Source of the DNA: a virus
Lineage: Duplodnaviria; Heunggongvirae; Uroviricota; Caudoviricetes
IMG/VR virus record: IMGVR_UViG_3300031993_000021
Length of the DNA stretch: 64,000 nucleotides
Reading direction: 5' to 3' (one strand)
Of this stretch, positions 1-64,000 are shown piece by piece. The notes under the pieces were generated by a model. The model ran no database searches and was not told the DNA's origin. It saw only the letters and a program-made list of their open reading frames with translations. A program made the translations under genes and the position numbers. Each line of letters begins with the position of its first letter. Positions within the stretch are counted from its first letter, which is position 1.

Positions 1-125
1 CTATGTCTTGAGCATATTGGAGATAACAGTTACGGAACAAGAATATACTGTAGTGGTGCAGAATATGGGTTTCTTGTACATGGCACACTTGATGAGGTGG
101 CAAAAATAATAACGGAGGCGATGGA

Positions 126-521
126 ATGACAAGAAAAGAAGCAATATTTGTATTAAGTGGACTTATTGACAATCCGTTATTTCACGAAAAATACAAGACT
201 GCATTTGACATAGCGATACATGATATGAAGGCGTGTCATATAAATGATGAGCTGGAATTTGATCCTAGACCTTGCTGCATATCAGAATACGTATGCGAAC
301 ATGATAAGATTGCCGCGATTAAAAAGATAAGGGATGAAATGGCGGAATATGGAAGCTTATGTGCGATGTATGCTATTACAGATACTTCAGAAAAAGGGAT
401 AGAGAAATTGATACAAGACGTAATAAATCAGTTAAAGAAACAGGTACTAAATATTATCGACAGACACATAGAGGAGCATGAAGGGAGAGAAGATGGACCA
501 AAGTGGACTGATACAAAATAA
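126..521 (+). CDS. phage hypothetical protein
   Basis: 131-aa ORF, GGAGG RBS upstream, part of a tightly packed + strand run. Confidence 0.65.
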   Translation: MTRKEAIFVLSGLIDNPLFHEKYKTAFDIAIHDMKACHINDELEFDPRPCCISEYVCEHDKIAAIKKIRDEMAEYGSLCAMYAITDTSEKGIEKLIQDVINQLKKQVLNIIDRHIEEHEGREDGPKWTDTK

Positions 522-532
522 GGAGATTCAGA

Positions 533-739
533 ATGAGCATTTTTCATAGACATAATTTTAAACAGATCGTTAAAAGGAGCAATGTGATTCAATTTGATGA
601 CATGGGATATCCATTGCGGCTGGATATAGTGCAATGTAAATGTGGGAAATGTGAACAGATATGGGTTGATACATATGAAGAACCAAACGATGTTCTGCTA
701 AAATGGAACGCACCATATAAAGGAGAGCAGGAAGAATGA
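533..739 (+). CDS. phage hypothetical protein
   Basis: 68 aa, GGAG RBS, CKCGKC motif, ATGA overlap with next ORF. Confidence 0.55.
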   Translation: MSIFHRHNFKQIVKRSNVIQFDDMGYPLRLDIVQCKCGKCEQIWVDTYEEPNDVLLKWNAPYKGEQEE

Positions 740-978
740 AAATCGGTGTTTTAGAGTTGTTCAGTTGGAATGAAGTAAAAAACGGCAAGCAAAAGAAACA
801 CTACGGTATAGATAGATGTTGCGAAGATTGCCCTATGGGTTGGGATAGCCACTCATATGAAGGAGAGTGCGAGGACTGCGGCTGTTGCTTCAACTATGAG
901 TTTGACGTGCCTATATGGAAATGTGCGTTGCCGCATTGTGTTAAGAAGATAATCAAGAAGATAAAGGGGTGGGATTGA
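736..978 (+). CDS. small Cys-rich hypothetical protein
   Basis: 80 aa with CCEDC and CEDCGCC; coupled to neighbours. Confidence 0.55.
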   Translation: MKIGVLELFSWNEVKNGKQKKHYGIDRCCEDCPMGWDSHSYEGECEDCGCCFNYEFDVPIWKCALPHCVKKIIKKIKGWD

Positions 979-1172
979 TGGCAATGACGATTGATGAATG
1001 TATTGAAATATGGACGCATCCAACACAATATTTTCCTAGTAAAAGAGAAGAGGCAGTAGATTTTGCAATAGATACCTTGCGTAAGTATCAAAAGATAGAG
1101 CAGATAGCAAGAGAAGGAAAAAACGAAAGTAGATGCGAAGAAATAGTGAGGATTATAGATGGCAAAGCGTGA
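969..1172 (+). CDS. phage hypothetical protein
   Basis: 67 aa, overlapping neighbours. Confidence 0.5.
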   Translation: MGLMAMTIDECIEIWTHPTQYFPSKREEAVDFAIDTLRKYQKIEQIAREGKNESRCEEIVRIIDGKA

Positions 1173-1428
1173 ATTGATAGAGAAATCAGAAGTAATGATG
1201 TTTGTTGGCGATATATTTGAGTGTCAATGTGACATGAAAGAAGCATATGAATTATTAGATAATGTTTCTACAACATCCGAACAAGAAATAGTAAAGCCTT
1301 ATTTTGACAAGATAATAGCCGAGATTGAACAAAACGCATATCCGATAGTACACGGAGTTAATAACCACGAAAAAGGTATGACGTTATACGGAATATTGCA
1401 GATTATCGACAAGTACGAGGATAAGTAA
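1159..1428 (+). CDS. phage hypothetical protein
   Basis: 89 aa, overlapping neighbours. Confidence 0.55.
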   Translation: MAKRELIEKSEVMMFVGDIFECQCDMKEAYELLDNVSTTSEQEIVKPYFDKIIAEIEQNAYPIVHGVNNHEKGMTLYGILQIIDKYEDK

Positions 1429-1734
1429 ATGGCAGAATATCAAAAATATATAAATGCTTTAAGAAAATGTGCAAAAGAACACGATAATGACAGAACATCA
1501 ACAGGACATATCATTGTATCTGATTTGTGCAAAGATACGGCTAACTTGTTGGAAGAGTTGGAACAAGAGCCAAGATGGATTCCTGTTAGTGAGAGATTGC
1601 CCGAAGAGCATGGTGGGTATTTAGTTTCTCTTAAACAAGGATATGTTACTACAGCTTTTTGGAGTGGGAATAGTCAAAAATGGGAAAAGATAACAGCTTG
1701 GATGCCATTACCTACACCTTTTAAAGGAGAATAA
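1429..1734 (+). CDS. DUF551-like phage protein
   Basis: RWIPVSERLPEE...ITAWMPLP signature. Confidence 0.8.
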   Translation: MAEYQKYINALRKCAKEHDNDRTSTGHIIVSDLCKDTANLLEELEQEPRWIPVSERLPEEHGGYLVSLKQGYVTTAFWSGNSQKWEKITAWMPLPTPFKGE

Positions 1735-1991
1735 AGGATGAGGCTTGTTAAGATAAATGGAATATACGTCAATCCTAATAGAGTAGATAGGGTTAATCGT
1801 CAGCATATACAAGGTGGAGAATATAGATGAAAATTATAATTGATATCCCTGAAGAAATACAGCAAGAGCTGAAAGATGGGTGCTTTGGTGTTGGGAAATA
1901 TAACTTATACGATTTGGCAGGAGTTATCTGTAATGGCATTGTGATTCCAGATAATGCAACTAATGGAGATGTTGTAAAGAAGAGGTAAAGA

Positions 1992-2219
1992 ATGGAATGG
2001 TATCTAGGGCATCCAATATACATAGCCACAAAACAATGGCAAAGAAGAAAACACCGAAAAAAACGCATTAACAAGAAGTGGCTTAAAAGATATGGCTTTT
2101 ATGAACTCAATATGATGCCACATGGAGAAGTTATGATGATGGATGATGGTGTGATTTATATGACAAAACGGACCTACCAAGAGCTTTTTAATGTAATGAC
2201 TAGAGAGGTAAAAAGATGA
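1992..2219 (+). CDS. basic phage hypothetical protein
   Basis: 75 aa, QWQRRKHRKKRINKKWLKRYG. Confidence 0.6.
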   Translation: MEWYLGHPIYIATKQWQRRKHRKKRINKKWLKRYGFYELNMMPHGEVMMMDDGVIYMTKRTYQELFNVMTREVKR

Positions 2220-2467
2220 CGTTAACTGATTACATGAAAGAAAAGTACGACAATCGTGAAGATAAAGGCAATATATTTGGTGTTGGTATAACAGATGCAG
2301 AGTTTAGAGCGTTTGCAATAAAATATCTTCTTGGCGAGAACTGGTACGTTGTAGATCCTTTAGGTCAGAACCAGATTAATGAAATAGCCTTGTATGAAAT
2401 TCTTGAGAAGTATTCGAGACGATACAAAAAAGAGTTAAAGGAAAATGAACGAAGAAAGAAAAGGTGA
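2216..2467 (+). CDS. phage hypothetical protein
   Basis: 83 aa, ATGA overlap with previous ORF. Confidence 0.6.
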   Translation: MTLTDYMKEKYDNREDKGNIFGVGITDAEFRAFAIKYLLGENWYVVDPLGQNQINEIALYEILEKYSRRYKKELKENERRKKR

Positions 2468-2770
2468 TAATGGATGAAAATTACAATTGATTGGTCTATT
2501 AGAGTTCCTAATTGTCTAGCACCATATATTCCTAAATTCGTATATAAATATTTTGATGTAAAAGTGAAGGTTACAACGGGGGAACCGCTTAGTAATAAAA
2601 GCGTAAAGACTTATATTGTGAGAAAGACGAAAAATGAAAGAGATATGTAAAACGTGTAAATATAATTGCAATCATGGGAAAGATAAACCGCCAATCATTG
2701 CTAACAAGCCTAACGCAGTATGTTGGTGTAGTGCAGAAGGTGGTAGGGCAATCACAAAAAAGTATAAACA

Positions 2771-3136
2771 ATGCAAATTTTATGTAGCAAGGGAGTAGAC
2801 ATGGCGATACTTAATGAAAAGGAATATAAAATCTTTTCAGCGGCAATGAGCAGGGAAGAAAAGGTATGCAGATTATTAGATGATAAAGATGGGACACAGG
2901 ATAAAGGGATAAAACTTGTTCCAATCTGTAAAAGTATAAAACACAAAGTTAAATCTGCGGTCCCAGCAAAGTATGCATATTGGGAGAAGGCTAAGACAGA
3001 TGGTAAATATAAATGTTCAGCATGTAATGGAACACATATAGATCCTGAAACAGGCGCGTGGAATGAAGTATTCGACCATGACAAATATGCGTATTGTCCA
3101 AACTGCGGGGCAAAGATGGAGGGGAAGTACTTATGA
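2771..3136 (+). CDS. zinc-ribbon phage protein
   Basis: KYKCSACNG...YCPNCGAKME, two CxxC pairs. Confidence 0.7.
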   Translation: MQILCSKGVDMAILNEKEYKIFSAAMSREEKVCRLLDDKDGTQDKGIKLVPICKSIKHKVKSAVPAKYAYWEKAKTDGKYKCSACNGTHIDPETGAWNEVFDHDKYAYCPNCGAKMEGKYL

Positions 3137-3432
3137 CTTTTACAAAGGAGTACGTAGACCAGATATTATTTGAGAGGGATATCGCGATAGCTCAACTTAA
3201 TGAGATAGGGAAAAGTTTTGGTGAAAAAATGAATGATGTCAAAGCCATAACTATTGCAAGGTGGACAGAGAAACGGCATGGATATTTAGAATGTTCACAT
3301 TGTCATTGCGAGACGAATAAACTTGATAAAAATGGCTATCCGATAGGGCGTGATGCAAGGCATGATAAACCAAAGTATTGTCCACATTGCGGTTCACTTA
3401 TGGAGGGAAAGGATGATGAGAATTGTATTTGA
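3133..3432 (+). CDS. zinc-ribbon phage protein (paralog of previous)
   Basis: ECSHCH...YCPHCGSLME; ATG 3133 overlaps previous stop. Confidence 0.7.
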   Translation: MTFTKEYVDQILFERDIAIAQLNEIGKSFGEKMNDVKAITIARWTEKRHGYLECSHCHCETNKLDKNGYPIGRDARHDKPKYCPHCGSLMEGKDDENCI

Positions 3433-3580
3433 TATCGCAGGATTGATGATTGTTTATTTTCTTGGATACCTGGTAGGTTTTAAAGCCGGTGTTAAATCAA
3501 TACTAGAAGAAATGAATTATGTAGCTAAAGAAATCCTAGATAAGACAAAGGAAAATAATATCATAAAGGAATGTGAATAA
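3413..3580 (+). CDS. small membrane protein
   Basis: hydrophobic N-terminus IVFDIAGLMIVYFLGYLVGF; GGAGG RBS. Confidence 0.5.
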   Translation: MMRIVFDIAGLMIVYFLGYLVGFKAGVKSILEEMNYVAKEILDKTKENNIIKECE

Positions 3581-4017
3581 TGACAAATTATAACGATTTG
3601 AATATCTTTGAGAGAGCAAATCTTGCAAAAGACCTTAACATGGATACTGTAGATCAGGTAGCTGCAATGATTAATTCTAAGACAACAAATAGAAGTCAGC
3701 GAAGGAGACTTGAAAAGTCATTAAAGAGAGTCAATACAATCTATAGCCACGTTCAGAACAGAGTTGATAGAAGCGCTTATAAGGAATACCAGAAAGCAGT
3801 TGATGAGAATTTTCTTCACTTTTACTCAATACTTGCTCTTACCATGAAAGAAGATTATCATTGGCGCGAAGATGAACAACACGACCAGATTAGTTCGCTT
3901 CTAGAAAGAGTTGATAAGAAGATAAATAAGTATGCCGAGAAAGGTTATACGACAGAAGATTTAGTCAAACTTTTAAATGAAACATGTGATATCCAACTTA
4001 TTTCTGACAGTCATTGA
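3580..4017 (+). CDS. phage hypothetical protein
   Basis: 145-aa ORF with NRSQRRR motif. Confidence 0.6.
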   Translation: MTNYNDLNIFERANLAKDLNMDTVDQVAAMINSKTTNRSQRRRLEKSLKRVNTIYSHVQNRVDRSAYKEYQKAVDENFLHFYSILALTMKEDYHWREDEQHDQISSLLERVDKKINKYAEKGYTTEDLVKLLNETCDIQLISDSH

Positions 4018-4087
4018 TACAAATCGTATTAAATTTCAAAAAAATAAAATGTTAATTAAAAATTGTATAGTAAATTAAACAGAAGTG

Positions 4088-4121
4088 TGTATAATATACT
4101 TTATGACAAATATATTATACA
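4088..4121. promoter_or_regulatory. tandem operator-like sites overlapping a promoter
   Basis: tgtataatatactttatg (4088-4105) and tgacaaatatattataca (4104-4121) match the palindrome TGTATAATATATTATACA at 14/18 and 15/18. Confidence 0.5.
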
Positions 4122-4154
4122 CACTTTAATAAATATATTTTACAGGAGAGAATC

Positions 4155-4463
4155 ATGGAAGTTTGCGAAGAGATGCAGAAATTGCGTGATTGGCTTGATG
4201 AAAACAATATTGATTGGGAAGATATGTCAGAGGATTTTTCCAAAGGCTCGATAGATGATTTTTGGATTTGTCGAACGTGGTTCGAAATAAAAGATAGAAA
4301 GATTTCAGTTATAAATGGATATGGAACATATGGGGGGATAAGGTTTTTGGACGGAAAGAATGAGGGACTTCTTGAGATTATGGGATTAGATGATGATGTT
4401 ATAGGACACATGACGGCAGATGATGTTATTGCTGCAATATCAGAAAGACTTGAGGAAAGATGA
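4155..4463 (+). CDS. phage hypothetical protein
   Basis: 102 aa, AGGAG RBS. Confidence 0.65.
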   Translation: MEVCEEMQKLRDWLDENNIDWEDMSEDFSKGSIDDFWICRTWFEIKDRKISVINGYGTYGGIRFLDGKNEGLLEIMGLDDDVIGHMTADDVIAAISERLEER

Positions 4464-5065
4464 TGGATATTGAGAAACAAAAGGAACTCTTTAAAAATCA
4501 CGTAGCTACATTTACAGATTATGGCAACATCAAGATTTTGGATTTTGCAAACCCAGAATCTATCTGGTACAGAATCAGATTTATTTTCGAAGAAGATTAT
4601 TTCAAAGTACATATCTCCGGTGATTTAGGTGAACTTATAGCATCCAACTATTGCAATATGCGATACATAGATTTTTATGATGATTTTGTACATAACACAG
4701 ATTATTTTATGGCAAAGGTTAATTGTCATAGCAGACCTTTTTATGAATACGATTATGAAAAAGCTAAAGAGGATTTGAATAAACGCTTTGAGGATTATGA
4801 TTTTGTTCCTAAATCCGATTTTGAAACAGAAGAAGAACTTAAAGAAGAAAAAATAGATGAGATACTTAAGGATTTTGATTGGAGAACTGGATTGGGTTCA
4901 AAAGCTTTTGACATATTAATGGAGATTGACGATGACTGCGATGAGTGGATTGACGAAATTGGCAGAGAAGAGACAGATATATTAGAACTTTATATGTTGG
5001 CTTTTGAATTAGCACAAGAGCAATTGGAAAAGCAATCAGAGGAGGAACAAAATGCTAAGCCTTGA
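4460..5065 (+). CDS. phage hypothetical protein
   Basis: 201 aa, acidic, coupled to neighbours. Confidence 0.7.
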   Translation: MMDIEKQKELFKNHVATFTDYGNIKILDFANPESIWYRIRFIFEEDYFKVHISGDLGELIASNYCNMRYIDFYDDFVHNTDYFMAKVNCHSRPFYEYDYEKAKEDLNKRFEDYDFVPKSDFETEEELKEEKIDEILKDFDWRTGLGSKAFDILMEIDDDCDEWIDEIGREETDILELYMLAFELAQEQLEKQSEEEQNAKP

Positions 5066-5594
5066 ATACGTAAAAGAACATATCAGTGAGATTGAGTTTG
5101 ATGATTATATTGGGGACCGTAGATTCACAAAAAGATTTGTAGATTTCCTGCCAACAACCGAGTGGGGAAAGTTTGGCTATGGATATAAAGGGGAAGAAGA
5201 ATATATACCTATAGAGTGGACAGAAGAAAATATAATCGCTCAGCTCAAAGCTGACCTTAGTTTTGCTATCGAAAAAGCGACAAACATGCGAGGCATCTCT
5301 TCAAGTCTTATGTATGATGTTCTTAAGTCATGGTGCATAGTCCTTGAGAATGGACTTGAAAAGACGGAGTACGGATGGTACGGAGATAAACTTATAAAAG
5401 CTATAGATGAATATTATGGCTTTGGTCTATATGTTGAAGACGAATTTATAGAGAGCAGGATTCAACATCTTAAAGATTCAATTTTCACAATGTTACACGA
5501 TGACGGATATGAACTTCAGATCGATAATGACACCTTTATTGTTGAGCTTGATAATATCGGCAAAGCAAAGATACAGATAACAAAAGGGGAGTAA
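5052..5594 (+). CDS. phage hypothetical protein
   Basis: 180 aa, GGAGG RBS. Confidence 0.7.
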   Translation: MLSLEYVKEHISEIEFDDYIGDRRFTKRFVDFLPTTEWGKFGYGYKGEEEYIPIEWTEENIIAQLKADLSFAIEKATNMRGISSSLMYDVLKSWCIVLENGLEKTEYGWYGDKLIKAIDEYYGFGLYVEDEFIESRIQHLKDSIFTMLHDDGYELQIDNDTFIVELDNIGKAKIQITKGE

Positions 5595-5597
5595 GGC

Positions 5598-6125
5598 ATG
5601 GATGGACTTCTTGTTATGATGGCAAAAGAATATTGTGGTGGAAATATCGGTGCTTTATCTTTCTTTTTTGATGCATTAGATAATGACGCTCAAAAAGCTT
5701 TATCAGGATTTAAACGAATGTTTGACAATGGAATAATTAACGAAAAACTCTATTTACTCTGGAATGATTGCTGTCGCAAGGATACAGAAAGAGCAATTTA
5801 TATAATGCTGCATGATAATATCGAAAGCATTCATAAACATATCAATCATGGAAATGGTTATGGTATCCCATATTTTGAGAATGAACCAGAACCTTATAAG
5901 AAAGAAGAAAAAGGTGAATGGTGGATAATAACTTTTGGAGACGGTCAAGAACATGAAGGAAAGTGTGTCAAGATAAAAGGCTCTTATGGAGAAGCCAGAG
6001 AAAAAATGGTAGATAAGTACGGCATACGCTTTGCGTTTCAATATTCGGAAGCGGAATGGGAAAAGAAATGGAATGATCCTGACAGACCATTCCAGATGGA
6101 AGATATTATAGACATAATTGATTAA
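5598..6125 (+). CDS. phage hypothetical protein (apparently two-domain)
   Basis: 175 aa; second half WIITFGDGQEHEGKCVKIKGSYGEAREKMVDKYG. Confidence 0.65.
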   Translation: MDGLLVMMAKEYCGGNIGALSFFFDALDNDAQKALSGFKRMFDNGIINEKLYLLWNDCCRKDTERAIYIMLHDNIESIHKHINHGNGYGIPYFENEPEPYKKEEKGEWWIITFGDGQEHEGKCVKIKGSYGEAREKMVDKYGIRFAFQYSEAEWEKKWNDPDRPFQMEDIIDIID

Positions 6126-6137
6126 GAGGAAAAGGAA

Positions 6138-6677
6138 ATGGCATTTATCAAAGCAATCACACCAAGAACAATGCATGAGGAATTTGGAATTTATACCGGG
6201 CAATGGAATAAAGAAATGGACAGATGTTGGGAGGATGTTGATAGAGGATATTCAGTTTGTTCAAGAATGATATATACAAAGCAATATGGAAATGTTGAGC
6301 ATGTGACTATTACAAAGACTCATAAAGAGGGTGATCCTATTCTTGCAACAGGAGGGATGCGACCTATCGGCTGGAGCGAAAAGATGATGATTAAAAATGA
6401 ACTTTTCGGAGAGGATAGAGTTGCAATCGAAGTATATCCAAAGCAGAAGAATTTAGTTGATTCTGCGGATGTATACCATTTATGGGTTTTTGATAAGAAG
6501 TTTGAAATGCCATTTGGCATTCATCCAAGAGAATATCAGAAAGCAATAAACAGGGGTGATCTTAAATTAAATCCAAAAGAACTTGCACTTTTAGCTCAGA
6601 AATTAAATGGGCATGAAATAAGCGCTGAGGAAAGCCAAAAAATACTTATGCTTATGGAAAACATTAGAGAGGGATAA
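6138..6677 (+). CDS. conserved phage hypothetical protein (W..M..IK..F.E...HLW motif)
   Basis: WSEKMMIKNELFGEDRVAIEVYPK...YHLW; same motif in 6857..7198. Confidence 0.7.
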   Translation: MAFIKAITPRTMHEEFGIYTGQWNKEMDRCWEDVDRGYSVCSRMIYTKQYGNVEHVTITKTHKEGDPILATGGMRPIGWSEKMMIKNELFGEDRVAIEVYPKQKNLVDSADVYHLWVFDKKFEMPFGIHPREYQKAINRGDLKLNPKELALLAQKLNGHEISAEESQKILMLMENIREG

Positions 6678-6860
6678 ATGATGGCAAGAATCTGTGATGA
6701 TACCTGTCCAAATTGTCTTTATATCTGCGAAGGTGATTTTATATGCAGCTTAGCAAATGAACTTGTCATTGTTGAATGGACACCTGTGTATGGGGAATGC
6801 ATCAAAAATAGAAGAAGCCTATTAAACGATAAGAAAAAGAAAAAAGGGAATACAAAATGA
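6678..6860 (+). CDS. small Cys-rich protein
   Basis: CDDTCPNCLYICEGDFIC. Confidence 0.5.
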   Translation: MMARICDDTCPNCLYICEGDFICSLANELVIVEWTPVYGECIKNRRSLLNDKKKKKGNTK

Positions 6861-7198
6861 GAGATGAAAAAGAATATCTTGATAAAGTTTTGTGGGATGA
6901 CGATCCAGCTCTTTTACATAGAGGATTAAAGGCAGGGATGATAACTTTCCCAAAAGGACAGAAAGCCAGTGTTGTAGTAGGAAGAAATGAACATGGGATG
7001 GAACATGTGAGCATAGAGATGTTTGTTGACCGCCTTCCTAAGTGGAATGAGATGTGTTTTATTAAAGATATTTTTTGGGATGAAGAGGAAAAGGTCGTGC
7101 AGATACATCCTAAAAAGAGTGAGTATGTCAATATGACGGAAGCCCTGCATCTATGGAGACCTATTGATGGTGATTTTTCAAGATTAAACAACGGCTAA
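6857..7198 (+). CDS. conserved phage hypothetical protein (paralog of 6138..6677)
   Basis: WNEMCFIKDIFWDEEEKVVQIHPKKSEYVN..EALHLWRP. Confidence 0.75.
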   Translation: MRDEKEYLDKVLWDDDPALLHRGLKAGMITFPKGQKASVVVGRNEHGMEHVSIEMFVDRLPKWNEMCFIKDIFWDEEEKVVQIHPKKSEYVNMTEALHLWRPIDGDFSRLNNG

Positions 7199-7218
7199 TT
7201 CTGAAAAGAGGGATACAT

Positions 7219-7644
7219 ATGTTTCTATTAGACGAAGAGGATATATGTTCAAAGGAAGAACAGAAACAAGAGGCTCTTTACCGAATGAATAAGCTAAACA
7301 TTCTTCCGGATGTCATTGATACATTTGAAAAGAGCAGCGAGATTAAATGTTCAGATTATGGAAAGATCATTGCAGTCCCCAAGAATATCCTTAAAGATAT
7401 AAGACGATGGGAAGCTGACTACGGATGTCTTGCATATCATGTGGTACATAGTAAATTATATGGATTCGAGATATACAATGCGCTTTCTGTATCAAATTAT
7501 ATGGAAGATTGGGTTTACGAAAGAAGATTGATAGATAGTTATTGTTCAATGGCTTATACGATAAATGTAACCAAGCCGGATTATTCCGAATCCGGTTCAA
7601 TACAACTATATAACTATAATGGGGTATTGGAGAGGATAAACTGA
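7219..7644 (+). CDS. phage/mobile element hypothetical protein
   Basis: 141 aa, GAGG RBS. Confidence 0.65.
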   Translation: MFLLDEEDICSKEEQKQEALYRMNKLNILPDVIDTFEKSSEIKCSDYGKIIAVPKNILKDIRRWEADYGCLAYHVVHSKLYGFEIYNALSVSNYMEDWVYERRLIDSYCSMAYTINVTKPDYSESGSIQLYNYNGVLERIN

Positions 7645-7645
7645 T

Positions 7646-7828
7646 ATGAGCGCAAAGGAATATCGTGAAGCATTTAATTATATGACAGATGAAGAACATG
7701 AACTTATGGGAAATTTATATATGAGCGGAATTAATTGGGACGGACACACATGGGTAACATATGGCGATGTAGAAAAATTGGTTGGAACTATCATTCTTGG
7801 GAGACTTTTAGATGGAAAAACTATATAA
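7646..7828 (+). CDS. small hypothetical protein
   Basis: 60 aa; duplicated at 8239..8391. Confidence 0.6.
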   Translation: MSAKEYREAFNYMTDEEHELMGNLYMSGINWDGHTWVTYGDVEKLVGTIILGRLLDGKTI

Positions 7829-8213
7829 GACTAGAGATTTATTATACGATTACAGGAGTGAGGCTGAAAAAAGCTTATTGGGTAATTATGATGAAGAGAT
7901 GAATAATTTCTATTATTCAAAGCTAGTAGCTTTTCTTTTATTCTTTGGATTTTCTATGGATGAAATAAAAGAAAAATACCTGCCAGATTTAGAAGAAGAT
8001 GTAAAAAAAGAAGGTATTAAATTTAAAGTCGATGATTATGAAGCACAATTTAGACAAGCGATTAAGGTTTTGTCTGATTTAAGGTTTAAAAATGGATATG
8101 AAACCGAAAGAAAAAGAATAATATCTATAATGAGTGCGAAAGGACTTACTATTGATTCTATTTCTAAATACACGGGGATAAAAAAAGAACTGATAAAGGA
8201 ATTTTATTTATAA
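7812..8213 (+). CDS. hypothetical protein with C-terminal helix-turn-helix-like segment
   Basis: C-terminus RIISIMSAKGLTIDSISKYTGIKKELIKEF. Confidence 0.6.
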   Translation: MEKLYKTRDLLYDYRSEAEKSLLGNYDEEMNNFYYSKLVAFLLFFGFSMDEIKEKYLPDLEEDVKKEGIKFKVDDYEAQFRQAIKVLSDLRFKNGYETERKRIISIMSAKGLTIDSISKYTGIKKELIKEFYL

Positions 8214-8238
8214 ATAAATGAAAATTGTATAGGGAAAA

Positions 8239-8391
8239 ATGACAGATGGAGAACGTGGACTTAGGGAGGATTTATTTATGAGCGGAGAAAATCATGATTG
8301 CCATACTTGGGTGACTTTTGGAAATGTTGAAAGAGTTGTAGGCAAAATCATCTTAGGGAGAGTAAAGAATGAGCGACGAGATGGGGTATAA
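8239..8391 (+). CDS. small hypothetical protein (paralog of 7646..7828; not in ORF track)
   Basis: MTDGERGLREDLFMSGENHDCHTWVTFGNVERVVGKIILGR aligns with MTDEEHELMGNLYMSGINWDGHTWVTYGDVEKLVGTIILGR. Confidence 0.6.
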   Translation: MTDGERGLREDLFMSGENHDCHTWVTFGNVERVVGKIILGRVKNERRDGV

Positions 8392-8522
8392 AGAAGCAAG
8401 AGAGTATCTTCAGAACATGAGAATTTTCTTTGCTAGGACAATGGAACCTAAATTAACACAGGCACTTTTACGTGCAGATGAAGCATTGATAGAGAAAATC
8501 GCAGAAATAGAGGGGGCAGAAC

Positions 8523-8876
8523 ATGAGCGAACTTGACGAGCTTTTTAAAAAAATAGCACTTGCAGCTTTTTTTGATAAACTTAGAAAAATAACGCCTGGG
8601 TTAATAGAATATAAAATTGATACACAAGGAGTAGTAGAAGCTCATACAGAAGGTAGATCCATTGAATTAGATTTCTTAACCGCAATAATTATTAGGGATA
8701 GAATTAAAAAAATAGCTAAGGATCTTGGCGAAAAATATATAGATACATATTTCGATCTTATGAAAGAAATCATTTCTTTAATTGATAAGTTTGAAGAGAA
8801 AATAATTGATCCAGATAAGTCGGACATAGATTCAATTAAAAAGTTTAATGATTTATTTAAGGATCTAGGCTTATAG
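8523..8876 (+). CDS. phage hypothetical protein
   Basis: 117 aa ORF with RBS. Confidence 0.6.
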   Translation: MSELDELFKKIALAAFFDKLRKITPGLIEYKIDTQGVVEAHTEGRSIELDFLTAIIIRDRIKKIAKDLGEKYIDTYFDLMKEIISLIDKFEEKIIDPDKSDIDSIKKFNDLFKDLGL

Positions 8877-8887
8877 ATTGGAGAAAG

Positions 8888-9121
8888 ATGGAAAAAAGAT
8901 TAGTTGATTATATCAATAGTACAGATAATTCAATAATATTTGCAGAGATGACAAAAGAGCTTAATCCGGTAGGTGGATTTTGTGGCCGCAGCGATGAACT
9001 TGTTGCACTTAATATAGCGATAACTATAAAACTAATAAGAGGCTGTGATATTGAATTAAATGAATATTTTGAATTTTTAAAACAAGCATACGAGAAAGGA
9101 TTTCTGGATGCTGAATCTTAA
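8888..9121 (+). CDS. phage hypothetical protein
   Basis: 77 aa, GGAG RBS. Confidence 0.55.
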   Translation: MEKRLVDYINSTDNSIIFAEMTKELNPVGGFCGRSDELVALNIAITIKLIRGCDIELNEYFEFLKQAYEKGFLDAES

Positions 9122-9425
9122 TGAAACAATTCTTGTTGAAATAGTAAGAGTAAATACAAAAGAAGTAGCTGCATTATATCTTCAGGATTATATTCAGAGC
9201 AATGGCTTTTTAAGTAATGAAGCTGGGGATATAATCAAAAAGCTATTAAAAGAAAAAGATGATAAACCTAAGCCTGATGTAAAACCAAATATAGAACAGA
9301 TGATAAAAGAAATAGAGGAACTTCCTGATACCATTTATAGCGGCAGCATAATGGATGTAACAGGTGTTTCCTGTAAAAATATGAAGGATAAAGTCATTGA
9401 AATCATTAGAAAATACTCCAAATAA
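9108..9425 (+). CDS. phage hypothetical protein
   Basis: 105 aa, overlapping neighbours. Confidence 0.55.
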   Translation: MLNLNETILVEIVRVNTKEVAALYLQDYIQSNGFLSNEAGDIIKKLLKEKDDKPKPDVKPNIEQMIKEIEELPDTIYSGSIMDVTGVSCKNMKDKVIEIIRKYSK

Positions 9426-9747
9426 TCAAATAGGACAACGTATCAAGTATTTGTTAATCCATAATAGAATGAACCAGAGGGACCTTGCAGATAAAGCAGG
9501 CATTACGTATACATCATTATCTAGGTATATTAACGGTGAGCGCATTCCAAATGGTAAAATCTTGGCCCAAATTGCTACTGCGCTCAATATAGATGCAAAC
9601 TTTTTACTTGGAATAAATAAAGATGTAGAAGATCCTGAGAAAGATTTTTATAAGGCCCAGAGATTAGCGGCAAGAAGTGCTGATAAATGGACTAAGAAAC
9701 AGAAAGCAGATTTAATCTTAGCGATAATGGGAGTTAATAATGATTAA
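9397..9747 (+). CDS. XRE-family helix-turn-helix regulator
   Basis: IGQRIKYLLIHNRMNQRDLADKAGITYTSLSRYINGERIP; stop overlaps tnpB start. Confidence 0.9.
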   Translation: MKSLENTPNNQIGQRIKYLLIHNRMNQRDLADKAGITYTSLSRYINGERIPNGKILAQIATALNIDANFLLGINKDVEDPEKDFYKAQRLAARSADKWTKKQKADLILAIMGVNND

Positions 9748-10906
9748 GTCAATTAAAGTAATGCTACTTCCTAATAATTTTCAAAAAACAAGGCTTCATC
9801 AACACGCGGGAGCAGCAAGATTTCTTTATAACTGGGCGCTTGCAAAAGAAGAAGAGAATTATGAAGCAGGCGGAAAGTTTATTTCTTATTATGAACTTGC
9901 AAAAGAGCTTACCGAGATTAAGAAAACAGATGAGTATGCATGGCTTAATGATATATCTGCTTGTACTTGTCAGGCCGCGATTAAAGATGCTTGTGAGGCT
10001 TATAATAATTTCTTTAAAAAAAGAGCCAGGCATCCAAAATTTAAGTCAAAGAATAGATCGGCCCCTAGTTTTGCACAAACAGATCAGGCTATAGAGTTTA
10101 CTTCTACACATGTTAGACTTAGCAGTTTATCTAAAAGCCTTAAAAGAAATAGAAAAAAACTAAACTGGGTAAGGCTTGCCGAACATGGCAAGATACCAAT
10201 AGATGTAAAACATAGCAATCCAAGGATAACTTTTGATGGCATAAATTGGTGGATTAGTGTAGGAATAGACTATCCGGAAAATGATGTTAAATTATCTGAG
10301 GAGGGATTAGGTGTTGATCTAGGAATAAAAAACCTTGCTGTTTGTTCTGATGATAGCATTTATCCTAACATCAATAAGACTAAGGCAATCAAAGATTTAG
10401 AGAAGAGAAAACGAAGATTGCAACGAAGTATATCCAGGAAATATGAGATGAACAAAAAGGGGGATGAATTTGTAAAGACAAAAAATATAATAAAAGATGA
10501 GAAAAAGTTATTAAAGATGCACCACAGGTTGAGTAATATTAGAAAAAACTATCTGCATCATACATCAAAAGAGATAGTAGAAAAGAATCCAAAATATATC
10601 TGCATTGATGATCTTAATATTCAAAGTATGATGAAAAATAAATATCTTTCAAAAGCATTTCAAGAACAGTCGCTTTATGAATTTTCAAGACAGCTTGAAT
10701 ATAAGAGCAATTTCAAAGGAATTACATTTATCAGAGCAGATAAGGGTTATCCATCATCAAAGAAATGTAGCCTTTGTGGAAGGATAAAGAAGAATTTAAA
10801 GCCTTATCAAAAGACATATAAGTGTGAATGTGGAAATGTAATTGATGTTCATAAGCAAGCTGCACTTAACCTTAAATCTTATGGAGAAAATATTATTGCA
10901 GAATAA
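9740..10906 (+). CDS. tnpB: TnpB (IS200/IS605/IS607-type RNA-guided protein), RuvC triad altered to D/D/H, probably nuclease-dead
   Basis: N-terminal HAGAARFLYNWAL, RuvC-I GVDLG, RuvC-II ICIDDL (usually IEDL), Zn finger CSLCG..CECG, RuvC-III IDVHKQAALNL (usually DRD..AA.NL). Confidence 0.93.
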   Translation: MIKSIKVMLLPNNFQKTRLHQHAGAARFLYNWALAKEEENYEAGGKFISYYELAKELTEIKKTDEYAWLNDISACTCQAAIKDACEAYNNFFKKRARHPKFKSKNRSAPSFAQTDQAIEFTSTHVRLSSLSKSLKRNRKKLNWVRLAEHGKIPIDVKHSNPRITFDGINWWISVGIDYPENDVKLSEEGLGVDLGIKNLAVCSDDSIYPNINKTKAIKDLEKRKRRLQRSISRKYEMNKKGDEFVKTKNIIKDEKKLLKMHHRLSNIRKNYLHHTSKEIVEKNPKYICIDDLNIQSMMKNKYLSKAFQEQSLYEFSRQLEYKSNFKGITFIRADKGYPSSKKCSLCGRIKKNLKPYQKTYKCECGNVIDVHKQAALNLKSYGENIIAE

Positions 10907-11081
10907 AAATATTGTACCGGAAGCTGGTCCGGGAATTTACGCCTACGGAGTGTACTTGAACTTGTTAGTAGACAGCACCACCGTTGAAAGCATACACGAT
11001 GAAGTAGGAATGGAACATATAAGTATATCTTATTATAAGTTTTCAGCCGGGAGTAATCCCTTGCATCTTAAATAATTTGAC
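10907..11081 (+). ncRNA. TnpB omegaRNA scaffold (~10907-11050) plus guide-position segment (11051-11081)
   Basis: directly after tnpB stop; gtaccggaagctggtccgggaatttacgcc...aagttttcagccgg resembles clostridial TnpB right-end RNAs; 5' ccgg..ctg can pair with 3' cagccgg; boundary inferred. Confidence 0.7.
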
Positions 11082-11476
11082 CTTTTAGAAGTATGTAATT
11101 TGGCATAGGTGTAAAGCATATCAAGAAATGAAGTTTTAGAACTGATCTTTTAGAAGTATGTAATTTGGCATAGGTGTAAAGCTCCAATGGTGACAGCTGA
11201 CCTTTTGCAAAATTTTTTAGAAGTATGCAATTTTGCTTAGGTGCAAAGCTCAAGTGTGTTCATCTTTGCCACCAGAACTCTTTTAGAAGTATGCTTTTCT
11301 ATGTAGATGCAAAGCGGGCCACATTGCATCACGGTTTAAAGATATGAAATATTACATAGATGCAAAGCTGGCAGTGTCTTATAAGAAGCTATTTAAACTT
11401 CTAAAGGTATCTAAATTTGCATGGATGAAAAGCGTTTACGATATTGGAAGGAAATTAGTTTACATTGATGCAAAGC
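11082..11476 (+). CRISPR. CRISPR-like mini-array, 36-bp repeat CTTTTAGAAGTATGTAATTTGGCATAGGTGTAAAGC
   Basis: repeats at 11082-11117 and 11147-11182 (identical), 11214-11249, 11280-11315, 11333-11368, 11398-11433, 11441-11476 (more divergent distally); unique spacers of 29, 31, 30, 17, 29, 7 bp; no cas genes in window. Confidence 0.85.
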
Positions 11477-11802
11477 AGTACATGCAAATAATTCAGATGT
11501 AAAGCCTACGTTCTCATGACAAGAGAAATCAATTATTTCTTCTAAATAAGTGCAAAGCAAGTATGGTTATAGTTTTAATGCAAAGCAAATGTATGTATGT
11601 TTTTGATGCAAAGCCAGATCGTTATTTGGGTTGATAATATTTTTAGAAGCTTGATAAACCATACACCAAACTCATTAAAGCAAGCTTCTTTAAATTTATC
11701 AAGATGCAAAGTGTTGATATATTGTTAGCAAAAGGTCAATAGCAAAGTGAAGCATGTAATTGAGTAAAGAGGCAAAGCGGCACAGATATAAGGTTGCAAA
11801 GC
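11477..11802 (+). repeat. degenerate, mostly spacer-less tandem repeat tail of the array
   Basis: repeat 3' motif (GATGCAAAGC-like) recurs ending at 11505, 11558, 11586, 11614, 11681 (weak), 11712, 11748, 11778, 11802; units 24-67 bp, several with repeat-body fragments (aagtatg, gaagcatgtaatt). Confidence 0.7.
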
Positions 11803-11839
11803 TAAAGATGTTCATAAGCGGTAGAAAGAGGGAAGCAAA

Positions 11840-12049
11840 ATGAGTCCAGGAGTAACTAGAATAGTTTTATGTATGCTCAGTATAAATGTTATGATTTTAT
11901 CTTATTTAACACTAAAAATAACCATACAGCAGCGGCGTACACTCTTATTACTTGAAGATATTATAAAAGATAGGAAAAATAATAAATACAGTGAAACACT
12001 TGCAGATATAAAAAATTACCCTGGAGGAAAAAGAAGTGAAAACAAATGA
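11840..12049 (+). CDS. small membrane protein
   Basis: 69 aa, hydrophobic N-terminus. Confidence 0.5.
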   Translation: MSPGVTRIVLCMLSINVMILSYLTLKITIQQRRTLLLLEDIIKDRKNNKYSETLADIKNYPGGKRSENK

Positions 12050-12236
12050 GTTAGATCAGAGAATTGAAAAAGTAAGAAAGAGAGCAGAAGAAAGTAAGGT
12101 TGCATATGAAAGGGCATCCAAGGAATTAAAGAAGCTTATGGATAAAAAGAAATTGATACAAGCAGATGAGATCATGAATGCAATAGCAAAAAGCGGTAAA
12201 ACATACGAAGAAGTTCTTCAATCAATTACTGCATAA
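12036..12236 (+). CDS. small coiled-coil protein
   Basis: 66 aa, GTG start with GGAGG RBS, DEIMNAIAKSGKTYEEVL. Confidence 0.65.
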   Translation: MKTNELDQRIEKVRKRAEESKVAYERASKELKKLMDKKKLIQADEIMNAIAKSGKTYEEVLQSITA

Positions 12237-12347
12237 TCAGCAAGATAGTGTTCAAAATATGCAATGTTTAACTGTGTAAAATATGCTACTATTATTTCAG
12301 GTGGTAGCGGTTCCCTTGATAGTAATTGATAGGGAGGAACGAAGCCG

Positions 12348-12452
12348 ATGAATTATATCACAGTAATTATTGCAATAATAAACTGTTTGATTAATATAAT
12401 CGGGCTTGTTCTCAAAATTATAGAGAATAAGAAAAATAAAAATCGCTCCTAA
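12348..12452 (+). CDS. type I toxin-antitoxin toxin peptide (34 aa; not in ORF track)
   Basis: MNYITVIIAIINCLINIIGLVLKIIENKKNKNRS: one TM helix plus basic tail; GGGAGG RBS in a hairpin; 5' gtggtagcggttcccttga pairs with 3' tcaagggtactgctaccac. Confidence 0.8.
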   Translation: MNYITVIIAIINCLINIIGLVLKIIENKKNKNRS

Positions 12453-12515
12453 CCCTGCGTAAGTTTCGAGCGATTTTTATTGCTTAACTTCAAGGGTACT
12501 GCTACCACTTGTTTA
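12430..12515 (-). ncRNA. antisense antitoxin RNA of type I TA
   Basis: minus-strand promoter TTGAAA-16-TACAAT (about 12520-12547) and bidirectional terminator aaaaatcgctc...gagcgattttt overlapping the toxin 3' end; ends approximate. Confidence 0.65.
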
Positions 12516-12563
12516 ATATATTGTACCACGTAGCGATAATTTTTCAAGTTAGGAAGTGATAAT

Positions 12564-12767
12564 ATGCCAAGAAGTGAAGCAAAAAGACGAGCTGATAATA
12601 AATACAATCTGGCTCATTATACAGTGCTTGGTTGCAAGATGAAGATAACAGAGGCAGAAGAGTTTAAAACGGCCTGCAAGGACTCAGGAACAACCCCTAA
12701 TGCTGTCTTTAGAAAAGCAATAGAAAACTTTATGAAGAATTATAACAGCGGGGTAAAAGATGTCTGA
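12564..12767 (+). CDS. Arc/ribbon-helix-helix DNA-binding protein
   Basis: KRRADNKYN...VLGCKMKITEAEEFKTACKDSGTTPNAVFRKAIENFM. Confidence 0.7.
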   Translation: MPRSEAKRRADNKYNLAHYTVLGCKMKITEAEEFKTACKDSGTTPNAVFRKAIENFMKNYNSGVKDV

Positions 12768-13776
12768 GAATAAGAGTCAATACACTGATAAGATCAATAA
12801 GCTTTTAAATGAAATGCCTGATTTTGTTTCAGATTTTATTTATAACTTTGGCCGGGTTGAGAACTATGCGACTAAACTTGAATATTGCCGGGACATAAAG
12901 ATTTATCTTGAATTTATTGCTAATTATCTTAATGACAATTGCGAAAAGAGTATCAGGGAACTGTCAATAAAGGATGTTTCTAATATAGAGATCCTTGATA
13001 TAAACAGATTTCTAACAACACTTTCAGGAAATCACAAGGAATCAACCGTAAAAAGGAAACGTGCCTCATTATCAAGTATGTACGGATTTTTTGTAGCTAC
13101 GGGTAAAATGTCTCGCAATCCAATTGCAGCTACTAAGACAATAAAGGTTCCAAGTAAAGAGGTTGTTTATTTAACTAACGATGAACAACGGATACTTCTC
13201 AATACTGTAAGGCATGGAACTAAGCTTCGGGACTCAATTGCAAAGGTCCATTATATCTATGCTGATAGAGATTCGGCCATGTTTATATTACTTCTGGATA
13301 CCGGCCTTCGTGTTTCCGAGATGCTTGATACGGATATTATTGATTATAATCTTGAAGAGTGCAGCGTTGTTGTTACAAGGAAAGGTGGCGATACTCAGAT
13401 AGTATATTATTCCGATGAGTGCAGAGATTATCTTAAAAAATACTTTGACGCTCAAAAGACTAAATATGGATTATCAGAAAAGAATTTAAAATTTCCCGCT
13501 TTCACTACTTCTACCGGCAATAGATTGGGAGTACGTGCGGTTGAGATCCTTGTAAAGAAATATGTATCTGTATGCCTTCCGGACAAAACAAAGATAATAT
13601 CACCACACAAATTAAGATCGAGTTTTGCTATGAGTTTCTATGCTGCAAGTGATAAAGACATTCTTCTTCTTAAAAAGAAAATGAATCACAAGAGCATACA
13701 GACAACCAATATATATGCTAAAGCTTCTGATTCGGCTATGAGGGAATCACGGTCAATACTTCAGGGATTAAGATGA
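12760..13776 (+). CDS. XerC/XerD-like tyrosine recombinase
   Basis: TGLRVSEM (R), RKGG (K), SPHKLRSSF (HxxR), MNHKSIQTTNIY (H, Y); N-terminal SAM-like domain. Confidence 0.92.
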   Translation: MSENKSQYTDKINKLLNEMPDFVSDFIYNFGRVENYATKLEYCRDIKIYLEFIANYLNDNCEKSIRELSIKDVSNIEILDINRFLTTLSGNHKESTVKRKRASLSSMYGFFVATGKMSRNPIAATKTIKVPSKEVVYLTNDEQRILLNTVRHGTKLRDSIAKVHYIYADRDSAMFILLLDTGLRVSEMLDTDIIDYNLEECSVVVTRKGGDTQIVYYSDECRDYLKKYFDAQKTKYGLSEKNLKFPAFTTSTGNRLGVRAVEILVKKYVSVCLPDKTKIISPHKLRSSFAMSFYAASDKDILLLKKKMNHKSIQTTNIYAKASDSAMRESRSILQGLR

Positions 13777-13809
13777 CTTGCAAAAGAATAACGATATGCT
13801 ATAATCATT

Positions 13810-13890
13810 AGAAAGAAGTGGCAGGAATGCCCTTGTTTGTATAGCAGAATAAAAAAACCGCTAAACTTGGTTAGGCGGTTTTTTTATTGC
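13810..13890 (+). ncRNA. antitoxin-like small RNA (homolog of the 12.4-kb antitoxin)
   Basis: promoter TTGCAA(13778)-16-TATAAT(13800); aagtggcaggaatgcccttg resembles aagtggtagcagtacccttg; terminator aaaaaaaccgc...gcggttttttt. Confidence 0.55.
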
Positions 13891-14108
13891 TCTTTATCTT
13901 AATGACATTCTCCCTTTAAACAAGGGAGCAATTTCTATCAAAATGTATAAATCATTGTACAAAATGTCTCAATTATTGTATAATAAATATTACACCGCTC
14001 AATAAGGGTAGAACATTAAAGCGCATACAAGATGTGCTATAACGAAGAGAGAAAATCATATATCTAGTCCAGTCACACAAACACATGCATGAAGGAGGAG
14101 GGGATTAC

Positions 14109-14321
14109 ATGAAGCAGGTAGTACTGACGGAGGAAATGATTAATGACATGATGATGAAAGAAATTGAGTGCGGAACACAAATAGACGATAAGAGAGAGTT
14201 GATAGCATTATCCGACATGATTACAGATTTAGAGTCGAAGATAGCAATGGAGTACTACCGAAAAGGGTTTGAGGCAGGATTTAATAAATGCCAAAAATTA
14301 ATCGGGGGGGGTACGGAATAA
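14109..14321 (+). CDS. hypothetical protein
   Basis: 70 aa, strong AGGAGGAGG RBS. Confidence 0.55.
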   Translation: MKQVVLTEEMINDMMMKEIECGTQIDDKRELIALSDMITDLESKIAMEYYRKGFEAGFNKCQKLIGGGTE

Positions 14322-14340
14322 CGTTGATTTATATGCCAAA

Positions 14341-14378
14341 AGAACGTGCAGCTTGATATGCCACACGTTCTTTTTTAT
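14341..14378. terminator. terminator between convergent genes
   Basis: agaacgtg...cacgttct hairpin flanked by A and T runs. Confidence 0.6.
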
Positions 14379-15511
14379 TCCACATTGATTGATTTATGAA
14401 TAAGTCCTGATATTATACTGGTTATACCTGCCTTGTCAGAATCACAGACGAAACATCCCTGTGCACGTATAGGCTTGTTACCACCTTTTTTGATAAGCAT
14501 GTCACCCTTACCATATAGCTTCTCTGCTCCACCTTCATCCAGAATAATGCGAGACTCAATAGCGCTTGATGTGTTAAGGGCGATACGGAAGGGAATGTTA
14601 GCCTTGATAAGTCCGGTGACAACATCTGCCCTTGGTGACTGTGTACCAATGATTAGATGTATGCCACAAGCCCTAGACTTTTGAGCTAGTCTTACAATGT
14701 ATTCTTCAACGTCACGATTCTTTAAGATCAGGTCCGCAAATTCGTCAATTATACACACTTTCCTTGACAATTTATTTCCCTTCTCAATGTAGCTATCAAT
14801 GTCGCTGCATCCCTGCTCTGCAAATAGCTTGTATCTGCCTTCCATACACCTGCACAATCTTTCCAGATAAGAGAACGCGTCATACTCATTACTTATCACG
14901 TTGATGTAAGTGTCCTTATAATCAATGAATTCAGATCCCTTCATGTCAATAACGTCAATAATCGTGCTGATTACACTATCAGTATTCTTGGTAGTGCTGA
15001 ATGTATTGTGCATAAGAAGAGAAGCAATAATAGAATGGATAGTTTCTGATTTACCACTTCCGGTTGTACCAGCAATAAGGATATGCGGAGCCTTGGCAAT
15101 GTCCGTGAAGATAAGTTTACCGTCAAGATCCTGACCAAGGACCACAGAAGTCATGGTTGTACAATCATGAAATTTTTCGGTATAGAGTTTACCGAACGGT
15201 ATCACGTTGAATGTTCCCTGGCGCTCAATAACGATTGTATCCGCAGTCTGGTAGTACGATACGTTATCTGAACGCAGGGCAGCAGCTAGTGTGGACTCAA
15301 TAGCCTTCTTTGCCCGGAGTATCTTCCCGTTAAGTGTGACATCAAGTGGCAGATTGATGATGTATCTAACCACCTGTGCACTTTCCTTAACGTCATTGAC
15401 CTTAAGTCCGTACTGCTCGAATATCCTGTTGATGTTCTCAATGTCCTGTGATTTACCTGAAAAGCTATGATGTGTATAGCTTTTGTTTAGATTTAAACCT
15501 CTGAATGCCAT
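14375..15511 (-). CDS. FtsK/SpoIIIE-family ATPase (no gamma domain, no TM region)
   Basis: PHILIAGTTGSGKS Walker A, IDMKG, CIIDEFADL Walker B, SRACGIHLIIGTQSP, GAEKLYGKGDML. Confidence 0.92.
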   Translation of the reverse strand: MAFRGLNLNKSYTHHSFSGKSQDIENINRIFEQYGLKVNDVKESAQVVRYIINLPLDVTLNGKILRAKKAIESTLAAALRSDNVSYYQTADTIVIERQGTFNVIPFGKLYTEKFHDCTTMTSVVLGQDLDGKLIFTDIAKAPHILIAGTTGSGKSETIHSIIASLLMHNTFSTTKNTDSVISTIIDVIDMKGSEFIDYKDTYINVISNEYDAFSYLERLCRCMEGRYKLFAEQGCSDIDSYIEKGNKLSRKVCIIDEFADLILKNRDVEEYIVRLAQKSRACGIHLIIGTQSPRADVVTGLIKANIPFRIALNTSSAIESRIILDEGGAEKLYGKGDMLIKKGGNKPIRAQGCFVCDSDKAGITSIISGLIHKSINVE

Positions 15512-15527
15512 GCTTTTAACCTTCTCT

Positions 15528-15749
15528 TTATCTATCCTGAACTTGATTTCCTATATAGCTTGCAATGTCTGTTCTGTACTCATTGTGGTAGCTAACTAAT
15601 CTAGCCTTCCGATAAAATCTCAAAAGACCGCTTATTACGTCTGAATTTGAGACTGGTGTATTATTTGAATAGCTTGTGGAAGCTGTAAGAAGCTCTTTTA
15701 AAATGTCCATATCCTCATTAGTAAGAGTGATGCTTATTTTGTTTTCCAT
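15528..15749 (-). CDS. small RHH-like DNA-binding protein
   Basis: KISITLTNEDMDILKEL...SNSDVISGLL. Confidence 0.5.
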   Translation of the reverse strand: MENKISITLTNEDMDILKELLTASTSYSNNTPVSNSDVISGLLRFYRKARLVSYHNEYRTDIASYIGNQVQDR

Positions 15750-15762
15750 GTTTTTTCCTCCA

Positions 15763-16323
15763 TTAAATTTCGTAAACTATGTGATCTTTATCAATATCAA
15801 TCATGTGTCTTCTTTCATCAACACCACGAAAGTAATTGAACTGTGACGTTGACAAGTTAGCAGTATCAGCGAATATCTTTAATCTTTCTGGCGTAAAAGG
15901 TCGGTCCCATTCTGAGAAGTCCATATTGCACCATGTGATAGGATAGTCAGGCAGCAGCTTATCTTCATTATCAAGGTCAATTATCCTTTCCTTCAAGAAT
16001 TCAGGAAGGTAGATAGCCTTAATCTGTTCTGGTGATACCTTATCCGTGATATATTCTGTGTACTTACCCGCGTTAACGTCACAAGAAGTCAACTCATTTT
16101 CAGTCGCAGACTCAATATCAACCTTGAGAAGCGCTAAACCATAGTTGATAAAGCTATTCTTTACTTCCGGGACAGTGGGGGAAAAGAGGTAAACTACATC
16201 TGTTCTGTTATCAGCCCTTTTCCCTTCTTCCCAATTATTATTCTTACATTCATCGAGTGGCAAAATGCCTTTTTCCATGATTGAAATTAAATCAATCAGG
16301 TCAACGTTCTTGTATAAAATCAT
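15763..16323 (-). CDS. hypothetical protein, possible ADP-ribosyltransferase fold
   Basis: ILYK...DLISIMEKGILP...VYLF...LLKVDI...EYITDKVSPEQIKAIY motif order. Confidence 0.45.
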   Translation of the reverse strand: MILYKNVDLIDLISIMEKGILPLDECKNNNWEEGKRADNRTDVVYLFSPTVPEVKNSFINYGLALLKVDIESATENELTSCDVNAGKYTEYITDKVSPEQIKAIYLPEFLKERIIDLDNEDKLLPDYPITWCNMDFSEWDRPFTPERLKIFADTANLSTSQFNYFRGVDERRHMIDIDKDHIVYEI

Positions 16324-16577
16324 TGTTTCTTCCCTTCTTCAACCGATTGACGGTTAAGCTTCATATCTTCTGGATAGAAAATCTCAAGCATGGTTTCAAT
16401 AGGTTCATGCAGTAGATCAGCGAGAAGAAAGAGGTTATCAAGGTCAACCCTGATTGCTTCCTCTTTCACACGCTTGTTAAAATTGCCTTGATTCAATCCA
16501 TGTTTGGCGCAGAAGTTTGCTAAACTTGAATAGCCATGCTTTTTTAGCACTGCGCGAAAACGTTCTTTTCTAGTCAT
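16320..16577 (-). CDS. XRE-like helix-turn-helix protein
   Basis: LKKHGYSSLANFCAKHGLNQGNFNKRVK...LFLLADLL. Confidence 0.7.
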   Translation of the reverse strand: MTRKERFRAVLKKHGYSSLANFCAKHGLNQGNFNKRVKEEAIRVDLDNLFLLADLLHEPIETMLEIFYPEDMKLNRQSVEEGKKQ

Positions 16578-16637
16578 TCAGTCACCTTCTTTAAAATTTA
16601 GTTATTCAACTAATTATATCAGCTTTTCGGCAGCAAG

Positions 16638-16910
16638 TTAACAATTAATTGAATAGATAAAATTATACATTTCTTCCATGTCGCTGATGCAATTCGGTTC
16701 GCTTGTCAATGTTTTGAGATAATCAACAAGCTCAATGTAAGAATTCTGGTCAATGTCGGAGTTTTGTTTCGCCCATATTTTAAGTAAAGCATCCAAACTC
16801 TTCCCGTGTTCCTCAATTGATACCTGATCAAGTTCGTATTTCAATGTATCATTGACCGTGAAGAAGCATCTAACAAGTGATAGAAGTGTGTTATACCTTT
16901 GTCTGTTCAT
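16638..16910 (-). CDS. hypothetical protein
   Basis: 90 aa, GAGG RBS, in leftward operon. Confidence 0.55.
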   Translation of the reverse strand: MNRQRYNTLLSLVRCFFTVNDTLKYELDQVSIEEHGKSLDALLKIWAKQNSDIDQNSYIELVDYLKTLTSEPNCISDMEEMYNFIYSINC

Positions 16911-16956
16911 GTCTATACCTCAATCAACTAGCCCCCGAAGGGAGCTAGTATATATA

Positions 16957-18768
16957 TTAGCGTTGATATGTATCAACAATTGGATTTTCGCCTTGATCCT
17001 TGTAGTATTTAAGGACGTTGGGAAAAAGAACATCATAATTATATGATTCACTCATAGGCGCATCAATGAGCGCATGAGTTACCGACTCAGGCAGCAGGGG
17101 CTTAACACCTTGATATATCAAACACTCTTTCGAGTCTCTAATAAATGCGGTGGAACACTTACGCCCGTTCATAAGCTCAATATAATAGCCGCTATACTGT
17201 GCATATGTGCCGGGCTTAATGCCAATGACAACACCAGAACCGCCATAGATATTATTGAGAATCCACCCATCACATTGATATATTGTCACCTCATCACCGA
17301 TTGCGATAGATTCAATCTGTTCAGAGAGTGGAGCGGGGAAGTAAAAAGGCTCCTTTGTCTTAGACTCTTGAGCCTGTGCCTTGAGTTCCTTCGAAGCTGT
17401 CAATATCTCGGAAGTGTCTGAGAGAATATAAACATAACGTGCATAGTCATAGCCTTGAGGATCAATGATTAACTGTAATTTGTCATTTAGATAAATGGCT
17501 ACACATTTATTACAGTAAAATTTGACGCTCTCGCGCTGTTCAGTATTGAGTTGATACAGCTCTTTGATTTCTTCAAGTCTGACATCCTCGGAAGCTGTGC
17601 CGCCCTGACGGGCTAAAAATTCAAAATCACATAGAAACATAGAAGTAAATCTTTCATATGCTTCCGGACTTGTGAAGCGCACAGCGCGAGTTATTAAAGC
17701 GTCATTGTAATGTGGACATTCTTTAATTGACTCGTTGAGTTCTTCCATGTTGCATTCTTTGCCACAACCGCCAACAAGCGAAGTAATATAAATGCGGTCA
17801 AGTTCGGGCAAATCTTCAATAATTGCATCGTTGTAAATAAGCTGTTCCGACTCTCTGATCCATTTTTCGTGTTTTTCAGATTCTATGCGGGCGCGTTCCT
17901 GTTCTTCTCTGTATGCCTTCAATGCTTCTTCTTGCTGTCTGATTTCCTCGGCTATCTCTGCATCGTATGCGGTGCGCTCTGTCTCGGTCATTTTCTCGCG
18001 GGGTTCAAAGTCGGCTGGCTTCTTCAATTCTATGTCGAGATAATAGCCAACATCAAAATAGTCCGTCATTATGTCGCTGTTGTTATAGTTCCACTGATTA
18101 GCTATTTCAAAAATTTTACATACACGTTCATAAAATGCCGTTGTAAGCTCCCAATAGTATTTTCTACCTTTATAATTATGAGCAATATTTAGACTTGAAA
18201 GCTTCTTAATGTTATACATTAAATAGCTATTATATGCGTTTTCTTGTTCTTCGGGTGTCATGTGTTCCCATTCTGACATATACAGCCAACGATCCCCAAT
18301 ATATGCGTCACGGTCTACCTCAAGAGTAAAGGCGGACATGTTGAAGCGTTTTTTCGCTTCCTCGATGCTTACAAAGTCGGGTGAAGATGCTTTAATGGTT
18401 AAAGTAATGCCGGTAGTATATCCGCTGCGCCCACTGCGGACAGTTACACCCTTAACGCCTCGGCGCTTCAACTCTTCACGGATTACTTTGGCAAGGTCTG
18501 AGCCGCAGCAAATTAACTCTTTATGTCCAACGCCATCCATGTTAATACAATCGGCAGCAGGAGCCACAACGGGAGCGGGTGCAAGGTCGCCAAGTGAACG
18601 CGCAAAGGTTAGACGGTCTGCGGTCTGTTTTGCATACCAGAATTTTTTAGCATTGTGCCACCTGAACCCCTGCGCCTTAACTGCTGCGAGTGTGTCGGCG
18701 CTCGGCTTAGCCTCAAAAATTAACTCGATTCCATTCTTTTCATTGTTCAAATTAACTGTAATATTCAT
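16957..18768 (-). CDS. large polyvalent-protein-associated (LPD29-like) multidomain protein
   Basis: N-terminal KNGIELIFEAKPSADTLAAVKAQGFRWH..KKFWYAK; DLAKVIREELK; NYNNSDIMTDYFDVGYY. Confidence 0.7.
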   Translation of the reverse strand: MNITVNLNNEKNGIELIFEAKPSADTLAAVKAQGFRWHNAKKFWYAKQTADRLTFARSLGDLAPAPVVAPAADCINMDGVGHKELICCGSDLAKVIREELKRRGVKGVTVRSGRSGYTTGITLTIKASSPDFVSIEEAKKRFNMSAFTLEVDRDAYIGDRWLYMSEWEHMTPEEQENAYNSYLMYNIKKLSSLNIAHNYKGRKYYWELTTAFYERVCKIFEIANQWNYNNSDIMTDYFDVGYYLDIELKKPADFEPREKMTETERTAYDAEIAEEIRQQEEALKAYREEQERARIESEKHEKWIRESEQLIYNDAIIEDLPELDRIYITSLVGGCGKECNMEELNESIKECPHYNDALITRAVRFTSPEAYERFTSMFLCDFEFLARQGGTASEDVRLEEIKELYQLNTEQRESVKFYCNKCVAIYLNDKLQLIIDPQGYDYARYVYILSDTSEILTASKELKAQAQESKTKEPFYFPAPLSEQIESIAIGDEVTIYQCDGWILNNIYGGSGVVIGIKPGTYAQYSGYYIELMNGRKCSTAFIRDSKECLIYQGVKPLLPESVTHALIDAPMSESYNYDVLFPNVLKYYKDQGENPIVDTYQR

Positions 18769-18801
18769 GTTTTTAACCTCTCAAAAAATAATCTATTAAC
18801 A

Positions 18802-18819
18802 TGTATAGTATATTATACA
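18802..18819. promoter_or_regulatory. repressor operator-like palindrome upstream of leftward operon
   Basis: tgtatagtatattataca, 17/18 to the palindrome at 62061-62078. Confidence 0.65.
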
Positions 18820-19003
18820 TTAAATAATTAGGCAAGTAATTATTTATTATTTTGTGGAATTTTTAAAAAAATTTTTTGAATGCTGCAAAGTTAGATAAAA
18901 CAAGGAAATGAGATATATTGATAGCTTGATCAAGATAAAACAGAGTAGATATATTTATAAAAGGTGTGTACACTATATTTAACGGGTGTTTAGAGGTAAA
19001 AGA

Positions 19004-19696
19004 ATGAACATTGATAGAATGATTACTAATACTATAGAAGGATTCAAGGACGGACGCGCAACCGGCGCGGATGATTTAAGAACATTACTCGAATCGGATT
19101 ATTTGACCGACGAAATAAAAGATTCTATATATAGAAGATTCACGGCAGACATAGAAGAATTTATAAATGATTATTTGACGCGAAGCGAGGACAAGAACGC
19201 AAGAAAAGGCATGATTTATTGTAACCTTGAAACATGGCAAGCGTGTTCTGATGATATAGGGAGATACTACTTTAAGCAAAATAAATATTTAGTTGAAAGT
19301 CACCGCAGGGGGGGAGCGTATCGCGAGGAACTTCTAATACTAGCGATGGAAGTATACGAACATTTTTGCAGACTATATCGGAAGCAGTTTTTTATTTACG
19401 ATTGTGCTATGTTCCTAGGGATAACGCGCGAGACGATATACGAATTAAGTAACAAATACTCTGACATGTTGAAAAAGGCGCACACCATGCAAGAATCTAG
19501 CATGCGCACTGCTTTAGCAAGTGGGCGATCCAACGTAACAGCAATGGCAATTTTACTGAATCATGATTATGACTACACAAGAACGACTCAAGTCGTACAT
19601 ACAGTCGATAGAATTAAATCTGCGGACACACTTCCAACGTTGAATATTGACGAAGAAACAAAATCTGACAGCTACCAGAATGAAGAAAAGCTTTGA
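19004..19696 (+). CDS. terS: terminase small subunit (P22 gp3-like C-terminal half)
   Basis: MFLGITRETIYELSNKYSDMLKKAHTMQESSMRTALASGRSNVTAMAILLNH; upstream of terL. Confidence 0.6.
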   Translation: MNIDRMITNTIEGFKDGRATGADDLRTLLESDYLTDEIKDSIYRRFTADIEEFINDYLTRSEDKNARKGMIYCNLETWQACSDDIGRYYFKQNKYLVESHRRGGAYREELLILAMEVYEHFCRLYRKQFFIYDCAMFLGITRETIYELSNKYSDMLKKAHTMQESSMRTALASGRSNVTAMAILLNHDYDYTRTTQVVHTVDRIKSADTLPTLNIDEETKSDSYQNEEKL

Positions 19697-19884
19697 AAAG
19701 TGCATGGTTACTAGGTTTCACAGTATGAGTACATATGTTTACTATTGCGCAAAATCATAATTTTACGAAAATCTGAACTAATGTTCAATCAATAGGGGGT
19801 AGGGGTTGCATACCGGACGCCCCCCAGGGGTAGGCTTAGCCCCTCAGTCACTCAAAATCCAAAAGTGGGTAATACAAATGGCTC

Positions 19885-20086
19885 AACCATGAGGGGTTAC
19901 CCCAATTTTAAGGAGGAGATATGCCAAGCAAAAACACATCAGTAATAAGTGCAAGGGTAAGGGATGATATAGCGGTGAAACTCGGAGAAATAGCGGAAAG
20001 AAAAGGAATCACCATTGCAAAGCTGATAGAAGACATGGTTGAGAAATATGAAACAGACGAAGAAAAAGGGGTTACCCCTCATGGTT
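19885..20086. repeat. 19-bp inverted repeat pair
   Basis: aaccatgaggggttacccc (19885-19903) and ggggttacccctcatggtt (20068-20086), 18/19 reverse-complement match. Confidence 0.75.
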
Positions 20087-20286
20087 ATGGGCTTTTCGAG
20101 GAAATTGACACTCCATTAGGCATAAAACTTGAGAAACAGATGGAGAGATTAAGAGAAGGGGAGTATCCTGAACGGTTTATAAAGAATTTTGAAGATACGA
20201 TTCTAAATGGAGTAAGGGAACAGATAGAGATGCTGCCGAAGAAATTCAACTCAAAGAGAATGAAGAGTGATGATTGGGGGTGCTGA
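19921..20286 (+). CDS. ribbon-helix-helix DNA-binding protein
   Basis: TSVISARVRDDIAVKLGEIAERKGITIAKLIEDMV. Confidence 0.7.
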   Translation: MPSKNTSVISARVRDDIAVKLGEIAERKGITIAKLIEDMVEKYETDEEKGVTPHGYGLFEEIDTPLGIKLEKQMERLREGEYPERFIKNFEDTILNGVREQIEMLPKKFNSKRMKSDDWGC

Positions 20287-20540
20287 GGATGCCTACTAAA
20301 GATTCCATGATAAAGACCGCGAGGATTACACAGGAAACATGGCGAAAGATGGAAGCATACATGGACAGGGAGGATGTGACTTTCTCAGGAGCGATAAGAA
20401 AGCTGGTTGATGAAGCGGATATTCCGAAGCAGAGAAGAGAGTTTGTTGATACGAAAGAGCTGGTAGACCTCTGTGAAAGGATGAATATCGAACCACAGAC
20501 ATTAATAGATGGGCTTGTAAGGGAGTTAAAGCGGGGATGA
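20274..20540 (+). CDS. RHH-like DNA-binding protein
   Basis: IKTARITQETWRKMEAYMDREDVTFSGAIRKLV. Confidence 0.6.
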   Translation: MGVLRMPTKDSMIKTARITQETWRKMEAYMDREDVTFSGAIRKLVDEADIPKQRREFVDTKELVDLCERMNIEPQTLIDGLVRELKRG

Positions 20541-20707
20541 GCAGTAGTAAGACACAGACAAGGACGATACGTATAAAGAATGAGACAGCGGACTTCTTTA
20601 GGGACAAGCCATTAAACAAAGTAGTTGAGAACGTGCATGACCTGGCGAAAAAGAAAGACATAGAGGTATATGAGAATGGGAAAATTGTTTTACTCGGTGG
20701 ACGGTGA
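20537..20707 (+). CDS. small RHH-like protein (not in ORF track)
   Basis: MSSSKTQTRTIRIKNETADFFRDKPLNKVVENV, 56 aa, ATGA overlap. Confidence 0.5.
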   Translation: MSSSKTQTRTIRIKNETADFFRDKPLNKVVENVHDLAKKKDIEVYENGKIVLLGGR

Positions 20708-21047
20708 GCATTTTGAGGAGCTGGGGCATGTAACTGACATCGAGCTTTCAGATGAAGAGGAAGAGATAGCGGAGAGATATTTCGTGTCAGATTCGTTTGA
20801 AGCATCCATACCTAAATCAGAAAGTGACAAGTTATTCCGCAGTATATTAGGTCAGAGCGCGTATAACTCGATGAAACTAAAGCAAGACGGATATTTAAGT
20901 CCTGAGAATGGGTGGTTTACACCGGGAGAGAGTTCAATTATAAGACTTTCACAAGAGATTGTAGAGAAGATCAAAAAGAAAGAACGTGTGAGGTGGATGC
21001 ATGACAAAGAAAGAGAAAGAAGCACTAAATCAGGCAGTGAAGAATGA
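20670..21047 (+). CDS. hypothetical protein
   Basis: 125 aa, in operon. Confidence 0.55.
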   Translation: MRMGKLFYSVDGEHFEELGHVTDIELSDEEEEIAERYFVSDSFEASIPKSESDKLFRSILGQSAYNSMKLKQDGYLSPENGWFTPGESSIIRLSQEIVEKIKKKERVRWMHDKERERSTKSGSEE

Positions 21048-21192
21048 GTTCTTTGACCAGGAAGAGGACCAGATGCGAAAAGGTTATAGAGAGTTTGCAA
21101 GGCAGCTTCGTCTAGCACAGGAAGAGATGGGGCTTACACGGTATGAGGCAATAATATTCCTGTCAACCTTGATAGGAAATAGCATGAAATAG
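21001..21192 (+). CDS. hypothetical protein
   Basis: 63 aa, GGAGG-like RBS. Confidence 0.5.
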   Translation: MTKKEKEALNQAVKNEFFDQEEDQMRKGYREFARQLRLAQEEMGLTRYEAIIFLSTLIGNSMK

Positions 21193-21205
21193 AGGAGGGG
21201 AATGC

Positions 21206-21613
21206 ATGGACACAAGAACCATCAATGAGCATTATGCTGAGATAGGTGCTGAACTGATTAAGACAGAAGAAGCCCTTGAGAGCATAAGAAACAGTACTGC
21301 GACCATTATTTACCTGTCTAGTGAGCATAAAAAGACGGGAAGTGGGAAGGTTGTGAAAGCACAGTGTGAGAAAATCTCGGATAAGTACAAATGGGGGATA
21401 CCGTGTGACTTCACGATAACGGTTTTTGAGCCAAACTGTGAAGGAATGACTGAGGAACAGATGAAGATGCTTATTTTCCATGAGCTTTTGCATGTAAAGA
21501 TAAGCTACAAGGATGACGGAACGGAAGTTTTCGGCATTAATCCACATGATCTAGAAGATTTTAAGTTGATTATTGACAGGTTTGGCACAGATTGGGCGGA
21601 GGTTAAGGAATGA
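21206..21613 (+). CDS. putative phage metallopeptidase
   Basis: LIFHELLH (HExxH) followed by PHDLEDF. Confidence 0.8.
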   Translation: MDTRTINEHYAEIGAELIKTEEALESIRNSTATIIYLSSEHKKTGSGKVVKAQCEKISDKYKWGIPCDFTITVFEPNCEGMTEEQMKMLIFHELLHVKISYKDDGTEVFGINPHDLEDFKLIIDRFGTDWAEVKE

Positions 21614-22560
21614 TAGCATTTGTTATTGGCATTATTGTTACTATTGTGGCATTTATCGTACTGGGAATTGAATTTGGTGAATACGATTTTGTTTGGGGGC
21701 TTAAGAAAAGACAGGTATTTTCGCTTTTAGGGCTTATTATATGTCTTTTAGGCTTCATAAAGACGGTCCCGACAGGTTCAACCGGTATCGTGACAACATT
21801 TGGTCGGATTGAGAACATAACCTTGGATGCAGGCATACATTTCATGGCACCTTGGAAGAAAGTAGTTAACATGGACAACCGTACACAGAAACAGTCCATA
21901 GAAATGCAGTGTTTTAGCTCTGATATTCAGGAAGTAAGCGTTATCTACACTGTAAATTACCAGATAAACAAGGCAAATGCGCAGGAAATCTACAGAACGA
22001 TAGGAAAAGAGTACTTTGACAAGATAGTTATGCCAAAAGCACTTGAGGCAGTAAAGTCAGTGTTTGCCAAGTATACAGCAGAGGCACTGGTTGCATCAAG
22101 AGCGGGGCTTTCAAAAGAGATTGAGGCGGTACTTGTTGATGATTTAAGCAAGCAGAACATCCAGATTACAGCCACATCTATTGAGAACATTGATTTTACT
22201 GATGCTTTCACAAATGCGGTCGAAGCAAAGCAGGTTGCTGAGCAGAATAAGTTAAAAGCGCAGACAGAGCAGGCACAGGCAACACTTGAAGCACAGGCAC
22301 AGGCTGAAAGACAGGTAATAAAAGCCCAGGCTGATGCAGATGCATCGATTCTTGCAGCAAAAGCAGATGCAGAGGTTGCAAAGATAAGTTCTGACAGTGC
22401 ACTTTACCAAGGTGAGAAGGAAGCATCCATTTTGCAGAGGGTTGGAGAACAGCTTGCGAAGTATCCTGACCTTGTAAAGTACAAATACATTGAGGGTTGG
22501 GATGGAAAGATGCCGCAGACGATACTTGGAAACTCAGATGTGATTATGGATATGAGGTGA
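21610..22560 (+). CDS. SPFH/band-7 (prohibitin) family membrane protein
   Basis: two N-terminal TM segments, VPTGSTGIVTTFGRI, GIHFMAPW, coiled-coil AEQNKLKAQ. Confidence 0.92.
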   Translation: MIAFVIGIIVTIVAFIVLGIEFGEYDFVWGLKKRQVFSLLGLIICLLGFIKTVPTGSTGIVTTFGRIENITLDAGIHFMAPWKKVVNMDNRTQKQSIEMQCFSSDIQEVSVIYTVNYQINKANAQEIYRTIGKEYFDKIVMPKALEAVKSVFAKYTAEALVASRAGLSKEIEAVLVDDLSKQNIQITATSIENIDFTDAFTNAVEAKQVAEQNKLKAQTEQAQATLEAQAQAERQVIKAQADADASILAAKADAEVAKISSDSALYQGEKEASILQRVGEQLAKYPDLVKYKYIEGWDGKMPQTILGNSDVIMDMR

Positions 22561-22564
22561 ATAC

Positions 22565-22891
22565 ATGGACAAGATAAATCCTGATTACTACAAAGACAAA
22601 ACAAGCCTTGAGTGCATAGATGCTATGAGAATTGTATTTGGGGATGATGCGGTAGTAAGTTTTTGCATCTGTAACGCATTTACATACATTTGGCGCTGGA
22701 AATTTAAGAATGGCGAAGAGGACCTACATAAGGCTGACTGGTTTCTTCATGCACTGACAAGGTTAAATGCGGAATGCGTTGTGATTCCAGATGAATATTT
22801 ATCCATGTCAGATAGAATGGCTAATTACATTTTTCATGAACTAGCTAAAATTGAGTCTGACAGGAGCAAAAACAATGGCAAAAGCGAATAA
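22565..22891 (+). CDS. DUF3310/SaV-like protein
   Basis: INPDYYK...LECIDAM...FCICNAFTYIWRWKFKNGEEDLHKA. Confidence 0.85.
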   Translation: MDKINPDYYKDKTSLECIDAMRIVFGDDAVVSFCICNAFTYIWRWKFKNGEEDLHKADWFLHALTRLNAECVVIPDEYLSMSDRMANYIFHELAKIESDRSKNNGKSE

Positions 22892-23039
22892 ATGCGACAG
22901 ATGTGGGAAATTTTTTGAATATCCTGATAAAAGAGAGTGCGAGATAGTAAAGTTTGAACCGGGATATGTTCCGATATCGTATGACCTTTGTGATGAATGC
23001 TACATAAAGTTCATGGAGTGGCTTAAAAATGATGGATAA
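22875..23039 (+). CDS. small zinc-finger protein
   Basis: KCDRCGKFF...DLCDEC. Confidence 0.6.
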   Translation: MAKANKCDRCGKFFEYPDKRECEIVKFEPGYVPISYDLCDECYIKFMEWLKNDG

Positions 23040-23160
23040 GGTCTTTTATATAGCATGTTTAGTAGTACTAATACTGCTTATCCTATTTAAGGATTAAAAG
23101 AGTTTGACGGTGCAAGGAACACCATTCTCTTACAAAATGGGTGGTTTAGAAAAGGATATT

Positions 23161-24924
23161 ATGGCATCTAATGACCTTATTAGAGCTTTTGAAAGTTATA
23201 AAAACTATTATGACAGGCACGGAGCGGATGAATCTTTGGTAAATGCCTGCATAGAAGCTGCTAAGACCGCGTTTTTTATTGAAAAGGATGAAAAATACGG
23301 TCTTGGCATCACATCCGCTACAAAAGACTATATAAACGAGATAGTAAAAACAAAAACAGGAGCAGGATTCTTTGATCTTGAGAGATATGCGATAGCCCAT
23401 GATATTGAGTACTCGATAATCAATTCCGGATACGATGTCTACAGGCTAGAATCATTTTCAAGGTTTGAATCCTACATGCTCTACATTGAACGCGACAGGA
23501 GGCAGGAAAAGAGGTTTTATCTGCCAAGAAGGTGCACTCTTAAGGTAGTTGCGAATGATATGCAGCGCCTTGAGGATGATGAGCTTGATGTATATGGGCT
23601 TAGCTTGCCATCGAGAACGGGAAAGTCATCGATTTGTATCTTTTTCCTTTCGTGGGTAGGAGTAAGGAAGCCAAACAGTCATAACGCGATGGGCGGGCAT
23701 TCAGGACAGCTGGCAAAGAGATTCTTTAGAGGGCTTGATAACATAATCGAGACACCGGATTATCGATATGATGAGGTATTTCATCTTTGGAATCCGACAT
23801 ATCGAGCTGTATTGCAGGCAAAATCATCCGATCCAGCTGAATTTACATTAAACCTTGGTTCACCTGATGAATTTGCGACATTTACCTGTCGAGGAGTAGA
23901 CGGAACATGGACAGGTGCTATCGATGTATCGTCTGATGGCTATTTATACGTGGATGACCTTATCCGAGATAGAGAACATTCACTTAGTCCTTCGCGAGTA
24001 GAGAATACGTACCAGGAATACCAGAACAAGATGCTTGACCGTATGAATGACGGTGCGAAGAAGATGCTTGTTGGTACTTTATGGACGGTAAATGATCCGC
24101 TTGAGCGTGAGAGAAAGCTTAATGATGGCAACCCAAGGGCGTTATTTAGAAAGATACCTGCTCTTAACGAGAATGATGAGAGTAATTTCCAGTATACGAC
24201 CAAGGGATTCTCTACTCAGTACTATAGGGATATGAGAGACAGACTTGATAAGGCTGAATGGATGGCTAAATTCCAACAACAGCCTTTTGTTCGAGAAGGT
24301 CTTACGTATCCTATCGAGGAGCTTAGGTTCTTTGATGGTTTCTTACCTGTTGGGAACTGTTCGACTATCGCGCATATAGACGTTGCATTTGGTGGCGGAG
24401 ACAGGCTTTCAATGCCGATATGCAAGGATTTTGGCGAAGAGAAGAAGTATATCGTTGGTTGGATACATGACAGTCGTTCACCCGGATTTACAGTGCCAAG
24501 GGTTGTAGATGCGATTGATAGGTACTATATAACAAAGCTCTTTATAGAGAAGAACTCAGGCGGACAGCTCTATGCAGAGAAAGTATCTGAAGAAATGAAG
24601 AACAGGGGCATAAACCATTGTAAGATTGAGCTTTATTCCGCGCCTAACAAGATTTCGAAAAATGACAAGATAAGCGGATATTCAGACTTTGTAAAGCGTA
24701 ATTTCCTGTTCTTATCGCCTAAAAGCCGTGATTTTTACGAAGAAGATATAGATTATTACAAAGCAGATGCCGACTACCGCAAGGCACTAGATGAGATGAC
24801 AACATTCAGTATTGAGGGAAAGGGAAGACAGTTTGATGATTCACCGGATTCCATATCATCACTTGCGATGAAGATGGATAACAGGCGGTCAACAAAAGCA
24901 AGGATAATGAGTTCACCGATATGA
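23161..24924 (+). CDS. terL: terminase large subunit
   Basis: LSLPSRTGKS Walker A, LYVDD Walker B, LVGTLW coupling motif, nuclease HIDVAFGGGD and FDDSPDS. Confidence 0.92.
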   Translation: MASNDLIRAFESYKNYYDRHGADESLVNACIEAAKTAFFIEKDEKYGLGITSATKDYINEIVKTKTGAGFFDLERYAIAHDIEYSIINSGYDVYRLESFSRFESYMLYIERDRRQEKRFYLPRRCTLKVVANDMQRLEDDELDVYGLSLPSRTGKSSICIFFLSWVGVRKPNSHNAMGGHSGQLAKRFFRGLDNIIETPDYRYDEVFHLWNPTYRAVLQAKSSDPAEFTLNLGSPDEFATFTCRGVDGTWTGAIDVSSDGYLYVDDLIRDREHSLSPSRVENTYQEYQNKMLDRMNDGAKKMLVGTLWTVNDPLERERKLNDGNPRALFRKIPALNENDESNFQYTTKGFSTQYYRDMRDRLDKAEWMAKFQQQPFVREGLTYPIEELRFFDGFLPVGNCSTIAHIDVAFGGGDRLSMPICKDFGEEKKYIVGWIHDSRSPGFTVPRVVDAIDRYYITKLFIEKNSGGQLYAEKVSEEMKNRGINHCKIELYSAPNKISKNDKISGYSDFVKRNFLFLSPKSRDFYEEDIDYYKADADYRKALDEMTTFSIEGKGRQFDDSPDSISSLAMKMDNRRSTKARIMSSPI

Positions 24925-25292
24925 GTTTGAATGAAAAAACGGTTGACGAAAAAACATTTAAAGAATGTTGTGACCTAATGCTAAGCGGTAGGATGCACCC
25001 AGATGTAGCAGCATATCTTACAGGATTATCAAGACCTACGTTTTATAAGAGGGTGAACCAATATTATGATCCTGAAAGGTATGGGGAATTGCCTGAAGAT
25101 TTCTTCTCTGGAAGAAAGAAGGTTTGGAAAGAGAACACTGGGTGGATAAAAGATAGTGTAGCAATAAAGAGATATCTTGAGAATCAAGAAATAAAGCAAA
25201 AACGTAAGATGGAGAGGCGCGAGAGATTGAAGGAAGAGTTGAGAAGGAATAAGGCTGTAAAAGCTGATAAACTTCCCAGATTGGAGGATTGA
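24921..25292 (+). CDS. HTH-containing protein
   Basis: MHPDVAAYLTGLSRPTFYKRV. Confidence 0.6.
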   Translation: MSLNEKTVDEKTFKECCDLMLSGRMHPDVAAYLTGLSRPTFYKRVNQYYDPERYGELPEDFFSGRKKVWKENTGWIKDSVAIKRYLENQEIKQKRKMERRERLKEELRRNKAVKADKLPRLED

Positions 25293-25437
25293 TGGCAATT
25301 ATATTCAAAACAGCTGTGAGCGTAGTTGCGCTTGCTATAATGGGACTTCTTATAGCAGTGGGGACCAAAAGTGATGACACAGGAAAGATAGTTGCGAACA
25401 CATTACTTCTCATCTATGGACTCTGTATCTTGGCTAT

Positions 25438-25860
25438 GTGGGTGTGATTATGAATAAGAGAAAATTGGACAAATACAATATCAATAAATTCAGATATAGG
25501 GAACTATGTGCATTTTGTCTTCAGTATCAGGACTGGAAAGATGAGCTGAGCAACAATGTCTATTTTTCAGCTATACAATATGATGGGGCAAAGCCAACTA
25601 ACCATCAGACTTCTGATACTACAGCAAAACATGCCATAAGAATGCTTAAACTTAAGAGAAATTGTGAACTTATAGAGAAATGTGCAAAAGAAGCCACAGC
25701 AAAAACCGGTGGAGAGATATGGAGATACATCATAAAGAATGTCTGTTTTGAGGTTTCGTACAGATATATGAAAACATATGATGAGATTCCTATCGAGAGA
25801 GCGACATTTTTCTCTTATAAGAGGTATTTTTTCTATCTTTTAGATCAGGAGAAAGATTAA
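25438..25860 (+). CDS. putative phage late transcriptional regulator
   Basis: RYRELCAFCLQY...C-terminal IERATFFSYKRYFFYLL HTH-like segment; ends the packaging operon. Confidence 0.55.
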   Translation: MGVIMNKRKLDKYNINKFRYRELCAFCLQYQDWKDELSNNVYFSAIQYDGAKPTNHQTSDTTAKHAIRMLKLKRNCELIEKCAKEATAKTGGEIWRYIIKNVCFEVSYRYMKTYDEIPIERATFFSYKRYFFYLLDQEKD

Positions 25861-25891
25861 GGGCATCTGCAAATGCAGTGCCCTTTTTTAA

Positions 25892-26167
25892 TTAAGCATA
25901 ATTTGGTGGTGATACGCTAATCTTTTTAGTAGGATTCGTATTATATTTGGCATTTTTACGTATCCAATCCATCGTTTTTCCATTTTTTATAAATTTATTT
26001 TTTTCTGCATCGCTAAGATGAGCAGGAGCCACACCTTTTGCCTTGGCATATTCTTTAAGTCCCTTATAATCTATCTTCACCTTTGGAATTTGGCTCAAAG
26101 ATATAGGCTGAGGCATGGTTTTTAGTATTTCATTGTATTTTTTATAATTCATCATCTGACCATTCAT
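25892..26167 (-). CDS. small basic partner of GNAT protein (antitoxin-like)
   Basis: overlaps GNAT stop; KVKIDYKGLKEYAKAKGVAPAHLSDAEKNKFI. Confidence 0.55.
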   Translation of the reverse strand: MNGQMMNYKKYNEILKTMPQPISLSQIPKVKIDYKGLKEYAKAKGVAPAHLSDAEKNKFIKNGKTMDWIRKNAKYNTNPTKKISVSPPNYA

Positions 26168-26687
26168 AATTATATTTCTCCAAAATCTTAATAGCTGCAT
26201 TGTCGGCAATCATAAAATGAAATTCGTGAAGAAAACCGATATGGTCCGCTCCAAAATATTCAATATACTGTTCAAGACGTTGTCTACTATTAGCAATGCC
26301 AAATATAGCACCACCAAAGTTGTAATAGATTGATCTTTGGATTGCAACAGCAAAAAGATGACCGCCGACTCCACCATATTTAGGAGATTCGACTATTTCT
26401 CGATTGTTATGAGGAGCGGCTACAATCCATGCAACATATAGTGCACCAGACTCATCATCGGCTCCAACAGCAACAAGTCCTTGAATATCAACGGTCCCTT
26501 TAATTACTAAAGCGAAAATTTCATATTCATCAGCTAATTTTGCCCAATTAGTATACCAACCATTTTTCTTATTGTATTTATTTAAGAAACTTTTGCGACT
26601 AACCCTTAAAACTTCTGTTTCAACTAATTCCCCTGTCAATAAATCTTTTAGGCAGGGTGTGAACATGTCAATATCTACTGTTATCAT
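26142..26687 (-). CDS. GNAT-family acetyltransferase (moron)
   Basis: IQGLVAV...LYVAWIVAAPHN...KYGGVGGHLFAVAIQRS acetyl-CoA-binding motif; antisense to flanking genes. Confidence 0.75.
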   Translation of the reverse strand: MITVDIDMFTPCLKDLLTGELVETEVLRVSRKSFLNKYNKKNGWYTNWAKLADEYEIFALVIKGTVDIQGLVAVGADDESGALYVAWIVAAPHNNREIVESPKYGGVGGHLFAVAIQRSIYYNFGGAIFGIANSRQRLEQYIEYFGADHIGFLHEFHFMIADNAAIKILEKYNYEWSDDEL

Positions 26688-26905
26688 GTAAAATCCTTCT
26701 TTGTTTGGTCTAATTTAAGTATAACAGATTAAACATTTTATTCAATTGCACTAAGATTATAAAAATATTAAAAATGTAGACTTTTTTAGGTAACTTTGGA
26801 TATAAAATGATAGTGTAAAATAGTTTAAGTGAAAACAGAGCCTATAGGGCATAGAAAATACAGCAAGCTTTACCTTCGGGTAGGGCTTTTTTATATGGTG
26901 AAAAT

Positions 26906-28453
26906 ATGGGCGGTAGAAAAAAGATAATGACCGATGTACCGGTCGTTACTGCTGACAACATAATATCGATTATTCAAAAAGCAATCGGTGAGCATAGAGA
27001 AAACGCCGCTAAGATACAGGAATTGTTTGATTTCGAAGAAGGATTTCAGCCGCTTCAGAGAGTAAAGATGTATCGAAGCGACATTGACATAGATGTGACT
27101 GATAACATTGCAAATGAGATTGTAGAGTTTAAGGTTGCTTTGAACTATGGGAATCCCATTTCTTTTAAGAAGCGCGGTCCTGTAGATGGGATGATTGAAG
27201 CAATCCAGATGTGGAATGACCAGTATTTCCTTACGGATTCCGATTCAAGCAATCAGGAACTTGCAAGAAACTTTGAGATTTGTGGTATCGGAAATGTATT
27301 TATAGATATAAACACCGATTATGAGGAAGGCGATTCCTATTATACAAGGACAGTCTTAAATCCAAAGACTTCTTTTGTTATCTATTCATCATATTACTAT
27401 GACCGTAGACCGATGGTAGGTGTAACCTTCCGAAGGGATGAAGATAAAGTAATACATTATACGGCTTTTACAAAAGATTTTAGGTTTGAGATAAAAAATT
27501 GGATGATACTGAATCCCGGAGAAGAAAGAGATATTTGGGAACATGAAAACAGGAGCGGCGAGGAAAATCCGCTTCATGCGATACCGATTATTGAGTATTT
27601 TAGAAGTTATGACAGGATGGGATGCTTTGAAAGACAGATTCCTGCCATGAACAACCTTAATCTTCTTGTTTCTGACTTCTCAAACGACGTGGACCAGAAC
27701 ACACAGGTAGTATGGTGGGCAAATGATTGTGAATTTGAAACCGTACAGGTCGTTAATGACGATGGAACTATTACTGAGAAGATAAAACATCCAAAGTCGA
27801 ATGAATGGCTTCAGACATTCACATCAAGGGATGGCAAGATACCAAAAGTTCAGCCACTTACTGTTAATTACGATTATGCAGGAATGCTGAACAACTATAT
27901 CACTCAGAGAGCTTTGATACTCCAAAAGTGTAACGTGCCTCAGAGGAATGATAATTCCGGAGGAAGCACGGGCGTAGCCATGAGCGATGCGACAGGATGG
28001 AGTGCAGCTGATATTGCGGCTAATAAAGAAGAGATGATTATCTCTAAGAGCATCAGACAGGAGATAAAAGTCATCTGTGCTGCAATAAGAGAGAGTGAAT
28101 GTCCTTTGGATAGCCCGCTCAGAAAAATAAAGCCATCTGATATTGAGCCAAGTATAAAGAGACAGAAGAATTATGAACTTTCAGTAAAGACAACGGCAAT
28201 ATCTAATCTGATTAACATTGGATTTAGCTTGGAAGATACGCTTGATGCTGTTCCGTTATTCCCTGATCCAGCGCAGGTTATTGAGCGCAGTAAAGAGGGA
28301 GTAGAAGCATATCAGGAAACAAAGCTAAAACAGTCTGAAAAAAGTGAAGAAGACAATGCGACACCTGGTTCAGACGATCCGATTTACCAGATTGAAAACA
28401 GCCCAAATATAGATGGAATGAGCATGGATAATGGCGAAGAGGATGAAGATTGA
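26906..28453 (+). CDS. portal protein (SPP1-like)
   Basis: 515 aa after terL; IANEIVEFKVALNYGNP, ENPLHAIPIIEY, SGGSTGVAM. Confidence 0.88.
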   Translation: MGGRKKIMTDVPVVTADNIISIIQKAIGEHRENAAKIQELFDFEEGFQPLQRVKMYRSDIDIDVTDNIANEIVEFKVALNYGNPISFKKRGPVDGMIEAIQMWNDQYFLTDSDSSNQELARNFEICGIGNVFIDINTDYEEGDSYYTRTVLNPKTSFVIYSSYYYDRRPMVGVTFRRDEDKVIHYTAFTKDFRFEIKNWMILNPGEERDIWEHENRSGEENPLHAIPIIEYFRSYDRMGCFERQIPAMNNLNLLVSDFSNDVDQNTQVVWWANDCEFETVQVVNDDGTITEKIKHPKSNEWLQTFTSRDGKIPKVQPLTVNYDYAGMLNNYITQRALILQKCNVPQRNDNSGGSTGVAMSDATGWSAADIAANKEEMIISKSIRQEIKVICAAIRESECPLDSPLRKIKPSDIEPSIKRQKNYELSVKTTAISNLINIGFSLEDTLDAVPLFPDPAQVIERSKEGVEAYQETKLKQSEKSEEDNATPGSDDPIYQIENSPNIDGMSMDNGEEDED

Positions 28454-29087
28454 TGAACTTAATATCTTAAACAGTGAGAATACGCTTGAAGAAGAATCTT
28501 TTGATTACAAAGATTACATGGAGCATTACTTTGATACCATGCAGATAAGCGCAAGACAGAAAAGAGAGCGTATTGAAGAAGCGGAAGAAATATTTGATGC
28601 TATCTTGCTGTTTTTGATATGGTGTGAAGAGAATCCAGAGAACGTGCAAAGAGAAGATACTAAGCGCGAGATGGGAAATCTTTACAAAGAAGTCATCTTT
28701 CAGAATGTAGAGCCTGATGATTTCGTTGATACCTATGTTCTTTTTTTTATAAACAATCTTGTAGAGGTAACAACAGAAAACCAAGGTGATGAATACTTTA
28801 CTTCTGTTGAAAGAGCCACAAAGATTGCTTGTAATGAAGCAAATAGTGTTATCAATTACTCAGAGCTGCAAAAAGCTATTGAACAGGGATATACCTACAA
28901 ACAATGGCATACAGAACTTGATGAGAAGGTACGTGTAACCCATCAGGACATGGAAGGTGTTACGATACCGATAAAACAGCCATTTGCTGTAGGTGGTTCT
29001 TTGATGATGATGCCACACGATATAACATTGGGAGCGGATGCGAAAGAGATAGTTAATTGTAGATGTTCCCTTACTTATCTTGATTAG
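28431..29087 (+). CDS. MuF-like minor head protein
   Basis: KQWHTELDEKVRVTH...PHD...EIVNCRC. Confidence 0.85.
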   Translation: MAKRMKIDELNILNSENTLEEESFDYKDYMEHYFDTMQISARQKRERIEEAEEIFDAILLFLIWCEENPENVQREDTKREMGNLYKEVIFQNVEPDDFVDTYVLFFINNLVEVTTENQGDEYFTSVERATKIACNEANSVINYSELQKAIEQGYTYKQWHTELDEKVRVTHQDMEGVTIPIKQPFAVGGSLMMMPHDITLGADAKEIVNCRCSLTYLD

Positions 29088-29152
29088 GGAAAAATTACGA
29101 AAGCTGTGATGTAGATCATGGCTTTTTTTGTTGTCAAAAAGGAGAAAAAGTC

Positions 29153-29341
29153 ATGATTAAGAGTATTGCAGCGAATACCGCAGACGGTGTAGGACATCTT
29201 GCATGTGATGATGCAAATGACCTTCCAAATCTTCCGAGCTATGCGAAATCAAACAACTTAAAACAGGGAACAGATTGCATCGTGATAGATACTTCTGAGG
29301 TCTACATGATGAAATCGGATTTTTCATTTAAGAAAATCTAA
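29153..29341 (+). CDS. small virion-associated hypothetical protein
   Basis: 62 aa, AAGGAG RBS. Confidence 0.55.
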   Translation: MIKSIAANTADGVGHLACDDANDLPNLPSYAKSNNLKQGTDCIVIDTSEVYMMKSDFSFKKI

Positions 29342-29352
29342 GGAGGAAAGCT

Positions 29353-31545
29353 ATGGATATAATTTCGTATGTACTTTCCAAACGCATTGCTGAAGGGGCG
29401 GTATCAGGCGTTAGTGGTATGTCTGTAGATGGACAGACTTTAAATATAGAGCTTAACGATGGAACACATCTTGAGATGGAATTTCCTACACCGGAAGATG
29501 GTGTTTCTATAACTGACGTTAGTGTTGATTCAAGCAAGCATCTTATCTGCACAATGTCAGACGGAACATCTATTGATGCGGGTGAAGTACCTACTGTTAA
29601 AGGTGATGATGGTGAGCCGGGAGCGGATGGAGAAGACGGAGAATCTGCTTATGAGATTGCTGTTGATGAAGGATATGTTGGCACTAAGGAAGAGTGGCTT
29701 TCATCTTTAAAGGGCGATGATGGCTTTTCACCTGAGATAGTAGTTAAGACAAGCACATCTGAGCAGTACATCCTTACAATCACCACAAAGGAAGGTTCTT
29801 TTGACACGCCCAACTTAAAAGGCAGCGGAGCAGAAGCTTTAGCTGACCTTGATGATGTTCAGCTTACAAGCCTTACGACAGGTCAGATTCTTAAATGGGA
29901 TGGGACCAAGTGGGTAAATGAAGATGGAATAGAGATTGATTCTCTTGGAGATATTAACGATGTTGATCTTGGAACGCTTGTGGACGGACAGGTTCTTTCA
30001 TGGGATGCAACAAACAGTAAGTGGGTTAATGCAGATGCAGTAAATCCCACACAGTTTGAAACCATGCCGACAGCATCAGAATATCCCCAGGCAGTGATTC
30101 AGTATATCGGAGCTGACACAGGTACATATAAGAGAGGATACTTCTACAGGTCAAATCCTTCTGTTGAGAGCGGAAGCGTTGTTTATACATGGGGACAGAT
30201 TGATGTTCAGCCAAGTAACTCAGATTATGAGCAGCTTTCAAACCTTCCACAGATTGACAGTATAGAGATTATCGGCAATAAGTCACTTGATGACTTTGGA
30301 ATACAGGGGAAAGTTCAGTTTTCTACTTTACCTGCTGCAACAGTTGAGAACGCTGGAAAGATTGTTCAGTACATCGGAACAACAACAGCGGCTCTTAAGA
30401 AGGGATACTTCTATCAGTCAGCATATGACGTTGAATCAGGTGATTATGTCTGGGTGCAGGTAGATGTATCAAGCAACAGTGCTTTAGAAAGCAGATTAGA
30501 TACTGTTGAGGATAACATAGGTGATATGTCAACTCTTGAAGTTGTTGGCGTAAGTGACCTTGTTGAGGCTGCAAATGCACTTAACGCAAAAGGGCTTAGC
30601 ACAATCACATATGTTGAACCTAATTTAGTTCTTACATATGCCGATGGTTCAGTTATCCGGTTTAACGTAAGGGATTCCATCCTGGATGAAACACAGATTG
30701 GTGAACTTGCAAACGTAACCGATACAGCGATAGCAAATGGTAACGTTTTGCAGTATGACTCAGCAATCTTAGGATACAAACCTTATGATATCGGTGCTGC
30801 ACTGACAGCGCTTTTAAATTCAGCAAAAGATTACACGGACCAGGAGATAGCAGGAGCAGTTCAGGACGATGCGTTTATCGTAGATGCAAAACCTGTTTGT
30901 AGTTATGATTCCGGAGCAGATGAATATATTGTTGTTTACTATCAGAACGGCGTTGTTCATACAACAACGGATACCACAGCAAGATTCTACTATAAAGTAA
31001 GCTCTGATCCGTATTGCACATCTTGGTTTGTAACAGGAGATCCTTCAGTAGATCCAGTTGAATTTACATATCTTCTTAGTACGCCTGATTTTGATGATTA
31101 TGTCAATAAGAACACGGACGTAACATCAATATATACAACCGATATGGTTGATAAGAGCAAGATTCCTAATGTAGCAGCTCTTGATGCTCTTATGGCAATA
31201 GTTAACACAGCACTTGCACTTAAGATTAATACATCAAGCATTGTTGATTCGCTTATTTCACAGGATGCAACAAAAGTCCTGTCGGCTAATCAGGGTTATG
31301 TGATAAGTGGTCTTATTGATGATAAGAATGACCAGATGCAGTTTACGACAATGCCAAGTGCGGATTCAACTCTTGATGGTGTTGTTTATCAGTACGTAGG
31401 AACATCAAGTCAAGCATATACAAAAGGTGCTTTCTATACATGCACTTACGATGAAGATAATGATACATGGTATTGGAAAGAAGTAGAGTTTGCCCCGGAC
31501 ATGGTTGCAATTACGACAGCCGAAGTTGATGCGCTTTGGGCATAA
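29353..31545 (+). CDS. repeat-rich fibre protein with collagen-like segment
   Basis: KGDDGEPGADGEDGESAYEIAV; LxDLxDV..GQxLxWD..KWVN repeats; three F.T.P.A...QYIG...KGxFY modules. Confidence 0.7.
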   Translation: MDIISYVLSKRIAEGAVSGVSGMSVDGQTLNIELNDGTHLEMEFPTPEDGVSITDVSVDSSKHLICTMSDGTSIDAGEVPTVKGDDGEPGADGEDGESAYEIAVDEGYVGTKEEWLSSLKGDDGFSPEIVVKTSTSEQYILTITTKEGSFDTPNLKGSGAEALADLDDVQLTSLTTGQILKWDGTKWVNEDGIEIDSLGDINDVDLGTLVDGQVLSWDATNSKWVNADAVNPTQFETMPTASEYPQAVIQYIGADTGTYKRGYFYRSNPSVESGSVVYTWGQIDVQPSNSDYEQLSNLPQIDSIEIIGNKSLDDFGIQGKVQFSTLPAATVENAGKIVQYIGTTTAALKKGYFYQSAYDVESGDYVWVQVDVSSNSALESRLDTVEDNIGDMSTLEVVGVSDLVEAANALNAKGLSTITYVEPNLVLTYADGSVIRFNVRDSILDETQIGELANVTDTAIANGNVLQYDSAILGYKPYDIGAALTALLNSAKDYTDQEIAGAVQDDAFIVDAKPVCSYDSGADEYIVVYYQNGVVHTTTDTTARFYYKVSSDPYCTSWFVTGDPSVDPVEFTYLLSTPDFDDYVNKNTDVTSIYTTDMVDKSKIPNVAALDALMAIVNTALALKINTSSIVDSLISQDATKVLSANQGYVISGLIDDKNDQMQFTTMPSADSTLDGVVYQYVGTSSQAYTKGAFYTCTYDEDNDTWYWKEVEFAPDMVAITTAEVDALWA

Positions 31546-31556
31546 GGAGATAAAAA

Positions 31557-33266
31557 ATGAGCTTAAAATATGCTGATGAGACAACTTTACAGGAAATGGT
31601 CGTAAAGACTAAACAACATGTTGAGTCAGTTCGTTCTACGCTAGACTTAGCTAAACAGAACAAGATGGAATTAGCCACAATGCCGCAAGCCTCAGAGGAT
31701 TATCTGGGGCTTGTAGTTATTTATACAGGTGTTACTAATTCCACATACACACACGGATATATTTACGAATGTGTTTCTGATGGTGGAGATCCCGCTACAT
31801 ATTCTTGGCAGCAGATTACCGTTCAGGATAGTGTGCAGGTTGATGGTACTACTATTGTCAAAGACAGTCAGACAGATATTATCTCGGCAGCTGTTGCTAC
31901 AAACAATACTGTTGGCGTAGTTAAGAGCGGTGATGGAACAAGTATCGCGGCAAACGGTGGAGTAGATGTAACAGATAGGCTGAGAGAAGAGTATGTTGAT
32001 GATCCTGGAAGCACCGTTCAAGACGTGGGCAGATTTGCTTTAAATACAACTGAACACGGCGATTATAAGAAGGGCGGTATTTATCAGCTTGTAAGTACTC
32101 AGGTTACTCCTGTGGGAACAGAAAATCCCAGTGATGAGGGCTGGTATGAATATGACAGCACAAATCAGGAATATGAGTTATCTGAAGATGTTACAGTAGA
32201 TGTTCAAAAGACATACTACACAATCGCATGGGTTTTAGTAAGCGCCAATTCAACAGAGTTTGATAGCGATGATTTTGATGTGGTCGGTGATAATGTAAGC
32301 CTTGACGTGTCTCAGAGAACATTCACAGGAACAAGAGATGAGTGGGATACATTAAGTAGCTCAGAAAAAGCACTCTACAAGCAAGTTGCACTTACTGATG
32401 ATGAGGTTGCTTCACACGCTGATACCGATAATGAAATTGCAGATATGAATAATATCTTAGGTGCGAAGAATCTTTTGCCTGTAACAATGGTTTCGCAAGT
32501 TTTATCCGGAATTACATTTACTGTGGATGCTTCAAGCGGAGTAATAAGCGTAAGTGGAAGCAATTCTGGAAGTCCTTTTAGTGATGTTCTTGGAATAACT
32601 ACACTAACTCCTGGAACATATAAAGTGACAACAGGACAGACACCTGAGTTAAATGCACAGATTGGAATAGCTATAACGGATGCTTCTTCTGGAACAATTA
32701 TAGCGCGTAGTTGGAATGGAACTGAAGTTTTTACAATTTCTTCAAACACTCAAGTGAGATTTCATATAGAAGTAAATGTTACAGGAGCAATCACTTCAAC
32801 AGTCGTTTATCCAATGTGTAGACCTTTATCAATTAAAGATGAGAAATATGTGCCATATGCACCGACTAACCGAGCGTTGACTTTGCGAGTTAGCAGTTTT
32901 GAAAAAAAGTTTAATACTCAAGTTAGTATGACCGTCCAACCAAATACGACATATTTTAATGCCGCTTCGTCTCAAAGTTGCGCAGCATTAAAAATCGGTT
33001 ATCTTGTTGTGATGAACTTAGTTTTATCAGTTAAAGATAACGTGACGGTTCCTGCTGGCACATTAGCATGCACTATTACCAATGTTGGAGCAATAAGCGC
33101 TAACAGCTCGATTTTCCTCGGAGGTAATGGTACATCAAACATCACAAGGTTAATGCTTAGGAGAAATCAATCAAATTCCGATAATCTTGATGTTTACTTT
33201 ATCGATTCTTATAGTAATAGTTCAATGAGAGCATCGCTTGTATTTATGGTCAATACTATTGTTTGA
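31557..33266 (+). CDS. fibre/adhesin protein
   Basis: shares NILGxKNxLP...VYPMxRP..YVPYxxTN module with next gene; unique C-terminal domain. Confidence 0.7.
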   Translation: MSLKYADETTLQEMVVKTKQHVESVRSTLDLAKQNKMELATMPQASEDYLGLVVIYTGVTNSTYTHGYIYECVSDGGDPATYSWQQITVQDSVQVDGTTIVKDSQTDIISAAVATNNTVGVVKSGDGTSIAANGGVDVTDRLREEYVDDPGSTVQDVGRFALNTTEHGDYKKGGIYQLVSTQVTPVGTENPSDEGWYEYDSTNQEYELSEDVTVDVQKTYYTIAWVLVSANSTEFDSDDFDVVGDNVSLDVSQRTFTGTRDEWDTLSSSEKALYKQVALTDDEVASHADTDNEIADMNNILGAKNLLPVTMVSQVLSGITFTVDASSGVISVSGSNSGSPFSDVLGITTLTPGTYKVTTGQTPELNAQIGIAITDASSGTIIARSWNGTEVFTISSNTQVRFHIEVNVTGAITSTVVYPMCRPLSIKDEKYVPYAPTNRALTLRVSSFEKKFNTQVSMTVQPNTTYFNAASSQSCAALKIGYLVVMNLVLSVKDNVTVPAGTLACTITNVGAISANSSIFLGGNGTSNITRLMLRRNQSNSDNLDVYFIDSYSNSSMRASLVFMVNTIV

Positions 33267-33316
33267 TTGATGCATTTTATAAACATTGAGACCACGAGTT
33301 TAGGAAGGAGAGAACA

Positions 33317-34840
33317 GTGGGATTATATGAAAATACACAAGATGGATTAAAACTTATAGCGGGTTCGACTCTATATGCAGATTTAGCTGTGGGTTCGATT
33401 ATACCTTTTGGTGGTTCTGTGATACCTACATCTTTCCTTCTTTGTGATGGAAGTGCTATAAGTAGAACAGGATATGCAGAGCTGTTTGCAGCTATAGGAA
33501 CAGCATTTGGCACAGGTGATGGAAGTACAACGTTTAATCTTCCTGATCTAAGAGAGTCCGTACCAAAGGGTGCAGGAGAGACAGGACAGACAGTTGGCGC
33601 TCATGTAAAGAGCGGTGGTCTTGCTGTCGGTGAGTTCTTGGATGATAGAATACAAGACCATACGCATGAGCTTTCAGAAACACCTAATTTTTCTTATTTA
33701 ACTGGTGAGGGAAACTATAAAGTTGTTCCTGTTTCTAGTGGTTCTACTCCAACTGGTACAGTCTCAAACACTTATAGATATGGTGCTACCACCGAAGTCA
33801 AATCAGTAGGTGTCAACTACATCATCAAAGCAAAACCGGTTGCAGTTCCAGCTGATTTCATCGATGCAGCAGAAGATTATATCGATGGAAAGTTAGCTGA
33901 TAAGCAGTCAACATACGCAGCTGATTCTACAAAATGGGATGCAGCACCTACCACAGGAAGCACAAAGCCTGTCATAAGTGATGGAATAAAGACACAGTTT
34001 GATTTAGTACATAATGAGCTTTCTGATGTAAATAATATCCTTGGTTCAAAGAATATCCTGCCAAACAGTGCTACAACACAGGTAATAAATGGTATCACAT
34101 ATACTGTTGCAGCTGATGGTAGTGTAAATGTAAACGGAACAGCTACGGCTGATTCTATTTTGCATATTATTCCTGGAACGATAGGAAAGCTTAGCAATAT
34201 ATTCTCCAAGGGTGGAAATTATATTATCTCCGCAGGAACAACAGGAACAGGAGTTGATGTTTTCTTTGGTCTTGAGTACACAGGCACAACTTGGGATATT
34301 GGAGAATGGCTTAAATATACAACGCAGCTCTCAAAGGAAATATATATTGACGGAACGAAATTAAATAACAGTTCATCCTATATAGAGAGCTATATAAAGG
34401 TAAATAGCGGAACTACAGTAAGTAACATCAAAGTATATCCTATGCTTAGACCGTCGTCGGTTAGGGATGATACATATGTTCCTTATAGCAAGACGAATTA
34501 TGAACTTACTGAGGAAAATAAAGAACTTAGTTCGGAAATTAGCAATTTTGCGCACACCGTGTCTGGCAATAAAGTTGATATAACACCATATAATTCAAGC
34601 TCTAATGCTTATACAGCGCAATCAGATGGATATTTATATCTAAATAATCAGAACAACCCTAACTTGACAATATTGGTATATATCAATGACTCAGCGGGTT
34701 ATTCAATCGGTGGATGTAGACATTTTTCGGGCGGAACAACGTTCCAAATAACATCCTTATATGTCAAAAAAGGACTTAAGCTTTACAGAGCCGATGGTTC
34801 AAGTGCAGGCGTTGCATGGTTTTTCCCGCTTGAATCCTAA
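33317..34840 (+). CDS. tail-collar-domain fibre protein with switchable C-terminus
   Basis: GSIIPFGG..LLCDGSAISRTGYAELFAAIGTAFGTGDGSTTFNLPDLR collar motif; crossover site at codon 409. Confidence 0.85.
   Translation: MGLYENTQDGLKLIAGSTLYADLAVGSIIPFGGSVIPTSFLLCDGSAISRTGYAELFAAIGTAFGTGDGSTTFNLPDLRESVPKGAGETGQTVGAHVKSGGLAVGEFLDDRIQDHTHELSETPNFSYLTGEGNYKVVPVSSGSTPTGTVSNTYRYGATTEVKSVGVNYIIKAKPVAVPADFIDAAEDYIDGKLADKQSTYAADSTKWDAAPTTGSTKPVISDGIKTQFDLVHNELSDVNNILGSKNILPNSATTQVINGITYTVAADGSVNVNGTATADSILHIIPGTIGKLSNIFSKGGNYIISAGTTGTGVDVFFGLEYTGTTWDIGEWLKYTTQLSKEIYIDGTKLNNSSSYIESYIKVNSGTTVSNIKVYPMLRPSSVRDDTYVPYSKTNYELTEENKELSSEISNFAHTVSGNKVDITPYNSSSNAYTAQSDGYLYLNNQNNPNLTILVYINDSAGYSIGGCRHFSGGTTFQITSLYVKKGLKLYRADGSSAGVAWFFPLES
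34531..34555 (+). repeat. invertase crossover site (left)
   Basis: ttcggaaattagcaattttgcgcac; 20/25 to the reverse complement of 35216-35240. Confidence 0.75.
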
Positions 34841-34924
34841 ATTAATAGAGTTCCTTTAATCGAATTTCGACGATAAATTTGCTATAAACAAAAATATTTA
34901 ATAAGTAAACGAATTTGTTTAGCT

Positions 34925-35230
34925 TTAGATAGGCATAAGCGGATAGAAGTAAGCTGTTCTATGGTCAGTTGTTCCGCCCAATTTAACTTTTAAGCCCTTT
35001 CGGATAAAGAGTGCTAAATAGGGTGTTGAATATAAGCCTGCATTTGGCGGTGAACTTACATTCAATACATCACGATTTGTATTTTCAATTTGCAACCAAG
35101 CATAACGACCTTGTGCATTATCAAACGTTATTGTAACGTAACCATCACAAGGAATTTCGTGCCAATAACTGTCTGTCCAACTTGTGAACCCCGTTGTATC
35201 GAGCTTGTAAGATTGGTTCGCTAAATTGCT
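34925..35230 (-). pseudogene. silent, start-less alternative C-terminal cassette of the fibre gene (101 aa)
   Basis: SNLANQSYKL...CDGYVT...LFIRKGLKVK...AYFYPLMPI* homologous to SNFAH...SDGYLY...LYVKKGLKL...AWFFPLES*. Confidence 0.85.
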
Positions 35231-35240
35231 ATATTACGAA
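35216..35240 (-). repeat. invertase crossover site (right, inverted)
   Basis: reverse complement ttcgtaatatagcaatttagcgaac. Confidence 0.75.
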
Positions 35241-35471
35241 GATCTTAACTTGCTGGTAAGAGAATATATTATCTTTTAAAACGCAAAAAACGCTTATTTT
35301 AGGGAAAAGCTAACTTGCTTTTAATTTGCTGATATACCATTAGTAGGTATAAACAGTAACGCTGATGCTACGTGCAAAGGCTGTTGGTTTTTTAGATACA
35401 TAAAGAATCTAAAATAGGAACTCAAATGATTTGAGTTGTTATTGAAAGAAATTAAACCTCCTGTCAATATA

Positions 35472-36476
35472 ATGGCAGGAGGTGATTTTGTGGAAGAAGT
35501 AATAAACAAAATTGTAAATGCGATGGATGATTTAACTCCGGAGCAGATAAGGAAATTAAAGAATGTATTGGTTATAAATCTCAGCAACCGATATGAACAA
35601 AAGAACGAGGTTTGTACAAGCTTAAGTAGTTGGGAGATGCTATTAAATAATTATCTTGGCTGTAAAAAGCTTGAAAACTGTTCTAACGGTACGCTAAAGA
35701 ACTATCAGAGAATTGTAAGGATTATGTATTCTCAGATAGGAAAAGATATTAGGGATATAACAGCTAATGATCTTAGATTGTTTATGGCAAGATACATTGA
35801 GCAGCGAAAGATTTCTACACGATATTCTGAGACGATAAGGCTTACGCTTTGTGCGTTTTTTCAATGGTGTCAGAATGAGGAAATCATAACTGCGAACCCG
35901 GCTAGAAAGTTGCAAAGAATAAAGATTCCTAAAATGCTTAGAAAGCCCTACACAGCAGAGGAAAGGCTAAGGCTTACAAGAGCTGCTAAAAATATAAGGG
36001 ACATAGCAATAATGGAAGTACTTTATAGTACAGCTGCTAGACTGGGTGAGATTTTAGCATTGAATATAGACGATATCAAATTTATTGGAAATAAAGCTGA
36101 AATCATCATCTACGGGCAAAAAGGCAAGGCAGAAAGAAAGGTATATCTTTCAGAAGAAAGTGTCTACTTTCTGAGAAGATACTTGGAATCAAGAACTGAT
36201 AATGATCCAGCACTTTTTGTTTCTTTGCGTAAACCGCATAAGAGGATTGATGAAAGAGCTGTTCAGCGAATGATAAAGGATATAGGTGAAAGATGTGGAA
36301 TTAAGGCACATCCTCACAAGTTTAGAAGAACACTCTTAACAGACATGAGTAAGCGTGGAGCAAGTATTCAGGATATTAAGGAATACGCCGGTCATGCAAA
36401 GATTGAAACGACTATGCTTTATGTTTCTGTTAATGAAGAATCGGTCAAAGCCGCATTTGATAGATTTATAAGTTGA
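35472..36476 (+). CDS. tyrosine recombinase (likely fibre-cassette invertase)
   Basis: TAARLGEI (R), GQKGK, HPHKFRRT (HxxR), GHAKIETTMLY (H, Y); adjacent to inverted cassette; start uncertain. Confidence 0.9.
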   Translation: MAGGDFVEEVINKIVNAMDDLTPEQIRKLKNVLVINLSNRYEQKNEVCTSLSSWEMLLNNYLGCKKLENCSNGTLKNYQRIVRIMYSQIGKDIRDITANDLRLFMARYIEQRKISTRYSETIRLTLCAFFQWCQNEEIITANPARKLQRIKIPKMLRKPYTAEERLRLTRAAKNIRDIAIMEVLYSTAARLGEILALNIDDIKFIGNKAEIIIYGQKGKAERKVYLSEESVYFLRRYLESRTDNDPALFVSLRKPHKRIDERAVQRMIKDIGERCGIKAHPHKFRRTLLTDMSKRGASIQDIKEYAGHAKIETTMLYVSVNEESVKAAFDRFIS

Positions 36477-36576
36477 AAATACTAAAATATAGGCTTTTAG
36501 AAGCTGTCCGAGAGGATGGCTTATTTTGCGTGTATTTTTTTATAAACATTTATGAGAAGACGAAAGGAGAAGTATT

Positions 36577-37074
36577 ATGTTTAGACTTGTTGAAATCACA
36601 AGGAGTGCGGATAATGAAACTCAGGCACTAAGAGAGTATGCATCAGAGGTAGAAGCAAGTGGAGAATTGCATTACAGGCTTGGAACAGCAATGAAAGATG
36701 AAAACACTCAGGTAAAACTTCTTCTCTTGCTTAATAATATCGGTGAGGTTGTAGAAAGCGGAAGCCATTTTAAGACTCATGAAGTTGAAGAAGTAGTTGA
36801 AACTGAGAATGGCGAAACGGAGACAATCACCACTGAAGTAGAGTATGAGGTTAGCCCAAGACTTATCGACGTAAAGGTAACAGACAGTGAAGTTGGTAAT
36901 ATTGCCAAATACGATACAAACCTCGATGTAGTAGCAAACTATCATAGCAAGCTTGGTTCTGCTAAGAAAAACGCAGATGTAAAAGCAATTATGCTTAGAG
37001 GTATCGATGGCAAAGGAAACCAGCTTGAGTATACATATTGGGTTAGACCGGCAACCGTACCTAGTGAATCATAA
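36577..37074 (+). CDS. hypothetical protein with internal duplication
   Basis: two H..LG.A.K......I/L repeats. Confidence 0.6.
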   Translation: MFRLVEITRSADNETQALREYASEVEASGELHYRLGTAMKDENTQVKLLLLLNNIGEVVESGSHFKTHEVEEVVETENGETETITTEVEYEVSPRLIDVKVTDSEVGNIAKYDTNLDVVANYHSKLGSAKKNADVKAIMLRGIDGKGNQLEYTYWVRPATVPSES

Positions 37075-37087
37075 ATGAGGGCAGAAT

Positions 37088-37426
37088 ATGTTTACAACGG
37101 GACAGATTTGGGGCTTTTTAGTTGTACTTATAGGACTTATCCTTACGATATTAAACATCATAGAGAAAGCAATCCTTCTTAAAGCAAGGTCGAAAGAACC
37201 ACAGGCAAAATTAGAGAGCAGGATAGTGGCTCTTGAAACATGGAGATTAGAAGTGAACCAGAGACTTGATAAGGACGAAGAACACTTTGACAAGATTGAT
37301 GAAGGAAACAAGGTGACGCAGCAGGCGCTTCTTGCGTTAATGGATGCTGCCTTGTCGGATGATGGAAGCAAGGGTGAACTTAAATCAGCAAGAAAAGACT
37401 TATATGAATATCTGTCAAAGAAATAG
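37088..37426 (+). CDS. membrane-anchored coiled-coil protein (holin/XhlA-like)
   Basis: N-terminal TM IWGFLVVLIGLILTILNII followed by coiled coil. Confidence 0.55.
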   Translation: MFTTGQIWGFLVVLIGLILTILNIIEKAILLKARSKEPQAKLESRIVALETWRLEVNQRLDKDEEHFDKIDEGNKVTQQALLALMDAALSDDGSKGELKSARKDLYEYLSKK

Positions 37427-37438
37427 AAAGGAGACACT

Positions 37439-37639
37439 ATGAAACTTAGTGATTTTTTGGCTGCCTTAAAGAGTCCTAATGTGCAGGTTGTTGTAACTGA
37501 CTTGCAGGATGTTGAAATATGTAAGATTTTTGCAACGTCTTACACAGCACTTGATGAATCAGTAAGTGAAAGGACTATCAATAGATGGACCATTAACAGT
37601 GCAACGAATATAGGAATTGTGCTGAATGACGCAACATAA
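37439..37639 (+). CDS. hypothetical protein
   Basis: 66 aa, AAAGGAG RBS. Confidence 0.55.
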   Translation: MKLSDFLAALKSPNVQVVVTDLQDVEICKIFATSYTALDESVSERTINRWTINSATNIGIVLNDAT

Positions 37640-37781
37640 AACATTGGACTTCGGTTCTAAATATGCTAGAATAGCATGGATGCTACCAAAAGCGGTAGGC
37701 GGTTGGCTCTTTGCCAGGTAAAACCTGAGAACTCCCTTGTTAAAAGGAGGTGTTTCATGGGAAATCTGCTATGGAGCTTTG

Positions 37782-37877
37782 ATGCTAAGACTATTGCTTA
37801 TAACTTTGAGTATGGACTTAGTGATAATGGGGGCAATAATCTTCGTTATCGCAGTCATCTTAAAGTTCAAGAGATAA
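37782..37877 (+). CDS. type I TA toxin-like hydrophobic peptide (31 aa; not in ORF track)
   Basis: MLRLLLITLSMDLVIMGAIIFVIAVILKFKR; GGAG upstream; transcript ends gatgctacc..ggtaggcggttggctct and agagctaaccgtctatcggtagcatc are complementary. Confidence 0.65.
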   Translation: MLRLLLITLSMDLVIMGAIIFVIAVILKFKR

Positions 37878-37884
37878 ATTTTTC

Positions 37885-37985
37885 CATCAAAAAAGACCGC
37901 TGAACACTTTGGACGAGTAGGAAGCGATCTTTTTTGATTGCAACTATAAACCAGAGCTAACCGTCTATCGGTAGCATCTTTCTAT
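37885..37985 (-). ncRNA. antisense antitoxin RNA
   Basis: minus-strand TTGCTA-16-TATTAT promoter near 37990-38020 and terminator aaaaaagaccgct...agcgatctttttt; ends approximate. Confidence 0.55.
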
Positions 37986-38372
37986 AACATAATAACATAA
38001 ATTAACCAAATAGCAAAATCTTTCCATAATGTTTGCAAACCAAACTATCCCCCCATGATTGGTTTGCTCCTCCTCTAGGACATCTATGTTTCATCGCATA
38101 GGTGTCTTTTTTGTCTGCTAGGCAAAACGATTTCCTCTTACTAGGGCGTATGGTGGTCAAACATCATGCGCTCTTTTTCTTTATCTGCCAGGGTGAAGAA
38201 CGCATTACAAAACCTCCGGGTGTGTATCTGTCAAAGGATATGCACCTTATCTACGCTCAGATTTATTCTGGGCGTTTTTTATTGTCATAAAAAGAACCTG
38301 AGAGAACAGTAAACACGCCATGAGGTTAGAGAAAACCCCAACAAAAAACACGAAAAGGAGAACACAGAAGAT

Positions 38373-39023
38373 ATGAAGAACAAAGTCAGAACCAACGAAT
38401 TGTTACCTATTAACTTGCAGTTTTTTGCCGAGGATGCAGCTGAAGGGGCAGATGAAAGCTCTGTATCGACGGACGGAGAAGGAAAATCTGAACCTGATGA
38501 AGGCGAACCATCCAAGAGTTATGAGGATGCGTTAAGTGAGATAGCAGCAGCTAAGGCAGAAGCTAAAAAGCTAAAGGCAGAAAGGGACGCAGCGCTTAAA
38601 AAGACGGGTGAAATTTCCAAACAGCTAAGAGCAAAGATGTCTGAGGATGAACTTAAGGCAGAACAGGATGCACAGGCTAAAGAGGAAAAAGAAGCTCATA
38701 TCAAAGAGCTTGAGCAGTACAAGGCAGAGAATGAAGCACTTAAACGCTATAGGCTTCAGGGCATGTCTGATGATCTTGCTACTAAGGCTGCAAAAGCTGA
38801 GATAGAGGGTGACATGGATGCACTTGCTGATGTTCAGAAACAGCATACACAGTCTCTTATCAAAGCAAAAGAAGCTGAATGGAAAGCATCACGTCCACGC
38901 GTAAACGTTGGCGATGATGAAGATTCTTCAATGACAAAGGAAGAGATTTTAGCAATTCAGGACAGAAACGAACGTACACAGGCAATTGCTTCTCATCTTT
39001 CTTTGTTTACAAAAAAAGCATAA
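38373..39023 (+). CDS. capsid scaffold protein (DUF4355-like)
   Basis: LPINLQFFAE motif, acidic linker, Ala/Lys/Glu coiled coil, directly before capsid gene. Confidence 0.85.
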   Translation: MKNKVRTNELLPINLQFFAEDAAEGADESSVSTDGEGKSEPDEGEPSKSYEDALSEIAAAKAEAKKLKAERDAALKKTGEISKQLRAKMSEDELKAEQDAQAKEEKEAHIKELEQYKAENEALKRYRLQGMSDDLATKAAKAEIEGDMDALADVQKQHTQSLIKAKEAEWKASRPRVNVGDDEDSSMTKEEILAIQDRNERTQAIASHLSLFTKKA

Positions 39024-39036
39024 AGGAGAAGAAAAA

Positions 39037-40209
39037 ATGGCAGCTGAAACTAATCTTATTAAGAAAGCCGACCTTGCTAAGGCAAGAGAGCTAGAGTTCG
39101 TTTATCGCTTCACCGACAGTATTAAGAAGCTCGTTGAGGCACTTGGAGTAACCAGAAAAGAAGCAAAGGTTGCAGGTACATACCTTAAGGCTTATAAGGC
39201 AACAGGTACTCTTCAGGATGGACTTGTTGCTGAGGGCGATATCATTCCTCTTAGCCACTATAAGACTGTTCCTGTTAACTTCGGTGAGATTCCTTTCAAG
39301 AAATGGAGAAAGGCTACATCTGCTGAAGCTATCATCGAGAAAGGTTACAATCAGGCAGTTACAATGACTACTGATGAAATGCTCAAGGATGCTCAGAAGG
39401 GTATCAAGAAGTATTTCTTCAACTTCCTTTCACAGGGTACAGGACTTGCATCCGGAACAACATTTCAGGCAACACTTGCAGCTATCTGGGGACAGTTACA
39501 GGTTCTCTTTGAGGATACAGAGATTGAGGCTGTATACTTCATGAACCCTCTTGATGTTGCAGATTATCTTGGCTCTGCACAGATTACTGTTCAGCAGGTA
39601 TTCGGAATGTCTTATGTTGAGAACTTCCTTGGACTTGGAACAGTTATTCTCAACTCAAATATTCCGAAGGGAACTATCTACGGAACAGCTAAGGAGAACT
39701 TGGTTCTTTACTTTGTTCCTGTAAACGGCGCTGATCTTGACGAAGTATTTGAGTTCACATCTGATGAGCTTGGCTACATCGGAATCCATGAGCTTCCTGA
39801 TTACAAGACAATGACAGCTGAGGATGTTGTTGTATCAGGTATCGTTCTCTTTGCTGAGAGAATCGATGGTATTGTTGTTGGTGAGATTGGTGCTACTGTA
39901 GCACCTACAATCACAACTCCTGATGTTACAATTGATCCTACAACACATGTAGGAACATACACAATTCCTGTTGGCGGAAGAGACACTATCCATATTAAGG
40001 TTGCACCTTCCGGAACAGAGTTTACTGTTACATCTTCTGATACATCTGAGGCAAAACTTAAGGTTGAGGATGGACTTCAGAATAATGACATTATCATTAC
40101 AGGTATCGATAGCACAACTTCTGGTGGCACAGATACTCCTGTTAGAATTACATGCACTGCTGGCAGCACATCAATTTACATCGATGTAACTGTTTCAGCT
40201 AGTGCTTGA
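39037..40209 (+). CDS. major capsid protein with C-terminal Ig-like extension
   Basis: follows scaffold; FKKWRKATSAEAI, FMNPLDVADYLG, LFAERIDGIVV; then Thr/Val-rich beta domain. Confidence 0.88.
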   Translation: MAAETNLIKKADLAKARELEFVYRFTDSIKKLVEALGVTRKEAKVAGTYLKAYKATGTLQDGLVAEGDIIPLSHYKTVPVNFGEIPFKKWRKATSAEAIIEKGYNQAVTMTTDEMLKDAQKGIKKYFFNFLSQGTGLASGTTFQATLAAIWGQLQVLFEDTEIEAVYFMNPLDVADYLGSAQITVQQVFGMSYVENFLGLGTVILNSNIPKGTIYGTAKENLVLYFVPVNGADLDEVFEFTSDELGYIGIHELPDYKTMTAEDVVVSGIVLFAERIDGIVVGEIGATVAPTITTPDVTIDPTTHVGTYTIPVGGRDTIHIKVAPSGTEFTVTSSDTSEAKLKVEDGLQNNDIIITGIDSTTSGGTDTPVRITCTAGSTSIYIDVTVSASA

Positions 40210-40229
40210 TAGAAAGAAGGGGAAGGCGT

Positions 40230-40580
40230 ATGCAGTATGAAGTAATTAGATATTTTACTGATGCGCAGGATAACGAGTATGCTTACCGCGAGGGTGATAT
40301 TTACCCTCGCGAGGGCTATACCGTTTCAGATGCGCGTATAAAGGATCTGCTTAGCGGAAACAACTTTCAGAGAGTACCACTTATCAAGCGTGTGACAAAC
40401 TCAAACGTTAAGAAAGAGAAGAAAGTTGAAGAAGCTAAGGAATACACAGCTGAAGACATCATGAAGATGCCTTATATGAAGCTTAAATCTGTTGCAAGAC
40501 AGAATAATGTCGATGTTAAGGATAGAGAAGCTGTTGAAATAAGAAATGAACTTATTGAGAAGTTGGGGTTAGGAACATGA
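40230..40580 (+). CDS. head-associated protein with C-terminal HeH/Rho-N-like motif
   Basis: YEVIRYFTDAQDN.YAYREGDIYPREG; MPYMKLKSVARQNNVDV. Confidence 0.65.
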   Translation: MQYEVIRYFTDAQDNEYAYREGDIYPREGYTVSDARIKDLLSGNNFQRVPLIKRVTNSNVKKEKKVEEAKEYTAEDIMKMPYMKLKSVARQNNVDVKDREAVEIRNELIEKLGLGT

Positions 40581-40918
40581 CAAAGAACGAGATGCTTGAT
40601 GAGATTTTCGAAAACTTAAAAGTGGAGATAAATGCGGATGATTCTCAATCTGACAAGGTAAATGAAACTCTTTTAAGATTGAAAGTCGAAGGAGCATATC
40701 GCGATGTCAAAAGGGCGAGGAATTATCCAAGTCACTATGCCGAAGCATGGGTTGAAAATGACATGCTAAATTATTATACCAACATAGAGGCAGTAGCCAG
40801 ATATGACTACAATAAGGTAGGAGCTGAAGGGCAGTCTACGTATAGTGCTGACGGGACAAGCATTCAGTATCTTAGCAGAGACAGTCTTTTCAGGGGAGTA
40901 TATCCTATCTCAAGATAA
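40577..40918 (+). CDS. head-tail connector (adaptor) protein
   Basis: position; YNKVGAEGQSTYSADGTSIQY. Confidence 0.75.
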   Translation: MTKNEMLDEIFENLKVEINADDSQSDKVNETLLRLKVEGAYRDVKRARNYPSHYAEAWVENDMLNYYTNIEAVARYDYNKVGAEGQSTYSADGTSIQYLSRDSLFRGVYPISR

Positions 40919-40928
40919 GGAGGGCGTT

Positions 40929-41363
40929 ATGAGAGTTGCAAGACGAATAAAGCAGCGTATGTATTATGCACTTCTTATAGGAAAAGAACCTATCTATGAA
41001 CGGGATGATAATGGAAATATCATATATAGAATTCATGCTGGCGAGAGAATTCCTGTAGAAACAGGTGAATTTAAGGATAAATATTCTGAGCCAATAATGT
41101 TCTTTAATTCAATCTCAGGACAGCTTACGGAAAATGAGTTACAGGCATTTGGAACGCAGAACATGGCAGATGCAAAGATGACTTACAAAAGAGGGCAGTA
41201 TCCATTCAGAACCGGTACACTTATTTGGAAACAATCTGAGATTAAGTATATCGATGATGAGATAGATCCGTCATCTGCGGATTTTAGGGTTATGGGTGTT
41301 ATGAATGAAGGACAGCTCTTTTGGAAGGCAATGATGCAAGCGGTATCTAATAATGAAGGTTGA
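40929..41363 (+). CDS. head closure (stopper) protein
   Basis: position and size in neck module. Confidence 0.6.
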   Translation: MRVARRIKQRMYYALLIGKEPIYERDDNGNIIYRIHAGERIPVETGEFKDKYSEPIMFFNSISGQLTENELQAFGTQNMADAKMTYKRGQYPFRTGTLIWKQSEIKYIDDEIDPSSADFRVMGVMNEGQLFWKAMMQAVSNNEG

Positions 41364-41919
41364 GCTATATCTTAATGAAAAAAGTGTAAATCATGCCATA
41401 GGACAGATAAAAGCATATCGCGACAGCTTGGCTGCAAAGAACGAACAGTTTGTTTATGAACTGCTTAATATCGGTATAAATGTAGCTAAAGAAAGAGCGA
41501 GCCACAATGGATATGGACAGTATATTACTTTTTATAAAGAAGGGACGGGCGGAATTACTACTATAGGTTATCTTGTAGGTGAAGATACTCAAAAGATAGT
41601 TACGCAGTGGCAATATGATAAAAAAGGTTCAATAAAAACTGCTGCAATCAGCCCTATTCTTTTTGCTGAATTTGGTAGCGCCAACTATGCAAGAGTTCCT
41701 TTTGACATAGATGGAGTTGGACAAGGTACTTTCCCCGGACAGACACATGCTTATGATGGTTCATGGTGGGTTAAGAAATTAGATCCAAGCACAGGAGAAT
41801 ATGTATGGACAAAGTGGAGCGGTGTAACGCCGACTCAGCCGATGTATCATGCAGAAATGAAAATGTATGAGCAGATTTACAACGTAGCGAGAAAGGTGTT
41901 TAGGACAGATGGTAGATGA
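41353..41919 (+). CDS. HK97 gp10-like neck protein
   Basis: ILFAEFGSA, PTQPMYHA motifs. Confidence 0.65.
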   Translation: MKVELYLNEKSVNHAIGQIKAYRDSLAAKNEQFVYELLNIGINVAKERASHNGYGQYITFYKEGTGGITTIGYLVGEDTQKIVTQWQYDKKGSIKTAAISPILFAEFGSANYARVPFDIDGVGQGTFPGQTHAYDGSWWVKKLDPSTGEYVWTKWSGVTPTQPMYHAEMKMYEQIYNVARKVFRTDGR

Positions 41920-42346
41920 AACATGGTATGACAAGATTGAATCTTATATATTGACCATTCTTAAGTACGAGCTTGTACAGAAGTCTTCAGCGCCATTTCC
42001 GAAACTTACCTGTACTACTTCTAATCAGGAAGAATCGCTTGAACTTGTTGGCGATTTCCCAACCATGTACGTACATATGTTATCTCCGTATGAAATTGGA
42101 AGGGATCTTACTAATGACAATGTAAATGGTATTAGTTGCACTTTTGAGCTTACTGTTTATTCAGATAAGTCAGAAAAAGAGTGCAGACAAATCATAACCG
42201 CAGGCATTCAGCAGATGAAGAAACTGCATTTTAATGTCGAAACGTTTCCTGATCCAAGAACATCAGACAAAAAGTATATTGCAATTACAAGGCTTAACAG
42301 AGTGATTGCAAGCGGTGATAAGGAATTAGTGCCGCAAGATGAATGA
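41909..42346 (+). CDS. tail terminator protein
   Basis: position before major tail gene; FPTMYV, TFELTVYS. Confidence 0.6.
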   Translation: MVDETWYDKIESYILTILKYELVQKSSAPFPKLTCTTSNQEESLELVGDFPTMYVHMLSPYEIGRDLTNDNVNGISCTFELTVYSDKSEKECRQIITAGIQQMKKLHFNVETFPDPRTSDKKYIAITRLNRVIASGDKELVPQDE

Positions 42347-42431
42347 TTTAGCTCACATGAGCTTTTCATAGAAAAACAAAGAGAGGAGTAATCCTCTTTT
42401 TTAATGCCATTTTTGGCAGAAAGGAGAAAAT

Positions 42432-42917
42432 ATGGCAGTTCAAGAGGCAGGTCTGTCCACATTAGGAGTTAAATTTGGATACGCCGTTGAGACTGTTGCG
42501 GGAACACAGCCCTCAGCATTTACACAGCTTGAAAGATGTAATGCAATTGCTGGTATCGAGTTGTCTACAGAGACTATCGACGCTTCAGCTCTTGAAGATT
42601 ACATCACCAAATATATCGCAGGTAGACAGGATTCAGGCGGTGAGTGGACAATCACATTCAACTACACAGCTGAAGTAGCAACACAGCTTCAGACAATGAT
42701 CTCAGCTTATAACACAGCAAAGGCATCTAACCTTAAGACATGGTTTGAGGTTTGGATTCCTAATGCAACTAATGGTTTCTATGTAGTTGCACAGCCCCCT
42801 CAGAGACTTCCTATGCCGGAGTTCTCACAGAATGAGCTTCTGACAATCGAAGTTGGATTCGCTGTTGAGGATTACAAGGGTGAGCTTACAGCAATTGAGC
42901 CGACAGCGGCGGGGTAA
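42432..42917 (+). CDS. major tail (tube) protein
   Basis: TETIDASALEDYITKYIAGRQDSGGEWTITFNY. Confidence 0.85.
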   Translation: MAVQEAGLSTLGVKFGYAVETVAGTQPSAFTQLERCNAIAGIELSTETIDASALEDYITKYIAGRQDSGGEWTITFNYTAEVATQLQTMISAYNTAKASNLKTWFEVWIPNATNGFYVVAQPPQRLPMPEFSQNELLTIEVGFAVEDYKGELTAIEPTAAG

Positions 42918-43249
42918 ATAGCTCTGGTGGAAGTGGCAATCAGAGCGGTAACTCTAGTCAGACCACTGGTTATCTTGATGCAACAGCACTCGGCGCAATG
43001 TCTGATTCTGATATTCTTACTCTTGCAACACAGAGAGGTTACACAATAGGAGCAGATTCGGATACAACTGAAGAGATCATAAATGACTTCCTGGATGAGC
43101 AGGAACTTAAGTATCCGTTTACTCAGGCGGAACTTGAAGAACTTACGGTTAATGAAATCGAGGCTATTGCAACAGCAAGAGGTTACACGATAACCGAGAC
43201 ACTTAAAGCAGACATTATTACTGAGTTTTTGTCTATACAAAATGCTTGA
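42914..43249 (+). CDS. -1 frame extension of major tail protein (Gly/Ser linker plus two HeH/LEM-like repeats)
   Basis: open -1 frame begins at G GGG TAA: VNSSGGSGNQSGNSSQTT...LTLATQRGYTI...EAIATARGYTI. Confidence 0.6.
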   Translation, partial: VNSSGGSGNQSGNSSQTTGYLDATALGAMSDSDILTLATQRGYTIGADSDTTEEIINDFLDEQELKYPFTQAELEELTVNEIEAIATARGYTITETLKADIITEFLSIQNA

Positions 43250-43317
43250 CGGAACATGGGGCGGCTTTCGGGCTGCCCCTTTCCCTTTAAGCATTTAGGG
43301 GAAAGGAAAAGGATTAT

Positions 43318-43710
43318 ATGAGAACTTTTTTGATTAATAACAAACGATATGTAGCAAAAGAATTTACTTTCGGTGCAGTAAGACAGCTTGAAGGTTATGG
43401 GCTTTCGCTTACTGATGTACAGAATAAGCCAATGACTCTCGCAGCTGCTTATCTTGCATTCTGTGCAGGTATCAATATGGATGCAGCTGATAATGAGATT
43501 CAGGAGCATGTTATCAAAGGCGGAAATCTTGATGGTATTTTTGAAGCTGTCACAGAGGCTATGAATGAATCACGTTTTTTTCAGGCGCTCAACAAAAAGG
43601 CAGAGGCGGAGGAAGTTCAGGATATTCCGGAAACACCAGTAGTTCCGATTCAGGAAATTCCTGTTCAGCCAGTGACAATAACACCGGTAGGAGAGACATT
43701 CGTTCAGTAA
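43318..43710 (+). CDS. tail assembly chaperone
   Basis: between major tail and tape measure genes; slippery T TTT TTT at 43575-43581. Confidence 0.8.
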   Translation: MRTFLINNKRYVAKEFTFGAVRQLEGYGLSLTDVQNKPMTLAAAYLAFCAGINMDAADNEIQEHVIKGGNLDGIFEAVTEAMNESRFFQALNKKAEAEEVQDIPETPVVPIQEIPVQPVTITPVGETFVQ

Positions 43711-44114
43711 AATATAAAACTCTTACCGAAGAATATGAGAAAGAACTTTTACCTTCAGTATTGGCTTTGGGATATTCATATTGGGATTTTTGGAATATGA
43801 ATCCAAGGATATTAGAACCGATACTTGAGGGATATAAACTTAAACGAAAGATAATAGATGAGAATCAATGGCTTTTGGGCGGATACATTTTCGAAGCTGT
43901 ATCTATTGCTATTGGAAATATGGCAAAGAAAAAAGGTCAAAAGCCAAATAACTATTTTGAAGAAATCAAAAAGCCAGCATTGCAAACAGTTAGCTCAAAT
44001 AACGGAGAACTAACTGAAGAAGAAAAGCAAAAGAGGCTTGATCGTCTTGTAGCAGGACTAAGAATAAAGCAGGCAAACTTTGAATTGGCAAAACAGCAAA
44101 AGAAAGGGCAGTGA
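43575..44114 (+). CDS. tail assembly chaperone -1 frameshift extension (gpGT-like)
   Basis: -1 frame open from 43575 through ALGYSYWDFWNMNPR to 44114. Confidence 0.7.
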   Translation, partial: FFSGAQQKGRGGGSSGYSGNTSSSDSGNSCSASDNNTGRRDIRSVKYKTLTEEYEKELLPSVLALGYSYWDFWNMNPRILEPILEGYKLKRKIIDENQWLLGGYIFEAVSIAIGNMAKKKGQKPNNYFEEIKKPALQTVSSNNGELTEEEKQKRLDRLVAGLRIKQANFELAKQQKKGQ

Positions 44115-44135
44115 TTTAGGTCGCTGTCCTTTTCT

Positions 44136-47100
44136 ATGGGGATGAATACTATGAATGTAGATTCATTAAACATACAAATTAAATCAAGCGCAACTGATGC
44201 TAAAAATTCTATAAATGGTCTTGTCGATTCTCTTAAATCATTAAATAGGCAACTTGGCTTAAAAGAAGGCACCAAATTTGTAAATACAATCAATGCTATG
44301 TCAAGTGCTATTGAAACCCTTACGAAAAATGTCAATGGAATGGGTAACATGGCATCCGGCTTAGATAAAGCAACTGAAAGTGCTGAAGGTGTTTCAAAGG
44401 CAACGCAGAATGCGACAGATAATACCAAACAATTGCTTGCTGTTGTAGATAAGGTATCTAAAGAGTTTGGTGATTATTCCAAAATGGTTGATAGAGCATT
44501 TCAATTGGATACTCATCAAGCGTTCGATTCAAAGCCTTTCGCAGATGTAACAAAAAAGACAGAAAAGCTGCTTCCCGCGACTACACGAGTTACAGAACAG
44601 ATAGAGAAGTTAGTTAAAGATTTTAATGCTATAAATCCTACTCATTTTGATAACATGGAGGAAGGTGCGAAAAAAGCCGTAGTACCGATTGAGGAACTGC
44701 TTAATTCTATTAGGAATTACAAGAAAGTTATTTCGGAAACAGAGAGTGGAAAACGTGCATTTGATCTTAAATTATACAATGATGCAGTAGTAGGGCTAAA
44801 TAAAGCAAAAAAAGCTGTTGATGAGTATAAGAAATCACTTATTGGAGCAGAAGAAGCAACTAACACTTTGTCCGAAAAGATGACATCGCTTAATACAAAA
44901 ACAGCGGTATCATCTATTCCAAAAGATTTTAAAGAAGTATATGAAAATGCATTAAAATCAGCTCAGGCTGCGGAAGAGTTAGCAAAAGGAACGCATAAAG
45001 CAAAAAGCGAGATTGAACAGCTGCTTGAAAAGTACAGGGAATATAAAAAGCTTATTTCCGAAATGGAAAGCGGAAAAAGACCTTTTGATGAAAATGAGTA
45101 TAATGCAGCGGTTAAAGGCTACAACCAGGCTAAAAATGCAATCGAGGAATACAAGAAATCTCTTACTAAAGTACCTGATAAGCCAAAGGCATTTTCTTTT
45201 GCACAAGACCTTTTACCTCGGCTTGTTGTGCTTGAAAAGGAATTTGATAACATTGCAGGCAAATTAAACATGTTGGCGGGCAAAGGCGTTGCATTATTTA
45301 AACTAATGGTTACACCGCTTAAGCTTGCGGCAAAGGAATATGTTGAAAAATTCGAGAATTTAAAATCAGCAGTAGAAGGTTTTCGTGACCATATAATATC
45401 AAGTTTAAAAAGAGTATCGCAATTTTGGGCTAGAACGATGCGCACATTTACCTTTATGCTTGTCAGAAAAGCAATTACAGCAATTATTTCTGAGGTAAAT
45501 AATGCTATAAAATCTTTAGCTCAGTTTTCAAATGCAATGGGAACTCAGTTTAATCAGAGTATTTCTAATCTTGTTGCTGATTTCCAGTATTTAGGTCGCT
45601 CTATTGTAAGTGTTTTCGCGCCTTTGTTAGAGACAATCACACCTATTATTGATGCCATTGTTGAGAAGATTGCAACGCTTCTTTCATATATAGGTATGTT
45701 ATTTGCTGTATTAGGTGGAAAATCATCTTTTACAAAAGCAAAGAAAGAAATGGTTAATTATGGAGCAGCCGCTGGCAAAGCTGCTAAATCCGTTAGTACT
45801 CTGACAATGGGAATAGATGAACTTAATATTCTTTCAGAGAACAAAGGTGGTGGCGGTGGAGATGGTGCTTCTAATCCGCTTTCAGGATGGGAAGAAATTG
45901 ATATTCCGGATGGCGTTAAGCACATTGCCAATATGCTTAAGAAAATGTGGGATGATTTTATGCGTCCTATTAAAGCCGCCTGGGAAAAGATGAAGGACTA
46001 CTTCAAAAAAGCATGGACTTATATGCTTAACCAGGCAAAGAAGCTCGGTAAATCTATCTGGGATGCGTTTATTGAAGTATGGAACGAACCTAAAACCATT
46101 GAAATGATCGCTAATATTTTTGGAATTATAGCTGATTTGATGTTTGTTATTGGCAATCTTTGCAAAAATTTTAGAGAATCTTGGGATGAAGTGGTTGATG
46201 GTGCTACCAGAGGAGTTCATATATTTAGGGGTATCCGAGACATTTTTGCTGTTCTTATTGAACATGTAAGAAATGTAACGAAATATATGATTTATTGGTC
46301 GGACAGCATTACCTTTGATCCATTACTTGACAGTATTATCAAGTTACTTCATTCGTTCTATGACTTGGCTGATTTTATTGGCGGTGTATTTGAAGATGTA
46401 ATGAAAAGAGTTGTTCTTAAATACATCAAATGGATGATTGAAGAGGGAATACCTCATCTAAATCACAAGATAGCAGAGATAATTGATGCATTTGATTTTG
46501 AAAAGATTCGTCAGGATTTAGTGCCTCTAGAAGATGCATTTGAACGATTACTTGAGCATATACATACAGGTGTTACTGATGCATTAGGAAATCTCGGTTT
46601 ACAAATTGCTGAATTTACAAATTCAGAAGAGTTTACAGATTTCCTACAAAGACTTGCCGATATCATGGATATGTTTTCCTCGGAAGATGTTGAAAAGATA
46701 TTGACTGGAATAGGCATGGGAATTTTAGGAGTAGCTGATGGATTAGTACAGTTTGTAAATTCTGATCTATTCATGTCGTTTCTTGAGAAGCTTGATGAGT
46801 GGCTTGAAAATGCCACGGCAGAAGATATTGCTACCTTACTTCAAAGAATTGCCTTTGCTATTGGATTATTTAAGTTCGGTGCTTTTGCAGGCGAAGGATT
46901 TGCAGGATTCCTTAGATTTGCAATGATGCTGAAATCTTGGACAAATCTAAACACTATTGCAGAGGGGTTAACAGCAACAGGAGCAGGAGCTTCTACAGCG
47001 GCAGGAGGATTTGCAGCTCTCGCTGAACCTGCTCTTTTAGTGGCTGCGGTATTGGCATTAGTTGTAGCTGCAATTTATTCATTGGTTAGTTCATATGGCG

Positions 47101-49133
47101 GATTAATCGGAACACTTGATGAACTAAAGAAAAGATTCAGCGACTTAAAACAAAAGATGGTCGAGTACGCAGAACAAAAAGGTTTGTTTGATGCAGTGGA
47201 TAGGCTTAAAGAAACCTTTGGTAAATTGCTTGAAAAGCTTGGCGATTTAAAGGATTTCTGGGACATTCTTTTGACTATAGCGTTCAAGGTTGAAGAGGTC
47301 TTTGGAAAAAGACTTGTTAATGCAATCAAGATTCTTGTATTTATTGTTGAACGTTTCATCAATCATATCAATAATCTGATTGATATCCTTGGTGGCGTAT
47401 CAACAATGATTAAAGGTGTTATCTCAGCAATACAAGGTGTTCTTACCCTAGATTTCGATAAAGCTAGTGAAGGTCTTGATAAGATAGGTGAAGGCTTTAA
47501 AAGGGCAGGAAAAGCGGCTGTTAATGATTTTGTTGATACGATGCTTCCTCAATGGGATGCAGTCAAGGATAAGATTACGAAAAAAGCTTCTGGTACATTA
47601 AGTGCTAGTTTAGCTGGAATTCCTGATCTTACAAAAGCAACTGCTCAAGCAACTGGAACGGCTATTGCTGATAATGAGGCAGCTTCATATACAGCAGCTA
47701 TTCAAGCGTTACAACCATCATTAGAAACATCTAATGCAATGATGGTTGCGGGTGTGCTTAAGAGTGTAGAAAAAGCAGATTATGCATCGGCAGGAAACAC
47801 ATTTGCAACCGGACAATACACTGCTTACACAGATAGCATAAATAATACAGATTTTGCTTCGCTTGGAACACTTTGGAATACGATGACTGGTGATGCGTTA
47901 AAGAATTCAAGCTCTGTATTCAATGATGCTAACACAGAAACATCCGAAGCAGGTGCGGCACAGTTTAGTGATGCTTATATGAATTATATGAACAATACAA
48001 GCACACTAGGACAAGGCATGTCTGATTATGGTCAAACAGTTGGGCAGACCTTTATCGAATCAGCTAATGCTGGGCTTTTGGATAATATGGGCTTAACAAA
48101 AGATGTTATCGGCAAGTGGTTTGATATTATTCAGGAAACTATGGATGACAATATGTCAAGGGTTTTGAATTCGGGATTCTTTGAGAAATTCATTAAAACC
48201 TTCGAATCAGGATTAAGCCCAGATAGATTCAAAATCATAGGAACATCAATAACGATTGCGATTGCGCTTGGTGTAAATCAGGGCATGTACGCAATGAATA
48301 CTGTGCTTAGTAATATCTTCATGTCTATGACACAGACAATCAATACATATATTGTTATGCTAAGCACAAATATTCAAACAATGCTAATGCCTATGTTTGC
48401 AACCGTCTTTGCTTCATTTATTACTTGGTTCGATGAAGCCATGAGCATGTGGTGGAATGAAAAAGTGGTATTCTGGTTCACTGCATCAAAATGGGATGAA
48501 GAGATATTCACACCGCTTGCAGAGAATATTCATGGACACTTTGAACTTTTCACTACATGGTGGGATACATCAATGAATGCATGGTGGGAAGATCAAGTAG
48601 CACCTTGGTTTGAAGAACAAAGATGGACGGATGAATTCAATCATATTCTTGATGCGGCTAAAGCGGTATTTACTTTGATTGAGGAACATATTCAGCAACA
48701 CATGGAAGCAGCTCAAGAAATAGTAGAACATTCTTGTGATAGCATGAAAGAAGCTATAAAGAGTGTCATGGATGAGATTGATGAGCTTATTGAAAAGTTG
48801 AATGAAGTTCCCAGTGAAGTTTCTTTCCATGCACCATATGGTTTTGCAAGCGGTGGTTTTCCTTCAACCGGTTCGTTATTCTTTGCAAATGAAGCAGGAC
48901 CAGAACTTGTTGGTACTATTCATGGAAATACTGCTGTTGCAAACAATAATGAGATTACAGGAATTAGGGAAGCGGTACTTGCAAGCGGAAATCAAGAATC
49001 AGAACTTTTAGCTAGACTTATCACGATAACGCAGGCACTTCTTGATAAAGAGCCTGTCGTTATTGATGATAGGGATATAGCAAGAATGGCTACAAGCGGT
49101 CAAGGTAGGCTTGGAATGAATATAATAACTTGA
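44136..49133 (+). CDS. tape measure protein
   Basis: 1665 aa, helical Trp/Phe-periodic repeats, C-terminal FASGGFP..GSLFFANEAGPELVG. Confidence 0.92.
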   Translation: MGMNTMNVDSLNIQIKSSATDAKNSINGLVDSLKSLNRQLGLKEGTKFVNTINAMSSAIETLTKNVNGMGNMASGLDKATESAEGVSKATQNATDNTKQLLAVVDKVSKEFGDYSKMVDRAFQLDTHQAFDSKPFADVTKKTEKLLPATTRVTEQIEKLVKDFNAINPTHFDNMEEGAKKAVVPIEELLNSIRNYKKVISETESGKRAFDLKLYNDAVVGLNKAKKAVDEYKKSLIGAEEATNTLSEKMTSLNTKTAVSSIPKDFKEVYENALKSAQAAEELAKGTHKAKSEIEQLLEKYREYKKLISEMESGKRPFDENEYNAAVKGYNQAKNAIEEYKKSLTKVPDKPKAFSFAQDLLPRLVVLEKEFDNIAGKLNMLAGKGVALFKLMVTPLKLAAKEYVEKFENLKSAVEGFRDHIISSLKRVSQFWARTMRTFTFMLVRKAITAIISEVNNAIKSLAQFSNAMGTQFNQSISNLVADFQYLGRSIVSVFAPLLETITPIIDAIVEKIATLLSYIGMLFAVLGGKSSFTKAKKEMVNYGAAAGKAAKSVSTLTMGIDELNILSENKGGGGGDGASNPLSGWEEIDIPDGVKHIANMLKKMWDDFMRPIKAAWEKMKDYFKKAWTYMLNQAKKLGKSIWDAFIEVWNEPKTIEMIANIFGIIADLMFVIGNLCKNFRESWDEVVDGATRGVHIFRGIRDIFAVLIEHVRNVTKYMIYWSDSITFDPLLDSIIKLLHSFYDLADFIGGVFEDVMKRVVLKYIKWMIEEGIPHLNHKIAEIIDAFDFEKIRQDLVPLEDAFERLLEHIHTGVTDALGNLGLQIAEFTNSEEFTDFLQRLADIMDMFSSEDVEKILTGIGMGILGVADGLVQFVNSDLFMSFLEKLDEWLENATAEDIATLLQRIAFAIGLFKFGAFAGEGFAGFLRFAMMLKSWTNLNTIAEGLTATGAGASTAAGGFAALAEPALLVAAVLALVVAAIYSLVSSYGGLIGTLDELKKRFSDLKQKMVEYAEQKGLFDAVDRLKETFGKLLEKLGDLKDFWDILLTIAFKVEEVFGKRLVNAIKILVFIVERFINHINNLIDILGGVSTMIKGVISAIQGVLTLDFDKASEGLDKIGEGFKRAGKAAVNDFVDTMLPQWDAVKDKITKKASGTLSASLAGIPDLTKATAQATGTAIADNEAASYTAAIQALQPSLETSNAMMVAGVLKSVEKADYASAGNTFATGQYTAYTDSINNTDFASLGTLWNTMTGDALKNSSSVFNDANTETSEAGAAQFSDAYMNYMNNTSTLGQGMSDYGQTVGQTFIESANAGLLDNMGLTKDVIGKWFDIIQETMDDNMSRVLNSGFFEKFIKTFESGLSPDRFKIIGTSITIAIALGVNQGMYAMNTVLSNIFMSMTQTINTYIVMLSTNIQTMLMPMFATVFASFITWFDEAMSMWWNEKVVFWFTASKWDEEIFTPLAENIHGHFELFTTWWDTSMNAWWEDQVAPWFEEQRWTDEFNHILDAAKAVFTLIEEHIQQHMEAAQEIVEHSCDSMKEAIKSVMDEIDELIEKLNEVPSEVSFHAPYGFASGGFPSTGSLFFANEAGPELVGTIHGNTAVANNNEITGIREAVLASGNQESELLARLITITQALLDKEPVVIDDRDIARMATSGQGRLGMNIIT

Positions 49134-49187
49134 TTTAAAGGTGGATGTCTGTCAAAGGGCATCCACTTATTTTATTGGAGGTGTGAG

Positions 49188-49571
49188 ATGGCATTTCTAG
49201 AAGTTAATGGAGTTGAATTACCGTGTCCAAGTGTAGGACTTGAGATTATCTTAAGTGATGCTGTTAATTCAGGTCGAAATGCTAACGCAGAGGTTATTGC
49301 AGAAAAGGTGGGCAAGACAAACCTTAAATACAATAACCTTATGTGGAAATGGCTTACACCTGATGAATGGCACCTTATATGTGATTTATTTTCAAATTTC
49401 TTTGTTACTGCAAAAGTATGGAGTCCGCTTAAAAATGATTTTGTAATGCTTAAGATGTATCCGGGCGATAGATCAGCGCAGGTATATTGGCTTGATGAAG
49501 ACCATACTAAACCAATGAACTTTATGGATTGTAAGGTCAATATCATTGATTGTGGACTTGTAGAACGATGA
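49188..49571 (+). CDS. minor tail (distal tail-like) protein
   Basis: follows tape measure gene; NSGRNANAEVI, MYPGDRS. Confidence 0.65.
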   Translation: MAFLEVNGVELPCPSVGLEIILSDAVNSGRNANAEVIAEKVGKTNLKYNNLMWKWLTPDEWHLICDLFSNFFVTAKVWSPLKNDFVMLKMYPGDRSAQVYWLDEDHTKPMNFMDCKVNIIDCGLVER

Positions 49572-49581
49572 GGGCTAACAG

Positions 49582-51825
49582 ATGCAAGCAGTAAGTTCAG
49601 CATATAGAGCAGAGCAAAAAGAATATTTACGAGAAGAAGGATATATTTGGGTATATCTAGGCGTTATTTCCAAAGAAGCTCAGTCATATGGTAAAGCTAA
49701 TGGAACATTTACGATGTATTCTTCACCTCAACTTGTTACTTCGACTGTAAATTTCGAGGGATATTATGCTATTCCAGAAGAAAATTTTATAAAAGCAGAT
49801 GGCACACAGTATTTTTTGCCAAGAAATAAGAACTCTGTAGCTTTATATCAAGGTATAGTAACTCAGGAGATGTGCGACGCAGTTACTTTTACATTTGGAA
49901 AATACACTCACCTTGACATCAAGGGGCTTACTATTGATTTTGGTGAGTTTTATCCTACAAGTTTTGATATAACCAATGGGACATATACATATTCATATAC
50001 CAATGACAAGCCTGGCGAATGGGTTACAGAAGATATTTTTAGAGACACAGATCATATAACAATAACTCCACATGCAATAGTAGGAGGGCAGAAGAGATTA
50101 AGAATATTATCAATTCTATTTGGTATTGGACTTATGTTTGATAATAATTCGCTTATTGCGACGTCATGGAAATCCGAATGCTCACATATTTCAAATGAAC
50201 TACCCACAAAATCTTTTTCATTTTCCATTGATAATATAAGCAAAAAGTTTGCTGCTGATGATCCTAATTCATATCTTGCTTTCCTTGAAGAACAGCAGGA
50301 AGTTGAGTTTGAATATGGACGAAATCTTTCCGATGGGACGCTTTATACAATTCCTGGTGGAAAATTAAGGCTTAAAACATGGTCAAGTGATGATATGCAG
50401 GCAAATTTCAATGCAGTAGGATTTCTTGATTATACAGAAACAAAGTACTACAAAGGCAAGTATTATCCTAATGGGATTTCGTTTTATGACCTTGCTGTTG
50501 AAGTATGTCAGGATGCAGGGATAGACAATTATAGAATTGATAATTACTTGCAGACAATGCATACAAAGAATCCTTTACCTGTAGAGAAGCATAAGAACTT
50601 ATTGCAGCTTATAGCAAATGCAGCTCGTTCAATCATGCGAGAAACAAGAGATGGTGGTATAGAGATAAAGAGTTCGTTTACGCCGGATATCGTAAGTGTA
50701 ACAACAAATGGTCAAACTATTTATTCAAATGCTGGAAATGTAGTTGACGCGGACATTACAGTAAGTGATTATGCAACGTCTGAGAAAGATTTTTCACGTA
50801 TAGATGGTTTGCATTATTTCTTGCCTAGAACATCAAGTACATATGCGGCTACTGGCTTTATTTCATCTCATGTTTCGGATGCGGATGGAGAATTTATAAC
50901 AAAACCTGAGATAACTATAGAATGGGAAACTGCTTGGACATTCTTTGGAATGAGCATGGCATTTTATAACGTTAAACCAAACAGTCTTACAATCTATGCT
51001 TATCATTACAACGACCTTGTAAGTACTAAAGAATATGATGAACTTGATTATATGACTGCTATTGAAGATGCATTCATGGATATAAGCAAACTTCGTATCG
51101 TATTTAATAGCACAAGTCCATATCAAAGAATTCATCTTTCACATATGGCTTTTGGAGATATTACAGATTACGTCATTGATTATTCAGATATGACAGCATC
51201 ACCAACAGCCTCCGTGGCAGAAAAGATAAAGAATGTAAACGTTACATATTATGAATACAGTTACGGAAGTTCACAAAAGAAGATAAGTTCAACAATGGCT
51301 ATAGCAGGGACTAACATTGTCACATTCAACAATCCTGCACATAACTACTCATTAAGCTATGCAGGCGGTCAGACGGGAACTCTTACTATTATAAATAGCG
51401 GTGCTTATTATGTTGAATTTACTTCTACAATTGCAGCGGAAGTAAACATAAATGGTATTGAATTTGTTGTATCGACGAAAGAATTAACTCAGGAAGTAAG
51501 ACAGATAGGAACAGATAAGACAGCTTCTAATATGCTCATTGATAATGCAACAGACGCACAGAATGAAGCAGAGTGGCTTGCAGAATATTTTGCAAACGAT
51601 ATTGATTATGTCATTTCATATCGAGGTGAGCCTGCATTAGATCCTGATGACCTTATCTATACAGAAAATAAGAGCATTGAAAGAAATCTTGTCAGGATAA
51701 CAAGTACACAGATTGATACAAGTACCGGAATGAGCATGGCTTGTAAATTAACTGCAAGACGAGTAAGCTACGTACTTCCCGCGGTCGTAAGTTCTGCAAT
51801 AGCTGGCGAAAGTGCTGTGCATTAA
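49582..51825 (+). CDS. baseplate/tail tip protein
   Basis: 747 aa with internal duplication of the FxxxDGxxYFLPR module; YRGEPALDPDD. Confidence 0.7.
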   Translation: MQAVSSAYRAEQKEYLREEGYIWVYLGVISKEAQSYGKANGTFTMYSSPQLVTSTVNFEGYYAIPEENFIKADGTQYFLPRNKNSVALYQGIVTQEMCDAVTFTFGKYTHLDIKGLTIDFGEFYPTSFDITNGTYTYSYTNDKPGEWVTEDIFRDTDHITITPHAIVGGQKRLRILSILFGIGLMFDNNSLIATSWKSECSHISNELPTKSFSFSIDNISKKFAADDPNSYLAFLEEQQEVEFEYGRNLSDGTLYTIPGGKLRLKTWSSDDMQANFNAVGFLDYTETKYYKGKYYPNGISFYDLAVEVCQDAGIDNYRIDNYLQTMHTKNPLPVEKHKNLLQLIANAARSIMRETRDGGIEIKSSFTPDIVSVTTNGQTIYSNAGNVVDADITVSDYATSEKDFSRIDGLHYFLPRTSSTYAATGFISSHVSDADGEFITKPEITIEWETAWTFFGMSMAFYNVKPNSLTIYAYHYNDLVSTKEYDELDYMTAIEDAFMDISKLRIVFNSTSPYQRIHLSHMAFGDITDYVIDYSDMTASPTASVAEKIKNVNVTYYEYSYGSSQKKISSTMAIAGTNIVTFNNPAHNYSLSYAGGQTGTLTIINSGAYYVEFTSTIAAEVNINGIEFVVSTKELTQEVRQIGTDKTASNMLIDNATDAQNEAEWLAEYFANDIDYVISYRGEPALDPDDLIYTENKSIERNLVRITSTQIDTSTGMSMACKLTARRVSYVLPAVVSSAIAGESAVH

Positions 51826-51834
51826 GGAGGCAAT

Positions 51835-53286
51835 ATGGCATATTCTAAACACGTATGGAGAAAAGGTGAGATAATCAGTGCCGAGAATCTTAACAATATT
51901 GAGAATGGTATTGCTAATGAAGAATCAAGAGCAATTGGAACGGAAGAAATCTTAGATGACAAGATTGATTCGAATAAAACAATTTCCGATGATGCTATCT
52001 CGACCGAAACAATAAGAGCTACTGAGGCAGAGAGTGAATTGTCAGAAAGAATCAATTCTTTGAATACAGACTTTACACTTCTAAAAAATTATGTTGATTC
52101 AAAAATGGCATCAACATATAAGGCGAGTGGTTCTATCTATTTTGCTGAGTTACCTGAACTAAGTGCAAATTATGTCGGAAACGTATATAACATAAAAGAT
52201 GACTTTGTAACAACATCTGATTTCTATGAAGGTGCCGGTTATTCATATGTTGCAGGTACTAATGTAACAATAATAGAAATTGATGTAGATTCATATCATG
52301 TTAGACAGGTAGACCAAGATGAAAATCCTAACGAATTAGGGTTGTATGAGTATGACAGCCAGACAGATACATATTTCCTTACTGAAGATACATCCCCTGT
52401 AAGCGGGAAAACATATTACAGTAAGTTAACTGAGATTGAATATTATTATGATGTAATGGCATCTTCCATAGACACATCTCAGTTTGTAAAATATACAGAC
52501 ATTGCAACTAATAGCAAGGTGGGAATTTGTAAGCCTGATGGAAACAGCATTATAATGAATGACCGTGGAACATTTTATTACAACATAAGAAATCCGCGTG
52601 ATGCAACTAGTATTATAAGTAATTTATCCCTTGCTGTTCATCATGCAGAGCTTGCAAGATATGGCTTTAATATTGGTGATTGGTTCAACGGAACAAATTA
52701 TAGATACTTTATTGCTGGTTACAATACATTTCGCGGTAATCGTTCTGGTGCAGCTGATCCGGCAAGTTCAATTTGTTCAGATGTTGACCATATTGTTCTT
52801 ATTTTCTCAGTAGGTCAGATGAAATGGCATGATTCTGGAACATCCGTAATGGATGTAGGATATGCAGGTTCAGATTATCAGGATTATTTAGAGACAACTG
52901 TTCTTGATAATGTTAAGTCGGACATGTTAGAGCTTTTTGACGGAGAAACAGGACTTGAGTATTTAAGAGATATAACCAAGTATTATCGAGGAAATGATGC
53001 TGAAACATCTCTTACAAGAGTACGTCATCAATATATCTGCGCTCTTACTGAAAGACAGATATTTGGCTCAACAATTTATTCTAAAGATCCTTTACAGACT
53101 GGTGAAGCATATTCACAGCTTGAAATATTCCAGAAATATCTGCCAGTAATGAGCCTTGAAGGTGGTTTTTGGCTTAGAGATATTGCATCAGAAACAACAG
53201 CTTGTTGCATCAATGATACCGGACTTCCAGGAACAGATACATTTGATAGCTTGAGAAACGGTGCAGCAATGATTCTATTTAGATAA
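51835..53286 (+). CDS. tail-associated receptor-binding protein
   Basis: N-terminal coiled coil, YKASGS..FAELP module, C-terminal IGDWF...FWLRD globular domain. Confidence 0.6.
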   Translation: MAYSKHVWRKGEIISAENLNNIENGIANEESRAIGTEEILDDKIDSNKTISDDAISTETIRATEAESELSERINSLNTDFTLLKNYVDSKMASTYKASGSIYFAELPELSANYVGNVYNIKDDFVTTSDFYEGAGYSYVAGTNVTIIEIDVDSYHVRQVDQDENPNELGLYEYDSQTDTYFLTEDTSPVSGKTYYSKLTEIEYYYDVMASSIDTSQFVKYTDIATNSKVGICKPDGNSIIMNDRGTFYYNIRNPRDATSIISNLSLAVHHAELARYGFNIGDWFNGTNYRYFIAGYNTFRGNRSGAADPASSICSDVDHIVLIFSVGQMKWHDSGTSVMDVGYAGSDYQDYLETTVLDNVKSDMLELFDGETGLEYLRDITKYYRGNDAETSLTRVRHQYICALTERQIFGSTIYSKDPLQTGEAYSQLEIFQKYLPVMSLEGGFWLRDIASETTACCINDTGLPGTDTFDSLRNGAAMILFR

Positions 53287-53295
53287 GGAGTTATT

Positions 53296-53760
53296 ATGGC
53301 TTGGACAACACCTAAAACTGATTGGAAAGCAGAATATAGTAATATTGAGATTTATTTGGGCGATTTCTTCAATGTTGAAGATTATAACCGTATCAAGAAT
53401 AATCTTCAGTACATTGATGATAGAGCTAAAGAATTATTTTATGGGCTTCCGGTATTAAACCTTGGTGCTGACAAGCATTTCCCGATACCAGGAAGCCCTA
53501 ATTTTAATAACGATAATATTTTTGCAGATGAGATAAATGCTATTGAGAATGGATTACAAGGGATACAGGATGTCATAGCCTTATTTGATTATGGAACAGC
53601 GAAGTTATTTTATGAGAATGGAGCATTTATTGATTACAACGAACTTAATAGGATAGAAAGTGCTTTGCTTGATTTACATGAGCATATCGAAAGTTCTATC
53701 GCAGGTAAGATGAGGCTTTCTTTCAGGCTTGGACAGACTGGAAGTACAATAAAAGTTTAA
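53296..53760 (+). CDS. minor tail protein
   Basis: MAWTTPKTDWK...DYNRIKNN...ELNRIE. Confidence 0.65.
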   Translation: MAWTTPKTDWKAEYSNIEIYLGDFFNVEDYNRIKNNLQYIDDRAKELFYGLPVLNLGADKHFPIPGSPNFNNDNIFADEINAIENGLQGIQDVIALFDYGTAKLFYENGAFIDYNELNRIESALLDLHEHIESSIAGKMRLSFRLGQTGSTIKV

Positions 53761-53774
53761 GGGAAAGGAAGGTA

Positions 53775-54011
53775 ATGGATATGGACAAACTTACAAGCAG
53801 AAAATTTTGGATCTGTGTAGCAGCGTTCTTGGCAAGTGTAGCAACGTCAATTTCAGGAATTTCCACAAGTAATCAGACGGTTACTATTATCGGAACGGTT
53901 TGCGGAATTTTCTCAGCAGCTATCTATGCATTTTGTGAAGCATGGGTTGATGCAAAATCGCTTGATGTTGATATAAGCAAGATGCCTTTAGATGAAGATG
54001 AGGATGAGTAA
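53775..54011 (+). CDS. holin
   Basis: KLTSRKFWICVAAFL, two TM helices, acidic tail, overlaps endolysin start. Confidence 0.85.
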   Translation: MDMDKLTSRKFWICVAAFLASVATSISGISTSNQTVTIIGTVCGIFSAAIYAFCEAWVDAKSLDVDISKMPLDEDEDE

Positions 54012-54718
54012 TGAATACGGTAGACAAGGTGCTTAAGATTGCATCCGATGAGGTTGGTTATTTGGAAAAATCGAAAGTTGCCTATCAAAAGAATCCGGAT
54101 ATTATCTATGAAAAGACTGCGGGAGCAGGAAATGACAATATAACTAAGTATGGTTATGAGATGAATAAGATATATCCTGCCACAATGGATAAGTTCTCTC
54201 TTTGGTGTGATGCATTTGTAGATTGGTGCTTTTATAAGGCTTATGGTGTAGCAACTGCAAAATCTTTATTAAATGGTGGCTTTGATGATTATACCGTTGC
54301 TTCATGCAAAATGTACGAGAAGTACGGTGCACTTGATAAAACACCGAAGATAGGAGATCAGGTCTTTTATACTAAAAATGGTAAATCAAGTGGATGCTAC
54401 CATACAGGTATTGTTTATAACGTAGATTTGGAGTTTTTCTACACTATAGAAGGAAATACATCCAACGCTAATGCTGTTGTAAGAAATGGTGGCGGTGTTT
54501 CAAAAAAGAAATACAAGAAAAGCAGTTATATAGGCAAAGTGCTGTTCGGACATCCCAAATATGATTCTTTGCAAACTAAGACTATTGATGAAATTGCACT
54601 TGAAGTCATTGCAGGAAAATGGGGCAATGGAGCAGAAAGGAAGAAGCGTTTAACCGAAGCGGGATATAATTATGAAATTGTTAAGAAAGCGGTCAATAAA
54701 TTATATGACAAGAGATAA
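54011..54718 (+). CDS. endolysin: CHAP domain plus Cpl-7 (CW_7) cell-wall-binding repeat
   Basis: WCDAFVDWC, HTGIV, TIEGNTS; KTIDEIALEVIAGKWGNGAERKKRLTEAGYNY. Confidence 0.9.
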   Translation: MNTVDKVLKIASDEVGYLEKSKVAYQKNPDIIYEKTAGAGNDNITKYGYEMNKIYPATMDKFSLWCDAFVDWCFYKAYGVATAKSLLNGGFDDYTVASCKMYEKYGALDKTPKIGDQVFYTKNGKSSGCYHTGIVYNVDLEFFYTIEGNTSNANAVVRNGGGVSKKKYKKSSYIGKVLFGHPKYDSLQTKTIDEIALEVIAGKWGNGAERKKRLTEAGYNYEIVKKAVNKLYDKR

Positions 54719-54769
54719 AAATAAATGTATAATAAATTAGAAGTAATACTGAAAGGATAAGTTTTAATT

Positions 54770-55096
54770 ATGAAAAGTGCAGCGGATAACTTGAAGAATG
54801 AATTGGGGATTGATATAGACAAGCCAATTCCTGCCTCTTTCAATGTGCCTTATTATGTTCATCAAGATGATATGAACAGACAGGAACAGAGCCATAAAAT
54901 AGAAAGCAACTGGAAAAACGCAATCATTTGTGGACTTATCTTTGTCTATGTTATTACTATCTTTGGCTTTCTTATTTATGAATCAAACAAGCCAAGCACT
55001 CCGGTTACTGTCACGCAGACTACACCAAGTGGGAATAATAGTTCTTATATAGGCAGAGACAATATGAGTGTAAACACACCCGAAGCGACGGAATAA
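54770..55096 (+). CDS. single-TM hypothetical protein
   Basis: VPYYVHQDDMNR...AIICGLIFVYVITIFGFLIYE. Confidence 0.6.
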   Translation: MKSAADNLKNELGIDIDKPIPASFNVPYYVHQDDMNRQEQSHKIESNWKNAIICGLIFVYVITIFGFLIYESNKPSTPVTVTQTTPSGNNSSYIGRDNMSVNTPEATE

Positions 55097-55175
55097 TATA
55101 TAGCTAGTTTTTTAGGGAGTTCCTAATAGGAACTTCCTTTTTTGTTGCCTTTTTTGAGGCAGAAAGGAGAAATAT

Positions 55176-55904
55176 ATGTCACTAAAAACTGATTATAAAG
55201 ATGATATATTCAGCGGTGATCGTAAATATACCCAAGTAGACAATGGTGATGGTACTATATCATTTACTGATGTAACAGAATATGACCAGGTTGGAGACAT
55301 ATTTGGTGCGACTCAGATAAATGAGATTGATGGAAAGATAAATGGGCATGATACAAGTATTTCTACCATTAATTCAAGCATATCTACCATAAATACAAAT
55401 ATAAACAATCTTAATAGCGAACTTACAGCAAGTGGAACTAAGTTTTATTTCGATTACAAAAATGGCAAGTGGGGGTGGAATTCAAGCCCTGCGCGGGGTG
55501 CCGGTACATTTCACCCTTTTAAGCAATACAGTGCAGCTGGCTCATATTCTATAGATGCACTGTTTCATGTAGGTGGTTCAGAGAATGGTAAGGCAAGTAC
55601 ACAGTTGACACTTCCAAGAATGACAGATGATGGTGTTTTATCTCTTACACAATCTATCTTGTCAGGCTATCGTGGACAAACAACTGCGGTAGATAATAAC
55701 ACACACGGTTATATTACCTTTACCAATAATACGAGAGGCACGAGTATAGCTTATGGTAGAGATGGAAATTATCAATATTCAGTATCGATAAGTGGATATA
55801 ATTTAACCTATTATGCTGGGGATATAATAACAGTTTACTGTGAAGCACAGCAGAAATCTTCTTGGCATGCATATGCTTATTTTGCTTATTCGCTTTCGGC
55901 ATAA
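55176..55904 (+). CDS. short tail-fibre-like protein
   Basis: LKTDYKDDIFSGDRKY..GDIFGATQINEI, heptad stalk, YFDYKNGKWGW. Confidence 0.6.
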   Translation: MSLKTDYKDDIFSGDRKYTQVDNGDGTISFTDVTEYDQVGDIFGATQINEIDGKINGHDTSISTINSSISTINTNINNLNSELTASGTKFYFDYKNGKWGWNSSPARGAGTFHPFKQYSAAGSYSIDALFHVGGSENGKASTQLTLPRMTDDGVLSLTQSILSGYRGQTTAVDNNTHGYITFTNNTRGTSIAYGRDGNYQYSVSISGYNLTYYAGDIITVYCEAQQKSSWHAYAYFAYSLSA

Positions 55905-55920
55905 TTTTATCGAGGATAAA

Positions 55921-56160
55921 ATGAAATATAACGAACATAAAATACAGGATATGAAAAGATCAGATATAGAGAAGATTGTAAATGAATATGTTATTGGATT
56001 TAAGGCAAAGCGTAATCGCAAGTTGCTTTTGCTTAGATGGTGCGACGGACTAACTTTCGAGGAATTAGCAGAAGAACTGGACATGTCAGTAAGTCAAGTA
56101 AAGAAGATAACATATGAATATGAAAAGGTTTTATGCAAACATTTACGGGTAGAGGATTAA
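55921..56160 (+). CDS. sigma70 region 4-like HTH protein
   Basis: LLRWCDGLTFEELAEELDMSVSQVKKI. Confidence 0.75.
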   Translation: MKYNEHKIQDMKRSDIEKIVNEYVIGFKAKRNRKLLLLRWCDGLTFEELAEELDMSVSQVKKITYEYEKVLCKHLRVED

Positions 56161-56175
56161 ACCTCTACCCGCTTT

Positions 56176-56337
56176 TTATTTGTTCTTTGTTATTTCATCA
56201 AAGATTTTCTGAATTTCGTCCTTGGGAATATTCGGAATAGATGATTTAATGATATCTATTGATACGCCATTCTTATATAAGTTTTCAGCTATTTTTTTGC
56301 AAGCTTTAAGCTCAACTTGGTCTAATACATCACACAT
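56176..56337 (-). CDS. internal in-frame small protein (RpnS-like antitoxin, 53 aa)
   Basis: AAGGAGGTagtaccATG inside the gene; MCDVLDQVELKACKKIAENLYKNGVSIDIIK. Confidence 0.6.
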   Translation of the reverse strand: MCDVLDQVELKACKKIAENLYKNGVSIDIIKSSIPNIPKDEIQKIFDEITKNK

Positions 56338-57009
56338 GGTACTACCTCCTTCCACGAGTTCTCCTTGTATACTCTCAAATCTATCATCATCAGTTAGAAC
56401 AGAGAGAATTTTCAGGAGTGGATCTGGATACTCTATTTTTTCTGTTATTTCTGCAACTTTGCTTTTATCATGCATAAATTTTGCAAGAATCTTAAAGTCA
56501 CTATGAAATAGATTATCGATTTCTTCATTGGACATATGAGCAATATCAAATACGTTTATATGATAATCGCTAACATATTTATCTAGGCATTTTGGAATGT
56601 CTAATCTTTCTTTAAGACTTCTTGGTGCACTCCAAGGCTTTTCGCCATAATACAATACTATTGTTATTACCGGATATCTGCTTGGATTGTCTTTGTCTAA
56701 GAGTTGGCTTCTGTATGAAGCGCCATCATAACCAATTACTCTCAAGACCATATCATTGTCTATTTTCGTTTGATTTTCAATGCCGATAATTGAAAAAATG
56801 ACATCTTCTTTTACCCATCTTTTTGCAATATCACGTTCTTGCTCATGGAGCTTGCTGTCATCAGCTTTATATTGCGATTTCGTAGGTAGGTCTAATAATT
56901 CATCTTCTTTGATTGTTTGATTTCCTCCAAAGAGAGTTCCGTTGATAATATCGGCAAATATCTTGTTTATCTCTTCAAAGTGTTTTTCTGCAATGTCTTT
57001 AGTTCCCAT
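56176..57009 (-). CDS. Rpn-family PD-(D/E)XK nuclease (putative transposase/defence toxin)
   Basis: ERDIAK...IIGIENQT...LRVIGYDG..Y...PVITIVLYYG. Confidence 0.85.
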   Translation of the reverse strand: MGTKDIAEKHFEEINKIFADIINGTLFGGNQTIKEDELLDLPTKSQYKADDSKLHEQERDIAKRWVKEDVIFSIIGIENQTKIDNDMVLRVIGYDGASYRSQLLDKDNPSRYPVITIVLYYGEKPWSAPRSLKERLDIPKCLDKYVSDYHINVFDIAHMSNEEIDNLFHSDFKILAKFMHDKSKVAEITEKIEYPDPLLKILSVLTDDDRFESIQGELVEGGSTMCDVLDQVELKACKKIAENLYKNGVSIDIIKSSIPNIPKDEIQKIFDEITKNK

Positions 57010-57191
57010 TAAATCCCCTTGTAAAACTTAGTGAATGTCACAATATATTAGACATTCTGTAATTTCATAATAGCAGAAAGAGGGTAAAAGTCAAATTAAC
57101 AAAATAATACTTTTTTAATACTTTATTCATACTATTACCGTATTTTACGCGGTTTTCACACTCTTTAAAATGTTATTAGAGGGTAAAGGTT

Positions 57192-57587
57192 ATGGCTTAC
57201 AAGCATTTCAATAATAATCCGAGGCATAAGCATAATGTGGGTGACTGCGTGATAAGAGCTGTATCCAAAGCATTACATATTTCATGGGAAACAGCCTACA
57301 TCGATATGGTAATGCAAGGCTATTTAATGGCTGATATGCCATCATCAAACGCGGTCCTTAACTCATACTTGCGTACAAAAGGATTTACAAAGCATACATT
57401 ACCTGATACTTGCCCTGATTGTTATAGTTTTGAGGATTTTGCAATAGATAACCCTCAAGGAACTTTTATTCTTGGAACCGGTACACATGTTGCAGCTTGC
57501 ATTGATGGAATAATCTATGATGCATGGGATTCTTCTGATTGTGTGCCTATCTACTATTATGAAAGGGAAAATTATGAATTATCCTAA
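57192..57587 (+). CDS. hypothetical protein (papain-like Cys/His pattern), first gene of six-gene cluster
   Basis: NNP..HNVGDCVIRAVSKA...GTHVAACIDGIIYDAWDS. Confidence 0.6.
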   Translation: MAYKHFNNNPRHKHNVGDCVIRAVSKALHISWETAYIDMVMQGYLMADMPSSNAVLNSYLRTKGFTKHTLPDTCPDCYSFEDFAIDNPQGTFILGTGTHVAACIDGIIYDAWDSSDCVPIYYYERENYELS

Positions 57588-58011
57588 TTATCCGAGTTAT
57601 TATCAGAACTATCCAAATTATCAGCAACAGTATCAACAGCCTATTCAGGTATCTCAGCCCACTCAGTCTATACAGAACATGCAGAATCAGATTCTTGCAT
57701 GGGTAAGCAGTGAAGAGGAAGGAACAAACTTTCCTTTAAGCCCTGGGCAGAGTATTTTCCTAATGAACCAGAAAGAACCTTATTTATATATGAAGTCTGT
57801 AGACCAGCTTGGTAAGACTACCTTTATCAAGAAGAGACTTATTGATGAGAGCGATAATCCTGAAAACAAGATTGATCTTAAGGACTATATAAAAAGGGAA
57901 GAGTTAGAGAATCTAATCACGGACAAGATACAGAAAGAGGTTGAGAAACGAGTATCCCAGATTTCATTTAAACCCACAAAGAAGAAAGTAGTTGAAGATG
58001 ATGAGGAATAA
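57574..58011 (+). CDS. Asn/Gln/Tyr/Pro-rich hypothetical protein
   Basis: NYPNYPSYYQNYPNYQQQYQQP...FPLSPGQSIFLMN. Confidence 0.7.
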   Translation: MNYPNYPSYYQNYPNYQQQYQQPIQVSQPTQSIQNMQNQILAWVSSEEEGTNFPLSPGQSIFLMNQKEPYLYMKSVDQLGKTTFIKKRLIDESDNPENKIDLKDYIKREELENLITDKIQKEVEKRVSQISFKPTKKKVVEDDEE

Positions 58012-58014
58012 TAT

Positions 58015-58320
58015 ATGAATCCATTTTTTAATCCAATGATGATGGCAAGGATGAATCCTATGCAGAATATCATGAATGTGATGCAACAGGTTCGGCAGAT
58101 TAAGCAGAATCCTAATCAGCTTGCAAGTCTTTTACAGCAAAGAGGAATGATAAGCAATGAGCAGATGAGTGATATTCAGAACATGGGTAATAACTATGAG
58201 CAGATAGGGCGGTATCTAATGAACAATGGGAAAATGCCGACTAATGTTCAGCAATATCAAGGGCAAGTAGAACAGGTTCAGAATATGATGAATCAAGGTT
58301 TTAATGCGCATAAAACATAA
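58015..58320 (+). CDS. Met/Asn/Gln-rich hypothetical protein
   Basis: MNPFFNPMMMARMNPMQNIMNVMQQ. Confidence 0.7.
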   Translation: MNPFFNPMMMARMNPMQNIMNVMQQVRQIKQNPNQLASLLQQRGMISNEQMSDIQNMGNNYEQIGRYLMNNGKMPTNVQQYQGQVEQVQNMMNQGFNAHKT

Positions 58321-58345
58321 ATATCTTAATGAAAGGAGTTCTATT

Positions 58346-59218
58346 ATGAACGATGAGTCAATGGTAATGCCGGTTGCTCCTGCATATGGTGGCGGTGGCT
58401 TTGGCGGCGGTTTTGGCTATGGAAGTGACTTTTGGCTTATTCTTATCATCTTATTTGCTTTCGGCGGATGGGGTGGAGGATTTGGCGGTTTTGGTGCTAA
58501 TAGCTTTGCAGCTGATGGTGCTATGCTTTATCCTTGGATGAATCAGGCTGAAATCACAACAAATGGATTCCAGAATCAGGCTACTAACACAGCTATCAAT
58601 GGCTTGCAGAACTCTGTAACATCCGGATTTGGTGATGTACAGCTTGGTATTGCAGGCATCAATCAGAATATCTGTCAGACAGGTAGCGGAATAACACAGG
58701 CTGTCAATAATGGCTTTGCACAGGCTGAGATTGCAAACAACACAAGACAGATTGCAAATCTTCAGCAGGCATTCGCTAATCAGACAGCTATGAATCAGGG
58801 CTTTAGCGGTTTACAGACACAGCTTGCTACATGTTGCTGTGACAATAGGGCAGGACTTGCAGACCTTAAGTACACAGTTGCAACAGAGGCTTGCGCAGAT
58901 AGATCAGCAGTCAATGATGCTCTTAGAGACGTTCTTGCTGCTAATACTGCATCAACTCAGAGAATCCTTGACCAGATGTGCCAGGATAAGATTGATGCTA
59001 AGAATGAGAAGATTGTTGAGCTTCAGAATCAGCTTACAATGGCTGAGCTTAGAGCTAATAACAATCAGCAGACTCAGACACTTCTTACAGACAATCTTGC
59101 ACAGACAAATGCTCTTGAACAGTATCTTGCACCTGTTCCCAGACCTGCTTATATTGTTCAGAATCCTAATTGCTGCACAAATACATGCGCGTACAATTGC
59201 GGATGCGGCGTAGGCTGA
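58346..59218 (+). CDS. Gly-rich, Cys-motif coiled-coil protein
   Basis: GGGGFGGGFG..FWLILIILFAFGGWGG, LATCCCD, C-terminal NPNCCTNTCAYNCGCG. Confidence 0.75.
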   Translation: MNDESMVMPVAPAYGGGGFGGGFGYGSDFWLILIILFAFGGWGGGFGGFGANSFAADGAMLYPWMNQAEITTNGFQNQATNTAINGLQNSVTSGFGDVQLGIAGINQNICQTGSGITQAVNNGFAQAEIANNTRQIANLQQAFANQTAMNQGFSGLQTQLATCCCDNRAGLADLKYTVATEACADRSAVNDALRDVLAANTASTQRILDQMCQDKIDAKNEKIVELQNQLTMAELRANNNQQTQTLLTDNLAQTNALEQYLAPVPRPAYIVQNPNCCTNTCAYNCGCGVG

Positions 59219-59233
59219 TAAGGAGGTATAGCT

Positions 59234-59710
59234 ATGGCTGAGTATGTATACAATGCAGTTCAGGAAGTACAGCCGAATCAAAATGTATTATTGCAGAGCA
59301 GTATTCCTTGTGGAAAAGGCTATGTATATCATAGGGAAGGCTCAGGCATTCTTACTCTTAAAGGCGTAGTAAACAATCCTTCAGCGTGTTTTGCACGTTA
59401 TCAGGCTACGTTTAATGGAAATATAGCAGTTCCTTCAGACGGAACAGTTGGTCCAATAGCGATTGCTTTAGCAATTAATGGAGAACCAATCCAGTCATCT
59501 AAAGCAATAGTTACTCCCGCAGCGGTTGCAGCAGATCCGCCAACAACTGCAAACTTTTTCAATGTAACATCTACGGCAATCATCACTGTACCTAAAGGAT
59601 GTTGCTTTACATTATCAATAGAAAATGATAGTGAAGGAGCTACGGCAGCGGATGCAGCAACAGCTATACTTGTACAGAATGCAAATCTTACTATTACCAG
59701 GATTGCATGA
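59234..59710 (+). CDS. BclA C-terminal/C1q-like beta-sandwich protein
   Basis: YHREGSGILTL, YQATFNGNIA, LAINGEP, NANLTITRIA. Confidence 0.6.
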   Translation: MAEYVYNAVQEVQPNQNVLLQSSIPCGKGYVYHREGSGILTLKGVVNNPSACFARYQATFNGNIAVPSDGTVGPIAIALAINGEPIQSSKAIVTPAAVAADPPTTANFFNVTSTAIITVPKGCCFTLSIENDSEGATAADAATAILVQNANLTITRIA

Positions 59711-60150
59711 AAGGAGCGCAGATGAAAGTATATGACCAGATAAGAGATATGCTGTGCGATGAGCTTGAAGGGATTGCGAAGAAGAAAGAGCTTACTACTA
59801 ATAGCCTGGAAGTCCTTTATAAAGGCGTAGATATTCTTAAAGATATCTCAACCATCGAAGCTATGGAGCAGGAATACGGCAGCTCACATGATAGTGGATA
59901 TTCTGGTGGTTATTATGGAAGAATGCCTTATTACATGTATGATGACGGTATGGGCGGTCATGGTAATTCTTATGGCAGAGGTCGTAATGCTAGACGCGAT
60001 TCTATGGGAAGATATTCAAGTGAGGGAAGATCATATGATTATGACTACTCAGGCGATACCAAAGAAGAATTGCAGAGGCTTATGAACTCAGCTCAGAATG
60101 ACAGAGAAAGAGAAGCTATTAGAAAAGCACTCGACAGCATGAATAGATAA
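59707..60150 (+). CDS. Tyr/Gly/Arg-rich hypothetical protein
   Basis: YGRGRNARRDSMGRYSS. Confidence 0.7.
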   Translation: MKGAQMKVYDQIRDMLCDELEGIAKKKELTTNSLEVLYKGVDILKDISTIEAMEQEYGSSHDSGYSGGYYGRMPYYMYDDGMGGHGNSYGRGRNARRDSMGRYSSEGRSYDYDYSGDTKEELQRLMNSAQNDREREAIRKALDSMNR

Positions 60151-60160
60151 TATAAAAGAA

Positions 60161-60189
60161 GGGATAGCTATATCGGCTATCCCTATTTT
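60161..60189. terminator. terminator hairpin
   Basis: gggatagc...gctatccc followed by tatttt. Confidence 0.6.
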
Positions 60190-60201
60190 CTATCAAATTG
60201 T

Positions 60202-60250
60202 GTATAATGTAGATATTATCTAGCATGGAGAGTTTTTATATACATTACAC
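60202..60250. other. candidate attP for serine integrase
   Basis: imperfect inverted arms gtataatgtagat / atatacattacac (11/13) spanning 49 bp just downstream of the integrase. Confidence 0.4.
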
Positions 60251-60291
60251 CCTTGGATAAAATCAAGGCTAAACAGTCTATAAAAAAATAA

Positions 60292-61641
60292 TCATAAAAA
60301 TTTCCAAAGAATATCTACTCTGTCATTATATAGCTCAACCCTTGAAATAAGCGCATCTACAACTTTACGCTTGTCTTCGGTTGTGCCATTTTCAAAAGTT
60401 TCTTTGGCGATTTTTAGTGTATCAACTATATGTTTTTTTACAGCTTTCTTTGGCTTTTGACTTATTTTCTGTAAGGCTGCTTTTTTTGATTTCAGGTCCT
60501 TGATTTTCTTGGCAAGTTCTTCAACATCATCACCGCAGATTGCATATAGATCAATAAGTCGCTTAACCTGTTTGTCTATTTTTTCAATCTCGGCTGAATT
60601 ATCAACTATAGGAGTATCATCTTCTTTGATTTTAATCTTATCAGCATCCAATTTAAGGATTTCAGAAATAACAATATTATCTATTTCTTCTTCTTTTTTG
60701 GGTGTAAGCTCACATTTATGGTCAATCTTATTTAATTGTCCAGAATCAAGTCTTCCACATCTATAATAGCCAAATTTTTTTGACTTATAAGTGGTTGAAC
60801 ATGATCTGACTCTACTTCCACAATAACCACAAAAAATCATTCCGGTTAGTAGATGCTTTCCAGTAGGTGTTTTTCCACCTTTTTTTCGTTCATCAAGCAT
60901 TGTTTGTACCTTTTCAAATGTTTCCAAATCAATAATTGGTTCATGCTGTCCTTTATACTCACCAATCATACCTATATATACAGGATTGCTTAAGATTTTT
61001 CTAACTGTTCCAACATAATTCCATGAGGTATATCGTGTAGTGTAATGTTGCTGTAGGAAACGAGTTATATCACGGATGCTATTTCCATTTAGATACATAT
61101 TGAAAATAAGTTTTACTTGCTCGGATTCGGTATTTATATGTAATTTACCATCTTTATAATCGTAGCCTATTGGATTATAGTAACCTCCATGCCAAAGACC
61201 TTTTCTTTTTCTTCCTTCCTTACCCATTTTCATTCGTTCTTTAATTTGTGAGCGCTCAAGCTGAGCAAATGCAGAAAGAATGCCGACCATCGCGATGCCC
61301 AGCGCGGTTGACGTATCAAATGATTCTTCAATAGAAACGAAACTACAACCATGAGGGGCAAAAACATCTTGTATAAGATATAAAGTGTCTTTTTGGGACC
61401 TTGATAAACGGTCTAGTTTATTAACCAAAACTATATCGTATGCGTCAATTTCTTCAATGAGATTTTGTAGAGCAGGACGTTCAAGACTACCACCTGAGAA
61501 TCCGGGATCTTTATATATTTTTACTAAGTTCCAATCTTTTGAACTACAATAAGCTTTTATTCTTTTTTCTTGTTCAGACAAAGAATAGCCTTTATCTGCC
61601 TGTCGGTCTGTGCTTACGCGCAGATATGCTGCAATATTCAA
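60292..61641 (-). CDS. large serine recombinase (integrase)
   Basis: AAYLRVSTDRQ catalytic Ser, SGGSLERPALQ, KLDRLSR, recombinase domain, Zn ribbon CGYCG..YYRC, coiled coil. Confidence 0.95.
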   Translation of the reverse strand: MNIAAYLRVSTDRQADKGYSLSEQEKRIKAYCSSKDWNLVKIYKDPGFSGGSLERPALQNLIEEIDAYDIVLVNKLDRLSRSQKDTLYLIQDVFAPHGCSFVSIEESFDTSTALGIAMVGILSAFAQLERSQIKERMKMGKEGRKRKGLWHGGYYNPIGYDYKDGKLHINTESEQVKLIFNMYLNGNSIRDITRFLQQHYTTRYTSWNYVGTVRKILSNPVYIGMIGEYKGQHEPIIDLETFEKVQTMLDERKKGGKTPTGKHLLTGMIFCGYCGSRVRSCSTTYKSKKFGYYRCGRLDSGQLNKIDHKCELTPKKEEEIDNIVISEILKLDADKIKIKEDDTPIVDNSAEIEKIDKQVKRLIDLYAICGDDVEELAKKIKDLKSKKAALQKISQKPKKAVKKHIVDTLKIAKETFENGTTEDKRKVVDALISRVELYNDRVDILWKFL

Positions 61642-61644
61642 AAT

Positions 61645-61989
61645 TTACTTCCTTTCGTTACTGTGAATCATTCTAACAAAGTTAATAATATCTTCCTTGC
61701 GGGCATCAGATAATTCTCTAAACATCGATATCAATTCGGTTTCCTTTATGTCTTTTGCCTTATTATCTGTGGGAACATCACTGTTTAATTGATTTACAAT
61801 ATCATCCGCAGAGACATTCATTACCTGGGCAACTTTATTGATGGTCTTGATAGTGGGTATAATACTCGAATCTCTTTCTAATAATGAGATATAGGGTGCA
61901 CTCAAGCCACTTAAAGCTGCAAAACGTCTTATTGACATTTCTTCTTCACTAGATAAGCGGAAGTTCTTGATTATCTCACCTAATGTCAT
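61645..61989 (-). CDS. CI-like XRE repressor
   Basis: LGEIIKNFR...SIRRFAALSGLSAPYISLLE; divergent from Cro-like gene. Confidence 0.85.
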   Translation of the reverse strand: MTLGEIIKNFRLSSEEEMSIRRFAALSGLSAPYISLLERDSSIIPTIKTINKVAQVMNVSADDIVNQLNSDVPTDNKAKDIKETELISMFRELSDARKEDIINFVRMIHSNERK

Positions 61990-62038
61990 AGCTCTTTCCT
62001 CCTAAAAATATAATTGTTCAGATAAATAATAACACAAA

Positions 62039-62135
62039 TGTCTAATATGTTCAACATAAATGTATAATATATTATACACGAAATGTCGAATATATTATTG
62101 ATTATATTATGTTATAGTGTATAATATATTTAACA
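62039..62135. promoter_or_regulatory. CI/Cro operator cluster
   Basis: perfect palindrome tgtataatatattataca (62061-62078) plus variants at 62039, 62084 and 62118. Confidence 0.75.
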
Positions 62136-62161
62136 CGTTCAAAACAGTGGGAGGGAGAAAA

Positions 62162-62353
62162 ATGGAATATAAAATAAGGGAATTACGAAAGGGAAAAGGC
62201 TGGTCGCAAGGGGAACTCGCAAAAAGAGCAGGTATCTCAAGAGCTAATATTGCTCGGCTTGAAGGAAAAAAAGATGTTGTGACAACGACAGATACATTAA
62301 AGGCAATTTCAGATGCACTTGAGGTGCCTATGGATTCTCTTTTTTTGTCTTAA
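62162..62353 (+). CDS. Cro-like XRE protein
   Basis: IRELRKGKGWSQGELAKRAGISRANIARLE. Confidence 0.88.
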   Translation: MEYKIRELRKGKGWSQGELAKRAGISRANIARLEGKKDVVTTTDTLKAISDALEVPMDSLFLS

Positions 62354-62398
62354 TATGTCTAGTATACTATACACCTTTAGGTGTAGTGGCACTGAGGG

Positions 62399-63070
62399 AT
62401 GAGTATGAATAAAGAAATTGTTTACTTGAGAAAAGATGATGCATTTACAGACAGCTTGGTTATTGCAGAGGCAACAAACAATCAACACGAGTCACTTATA
62501 AGATTGATTAGGCAACATCAAGAGAGATTAGAAAAGTTCGGGAAGATTGAATTTTCCGATTTGAAATCGGAAAAAAGAGGTAGACCGAAAAAGTATTGTC
62601 TACTTAATGAACCACAAGCAACATTGCTCATATCTTTTCTTGATAATTCGGATATTGTTGCAGATTTCAAGGTCGAACTTGTTAAGAAGTTTTTCGAGAT
62701 GCGAAAATTCATTGCTGAAAGACATACAAAAGAATGGATTGAAACTCGTCGGCAGGGCAAATTAGCAAGAAAAGACGAAACGGATGAGATAAAGAAATTT
62801 ATTGAATATGCAATAGCACAGGGCAGTAATCATTCTTCGTGGTATTATAAGGCTTTTTCTGAACTAGCAGATAAGATGTGTGGGATAAAGCCAAAGCATA
62901 GAGATGATGCGACAACGATGCAATTAAACAATCTTGCTATTTTTGAAAATATTATTCTTCAGATTATTAAACACGATTTGAAAGAAGGGATTCCATATAA
63001 ACAGATTTATCAGAATTGTAAAGACCGATGCAATATGGCTAGAGATATCGCGATGATTAGCAGTTATTGA
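62399..63070 (+). CDS. rha: Rha-family phage regulatory protein
   Basis: FTDSLVIAE...HESLIRLIR...YCLLNEPQATLLISFL...FKVELVKKFFEM. Confidence 0.88.
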   Translation: MSMNKEIVYLRKDDAFTDSLVIAEATNNQHESLIRLIRQHQERLEKFGKIEFSDLKSEKRGRPKKYCLLNEPQATLLISFLDNSDIVADFKVELVKKFFEMRKFIAERHTKEWIETRRQGKLARKDETDEIKKFIEYAIAQGSNHSSWYYKAFSELADKMCGIKPKHRDDATTMQLNNLAIFENIILQIIKHDLKEGIPYKQIYQNCKDRCNMARDIAMISSY

Positions 63071-63196
63071 GGTAGATTATGACAAAAATGAAGGTTCGGA
63101 ATCTTAATCTTAATAGGGAAGAGATAGATATAACGAAGCTTAAGATACCAAGTAATAGTGCTTTTTACGATGTAATAAAAACATTGGAGGGGAAAT

Positions 63197-63418
63197 ATGC
63201 TCGGAATGATCGACAGGATACATATAAAAAAAGGCAGGTCAAGTAGAAAGGGCAGTTATGGCTTCATAAGTGCTTATGATGGGGAAACTTATTGGTTTAA
63301 GTATAGGGAAGAAGATGATTTAAAGGTTGGCGATGAGGTTAGTTTCACGGGAGGATTTAATGATAAAGGATACGTTGCGAGATACGTTAAGAAAATTGGC
63401 GAAGAAGATAGATTTTGA
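63197..63418 (+). CDS. cold-shock (OB-fold) domain protein
   Basis: KGSYGFISAYDGETYWF...LKVGDEVSF...KGYVA. Confidence 0.7.
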   Translation: MLGMIDRIHIKKGRSSRKGSYGFISAYDGETYWFKYREEDDLKVGDEVSFTGGFNDKGYVARYVKKIGEEDRF

Positions 63419-63959
63419 GATTCTTGCCTATACGGTATTAATGGTTGTTCTTTTATATTTGGCGTTTTGGTTTTTATCAATTGATGTTGAAAATGTTCAG
63501 ATAGAAGAGACTAGGTATATTGAACAAAGCAACAAAAGAAGCTTGATAGAACCAAAGGCTGCGATAGTTCAAAATGATTGCGTTGAACTTGACATAGACG
63601 ATGCTCAACTTCTTATGAAACTTGCATGGAGTGAAGCAGGGAATCAGGGAATTGAAGGACAGCTCGCAATAATGAATGTAGTTATGAACCGGGTTAACGA
63701 TGAGAATTTTCCTAATACAGTTAAGGGAGTTATATATCAGAAACTTGGAGATTGCTATCAATTTTCAGTAGCAGGGAATGGAGTTCTTAATAAGGCTCAA
63801 CCCACAGAAGAAACACATCAAGCATTGGCAGAATTAGAGGGTGGAAGAGATATTTCGCAGGGGGCGCTTTTCTTTGAAGCAATGTCGAGTGGGAATAGCT
63901 GGCATAAAAGGAATAAGGAGTTTATTTTCGAAGATTACGGACAAAGATTTTATAAATAA
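63360..63959 (+). CDS. SleB-like cell wall hydrolase (Hydrolase_2) with TM anchor
   Basis: LLMKLAWSEAGNQGIEGQLAIMNVVMNRV...FPNTVKGVIYQ..YQFS..GALFF; GGAGG RBS before 63360. Confidence 0.88.
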   Translation: MIKDTLRDTLRKLAKKIDFEILAYTVLMVVLLYLAFWFLSIDVENVQIEETRYIEQSNKRSLIEPKAAIVQNDCVELDIDDAQLLMKLAWSEAGNQGIEGQLAIMNVVMNRVNDENFPNTVKGVIYQKLGDCYQFSVAGNGVLNKAQPTEETHQALAELEGGRDISQGALFFEAMSSGNSWHKRNKEFIFEDYGQRFYK

Positions 63960-64000
63960 GAGAGAGCCACATAGATTGCTCTACGTGGCTTGGTAAAAAC

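Follow-up and report, generated by a model that had tools for sequence, protein, structure and literature searches.

The window analysed here, a stretch of 64,000 nucleotides, comes from a temperate rumen phage that encodes integrases, a large terminase, a portal protein, a major head protein and tail fibres. The first-pass annotation had located a tnpB gene, an omegaRNA and a CRISPR array on this DNA, and profile, Rfam and repeat coordinates confirm all three where they had been placed. The relevant features are:

9397–9747, + strand: XRE-type HTH gene (116 aa; Pfam HTH_3, 3.5e-13)
9740–10906, + strand: TnpB of the IS607/ISFba1 type (388 aa; NCBIfam, Pfam and PDB matches), predicted to be nuclease-dead
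10914–11050, + strand: omegaRNA/reRNA scaffold with a 5′ hairpin (10917–10932), RAGATH-18 (10942–11010), a short hairpin and the pseudoknot strand CCGG (11047–11050)
11051–11081, + strand: leader, occupying the place of the ancestral guide according to alignments of the clade loci
11049–11060, + strand: leader hairpin GGGA-loop-TCCC with a variable loop
11061–11068, + strand: invariant anti-repeat TTGCATCT, followed by a variable linker
11074–11081, + strand: invariant leader junction AATTTGAC, resembling the type II-A leader anchor ATTTGAG/GTTT
11082–11315, + strand: CRISPR array of four full 36-nt repeats (starting at 11082, 11147, 11214 and 11280) and three spacers
11118–11146, 11183–11213 and 11250–11279, + strand: the spacers, 29, 31 and 30 nt long
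11316–11802, + strand: decayed tail of ∼11 units which keep only the 3′ motif of the repeat (TGYAAAGY), followed by ∼18–45 nt
11632–11701, + strand: conserved long hairpin within the tail, seen in the fold and in compensatory changes of the arms between lineages, its loop containing the invariant ACACCAAAC
20642–20671, + strand: site that agrees at 26/30 positions with the newest spacer from G001, a related genome, and spans the ribosome-binding site and the start of the open reading frame 20670–21047

The open reading frame 9740–10906 is recognized as guided_TnpB by NCBIfam (1.7e-80) and has the HTH, RuvC and zinc-ribbon (TNB) architecture of TnpB proteins (Pfam domains HTH_OrfB_IS605, OrfB_IS605 and Cas12f1-like_TNB). 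Its best solved relative is ISFba1 TnpB (PDB 8IAZ, E 2e-69), which has the same domain order and nearly the same size (387 aa against 388 aa here). DNA cleavage by ISFba1 TnpB needs the residues D194, E290 and D371 (Ren et al., Cell Res 2024, PMC11061315). The corresponding residues of the window protein are D193, D290 and H371, where relatives have Glu and Asp at the latter two positions, giving the triad D-D-H instead of the D-E-D of IS607/ISFba1-type TnpB. The protein retains an intact zinc ribbon (C343, C346, C362, C364). The window protein belongs to a clade of 16 proteins which are 78–96% identical, and in all 16 the RuvC-III motif D-R-D is changed to D-[VI]-[HN], the neighbouring Arg being replaced by Val or Ile and the catalytic Asp by His (n=14) or Asn (n=2). 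In addition, the RuvC-II Glu has become Asp in 12 of the 16 proteins, and Lys83, the TAM contact of ISFba1, is Gln in all clade members. Outside the clade D-E-D is kept in 221 of 225 other relatives. Despite the loss of the RuvC site the clade tnpB is under strong purifying selection, with dN/dS of 0.04–0.10 at saturated dS (>1) and all ten aligned genes intact. We therefore share the earlier suspicion of a nuclease-dead TnpB: the RuvC-III Asp is lost clade-wide, the gene is maintained by selection, and loss of DNA cleavage is predicted from the sequence. An inactivated-nuclease TnpB homologue under selection is also what characterizes the TldR proteins.

The XRE gene overlaps the start of tnpB by 8 nt, and this overlap recurs in five further loci (L049, L050, L051, L052 and L053); in L045 and L054 a different small open reading frame takes the place of the XRE gene. 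The order XRE gene, tnpB, omegaRNA, array, for which the first-pass annotation had proposed a synteny check, is found again in most relatives, whose spacers vary. The position of tnpB across the phages is fixed by synteny, the clade loci have another sequence in place of the canonical right end GTAACGG, and neither a Y1 transposase nor the defined ends of a mobile insertion sequence accompany the gene. Profile searches found no Y1 TnpA in G000, G001 and G003, and no Cas1, Cas2, Cas9 or RRXRR/IscB in the whole 76.4-kb virus record and three relatives, one of them a complete genome with terminal repeats. The complete 83-kb relative shows no further effector or adaptation gene by profile search (no Cas1, Cas2, Cas9, IscB or Y1-type TnpA), and the window itself, as had been noted, lacks cas1, cas2, cas9 and Y1-type tnpA by this measure. 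Rfam gave no match to a tracrRNA or CRISPR-DR family, and the MAG holding the contig of one relative contains no Cas9 match. Among canonical TnpBs, those of Lachnospira are the nearest. A scan for promoters and terminators showed no enrichment and placed no terminator between the gene and its array. Contigs from bovine gut RNA libraries span 10430–11111 and 11377–12099, a weak hint of expression given that DNA carry-over is possible and that uncovered stretches and depth figures are not interpretable.

Directly downstream of tnpB, the Rfam model RAGATH-18 scores 62 bits at 10942–11010 (gathering score 44.9), a match common to the clade and its canonical relatives. The pseudoknot covaries in comparison with the canonical relatives, from CGTTA:TAACG to CTGG:CCGG. 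As a single-sequence fold of the scaffold is no better than shuffles, the claims on its structure are based on Rfam and on covariation. Scaffold and leader are 87–98% identical between loci, whereas fourfold sites in the same comparison are 42–79% identical; the scaffold RNA and the leader are thus under selection. They directly precede the first repeat, in agreement with the proposal that the omegaRNA occupies the position of a leader. The 8-nt anti-repeat is complementary to positions 26–33 of the repeat and pairs in 96% of cells. Two-sided covariation is missing here because the anti-repeat never varies. The common repeat variants remain G-U compatible with it; its length of only 8 nt and an A-C mismatch in three lineages are points against the pairing.

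The repeats at 11082 and 11147 are identical and the units decay onward to ∼11802, so that the earlier description of best-conserved repeats near the omegaRNA and distal decay is borne out by the mapping of repeats and tail. Within the repeat, positions 11–16 form a hairpin with positions 21–26, and double changes are found in four of the six pairs along with 23 G-U cells. Together they show that the structured molecule is the + strand RNA. The decay of the array is asymmetric. Seven of the eight matches to ATGYAAAGY in the window fall within 11307–11712, all on the + strand (∼0.03 expected); the window tail has eight 3′ motifs (0.04 expected) and only one 5′-end motif, and the decayed tails of seven lineages together have 44 3′ motifs and four 5′ motifs. 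The retained 3′ end of the repeat is the part which pairs with the invariant anti-repeat. This asymmetry fits a handle upstream of the guide, as in type V systems, and not downstream as for Cas9. As a whole the tails evolve at roughly the rate of fourfold sites and are near-neutral. When 20-nt stretches after the 3′ motifs were compared with their own genomes as possible guides, no prefix match exceeded shuffled controls except a known spacer; given this and the near-neutral evolution, the tails are not fixed regulatory guides.

An array is present in all 13 clade loci for which downstream DNA is available, contrary to the scenario that homologous tnpBs usually lack one, and every repeat copy found in IMG/VR, JGI metagenomes and GTDB genomes directly follows a clade tnpB. 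The sole exception is one more distant repeat beside a phage IscB. Since all loci share one origin, this linkage counts as one evolutionary event. Among the clade arrays there are 59 distinct spacers; relatives differ at the leader-proximal end and share the distal end. These observations support that the array is real and dynamic and that new spacers enter on the omegaRNA side. A TnpB-like effector stably linked to an array of variable spacers is also the hallmark of TranC and type V-U systems.

The repeat is in register identical at 25 of 36 positions to the II-A repeat of Finegoldia magna and at 27 of 36 to the repeat of a mini-array (L057/L058) which lies upstream of IscB in a complete 181-kb phage. 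Like the arrays of type II-A (PMC5382924) and the IscB mini-array, the clade array combines a 36-nt repeat with ∼30-nt spacers and a matching leader–repeat junction, the leader end of group 1 type II-A systems being ATTTGAG (Van Orden et al., PeerJ 2017, PMC5382924). In contrast to type II-A, adjacent Cas9, Cas1, Cas2 and a recognizable tracrRNA are missing, the termini of the repeat are altered and the array continues from a TnpB scaffold. The likeness to II-A repeats that the first reading had noted is upheld by the published leader and repeat sets. Judged by these features, the repeat and the leader junction belong to the type II (Cas9/IscB) lineage. The canonical scaffold ends before the leader, so the repeat does not correspond to the 3′ part of an reRNA as in TranC. 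With a type II-lineage repeat and leader the array was captured beside TnpB and did not grow from the omegaRNA, so the locus is not the simple TnpB-to-Cas12 intermediate that had been envisaged.

Four of the 59 spacers match the same phage family, with protospacers on either strand and inside genes; most spacers are without a match in the family. The newest spacer of G001, a complete genome, matches 30/30 in G001 itself and 30/30 in G002, and a second genome contains a 28/30 self-match; in G001 one of six spacers is self-derived. For the three spacers of the window no target was found among exact 23-mers in IMG/VR, and the L002 array had no protospacer in INPHARED. The flanks of the four protospacers have nothing in common on either side; no TAM or PAM was thus seen, and the ISFba1 TAM AGGAG is absent from them. 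Partial matches of 14–16 nt, such as those that three genomes show to the newest spacer of L002, do not exceed chance expectation. Listeria phage records with a 92% repeat match were also dismissed as chance (one 30-nt stretch in a coding region of an unverified record, no array). With only same-family targets and one perfect self-match, the pattern looks like interference between phages and not like promoter-directed regulation of host genes. Of the suggested silencing of host or competitor-phage genes, the pattern favours the latter.

We suggest, at slightly better than even confidence, that the locus is one module in which an inactive, domesticated IS607-type TnpB and its scaffold are joined to a captured type II-lineage array, forming a TranC-like, array-guided DNA binder. 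As the residues for cutting are lost and the scaffold runs into a type II array, the phage probably binds the DNA of rival phages with borrowed spacers, without cutting it. The loading of array RNAs by TnpB is inferred. The XRE–tnpB–scaffold–array operon would be transcribed into a single RNA. The scaffold with its 3′ extension, a small hairpin and the anti-repeat UUGCAUCU, might then work like a tracrRNA and pair with every repeat at its 3′ end (AGRUGYAA followed by AGC), which would set the downstream spacer at the start of the ancestral single guide. TnpB would bind the matching DNA without a cut, and accidental self-matching spacers would be tolerable for that reason. New spacers are probably added at the leader end by the type II-A adaptation machinery of the host acting in trans, since the phage is without Cas1 and Cas2 and the junction, the 36-nt repeat and the 30-nt spacers are of the II-A type. 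The likely use would be silencing or blocking of related phages that superinfect the same cell. The more specific version, a cross-type chimera in which phage-plasmids carry a dead IS607 TnpB that takes its guides from a captured array of type II lineage, refilled in trans by host II-A adaptation, we hold only tentatively and at less than even confidence.

Besides the short, invariant anti-repeat, its A-C mismatches, the missing TAM and the single origin of the linkage, two further points count against this reading of the locus as one module. The repeat and leader are of the Cas9/IscB lineage and not derived from an omegaRNA, and if host adaptation refills the array, a compatible host Cas9 must exist and could be the real user. 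The array may accordingly serve a type II effector in trans, either host Cas9 with its tracrRNA or the IscB/Cas9 of a co-resident element, giving the lysogen a weapon against rival phages; the inactive TnpB would have a separate role and the array would only borrow the tnpB transcript for its expression. The match of the junction AATTTGAC/CTTTT to the II-A anchor ATTTGAG/GTTT (ATTTGAC in Butyrivibrio fibrisolvens 16/4), the similarity of the repeat to those of Finegoldia magna and the IscB mini-array, the type II-A dimensions of repeat and spacers and the need for adaptation from outside the phage all speak for such an effector. Nevertheless we regard it as unlikely: the perfect self-match in a complete genome and the 28/30 match in another would be lethal under an active Cas9, the decayed units retain the 3′ end of the repeat and not the 5′ end needed by a Cas9 crRNA, GTDB, searched at one genome per species with a strict pattern, yielded no host array of this repeat, and the strong constraint on both the dead TnpB and the leader would go unexplained. 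The same II-A-type features, with altered repeat termini (C not G at position 1, AAAGC not AAAAC), could also make the array a decoy or sink that mimics the leader and repeat of the host and diverts adaptation complexes or Cas9 with tracrRNA, that is, an RNA-based anti-CRISPR whose RNAs are rendered harmless by binding to the dead TnpB. Self-derived spacers and a phage without an effector of predicted nuclease activity agree with this idea. We find it improbable, because only one of the six G001 spacers is self-derived and most spacers match nothing in the family, and because a sink needs neither a conserved anti-repeat nor relics of 3′ handles. The repeat-mimic anti-CRISPR RNAs of Camara-Wilpert et al. 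(Nature 2023) are reportedly solitary repeats without spacer turnover, unlike the array described here, which has such turnover.

The 8-nt complementarity can also be read as RNA–DNA pairing. TnpB would then be TldR-like: a single fixed and short guide in cis, the UUGCAUCU segment, would direct it to the numerous AGATGCAA sites in the array and tail of its locus, for example to control transcription of the array or as a cluster of binding sites, and the spacers would never be guides. The seven tails have four to nine AGATGCAA sites each, always followed by AAGC or AAGT, possibly a flanking motif on the other strand, and TldRs with 9-nt guides have been reported (PMC13622181). The complementarity ends at 8 nt, however, the G-U-type variants of the first repeats pair as RNA–RNA and are mismatches for RNA–DNA on one reading only, and a refillable array with intact leader signals in all lineages is not accounted for; we rate this proposal slightly below the decoy. 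The loss of the RuvC site and the decay of the distal array might finally suggest a decaying relic, left after an IS607 tnpB inserted next to an array already carried by the phage, with both now functionless. The intact, strongly constrained tnpB genes, a scaffold and leader far more conserved than neutral sites, and ongoing spacer turnover make this highly improbable, and the selection data bring it close to refuted.

The preferred reading, an array-guided binder, can be compared with known systems. ISFba1-type elements share with the clade a scaffold with RAGATH-18 wholly downstream of the gene and a pseudoknot between the loop of the 5′ hairpin and the last scaffold bases (PMC11061315). Unlike these, the clade is without Y1 TnpA and transposon ends, has a fixed phage position and carries a CRISPR array where the single guide was. 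TranCs are transposon–CRISPR intermediates (Jin et al., Cell 2025, via PMC13565253) with several origins from IS605 or IS607 TnpB, and they include the TnpB-sized CauTranC9 from a phage (bioRxiv 10.64898/2026.03.27.714800). They resemble the clade in having a TnpB-like effector beside a short array without adaptation genes, and some lie on phages with anti-phage spacers as here. Their scaffold RNA is the tracrRNA, for which the 8-nt anti-repeat is the putative counterpart in the clade. The published TranCs are active nucleases with a PAM, whereas the clade is without the RuvC-III Asp, and their repeat is said to come from splitting of the reRNA, whereas the clade repeat is of the type II family. 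LaTranC has only a weak sequence likeness to the window TnpB (E 8e-12, C-terminal part only), so the clade appears to be an independent origin.

The TldR proteins (Wiegand et al. 2024; bioRxiv 10.1101/2023.11.30.569447; PMC13622181) are, like the clade, nuclease-dead TnpB derivatives kept with an omegaRNA, often encoded by prophages and expected, as is the clade protein, to bind and block DNA. They differ in using one fixed guide against the promoter of a linked gene; the clade has no single conserved guide, its guide position being taken by the variable-loop hairpin and the anti-repeat of a structured leader, followed by a multi-spacer array with turnover. The clade protein is moreover of full length with an intact zinc ribbon. 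Cas12m, Cas12c and Cas12k resemble the proposed activity as array-guided RuvC-fold binders that do not cut the target, and Cas12m silences mobile elements (summarized in PMC10691335 and PMC13565253). They are larger proteins of other branches with their own repeats, and none is reported with a repeat and leader of type II.

The published TnpB derivatives are either array-guided cutters (TranC, Cas12) or single-guide dead repressors (TldR). The clade joins a dead effector to a refillable array from the other class 2 lineage, that of Cas9 and IscB. If TnpB loads the array guides, a type V-like system can arise by capture of an existing array, an alternative left open in PMC10691335, a phage can depend on host adaptation without its own cas1 and cas2, and a natural multiplex DNA binder of 388 aa exists. 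Should the cross-type chimera hold, the type V-like route would consist of array capture and an added anti-repeat instead of omegaRNA duplication, and the phage would exploit host adaptation for a self-safe, binding-only memory of rival phages.

Judging from its sequence, we lean towards reading this locus as a binding-only TnpB that would take its guides from the adjoining array. The features concerned are the following:

9397–9747, + strand: XRE gene, overlapping the start of tnpB
9740–10906, + strand: tnpB, 388 aa (NCBIfam guided_TnpB, 1.7e-80)
10942–11010, + strand: RAGATH-18 motif in the scaffold (Rfam match, 62 bits)
from 11082, + strand: four full repeats of 36 nt, separated by spacers of 29, 31, and 30 nt
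to about 11802, + strand: decaying tail, distal to the full repeats
11632–11701: conserved long hairpin in the array tail; in relatives at L003 7795–7901, L053 11806–11913, and L052 2966–3074
12760–13776, 35436–36476, and 60292–61641: three integrase-like genes
L057 2420–2620 and L058 1390–3033: mini-array of three repeats followed by an IscB gene, complete 181-kb phage with terminal repeats

The closest solved structure to the window TnpB is ISFba1 TnpB (PDB 8IAZ, E 2e-69), an IS607-type enzyme with a RAGATH-18-derived guide RNA whose cleavage activity needs D194, E290, and D371 (PMC11061315). The equivalent residues in the window protein are D193, D290, and H371. In an alignment of 242 full-length TnpB relatives, D-E-D is present in 221 of the 225 proteins outside the array-linked clade, whereas the third RuvC position of the 16 clade proteins (78–96% identical) is His in 14, Asn in two, and Asp in none. 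This bears out the first-pass annotation, which had called the protein probably nuclease-dead. The second position has changed from Glu to Asp in 12/16 clade proteins, and the Arg of the D-R-D motif, otherwise invariant, is Val or Ile in all 16. The third residue alternates between His and Asn, which speaks against a new catalytic role. The zinc ribbon of the window TnpB is intact, and tnpB is not decaying: the reading frame is intact in 10/10 aligned genes and dN/dS is 0.04–0.10 (dS >1 in distant pairs). K83, which contacts the target-adjacent motif (TAM) in ISFba1, is Gln throughout the clade and Lys in 157 of the 225 other proteins; by homology, target-flank recognition has therefore probably changed in the clade.

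The suggestion that the 36-nt repeats form a real array also stands: the 59 distinct spacers from 13 arrays are nearly all 29–31 nt long and turnover is seen on the scaffold side, where spacers vary between close relatives, while distal spacers are held in common (one by the window, L002, and L024). The array is alive. Some arrays contain duplicate spacers or two-spacer blocks (L002 7343–7838, L023 3269–3501, L024 1462–1593), so recombination, besides addition at the leader end, reshapes them. The motif AGACAT[AG] occurs in 4/6 spacers of the array of G001, the relative with a complete 83-kb genome (L001 7378–7734), and in 5/59 overall, always on the same strand, with about 0.3 expected; it does not cluster anywhere in the genomes. 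In the same array, the 3′ end of a self-matching spacer (TAGAGGTATGT, L001 7397–7407) is 10/11 identical to repeat positions 5–15 (TAGAAGTATGT), which could reflect chance or microhomology-aided integration. Three bovine gut RNA libraries yielded contigs that span the 3′ half of tnpB, the scaffold up to repeat 1, and also the tail onward; as DNA carry-over is possible, this is only a hint of expression. A promoter and terminator scan found no terminator between tnpB and the array.

When IMG/VR, JGI metagenomes, and one genome per GTDB species were scanned with a repeat pattern, the repeat turned up only directly 3′ of a clade tnpB. The synteny of tnpB, omegaRNA, and array with variable spacers, which had been proposed as a check in related phages, is present in more distant clade members (78–86% identical), whose contigs also carry the scaffold followed by the array. 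Canonical relatives, at most 62% identical and from hosts such as Lachnospira, have D-E-D and lack the array; after the GTAACGG at the end of their scaffold comes flanking DNA that is unrelated. Nuclease loss, the changes near the TAM contacts, and array gain therefore all map to one branch. The linkage is one evolutionary event, yet the combination has been retained over long divergence. In two canonical relatives (L004, L006) the right-end motif (TATAAGTTTTCAGTAACGG) occurs again ∼70 nt upstream of tnpB, and the left flanks of the elements L009–L012 are G-rich and resemble ribosome-binding sites (GGGGG, GGGAG, GAGGTG), which fits the AGGAG/GAGGG TAM reported for the ISFba1-type family.

As to its origin, the array was captured from the Cas9/IscB lineage. 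The leader–repeat junction AATTTGAC/CTTTTAGAAG is invariant across the clade and matches the group-1 type II-A anchor ATTTGAG/GTTT, which is required for spacer integration (PMC5382924); the leader end of Butyrivibrio fibrisolvens 16/4 is ATTTGAC, and the Finegoldia magna repeat equals the phage repeat at 25/36 positions, in register (PMC5382924 supplement). The likeness to type II-A repeats noted in the first-pass annotation is thus supported. A looser IMG/VR scan gave a 27/36-identical repeat including the unusual AAAGC end, in the mini-array of the 181-kb phage. The IscB beside the mini-array has 547 aa with RRXRR and HNH (OgeuIscB match about 4e-29), and an anti-repeat, likewise just upstream of the gene, folds back onto the last repeat. 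The idea that the array grew out of the omegaRNA is not supported: the canonical scaffold ends 5′ of the leader, so the repeat did not arise by duplication of part of it.

The scaffold itself is still a working RNA, because it is conserved, with scaffold and leader 87–98% identical between lineages compared to 42–79% at fourfold-degenerate sites of tnpB, and because its pseudoknot covaries. In ISFba1 the 5′ hairpin loop pairs with the last five scaffold bases, and in the same register CGTTA:TAACG of the canonical relatives has become CTGG:CCGG in the clade. At the place where the ancestral guide started, a 4-bp hairpin whose loop varies now comes first, followed by the invariant TTGCATCT, a variable linker, and the invariant leader anchor. 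Repeat positions 26–33, 3 nt before the spacer, are complementary to TTGCATCT, and the two pair in 96% of cells over 13 lineages (four mismatched cells); the common repeat variants are exactly those tolerated by G-U pairing, and two-sided covariation was not found across the 13 lineages. In the older tail units the complement is perfect (AGATGCAA). A 6-bp hairpin within the repeat is supported by compensatory changes, and its 23 G-U cells identify the + strand RNA as the one that is structured. Across seven lineages, tail sequence changes at about the neutral-site rate and yet retains the 3′ motif TGYAAAGY 44 times (about 0.05 expected per tail) versus four times for the 5′ motif. A handle upstream of the guide is type V logic, whereas a Cas9 crRNA needs the 5′ portion of the repeat that follows; this asymmetric decay fits a type V-like upstream handle and is the strongest argument for it. 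The arms of the long tail hairpin show compensatory changes between lineages, and its loop holds the invariant ACACCAAAC, with the invariant TTATCAAGATGCAAAG after it; this hairpin may serve as a processing site or an attenuator, or may be left over from a repeat:anti-repeat hairpin.

In 385 kb of family genomes, targets were found for only four spacers. The self-matching G001 spacer has a 30/30 match both in the complete genome that carries it and in a sibling, and a 26/30 match at window position 20642–20671, spanning ribosome-binding site and start codon. A second has a 28/30 self-match, antisense inside the tape-measure gene, a third a 27/30 match antisense inside a replication gene, and a fourth a 27/30 match just outside the window. 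The four protospacers show no strand bias, promoter bias, or common flank, and no target was found for the window's own three spacers. The II-A-like repeat and leader junction would suit a type II effector working in trans with the array; Cas1, Cas2, Cas9, IscB, and Y1 TnpA were not found in the window phage or the complete 83-kb relative. Nevertheless, the target pattern with its self-matches speaks against an active Cas9 as the user of the array, as does the retention of the 3′ handle in the tails, and we consider such an effector rather unlikely. Less probable still is that the array serves as a decoy or sink, and slightly below this we place a short fixed guide that directs the protein to its own array. 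That the locus is a relic seems very improbable given the intact frames and low dN/dS of tnpB.

The window covers 64 kb of a virus record in IMG/VR that is 76.4 kb long; the genes in the window include large terminase, portal, major head protein, tail fibres, and integrases, and the runs containing this DNA are catalogued as gut metagenomes (bovine, sheep, or unspecified). In relatives, genes for a Rep3-type replication initiator and ParA lie upstream of the module (L045 2067–4996, L049 839–2059, L050 1866–3194), so the family looks like temperate phage-plasmids.

The array-guided, binding-only TnpB suggested here differs from TldR, which has a single fixed guide that this locus lacks and for which the literature searched does not mention arrays, and from TnpB proper, as both active triad and mobility are missing. 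In TranC the repeat is reRNA-derived, whereas here it is of type II lineage, and the TranCs tested in the literature searched are active nucleases. The closest published analogues are the altered-RuvC V-U groups and Cas12m. On these comparisons the locus would function most nearly as a TranC- or Cas12m-type system whose nuclease is dead, and its targets fit interference between related phages as well as an effector that is harmless on a self-match.

What the first reader, a model, noticed from the sequence alone, without database searches (positions are those of the whole stretch)
11051..11081. Segment between omegaRNA scaffold and repeat 1 is spacer-sized (31 bp) and holds an 8-nt anti-repeat
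Seen: from the inferred scaffold end (cagccgg, 11050) to repeat 1 is 31 bp, the same as the array spacers. It contains TTGCATCT (11061-11068), which pairs with the repeat 3' motif in all main variants: AGATGCAA fully, AGGTGTAA, AGGTGCAA and AGATGTAA via G:U wobble. Inference, two options: the IS end inserted at a repeat-spacer junction so the omegaRNA guide is a captured spacer, or the segment acts as a tracrRNA-like anti-repeat that recruits array crRNAs. A second TTGCATC in spacer 4 (11324-11330) can fold back on repeat 4.
Basis: partly seen in the sequence, partly recalled or inferred. Interest (0 to 1): 0.72.

Follow-up and report, generated by a model that had tools for sequence, protein, structure and literature searches.

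The report
TnpB guide RNA with CRISPR anti-repeat
In a family of rumen phages, the guide RNA of a transposon-derived, probably non-cutting DNA-binding protein has gained a short fixed tail that most likely base-pairs with CRISPR repeats and also marks where new spacers are inserted, so the phage can probably reprogram the protein with DNA captured by its host's CRISPR machinery.

Summary
11051-11081 is a fixed element (10 variants, 30-32 nt) in front of 19 different first spacers in sibling phages. It has three parts: a hairpin (11049-11060), TTGCATCT (first six bases invariant) and ATTTGAC, which resembles the type II-A leader end ATTTGAG. Lachnospiraceae Cas9 loci have related 36-nt repeats with the same 3' end, and the same T bias at spacer base 1. 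The omegaRNA (RAGATH-18) has lost the tail that closes its essential pseudoknot, and its partner loop now reads GCT, complementary to the AGC that ends the repeats. Decayed repeats keep only ATGCAAAGC. The TnpB clade has lost the third RuvC aspartate and changed its TAM-reading residues. Best reading (0.65): a TranC-like split RNA, with the omegaRNA as tracrRNA, read by a non-cutting TnpB aimed at sibling phages, with spacers supplied by host type II-A adaptation. Against: no compensatory change in the anti-repeat, a C-A mismatch in 7 of 17 first repeats, and no RNA data. The scan saw this system before on another genome (e1-1681485, e1-1681487).

The parts
9397..9747 (+). XRE-type helix-turn-helix gene overlapping the tnpB start; no tnpA next to tnpB
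   Evidence: Pfam HTH_3 E 3.5e-13; same neighbour in most relatives
9740..10906 (+). IS607-type TnpB, 388 aa; RuvC triad D193 / E290D / D371H; TAM-reading positions K78Q and N115D
   Evidence: best PDB match ISFba1 TnpB 8IAZ, E 2e-69
10917..10932 (+). 5' hairpin of the omegaRNA; loop 10921-10928, whose GCT (10923-10925) is the predicted pseudoknot partner of the repeat's last three bases
   Evidence: stem has a G-C/A-U compensatory pair; loop compared with 21 intact IS607 relatives and with ISFba1 PK2
10942..11010 (+). RAGATH-18 core of the omegaRNA
   Evidence: Rfam RF03064, 62.2 bits, E 3.8e-11
11011..11050 (+). Last stem-loop of the omegaRNA and remnant IS607 right end; TAACGG tail of intact relatives replaced by a shorter, variable one
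11049..11060 (+). New 4-bp hairpin GGGA/TCCC across the old IS end; stem invariant, loop variable (GTAA, GAAA, TTTAA, TTTAG, TTTAT)
11061..11068 (+). Anti-repeat TTGCATCT, complementary to repeat bases 26-33; first six bases invariant
11069..11073 (+). Variable linker with substitutions and one-base indels
11074..11081 (+). Leader end AATTTGAC, like the type II-A group 1 leader end ATTTGAG; predicted site marker for host Cas1-Cas2
   Evidence: host loci end in ATTTGAG or ATTTGGG; PMC5382924; PMC4330368
11082..11315 (+). Four full 36-nt repeats (11082, 11147, 11214, 11280) with spacers of 29, 31 and 30 nt; newest end next to the omegaRNA
   Evidence: spacer turnover across relatives
11316..11802 (+). 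Decayed trailer: about ten short units that keep only the repeat's 3' handle (ATGCAAAGC-like)
11625..11712 (+). Enlarged trailer unit: long hairpin with a conserved ACACCAAAC loop motif, ending in a handle
   Evidence: found in 9 sequence variants with different stems that all fold
20642..20671 (+). Protospacer for the first spacer of sibling phage L001 (4 mismatches here; perfect in L001's own genome and in G003), next to a gene start

Best explanation
The segment is the joint that turned an immobilised IS607 TnpB into a CRISPR-guided system, and it has two jobs. As DNA, its last 8-9 bases are a minimal type II-A leader end, so host Cas1-Cas2(-Csn2-Cas9) adds spacers behind it. As RNA, it is the 3' extension of the omegaRNA, which now acts as a tracrRNA: a small hairpin and then UUGCAUCU pair with the repeat's 3' handle, and the repeat's last bases (AGC) close the pseudoknot with the 5' hairpin loop that the omegaRNA's own tail used to close. 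The spacer that follows the repeat then sits where the guide sat, so a Cas9-type array is read in Cas12 order (repeat, then spacer). The newest spacer can be used in cis through repeat 1, like a natural single guide; later units would be loaded in trans. The TnpB probably binds without cutting and blocks transcription or replication of sibling phage-plasmids. SHOWN: conservation and anatomy of the segment, spacer turnover, kinship of repeat and leader end with host II-A loci, loss of the tail, handle-only decay, RuvC and TAM-residue changes, targets in sibling phages. INFERRED: every RNA-RNA pairing, crRNA loading, host-supplied adaptation, loss of cutting, repression.
For: Segment fixed in front of 19 first spacers. 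TTGCAT invariant in 18 loci while the hairpin loop and linker on either side vary. 21 of 21 intact relatives with both parts readable have a GTTA loop and a TAACGG tail, the pseudoknot that is needed for RNP formation in ISFba1; the clade has lost TAAC and has GCT in the loop, which pairs with the repeat's AGC in 17 of 17 first repeats. In trailers ATG(C/T)AA is followed by AG(C/T) in 52 of 72 contexts, against 0 of 74 elsewhere in the window. The fully Watson-Crick core ATGCAA is in 44 of 87 decayed units against 11 of 85 full repeats (units are related by descent). The anti-repeat prefers the repeat's 3' half (mean -6.7) to its 5' half (-4.6) and folds onto repeat 1's 3' end in cis. Cas9/Cas1/Cas2/Csn2 loci have related 36-nt repeats with both 3' variants and the leader end TAATTTGAG. 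Spacer base 1 is T in 41 of 85 phage and 100 of 213 host spacers. Five phage protospacers (at most 3 mismatches; shuffled best 7) have A-rich 3' flanks (15 of 20 A at positions 2-5) and no 5' motif. No cas1 in four phage records. All 16 full-length clade proteins lack D371; 103 of 103 nearest relatives keep DED. Two spacers match their own phage.
Against: No two-sided compensatory change between anti-repeat and repeat within the clade. 7 of 17 first repeats carry a C-A mismatch and pair at only -3 to -4 kcal/mol, near the null. The loop's GCTG could pair instead with the omegaRNA's own CAGC (11044-11047) in 13 of 17 loci. Variation at the repeat's 3' end mirrors host repeats, so its conservation in full repeats need not come from the anti-repeat. 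The junction is GAC/CTTT, not the GAG/GTTT of known II-A loci, and the true host was not identified. The folding z-score of 11010-11117 is 0.67, not significant. D-to-H at RuvC-III may leave activity in other TnpB branches (PMC10691335). With no 5' motif at the targets, the model needs a TAM-relaxed protein, which is untested. Only 5-6 protospacers.
Confidence: 0.65

Rival explanations
1. Leader only. The segment is a remodelled type II-A leader; TTGCATCT folds back on repeat 1 as a leader-repeat hairpin of the kind described for II-A and type VI arrays, and TnpB does not load array crRNAs.
For: Leader-repeat hairpins are common in II-A systems (PMC13187072) and form in related host loci. The segment folds onto repeat 1 in cis. 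No covariation.
Against: Does not explain the loss of the omegaRNA tail, the loop change to GCT, handle-only decay of the trailer, or why TnpB and the whole omegaRNA are kept in nearly all loci. Host leader hairpins pair with the 5' and middle part of the repeat, not the 3' end.
Confidence: 0.13
2. Cas9 hijack. The array is a phage mini-array used by the host Cas9 and its tracrRNA; TnpB and the omegaRNA are neighbours or regulators.
For: Repeats, spacer length, leader end, T bias and A-rich 3' flanks are all II-A-like.
Against: The repeat's 5' half, which Cas9 needs, starts with C, is the part lost in the trailer, and pairs with a related host tracrRNA at -6.6 against -24.4 kcal/mol for the host repeat (not necessarily the true host). 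A perfect self-targeting spacer exists.
Confidence: 0.08
3. Fixed guide. The segment is the omegaRNA's own guide (TldR-like), with the pseudoknot closed by the internal CAGC; the array is incidental.
For: It lies where a guide lies; CAGC can pair with loop GCTG in 13 of 17 loci; it is conserved.
Against: The would-be seed is the most variable part and is locked in a hairpin. CAGC is broken without compensation in 4 of 17 loci and in L087. No target in the phage; the host genome is unknown.
Confidence: 0.07
4. Same RNA architecture, but the TnpB still cuts or nicks through a rearranged site, which would make it an ordinary active TranC.
For: D193 is invariant, four proteins keep E290, the zinc finger is kept; RuvC-III histidine branches may be active.
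Against: D371 is required in ISFba1; position 371 drifts between H and N and 290 between E and D; R370 and the LSDR motif are changed; no new invariant acidic residue; self-targeting spacers. This rival shares the anti-repeat reading and differs only in output.
Confidence: 0.15
5. Captured spacer: the IS end landed at a repeat-spacer junction and uses an old spacer as its guide.
For: Length of 30-32 nt and position.
Against: Fixed across 19 arrays, structured, ends in a leader motif, and sits at the end where new spacers enter. The length match is best read as coincidence.
Confidence: 0.02

Closest known systems
TranC transposon-CRISPR intermediates (Jin et al., Cell 2025; known here only through PMC13565253 and bioRxiv 10.64898/2026.03.27.714800; LaTranC 9JFO)
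   Same: TnpB-sized effector from an IS605/IS607 lineage next to a cas1-less array; omegaRNA split into tracrRNA and crRNA; one phage-borne member (CauTranC9) is reported.
   Different: RuvC triad altered; the omegaRNA is still an almost whole RAGATH-18 RNA joined directly to the array; one 31-nt piece is both anti-repeat and leader end; repeats are II-A-derived. LaTranC is distant (E 8e-12 over the C-terminal part). Whether this clade is among the published TranC clades could not be checked.
ISFba1-type IS607 TnpB with RAGATH-18 reRNA (PMC11061315, PDB 8IAZ)
   Same: Protein family, RNA core, 5' hairpin and right-end remnant.
   Different: No tnpA, D371 lost, G-rich TAM residues changed, own pseudoknot tail lost, followed by a live CRISPR array.
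TldR nuclease-dead TnpB repressors (bioRxiv 10.1101/2023.11.30.569447)
   Same: Immobilised TnpB with a decayed RuvC site, carried by temperate phages.
   Different: TldRs use a single fixed guide RNA; here guides appear to come from a changing array.
Cas12m, Cas12c and CRISPR-linked dCas12f (PMC10691335, PMC13472631)
   Same: Array-guided binding without DNA cutting.
   Different: Separate origin: this clade sits on its own branch (100/100) among intact IS607 TnpBs at about 62% identity.
Type II-A group 1 leader and array (PMC5382924, PMC4330368) and virus-borne mini-arrays
   Same: 36-nt repeat, 30-nt spacers, leader end, polarity, targets in related viruses.
   Different: GAC/CTTT junction, no cas9 or tracrRNA, and decay keeps the repeat's 3' end instead of the 5' end that Cas9 uses.

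Membership tests
Captured CRISPR spacer | Differs between lineages and turns over | tested here: not met
   10 near-identical variants in front of 19 first spacers
TranC | Effector derived from IS605/IS607 TnpB | tested here: met
TranC | Adjacent CRISPR array with turning-over spacers | tested here: met
TranC | omegaRNA split into tracrRNA and crRNA that pair | tested here: inconclusive
   complementarity, tail loss, loop change and handle-only decay, but no two-sided covariation and no RNA data
TranC | Intact RuvC triad and DNA cleavage | tested here: not met
   D / E or D / H or N in all clade proteins; activity itself not testable here
TranC | Falls in a published TranC clade | not testable with these tools
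   Jin et al. 2025 is not held
IS607 TnpB-omegaRNA element | RAGATH-18 RNA behind tnpB | tested here: met
IS607 TnpB-omegaRNA element | Pseudoknot between 5' loop and the element's own 3' tail | tested here: not met
   TAAC tail lost; the alternative CAGC is broken in 4 of 17 loci
IS607 TnpB-omegaRNA element | Serine-recombinase tnpA upstream, variable flanks | tested here: not met
   XRE or small phage genes upstream, same right flank in all loci
IS607 TnpB-omegaRNA element | G-rich 5' TAM and its residues | tested here: not met
   K78Q and N115D fixed in the clade; 2 G in 25 upstream bases of five targets
TldR | Two or more RuvC changes | tested here: met
   E290D and D371H in this protein; four relatives have only the D371 change
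TldR | Single fixed guide matching a TAM-flanked promoter | tested here: inconclusive
   no target of the segment in the phage; host genome unknown
TldR | Represses transcription without cutting | not testable with these tools
   needs an assay
Type II-A array | 36-nt repeat related to Cas9-locus repeats, 30-nt spacers | tested here: met
Type II-A array | Leader-repeat junction ATTTGAG/GTTT | tested here: inconclusive
   ATTTGAC/CTTT: both junction G bases are C
Type II-A array | cas9, cas1, cas2, csn2 and tracrRNA in the locus | tested here: not met
   no cas1 in four phage records; no Cas9-sized ORF near the array
Type II-A array | Repeat 5' half pairs with a Cas9 tracrRNA | tested here: not met
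   -6.6 against -24.4 kcal/mol with a related host tracrRNA; true host unknown

The most novel reading that the evidence does not exclude
A young, independent CRISPR system caught at its origin: a non-cutting, TAM-relaxed IS607 TnpB reads a Cas9-type array in reverse register through a 31-nt piece that is both tracrRNA anti-repeat and leader end, so that host Cas9 adaptation keeps rewriting the guide of a phage's natural single-guide RNA and gives it an adaptive CRISPRi against sibling phages, its own genes and possibly host genes.
Probability: 0.4. Interest if true: 0.78.

Novelty: new variant of a known kind. Interest (0 to 1): 0.62.

Why it matters
How a transposon omegaRNA becomes tracrRNA plus crRNA, and where a cas1-less phage array gets its spacers, are central questions for the origin of type V CRISPR. 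Here the ancestor (about 62% identical, intact IS607 TnpB) and a probable donor type of array (Lachnospiraceae II-A) are both at hand, so each step maps to a few bases and residues that can be tested one by one. The locus also shows a possible conflict: new repeats must look like host repeats to be expanded, while old ones fit the anti-repeat better. If the protein has a relaxed TAM and does not cut, it would be a 388-aa multiplexable repressor.

Tried and rejected
Covariation inside the clade: none on both sides; no more distant non-cutting relative was found by a profile search or by a DNA pattern for the loop. Loop A pairing with spacer base 1: the T bias (41 of 85, p 0.003) is the same in host II-A spacers (100 of 213; Fisher p 0.9), so it reflects acquisition. 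Origin of the segment from an inverted host tracrRNA: looked striking by eye, but ranked only 4th to 684th among about 700-1300 windows. TTGCAT as a -35 box: not among the promoter-like sites, whose number equals the shuffles. Second TTGCATC in spacer 4: not conserved. Listeria 'phage' match to the repeat: a single copy, no array. Metatranscriptome contigs of three studies cover 9300-11111 but cannot show strand, ends or transcription. Host search: the repeat pattern found nothing exact in GTDB; 213 host spacers gave only 6-mismatch matches to the phages; L093 spacers found nothing in 201 genomes; window spacers 2 and 3 found no target in IMG/VR. Strand bias of targets (5 of 6 antisense to the gene) is too small a sample. 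The AlphaFold model (pLDDT 72.7, pTM 0.50) was not used. The count of structure pairs was mistyped twice; pairs were counted by script instead.

Full report
Setting. The window is part of a 76.4-kb tailed phage record (portal, major head, terminase); relatives carry Rep3 and ParA genes, so the family looks like phage-plasmids, and the sample names and runs point to ruminant gut. At 9740-10906 lies a 388-aa IS607-type TnpB, followed by a RAGATH-18 RNA (10942-11010, E 3.8e-11), a right-end remnant ending at 11050, the 31-nt segment, four 36-nt repeats and a decayed trailer.

Observation. The anti-repeat pairs with the window's repeat ends at -8.3 to -10.9 kcal/mol, which 1.2% of spacer pieces reach. 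The copy in spacer 4 is not conserved in L001 and is chance.

The segment is not a spacer. Seventeen protein clusters at 78-96% identity form one branch (100/100) apart from intact IS607 TnpBs at about 62%. Every locus that extends far enough has the same segment, in 10 variants of 30-32 nt, in front of 19 different first spacers. New spacers enter next to it and shared, decayed units lie at the far end. Column by column: GGGA and TCCC are invariant around a loop that varies in sequence and length; TTGCAT is invariant; the linker varies; AATTTG and the final C are invariant in that alignment.

Its 3' end is a leader end. A pattern search of Lachnospiraceae genomes found arrays with related 36-nt repeats at a 66-base period, ending in GGTGTAAAGC or GGTACAAAGC, the two endings common in the phages. 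One lies behind cas9, cas1, cas2 and csn2, and these leaders end in ATTTGAG or ATTTGGG, the type II-A group 1 motif; about ten bases on each side of the junction are what adaptation needs (PMC5382924, PMC4330368). The phage has ATTTGAC followed by CTTT. Spacers start with T equally often in phage and host arrays (48% and 47%), five protospacers have A-rich 3' flanks and no 5' motif, and four phage records lack cas1. Host II-A adaptation is therefore the likely source of spacers. The actual host was not identified.

Its middle is probably an anti-repeat. In ISFba1 a pseudoknot between the 5' hairpin loop and the last scaffold bases is needed to form the complex (PMC11061315). All 21 intact relatives in which both parts could be read have a GTTA loop and a TAACGG tail. 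The clade has lost TAAC, and its loop reads AAGCTGGT. GCT pairs with the AGC that ends the first repeat in 17 of 17 loci; it could also pair with the RNA's own CAGC, but that is broken in 4 of 17 and its CA closes the last stem. Anti-repeat (8 bp) and pseudoknot (3 bp) together use exactly the last 11 repeat bases, and those are what the trailer keeps: ATG(C/T)AA is followed by AG(C/T) in 52 of 72 trailer contexts against 0 of 74 elsewhere, and the perfect core ATGCAA is in 44 of 87 decayed units against 11 of 85 full repeats (many units share descent). Cas9 would need the 5' half, which is lost in the trailer and pairs poorly with a related tracrRNA. In cis the anti-repeat folds onto the 3' end of repeat 1, which would make spacer 1 the guide of a natural single-guide RNA.

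Limits. The anti-repeat never changes on the side of a compensatory pair, so the covariation test is empty; 7 of 17 first repeats have a C-A mismatch and pair weakly, although trailer units in most of those loci pair well. Leader-repeat hairpins are a known feature of II-A leaders (PMC13187072) and form in the host loci, which gives a rival reading and perhaps the origin of the motif. No RNA ends could be mapped.

The protein. All 16 full-length clade proteins have H or N at the aspartate that ISFba1 needs (D371), twelve also have E290D, while 103 of 103 nearest relatives keep DED. The TAM-reading positions changed as well (K78Q, N115D), which fits targets with no 5' motif. Targets found are sibling phages; one spacer matches its own genome perfectly and another with two mismatches, two cover ribosome-binding or start regions, and one matches the ABC-transporter signature in Lachnospiraceae chromosomes. 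This suits binding without cutting, though D-to-H branches may keep activity.

Comparison and verdict. It works like a TranC (split omegaRNA beside a cas1-less array) with a TldR- or Cas12m-like output. It fails TranC membership on the catalytic triad and TldR membership on the single fixed guide; the TranC clade list could not be checked. The scan already noted this system on another genome (e1-1681485, e1-1681487) and a scaffold-keyed array in another cattle-gut phage (e1-5386535, not tested here). What this finding adds is the anatomy of the joint. New variant of a known kind; interest 0.62.

Noticed in passing
L141:10860-10880 (P0017; also L142-L145): Natural deletion that joins tnpB near codon 288 to the middle of the omegaRNA, removing RuvC-II/III, the zinc finger and the 5' half of the RNA; segment and array are kept, with a first spacer of their own. 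11 member sequences.
   Followed up: partly
window 11625-11712: Enlarged trailer unit: a long hairpin whose stem differs between phages but always folds, with a conserved ACACCAAAC loop motif and a handle at its end; the sequence after it varies. Function unexplained.
   Followed up: partly
L002:4708-4736: Spacer whose reverse complement encodes the ABC-transporter signature LSGGQ; 3-6 mismatches to many Lachnospiraceae chromosomal loci.
   Followed up: partly
L001:4378-4407 and L002:4971-5000: Self-targeting spacers: perfect match in the L001 phage's own genome next to a gene start; two mismatches in the L002 phage's own tape-measure-like gene.
   Followed up: yes
L002:4577-4605 and 4708-4736: Both 29-nt spacers with known targets are followed in the target by C, the first base of the repeat; possibly a 30-nt prespacer merged with the repeat start.
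   Followed up: no
L002:4379-4408: A spacer that itself contains the handle-like AGATGCAAAG; present twice in the array.
   Followed up: no
P0004 (L236:4648-5817): Looks recombinant: N-terminal half like P0015, C-terminal half like P0001.
   Followed up: no
window 12348-12452: 34-aa hydrophobic ORF with a strong ribosome-binding site, a hairpin at 12435-12481 and complementary flanks; resembles a type I toxin-antitoxin module (by eye, from memory). HicAB pairs lie at a similar place in L090, L139 and L141.
   Followed up: no
L224, L227-L230, L232 (host II-A leaders): Leaders fold with the first repeat through stems that change with the repeat variant; a tracrRNA lies upstream of cas9 on the opposite strand (L194 about 10690-10790).
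   Followed up: partly
L140:1840-1870: P0012 locus has the loop AAGCTAGT: GCT kept, next base changed; the protein has also lost D369.
   Followed up: no
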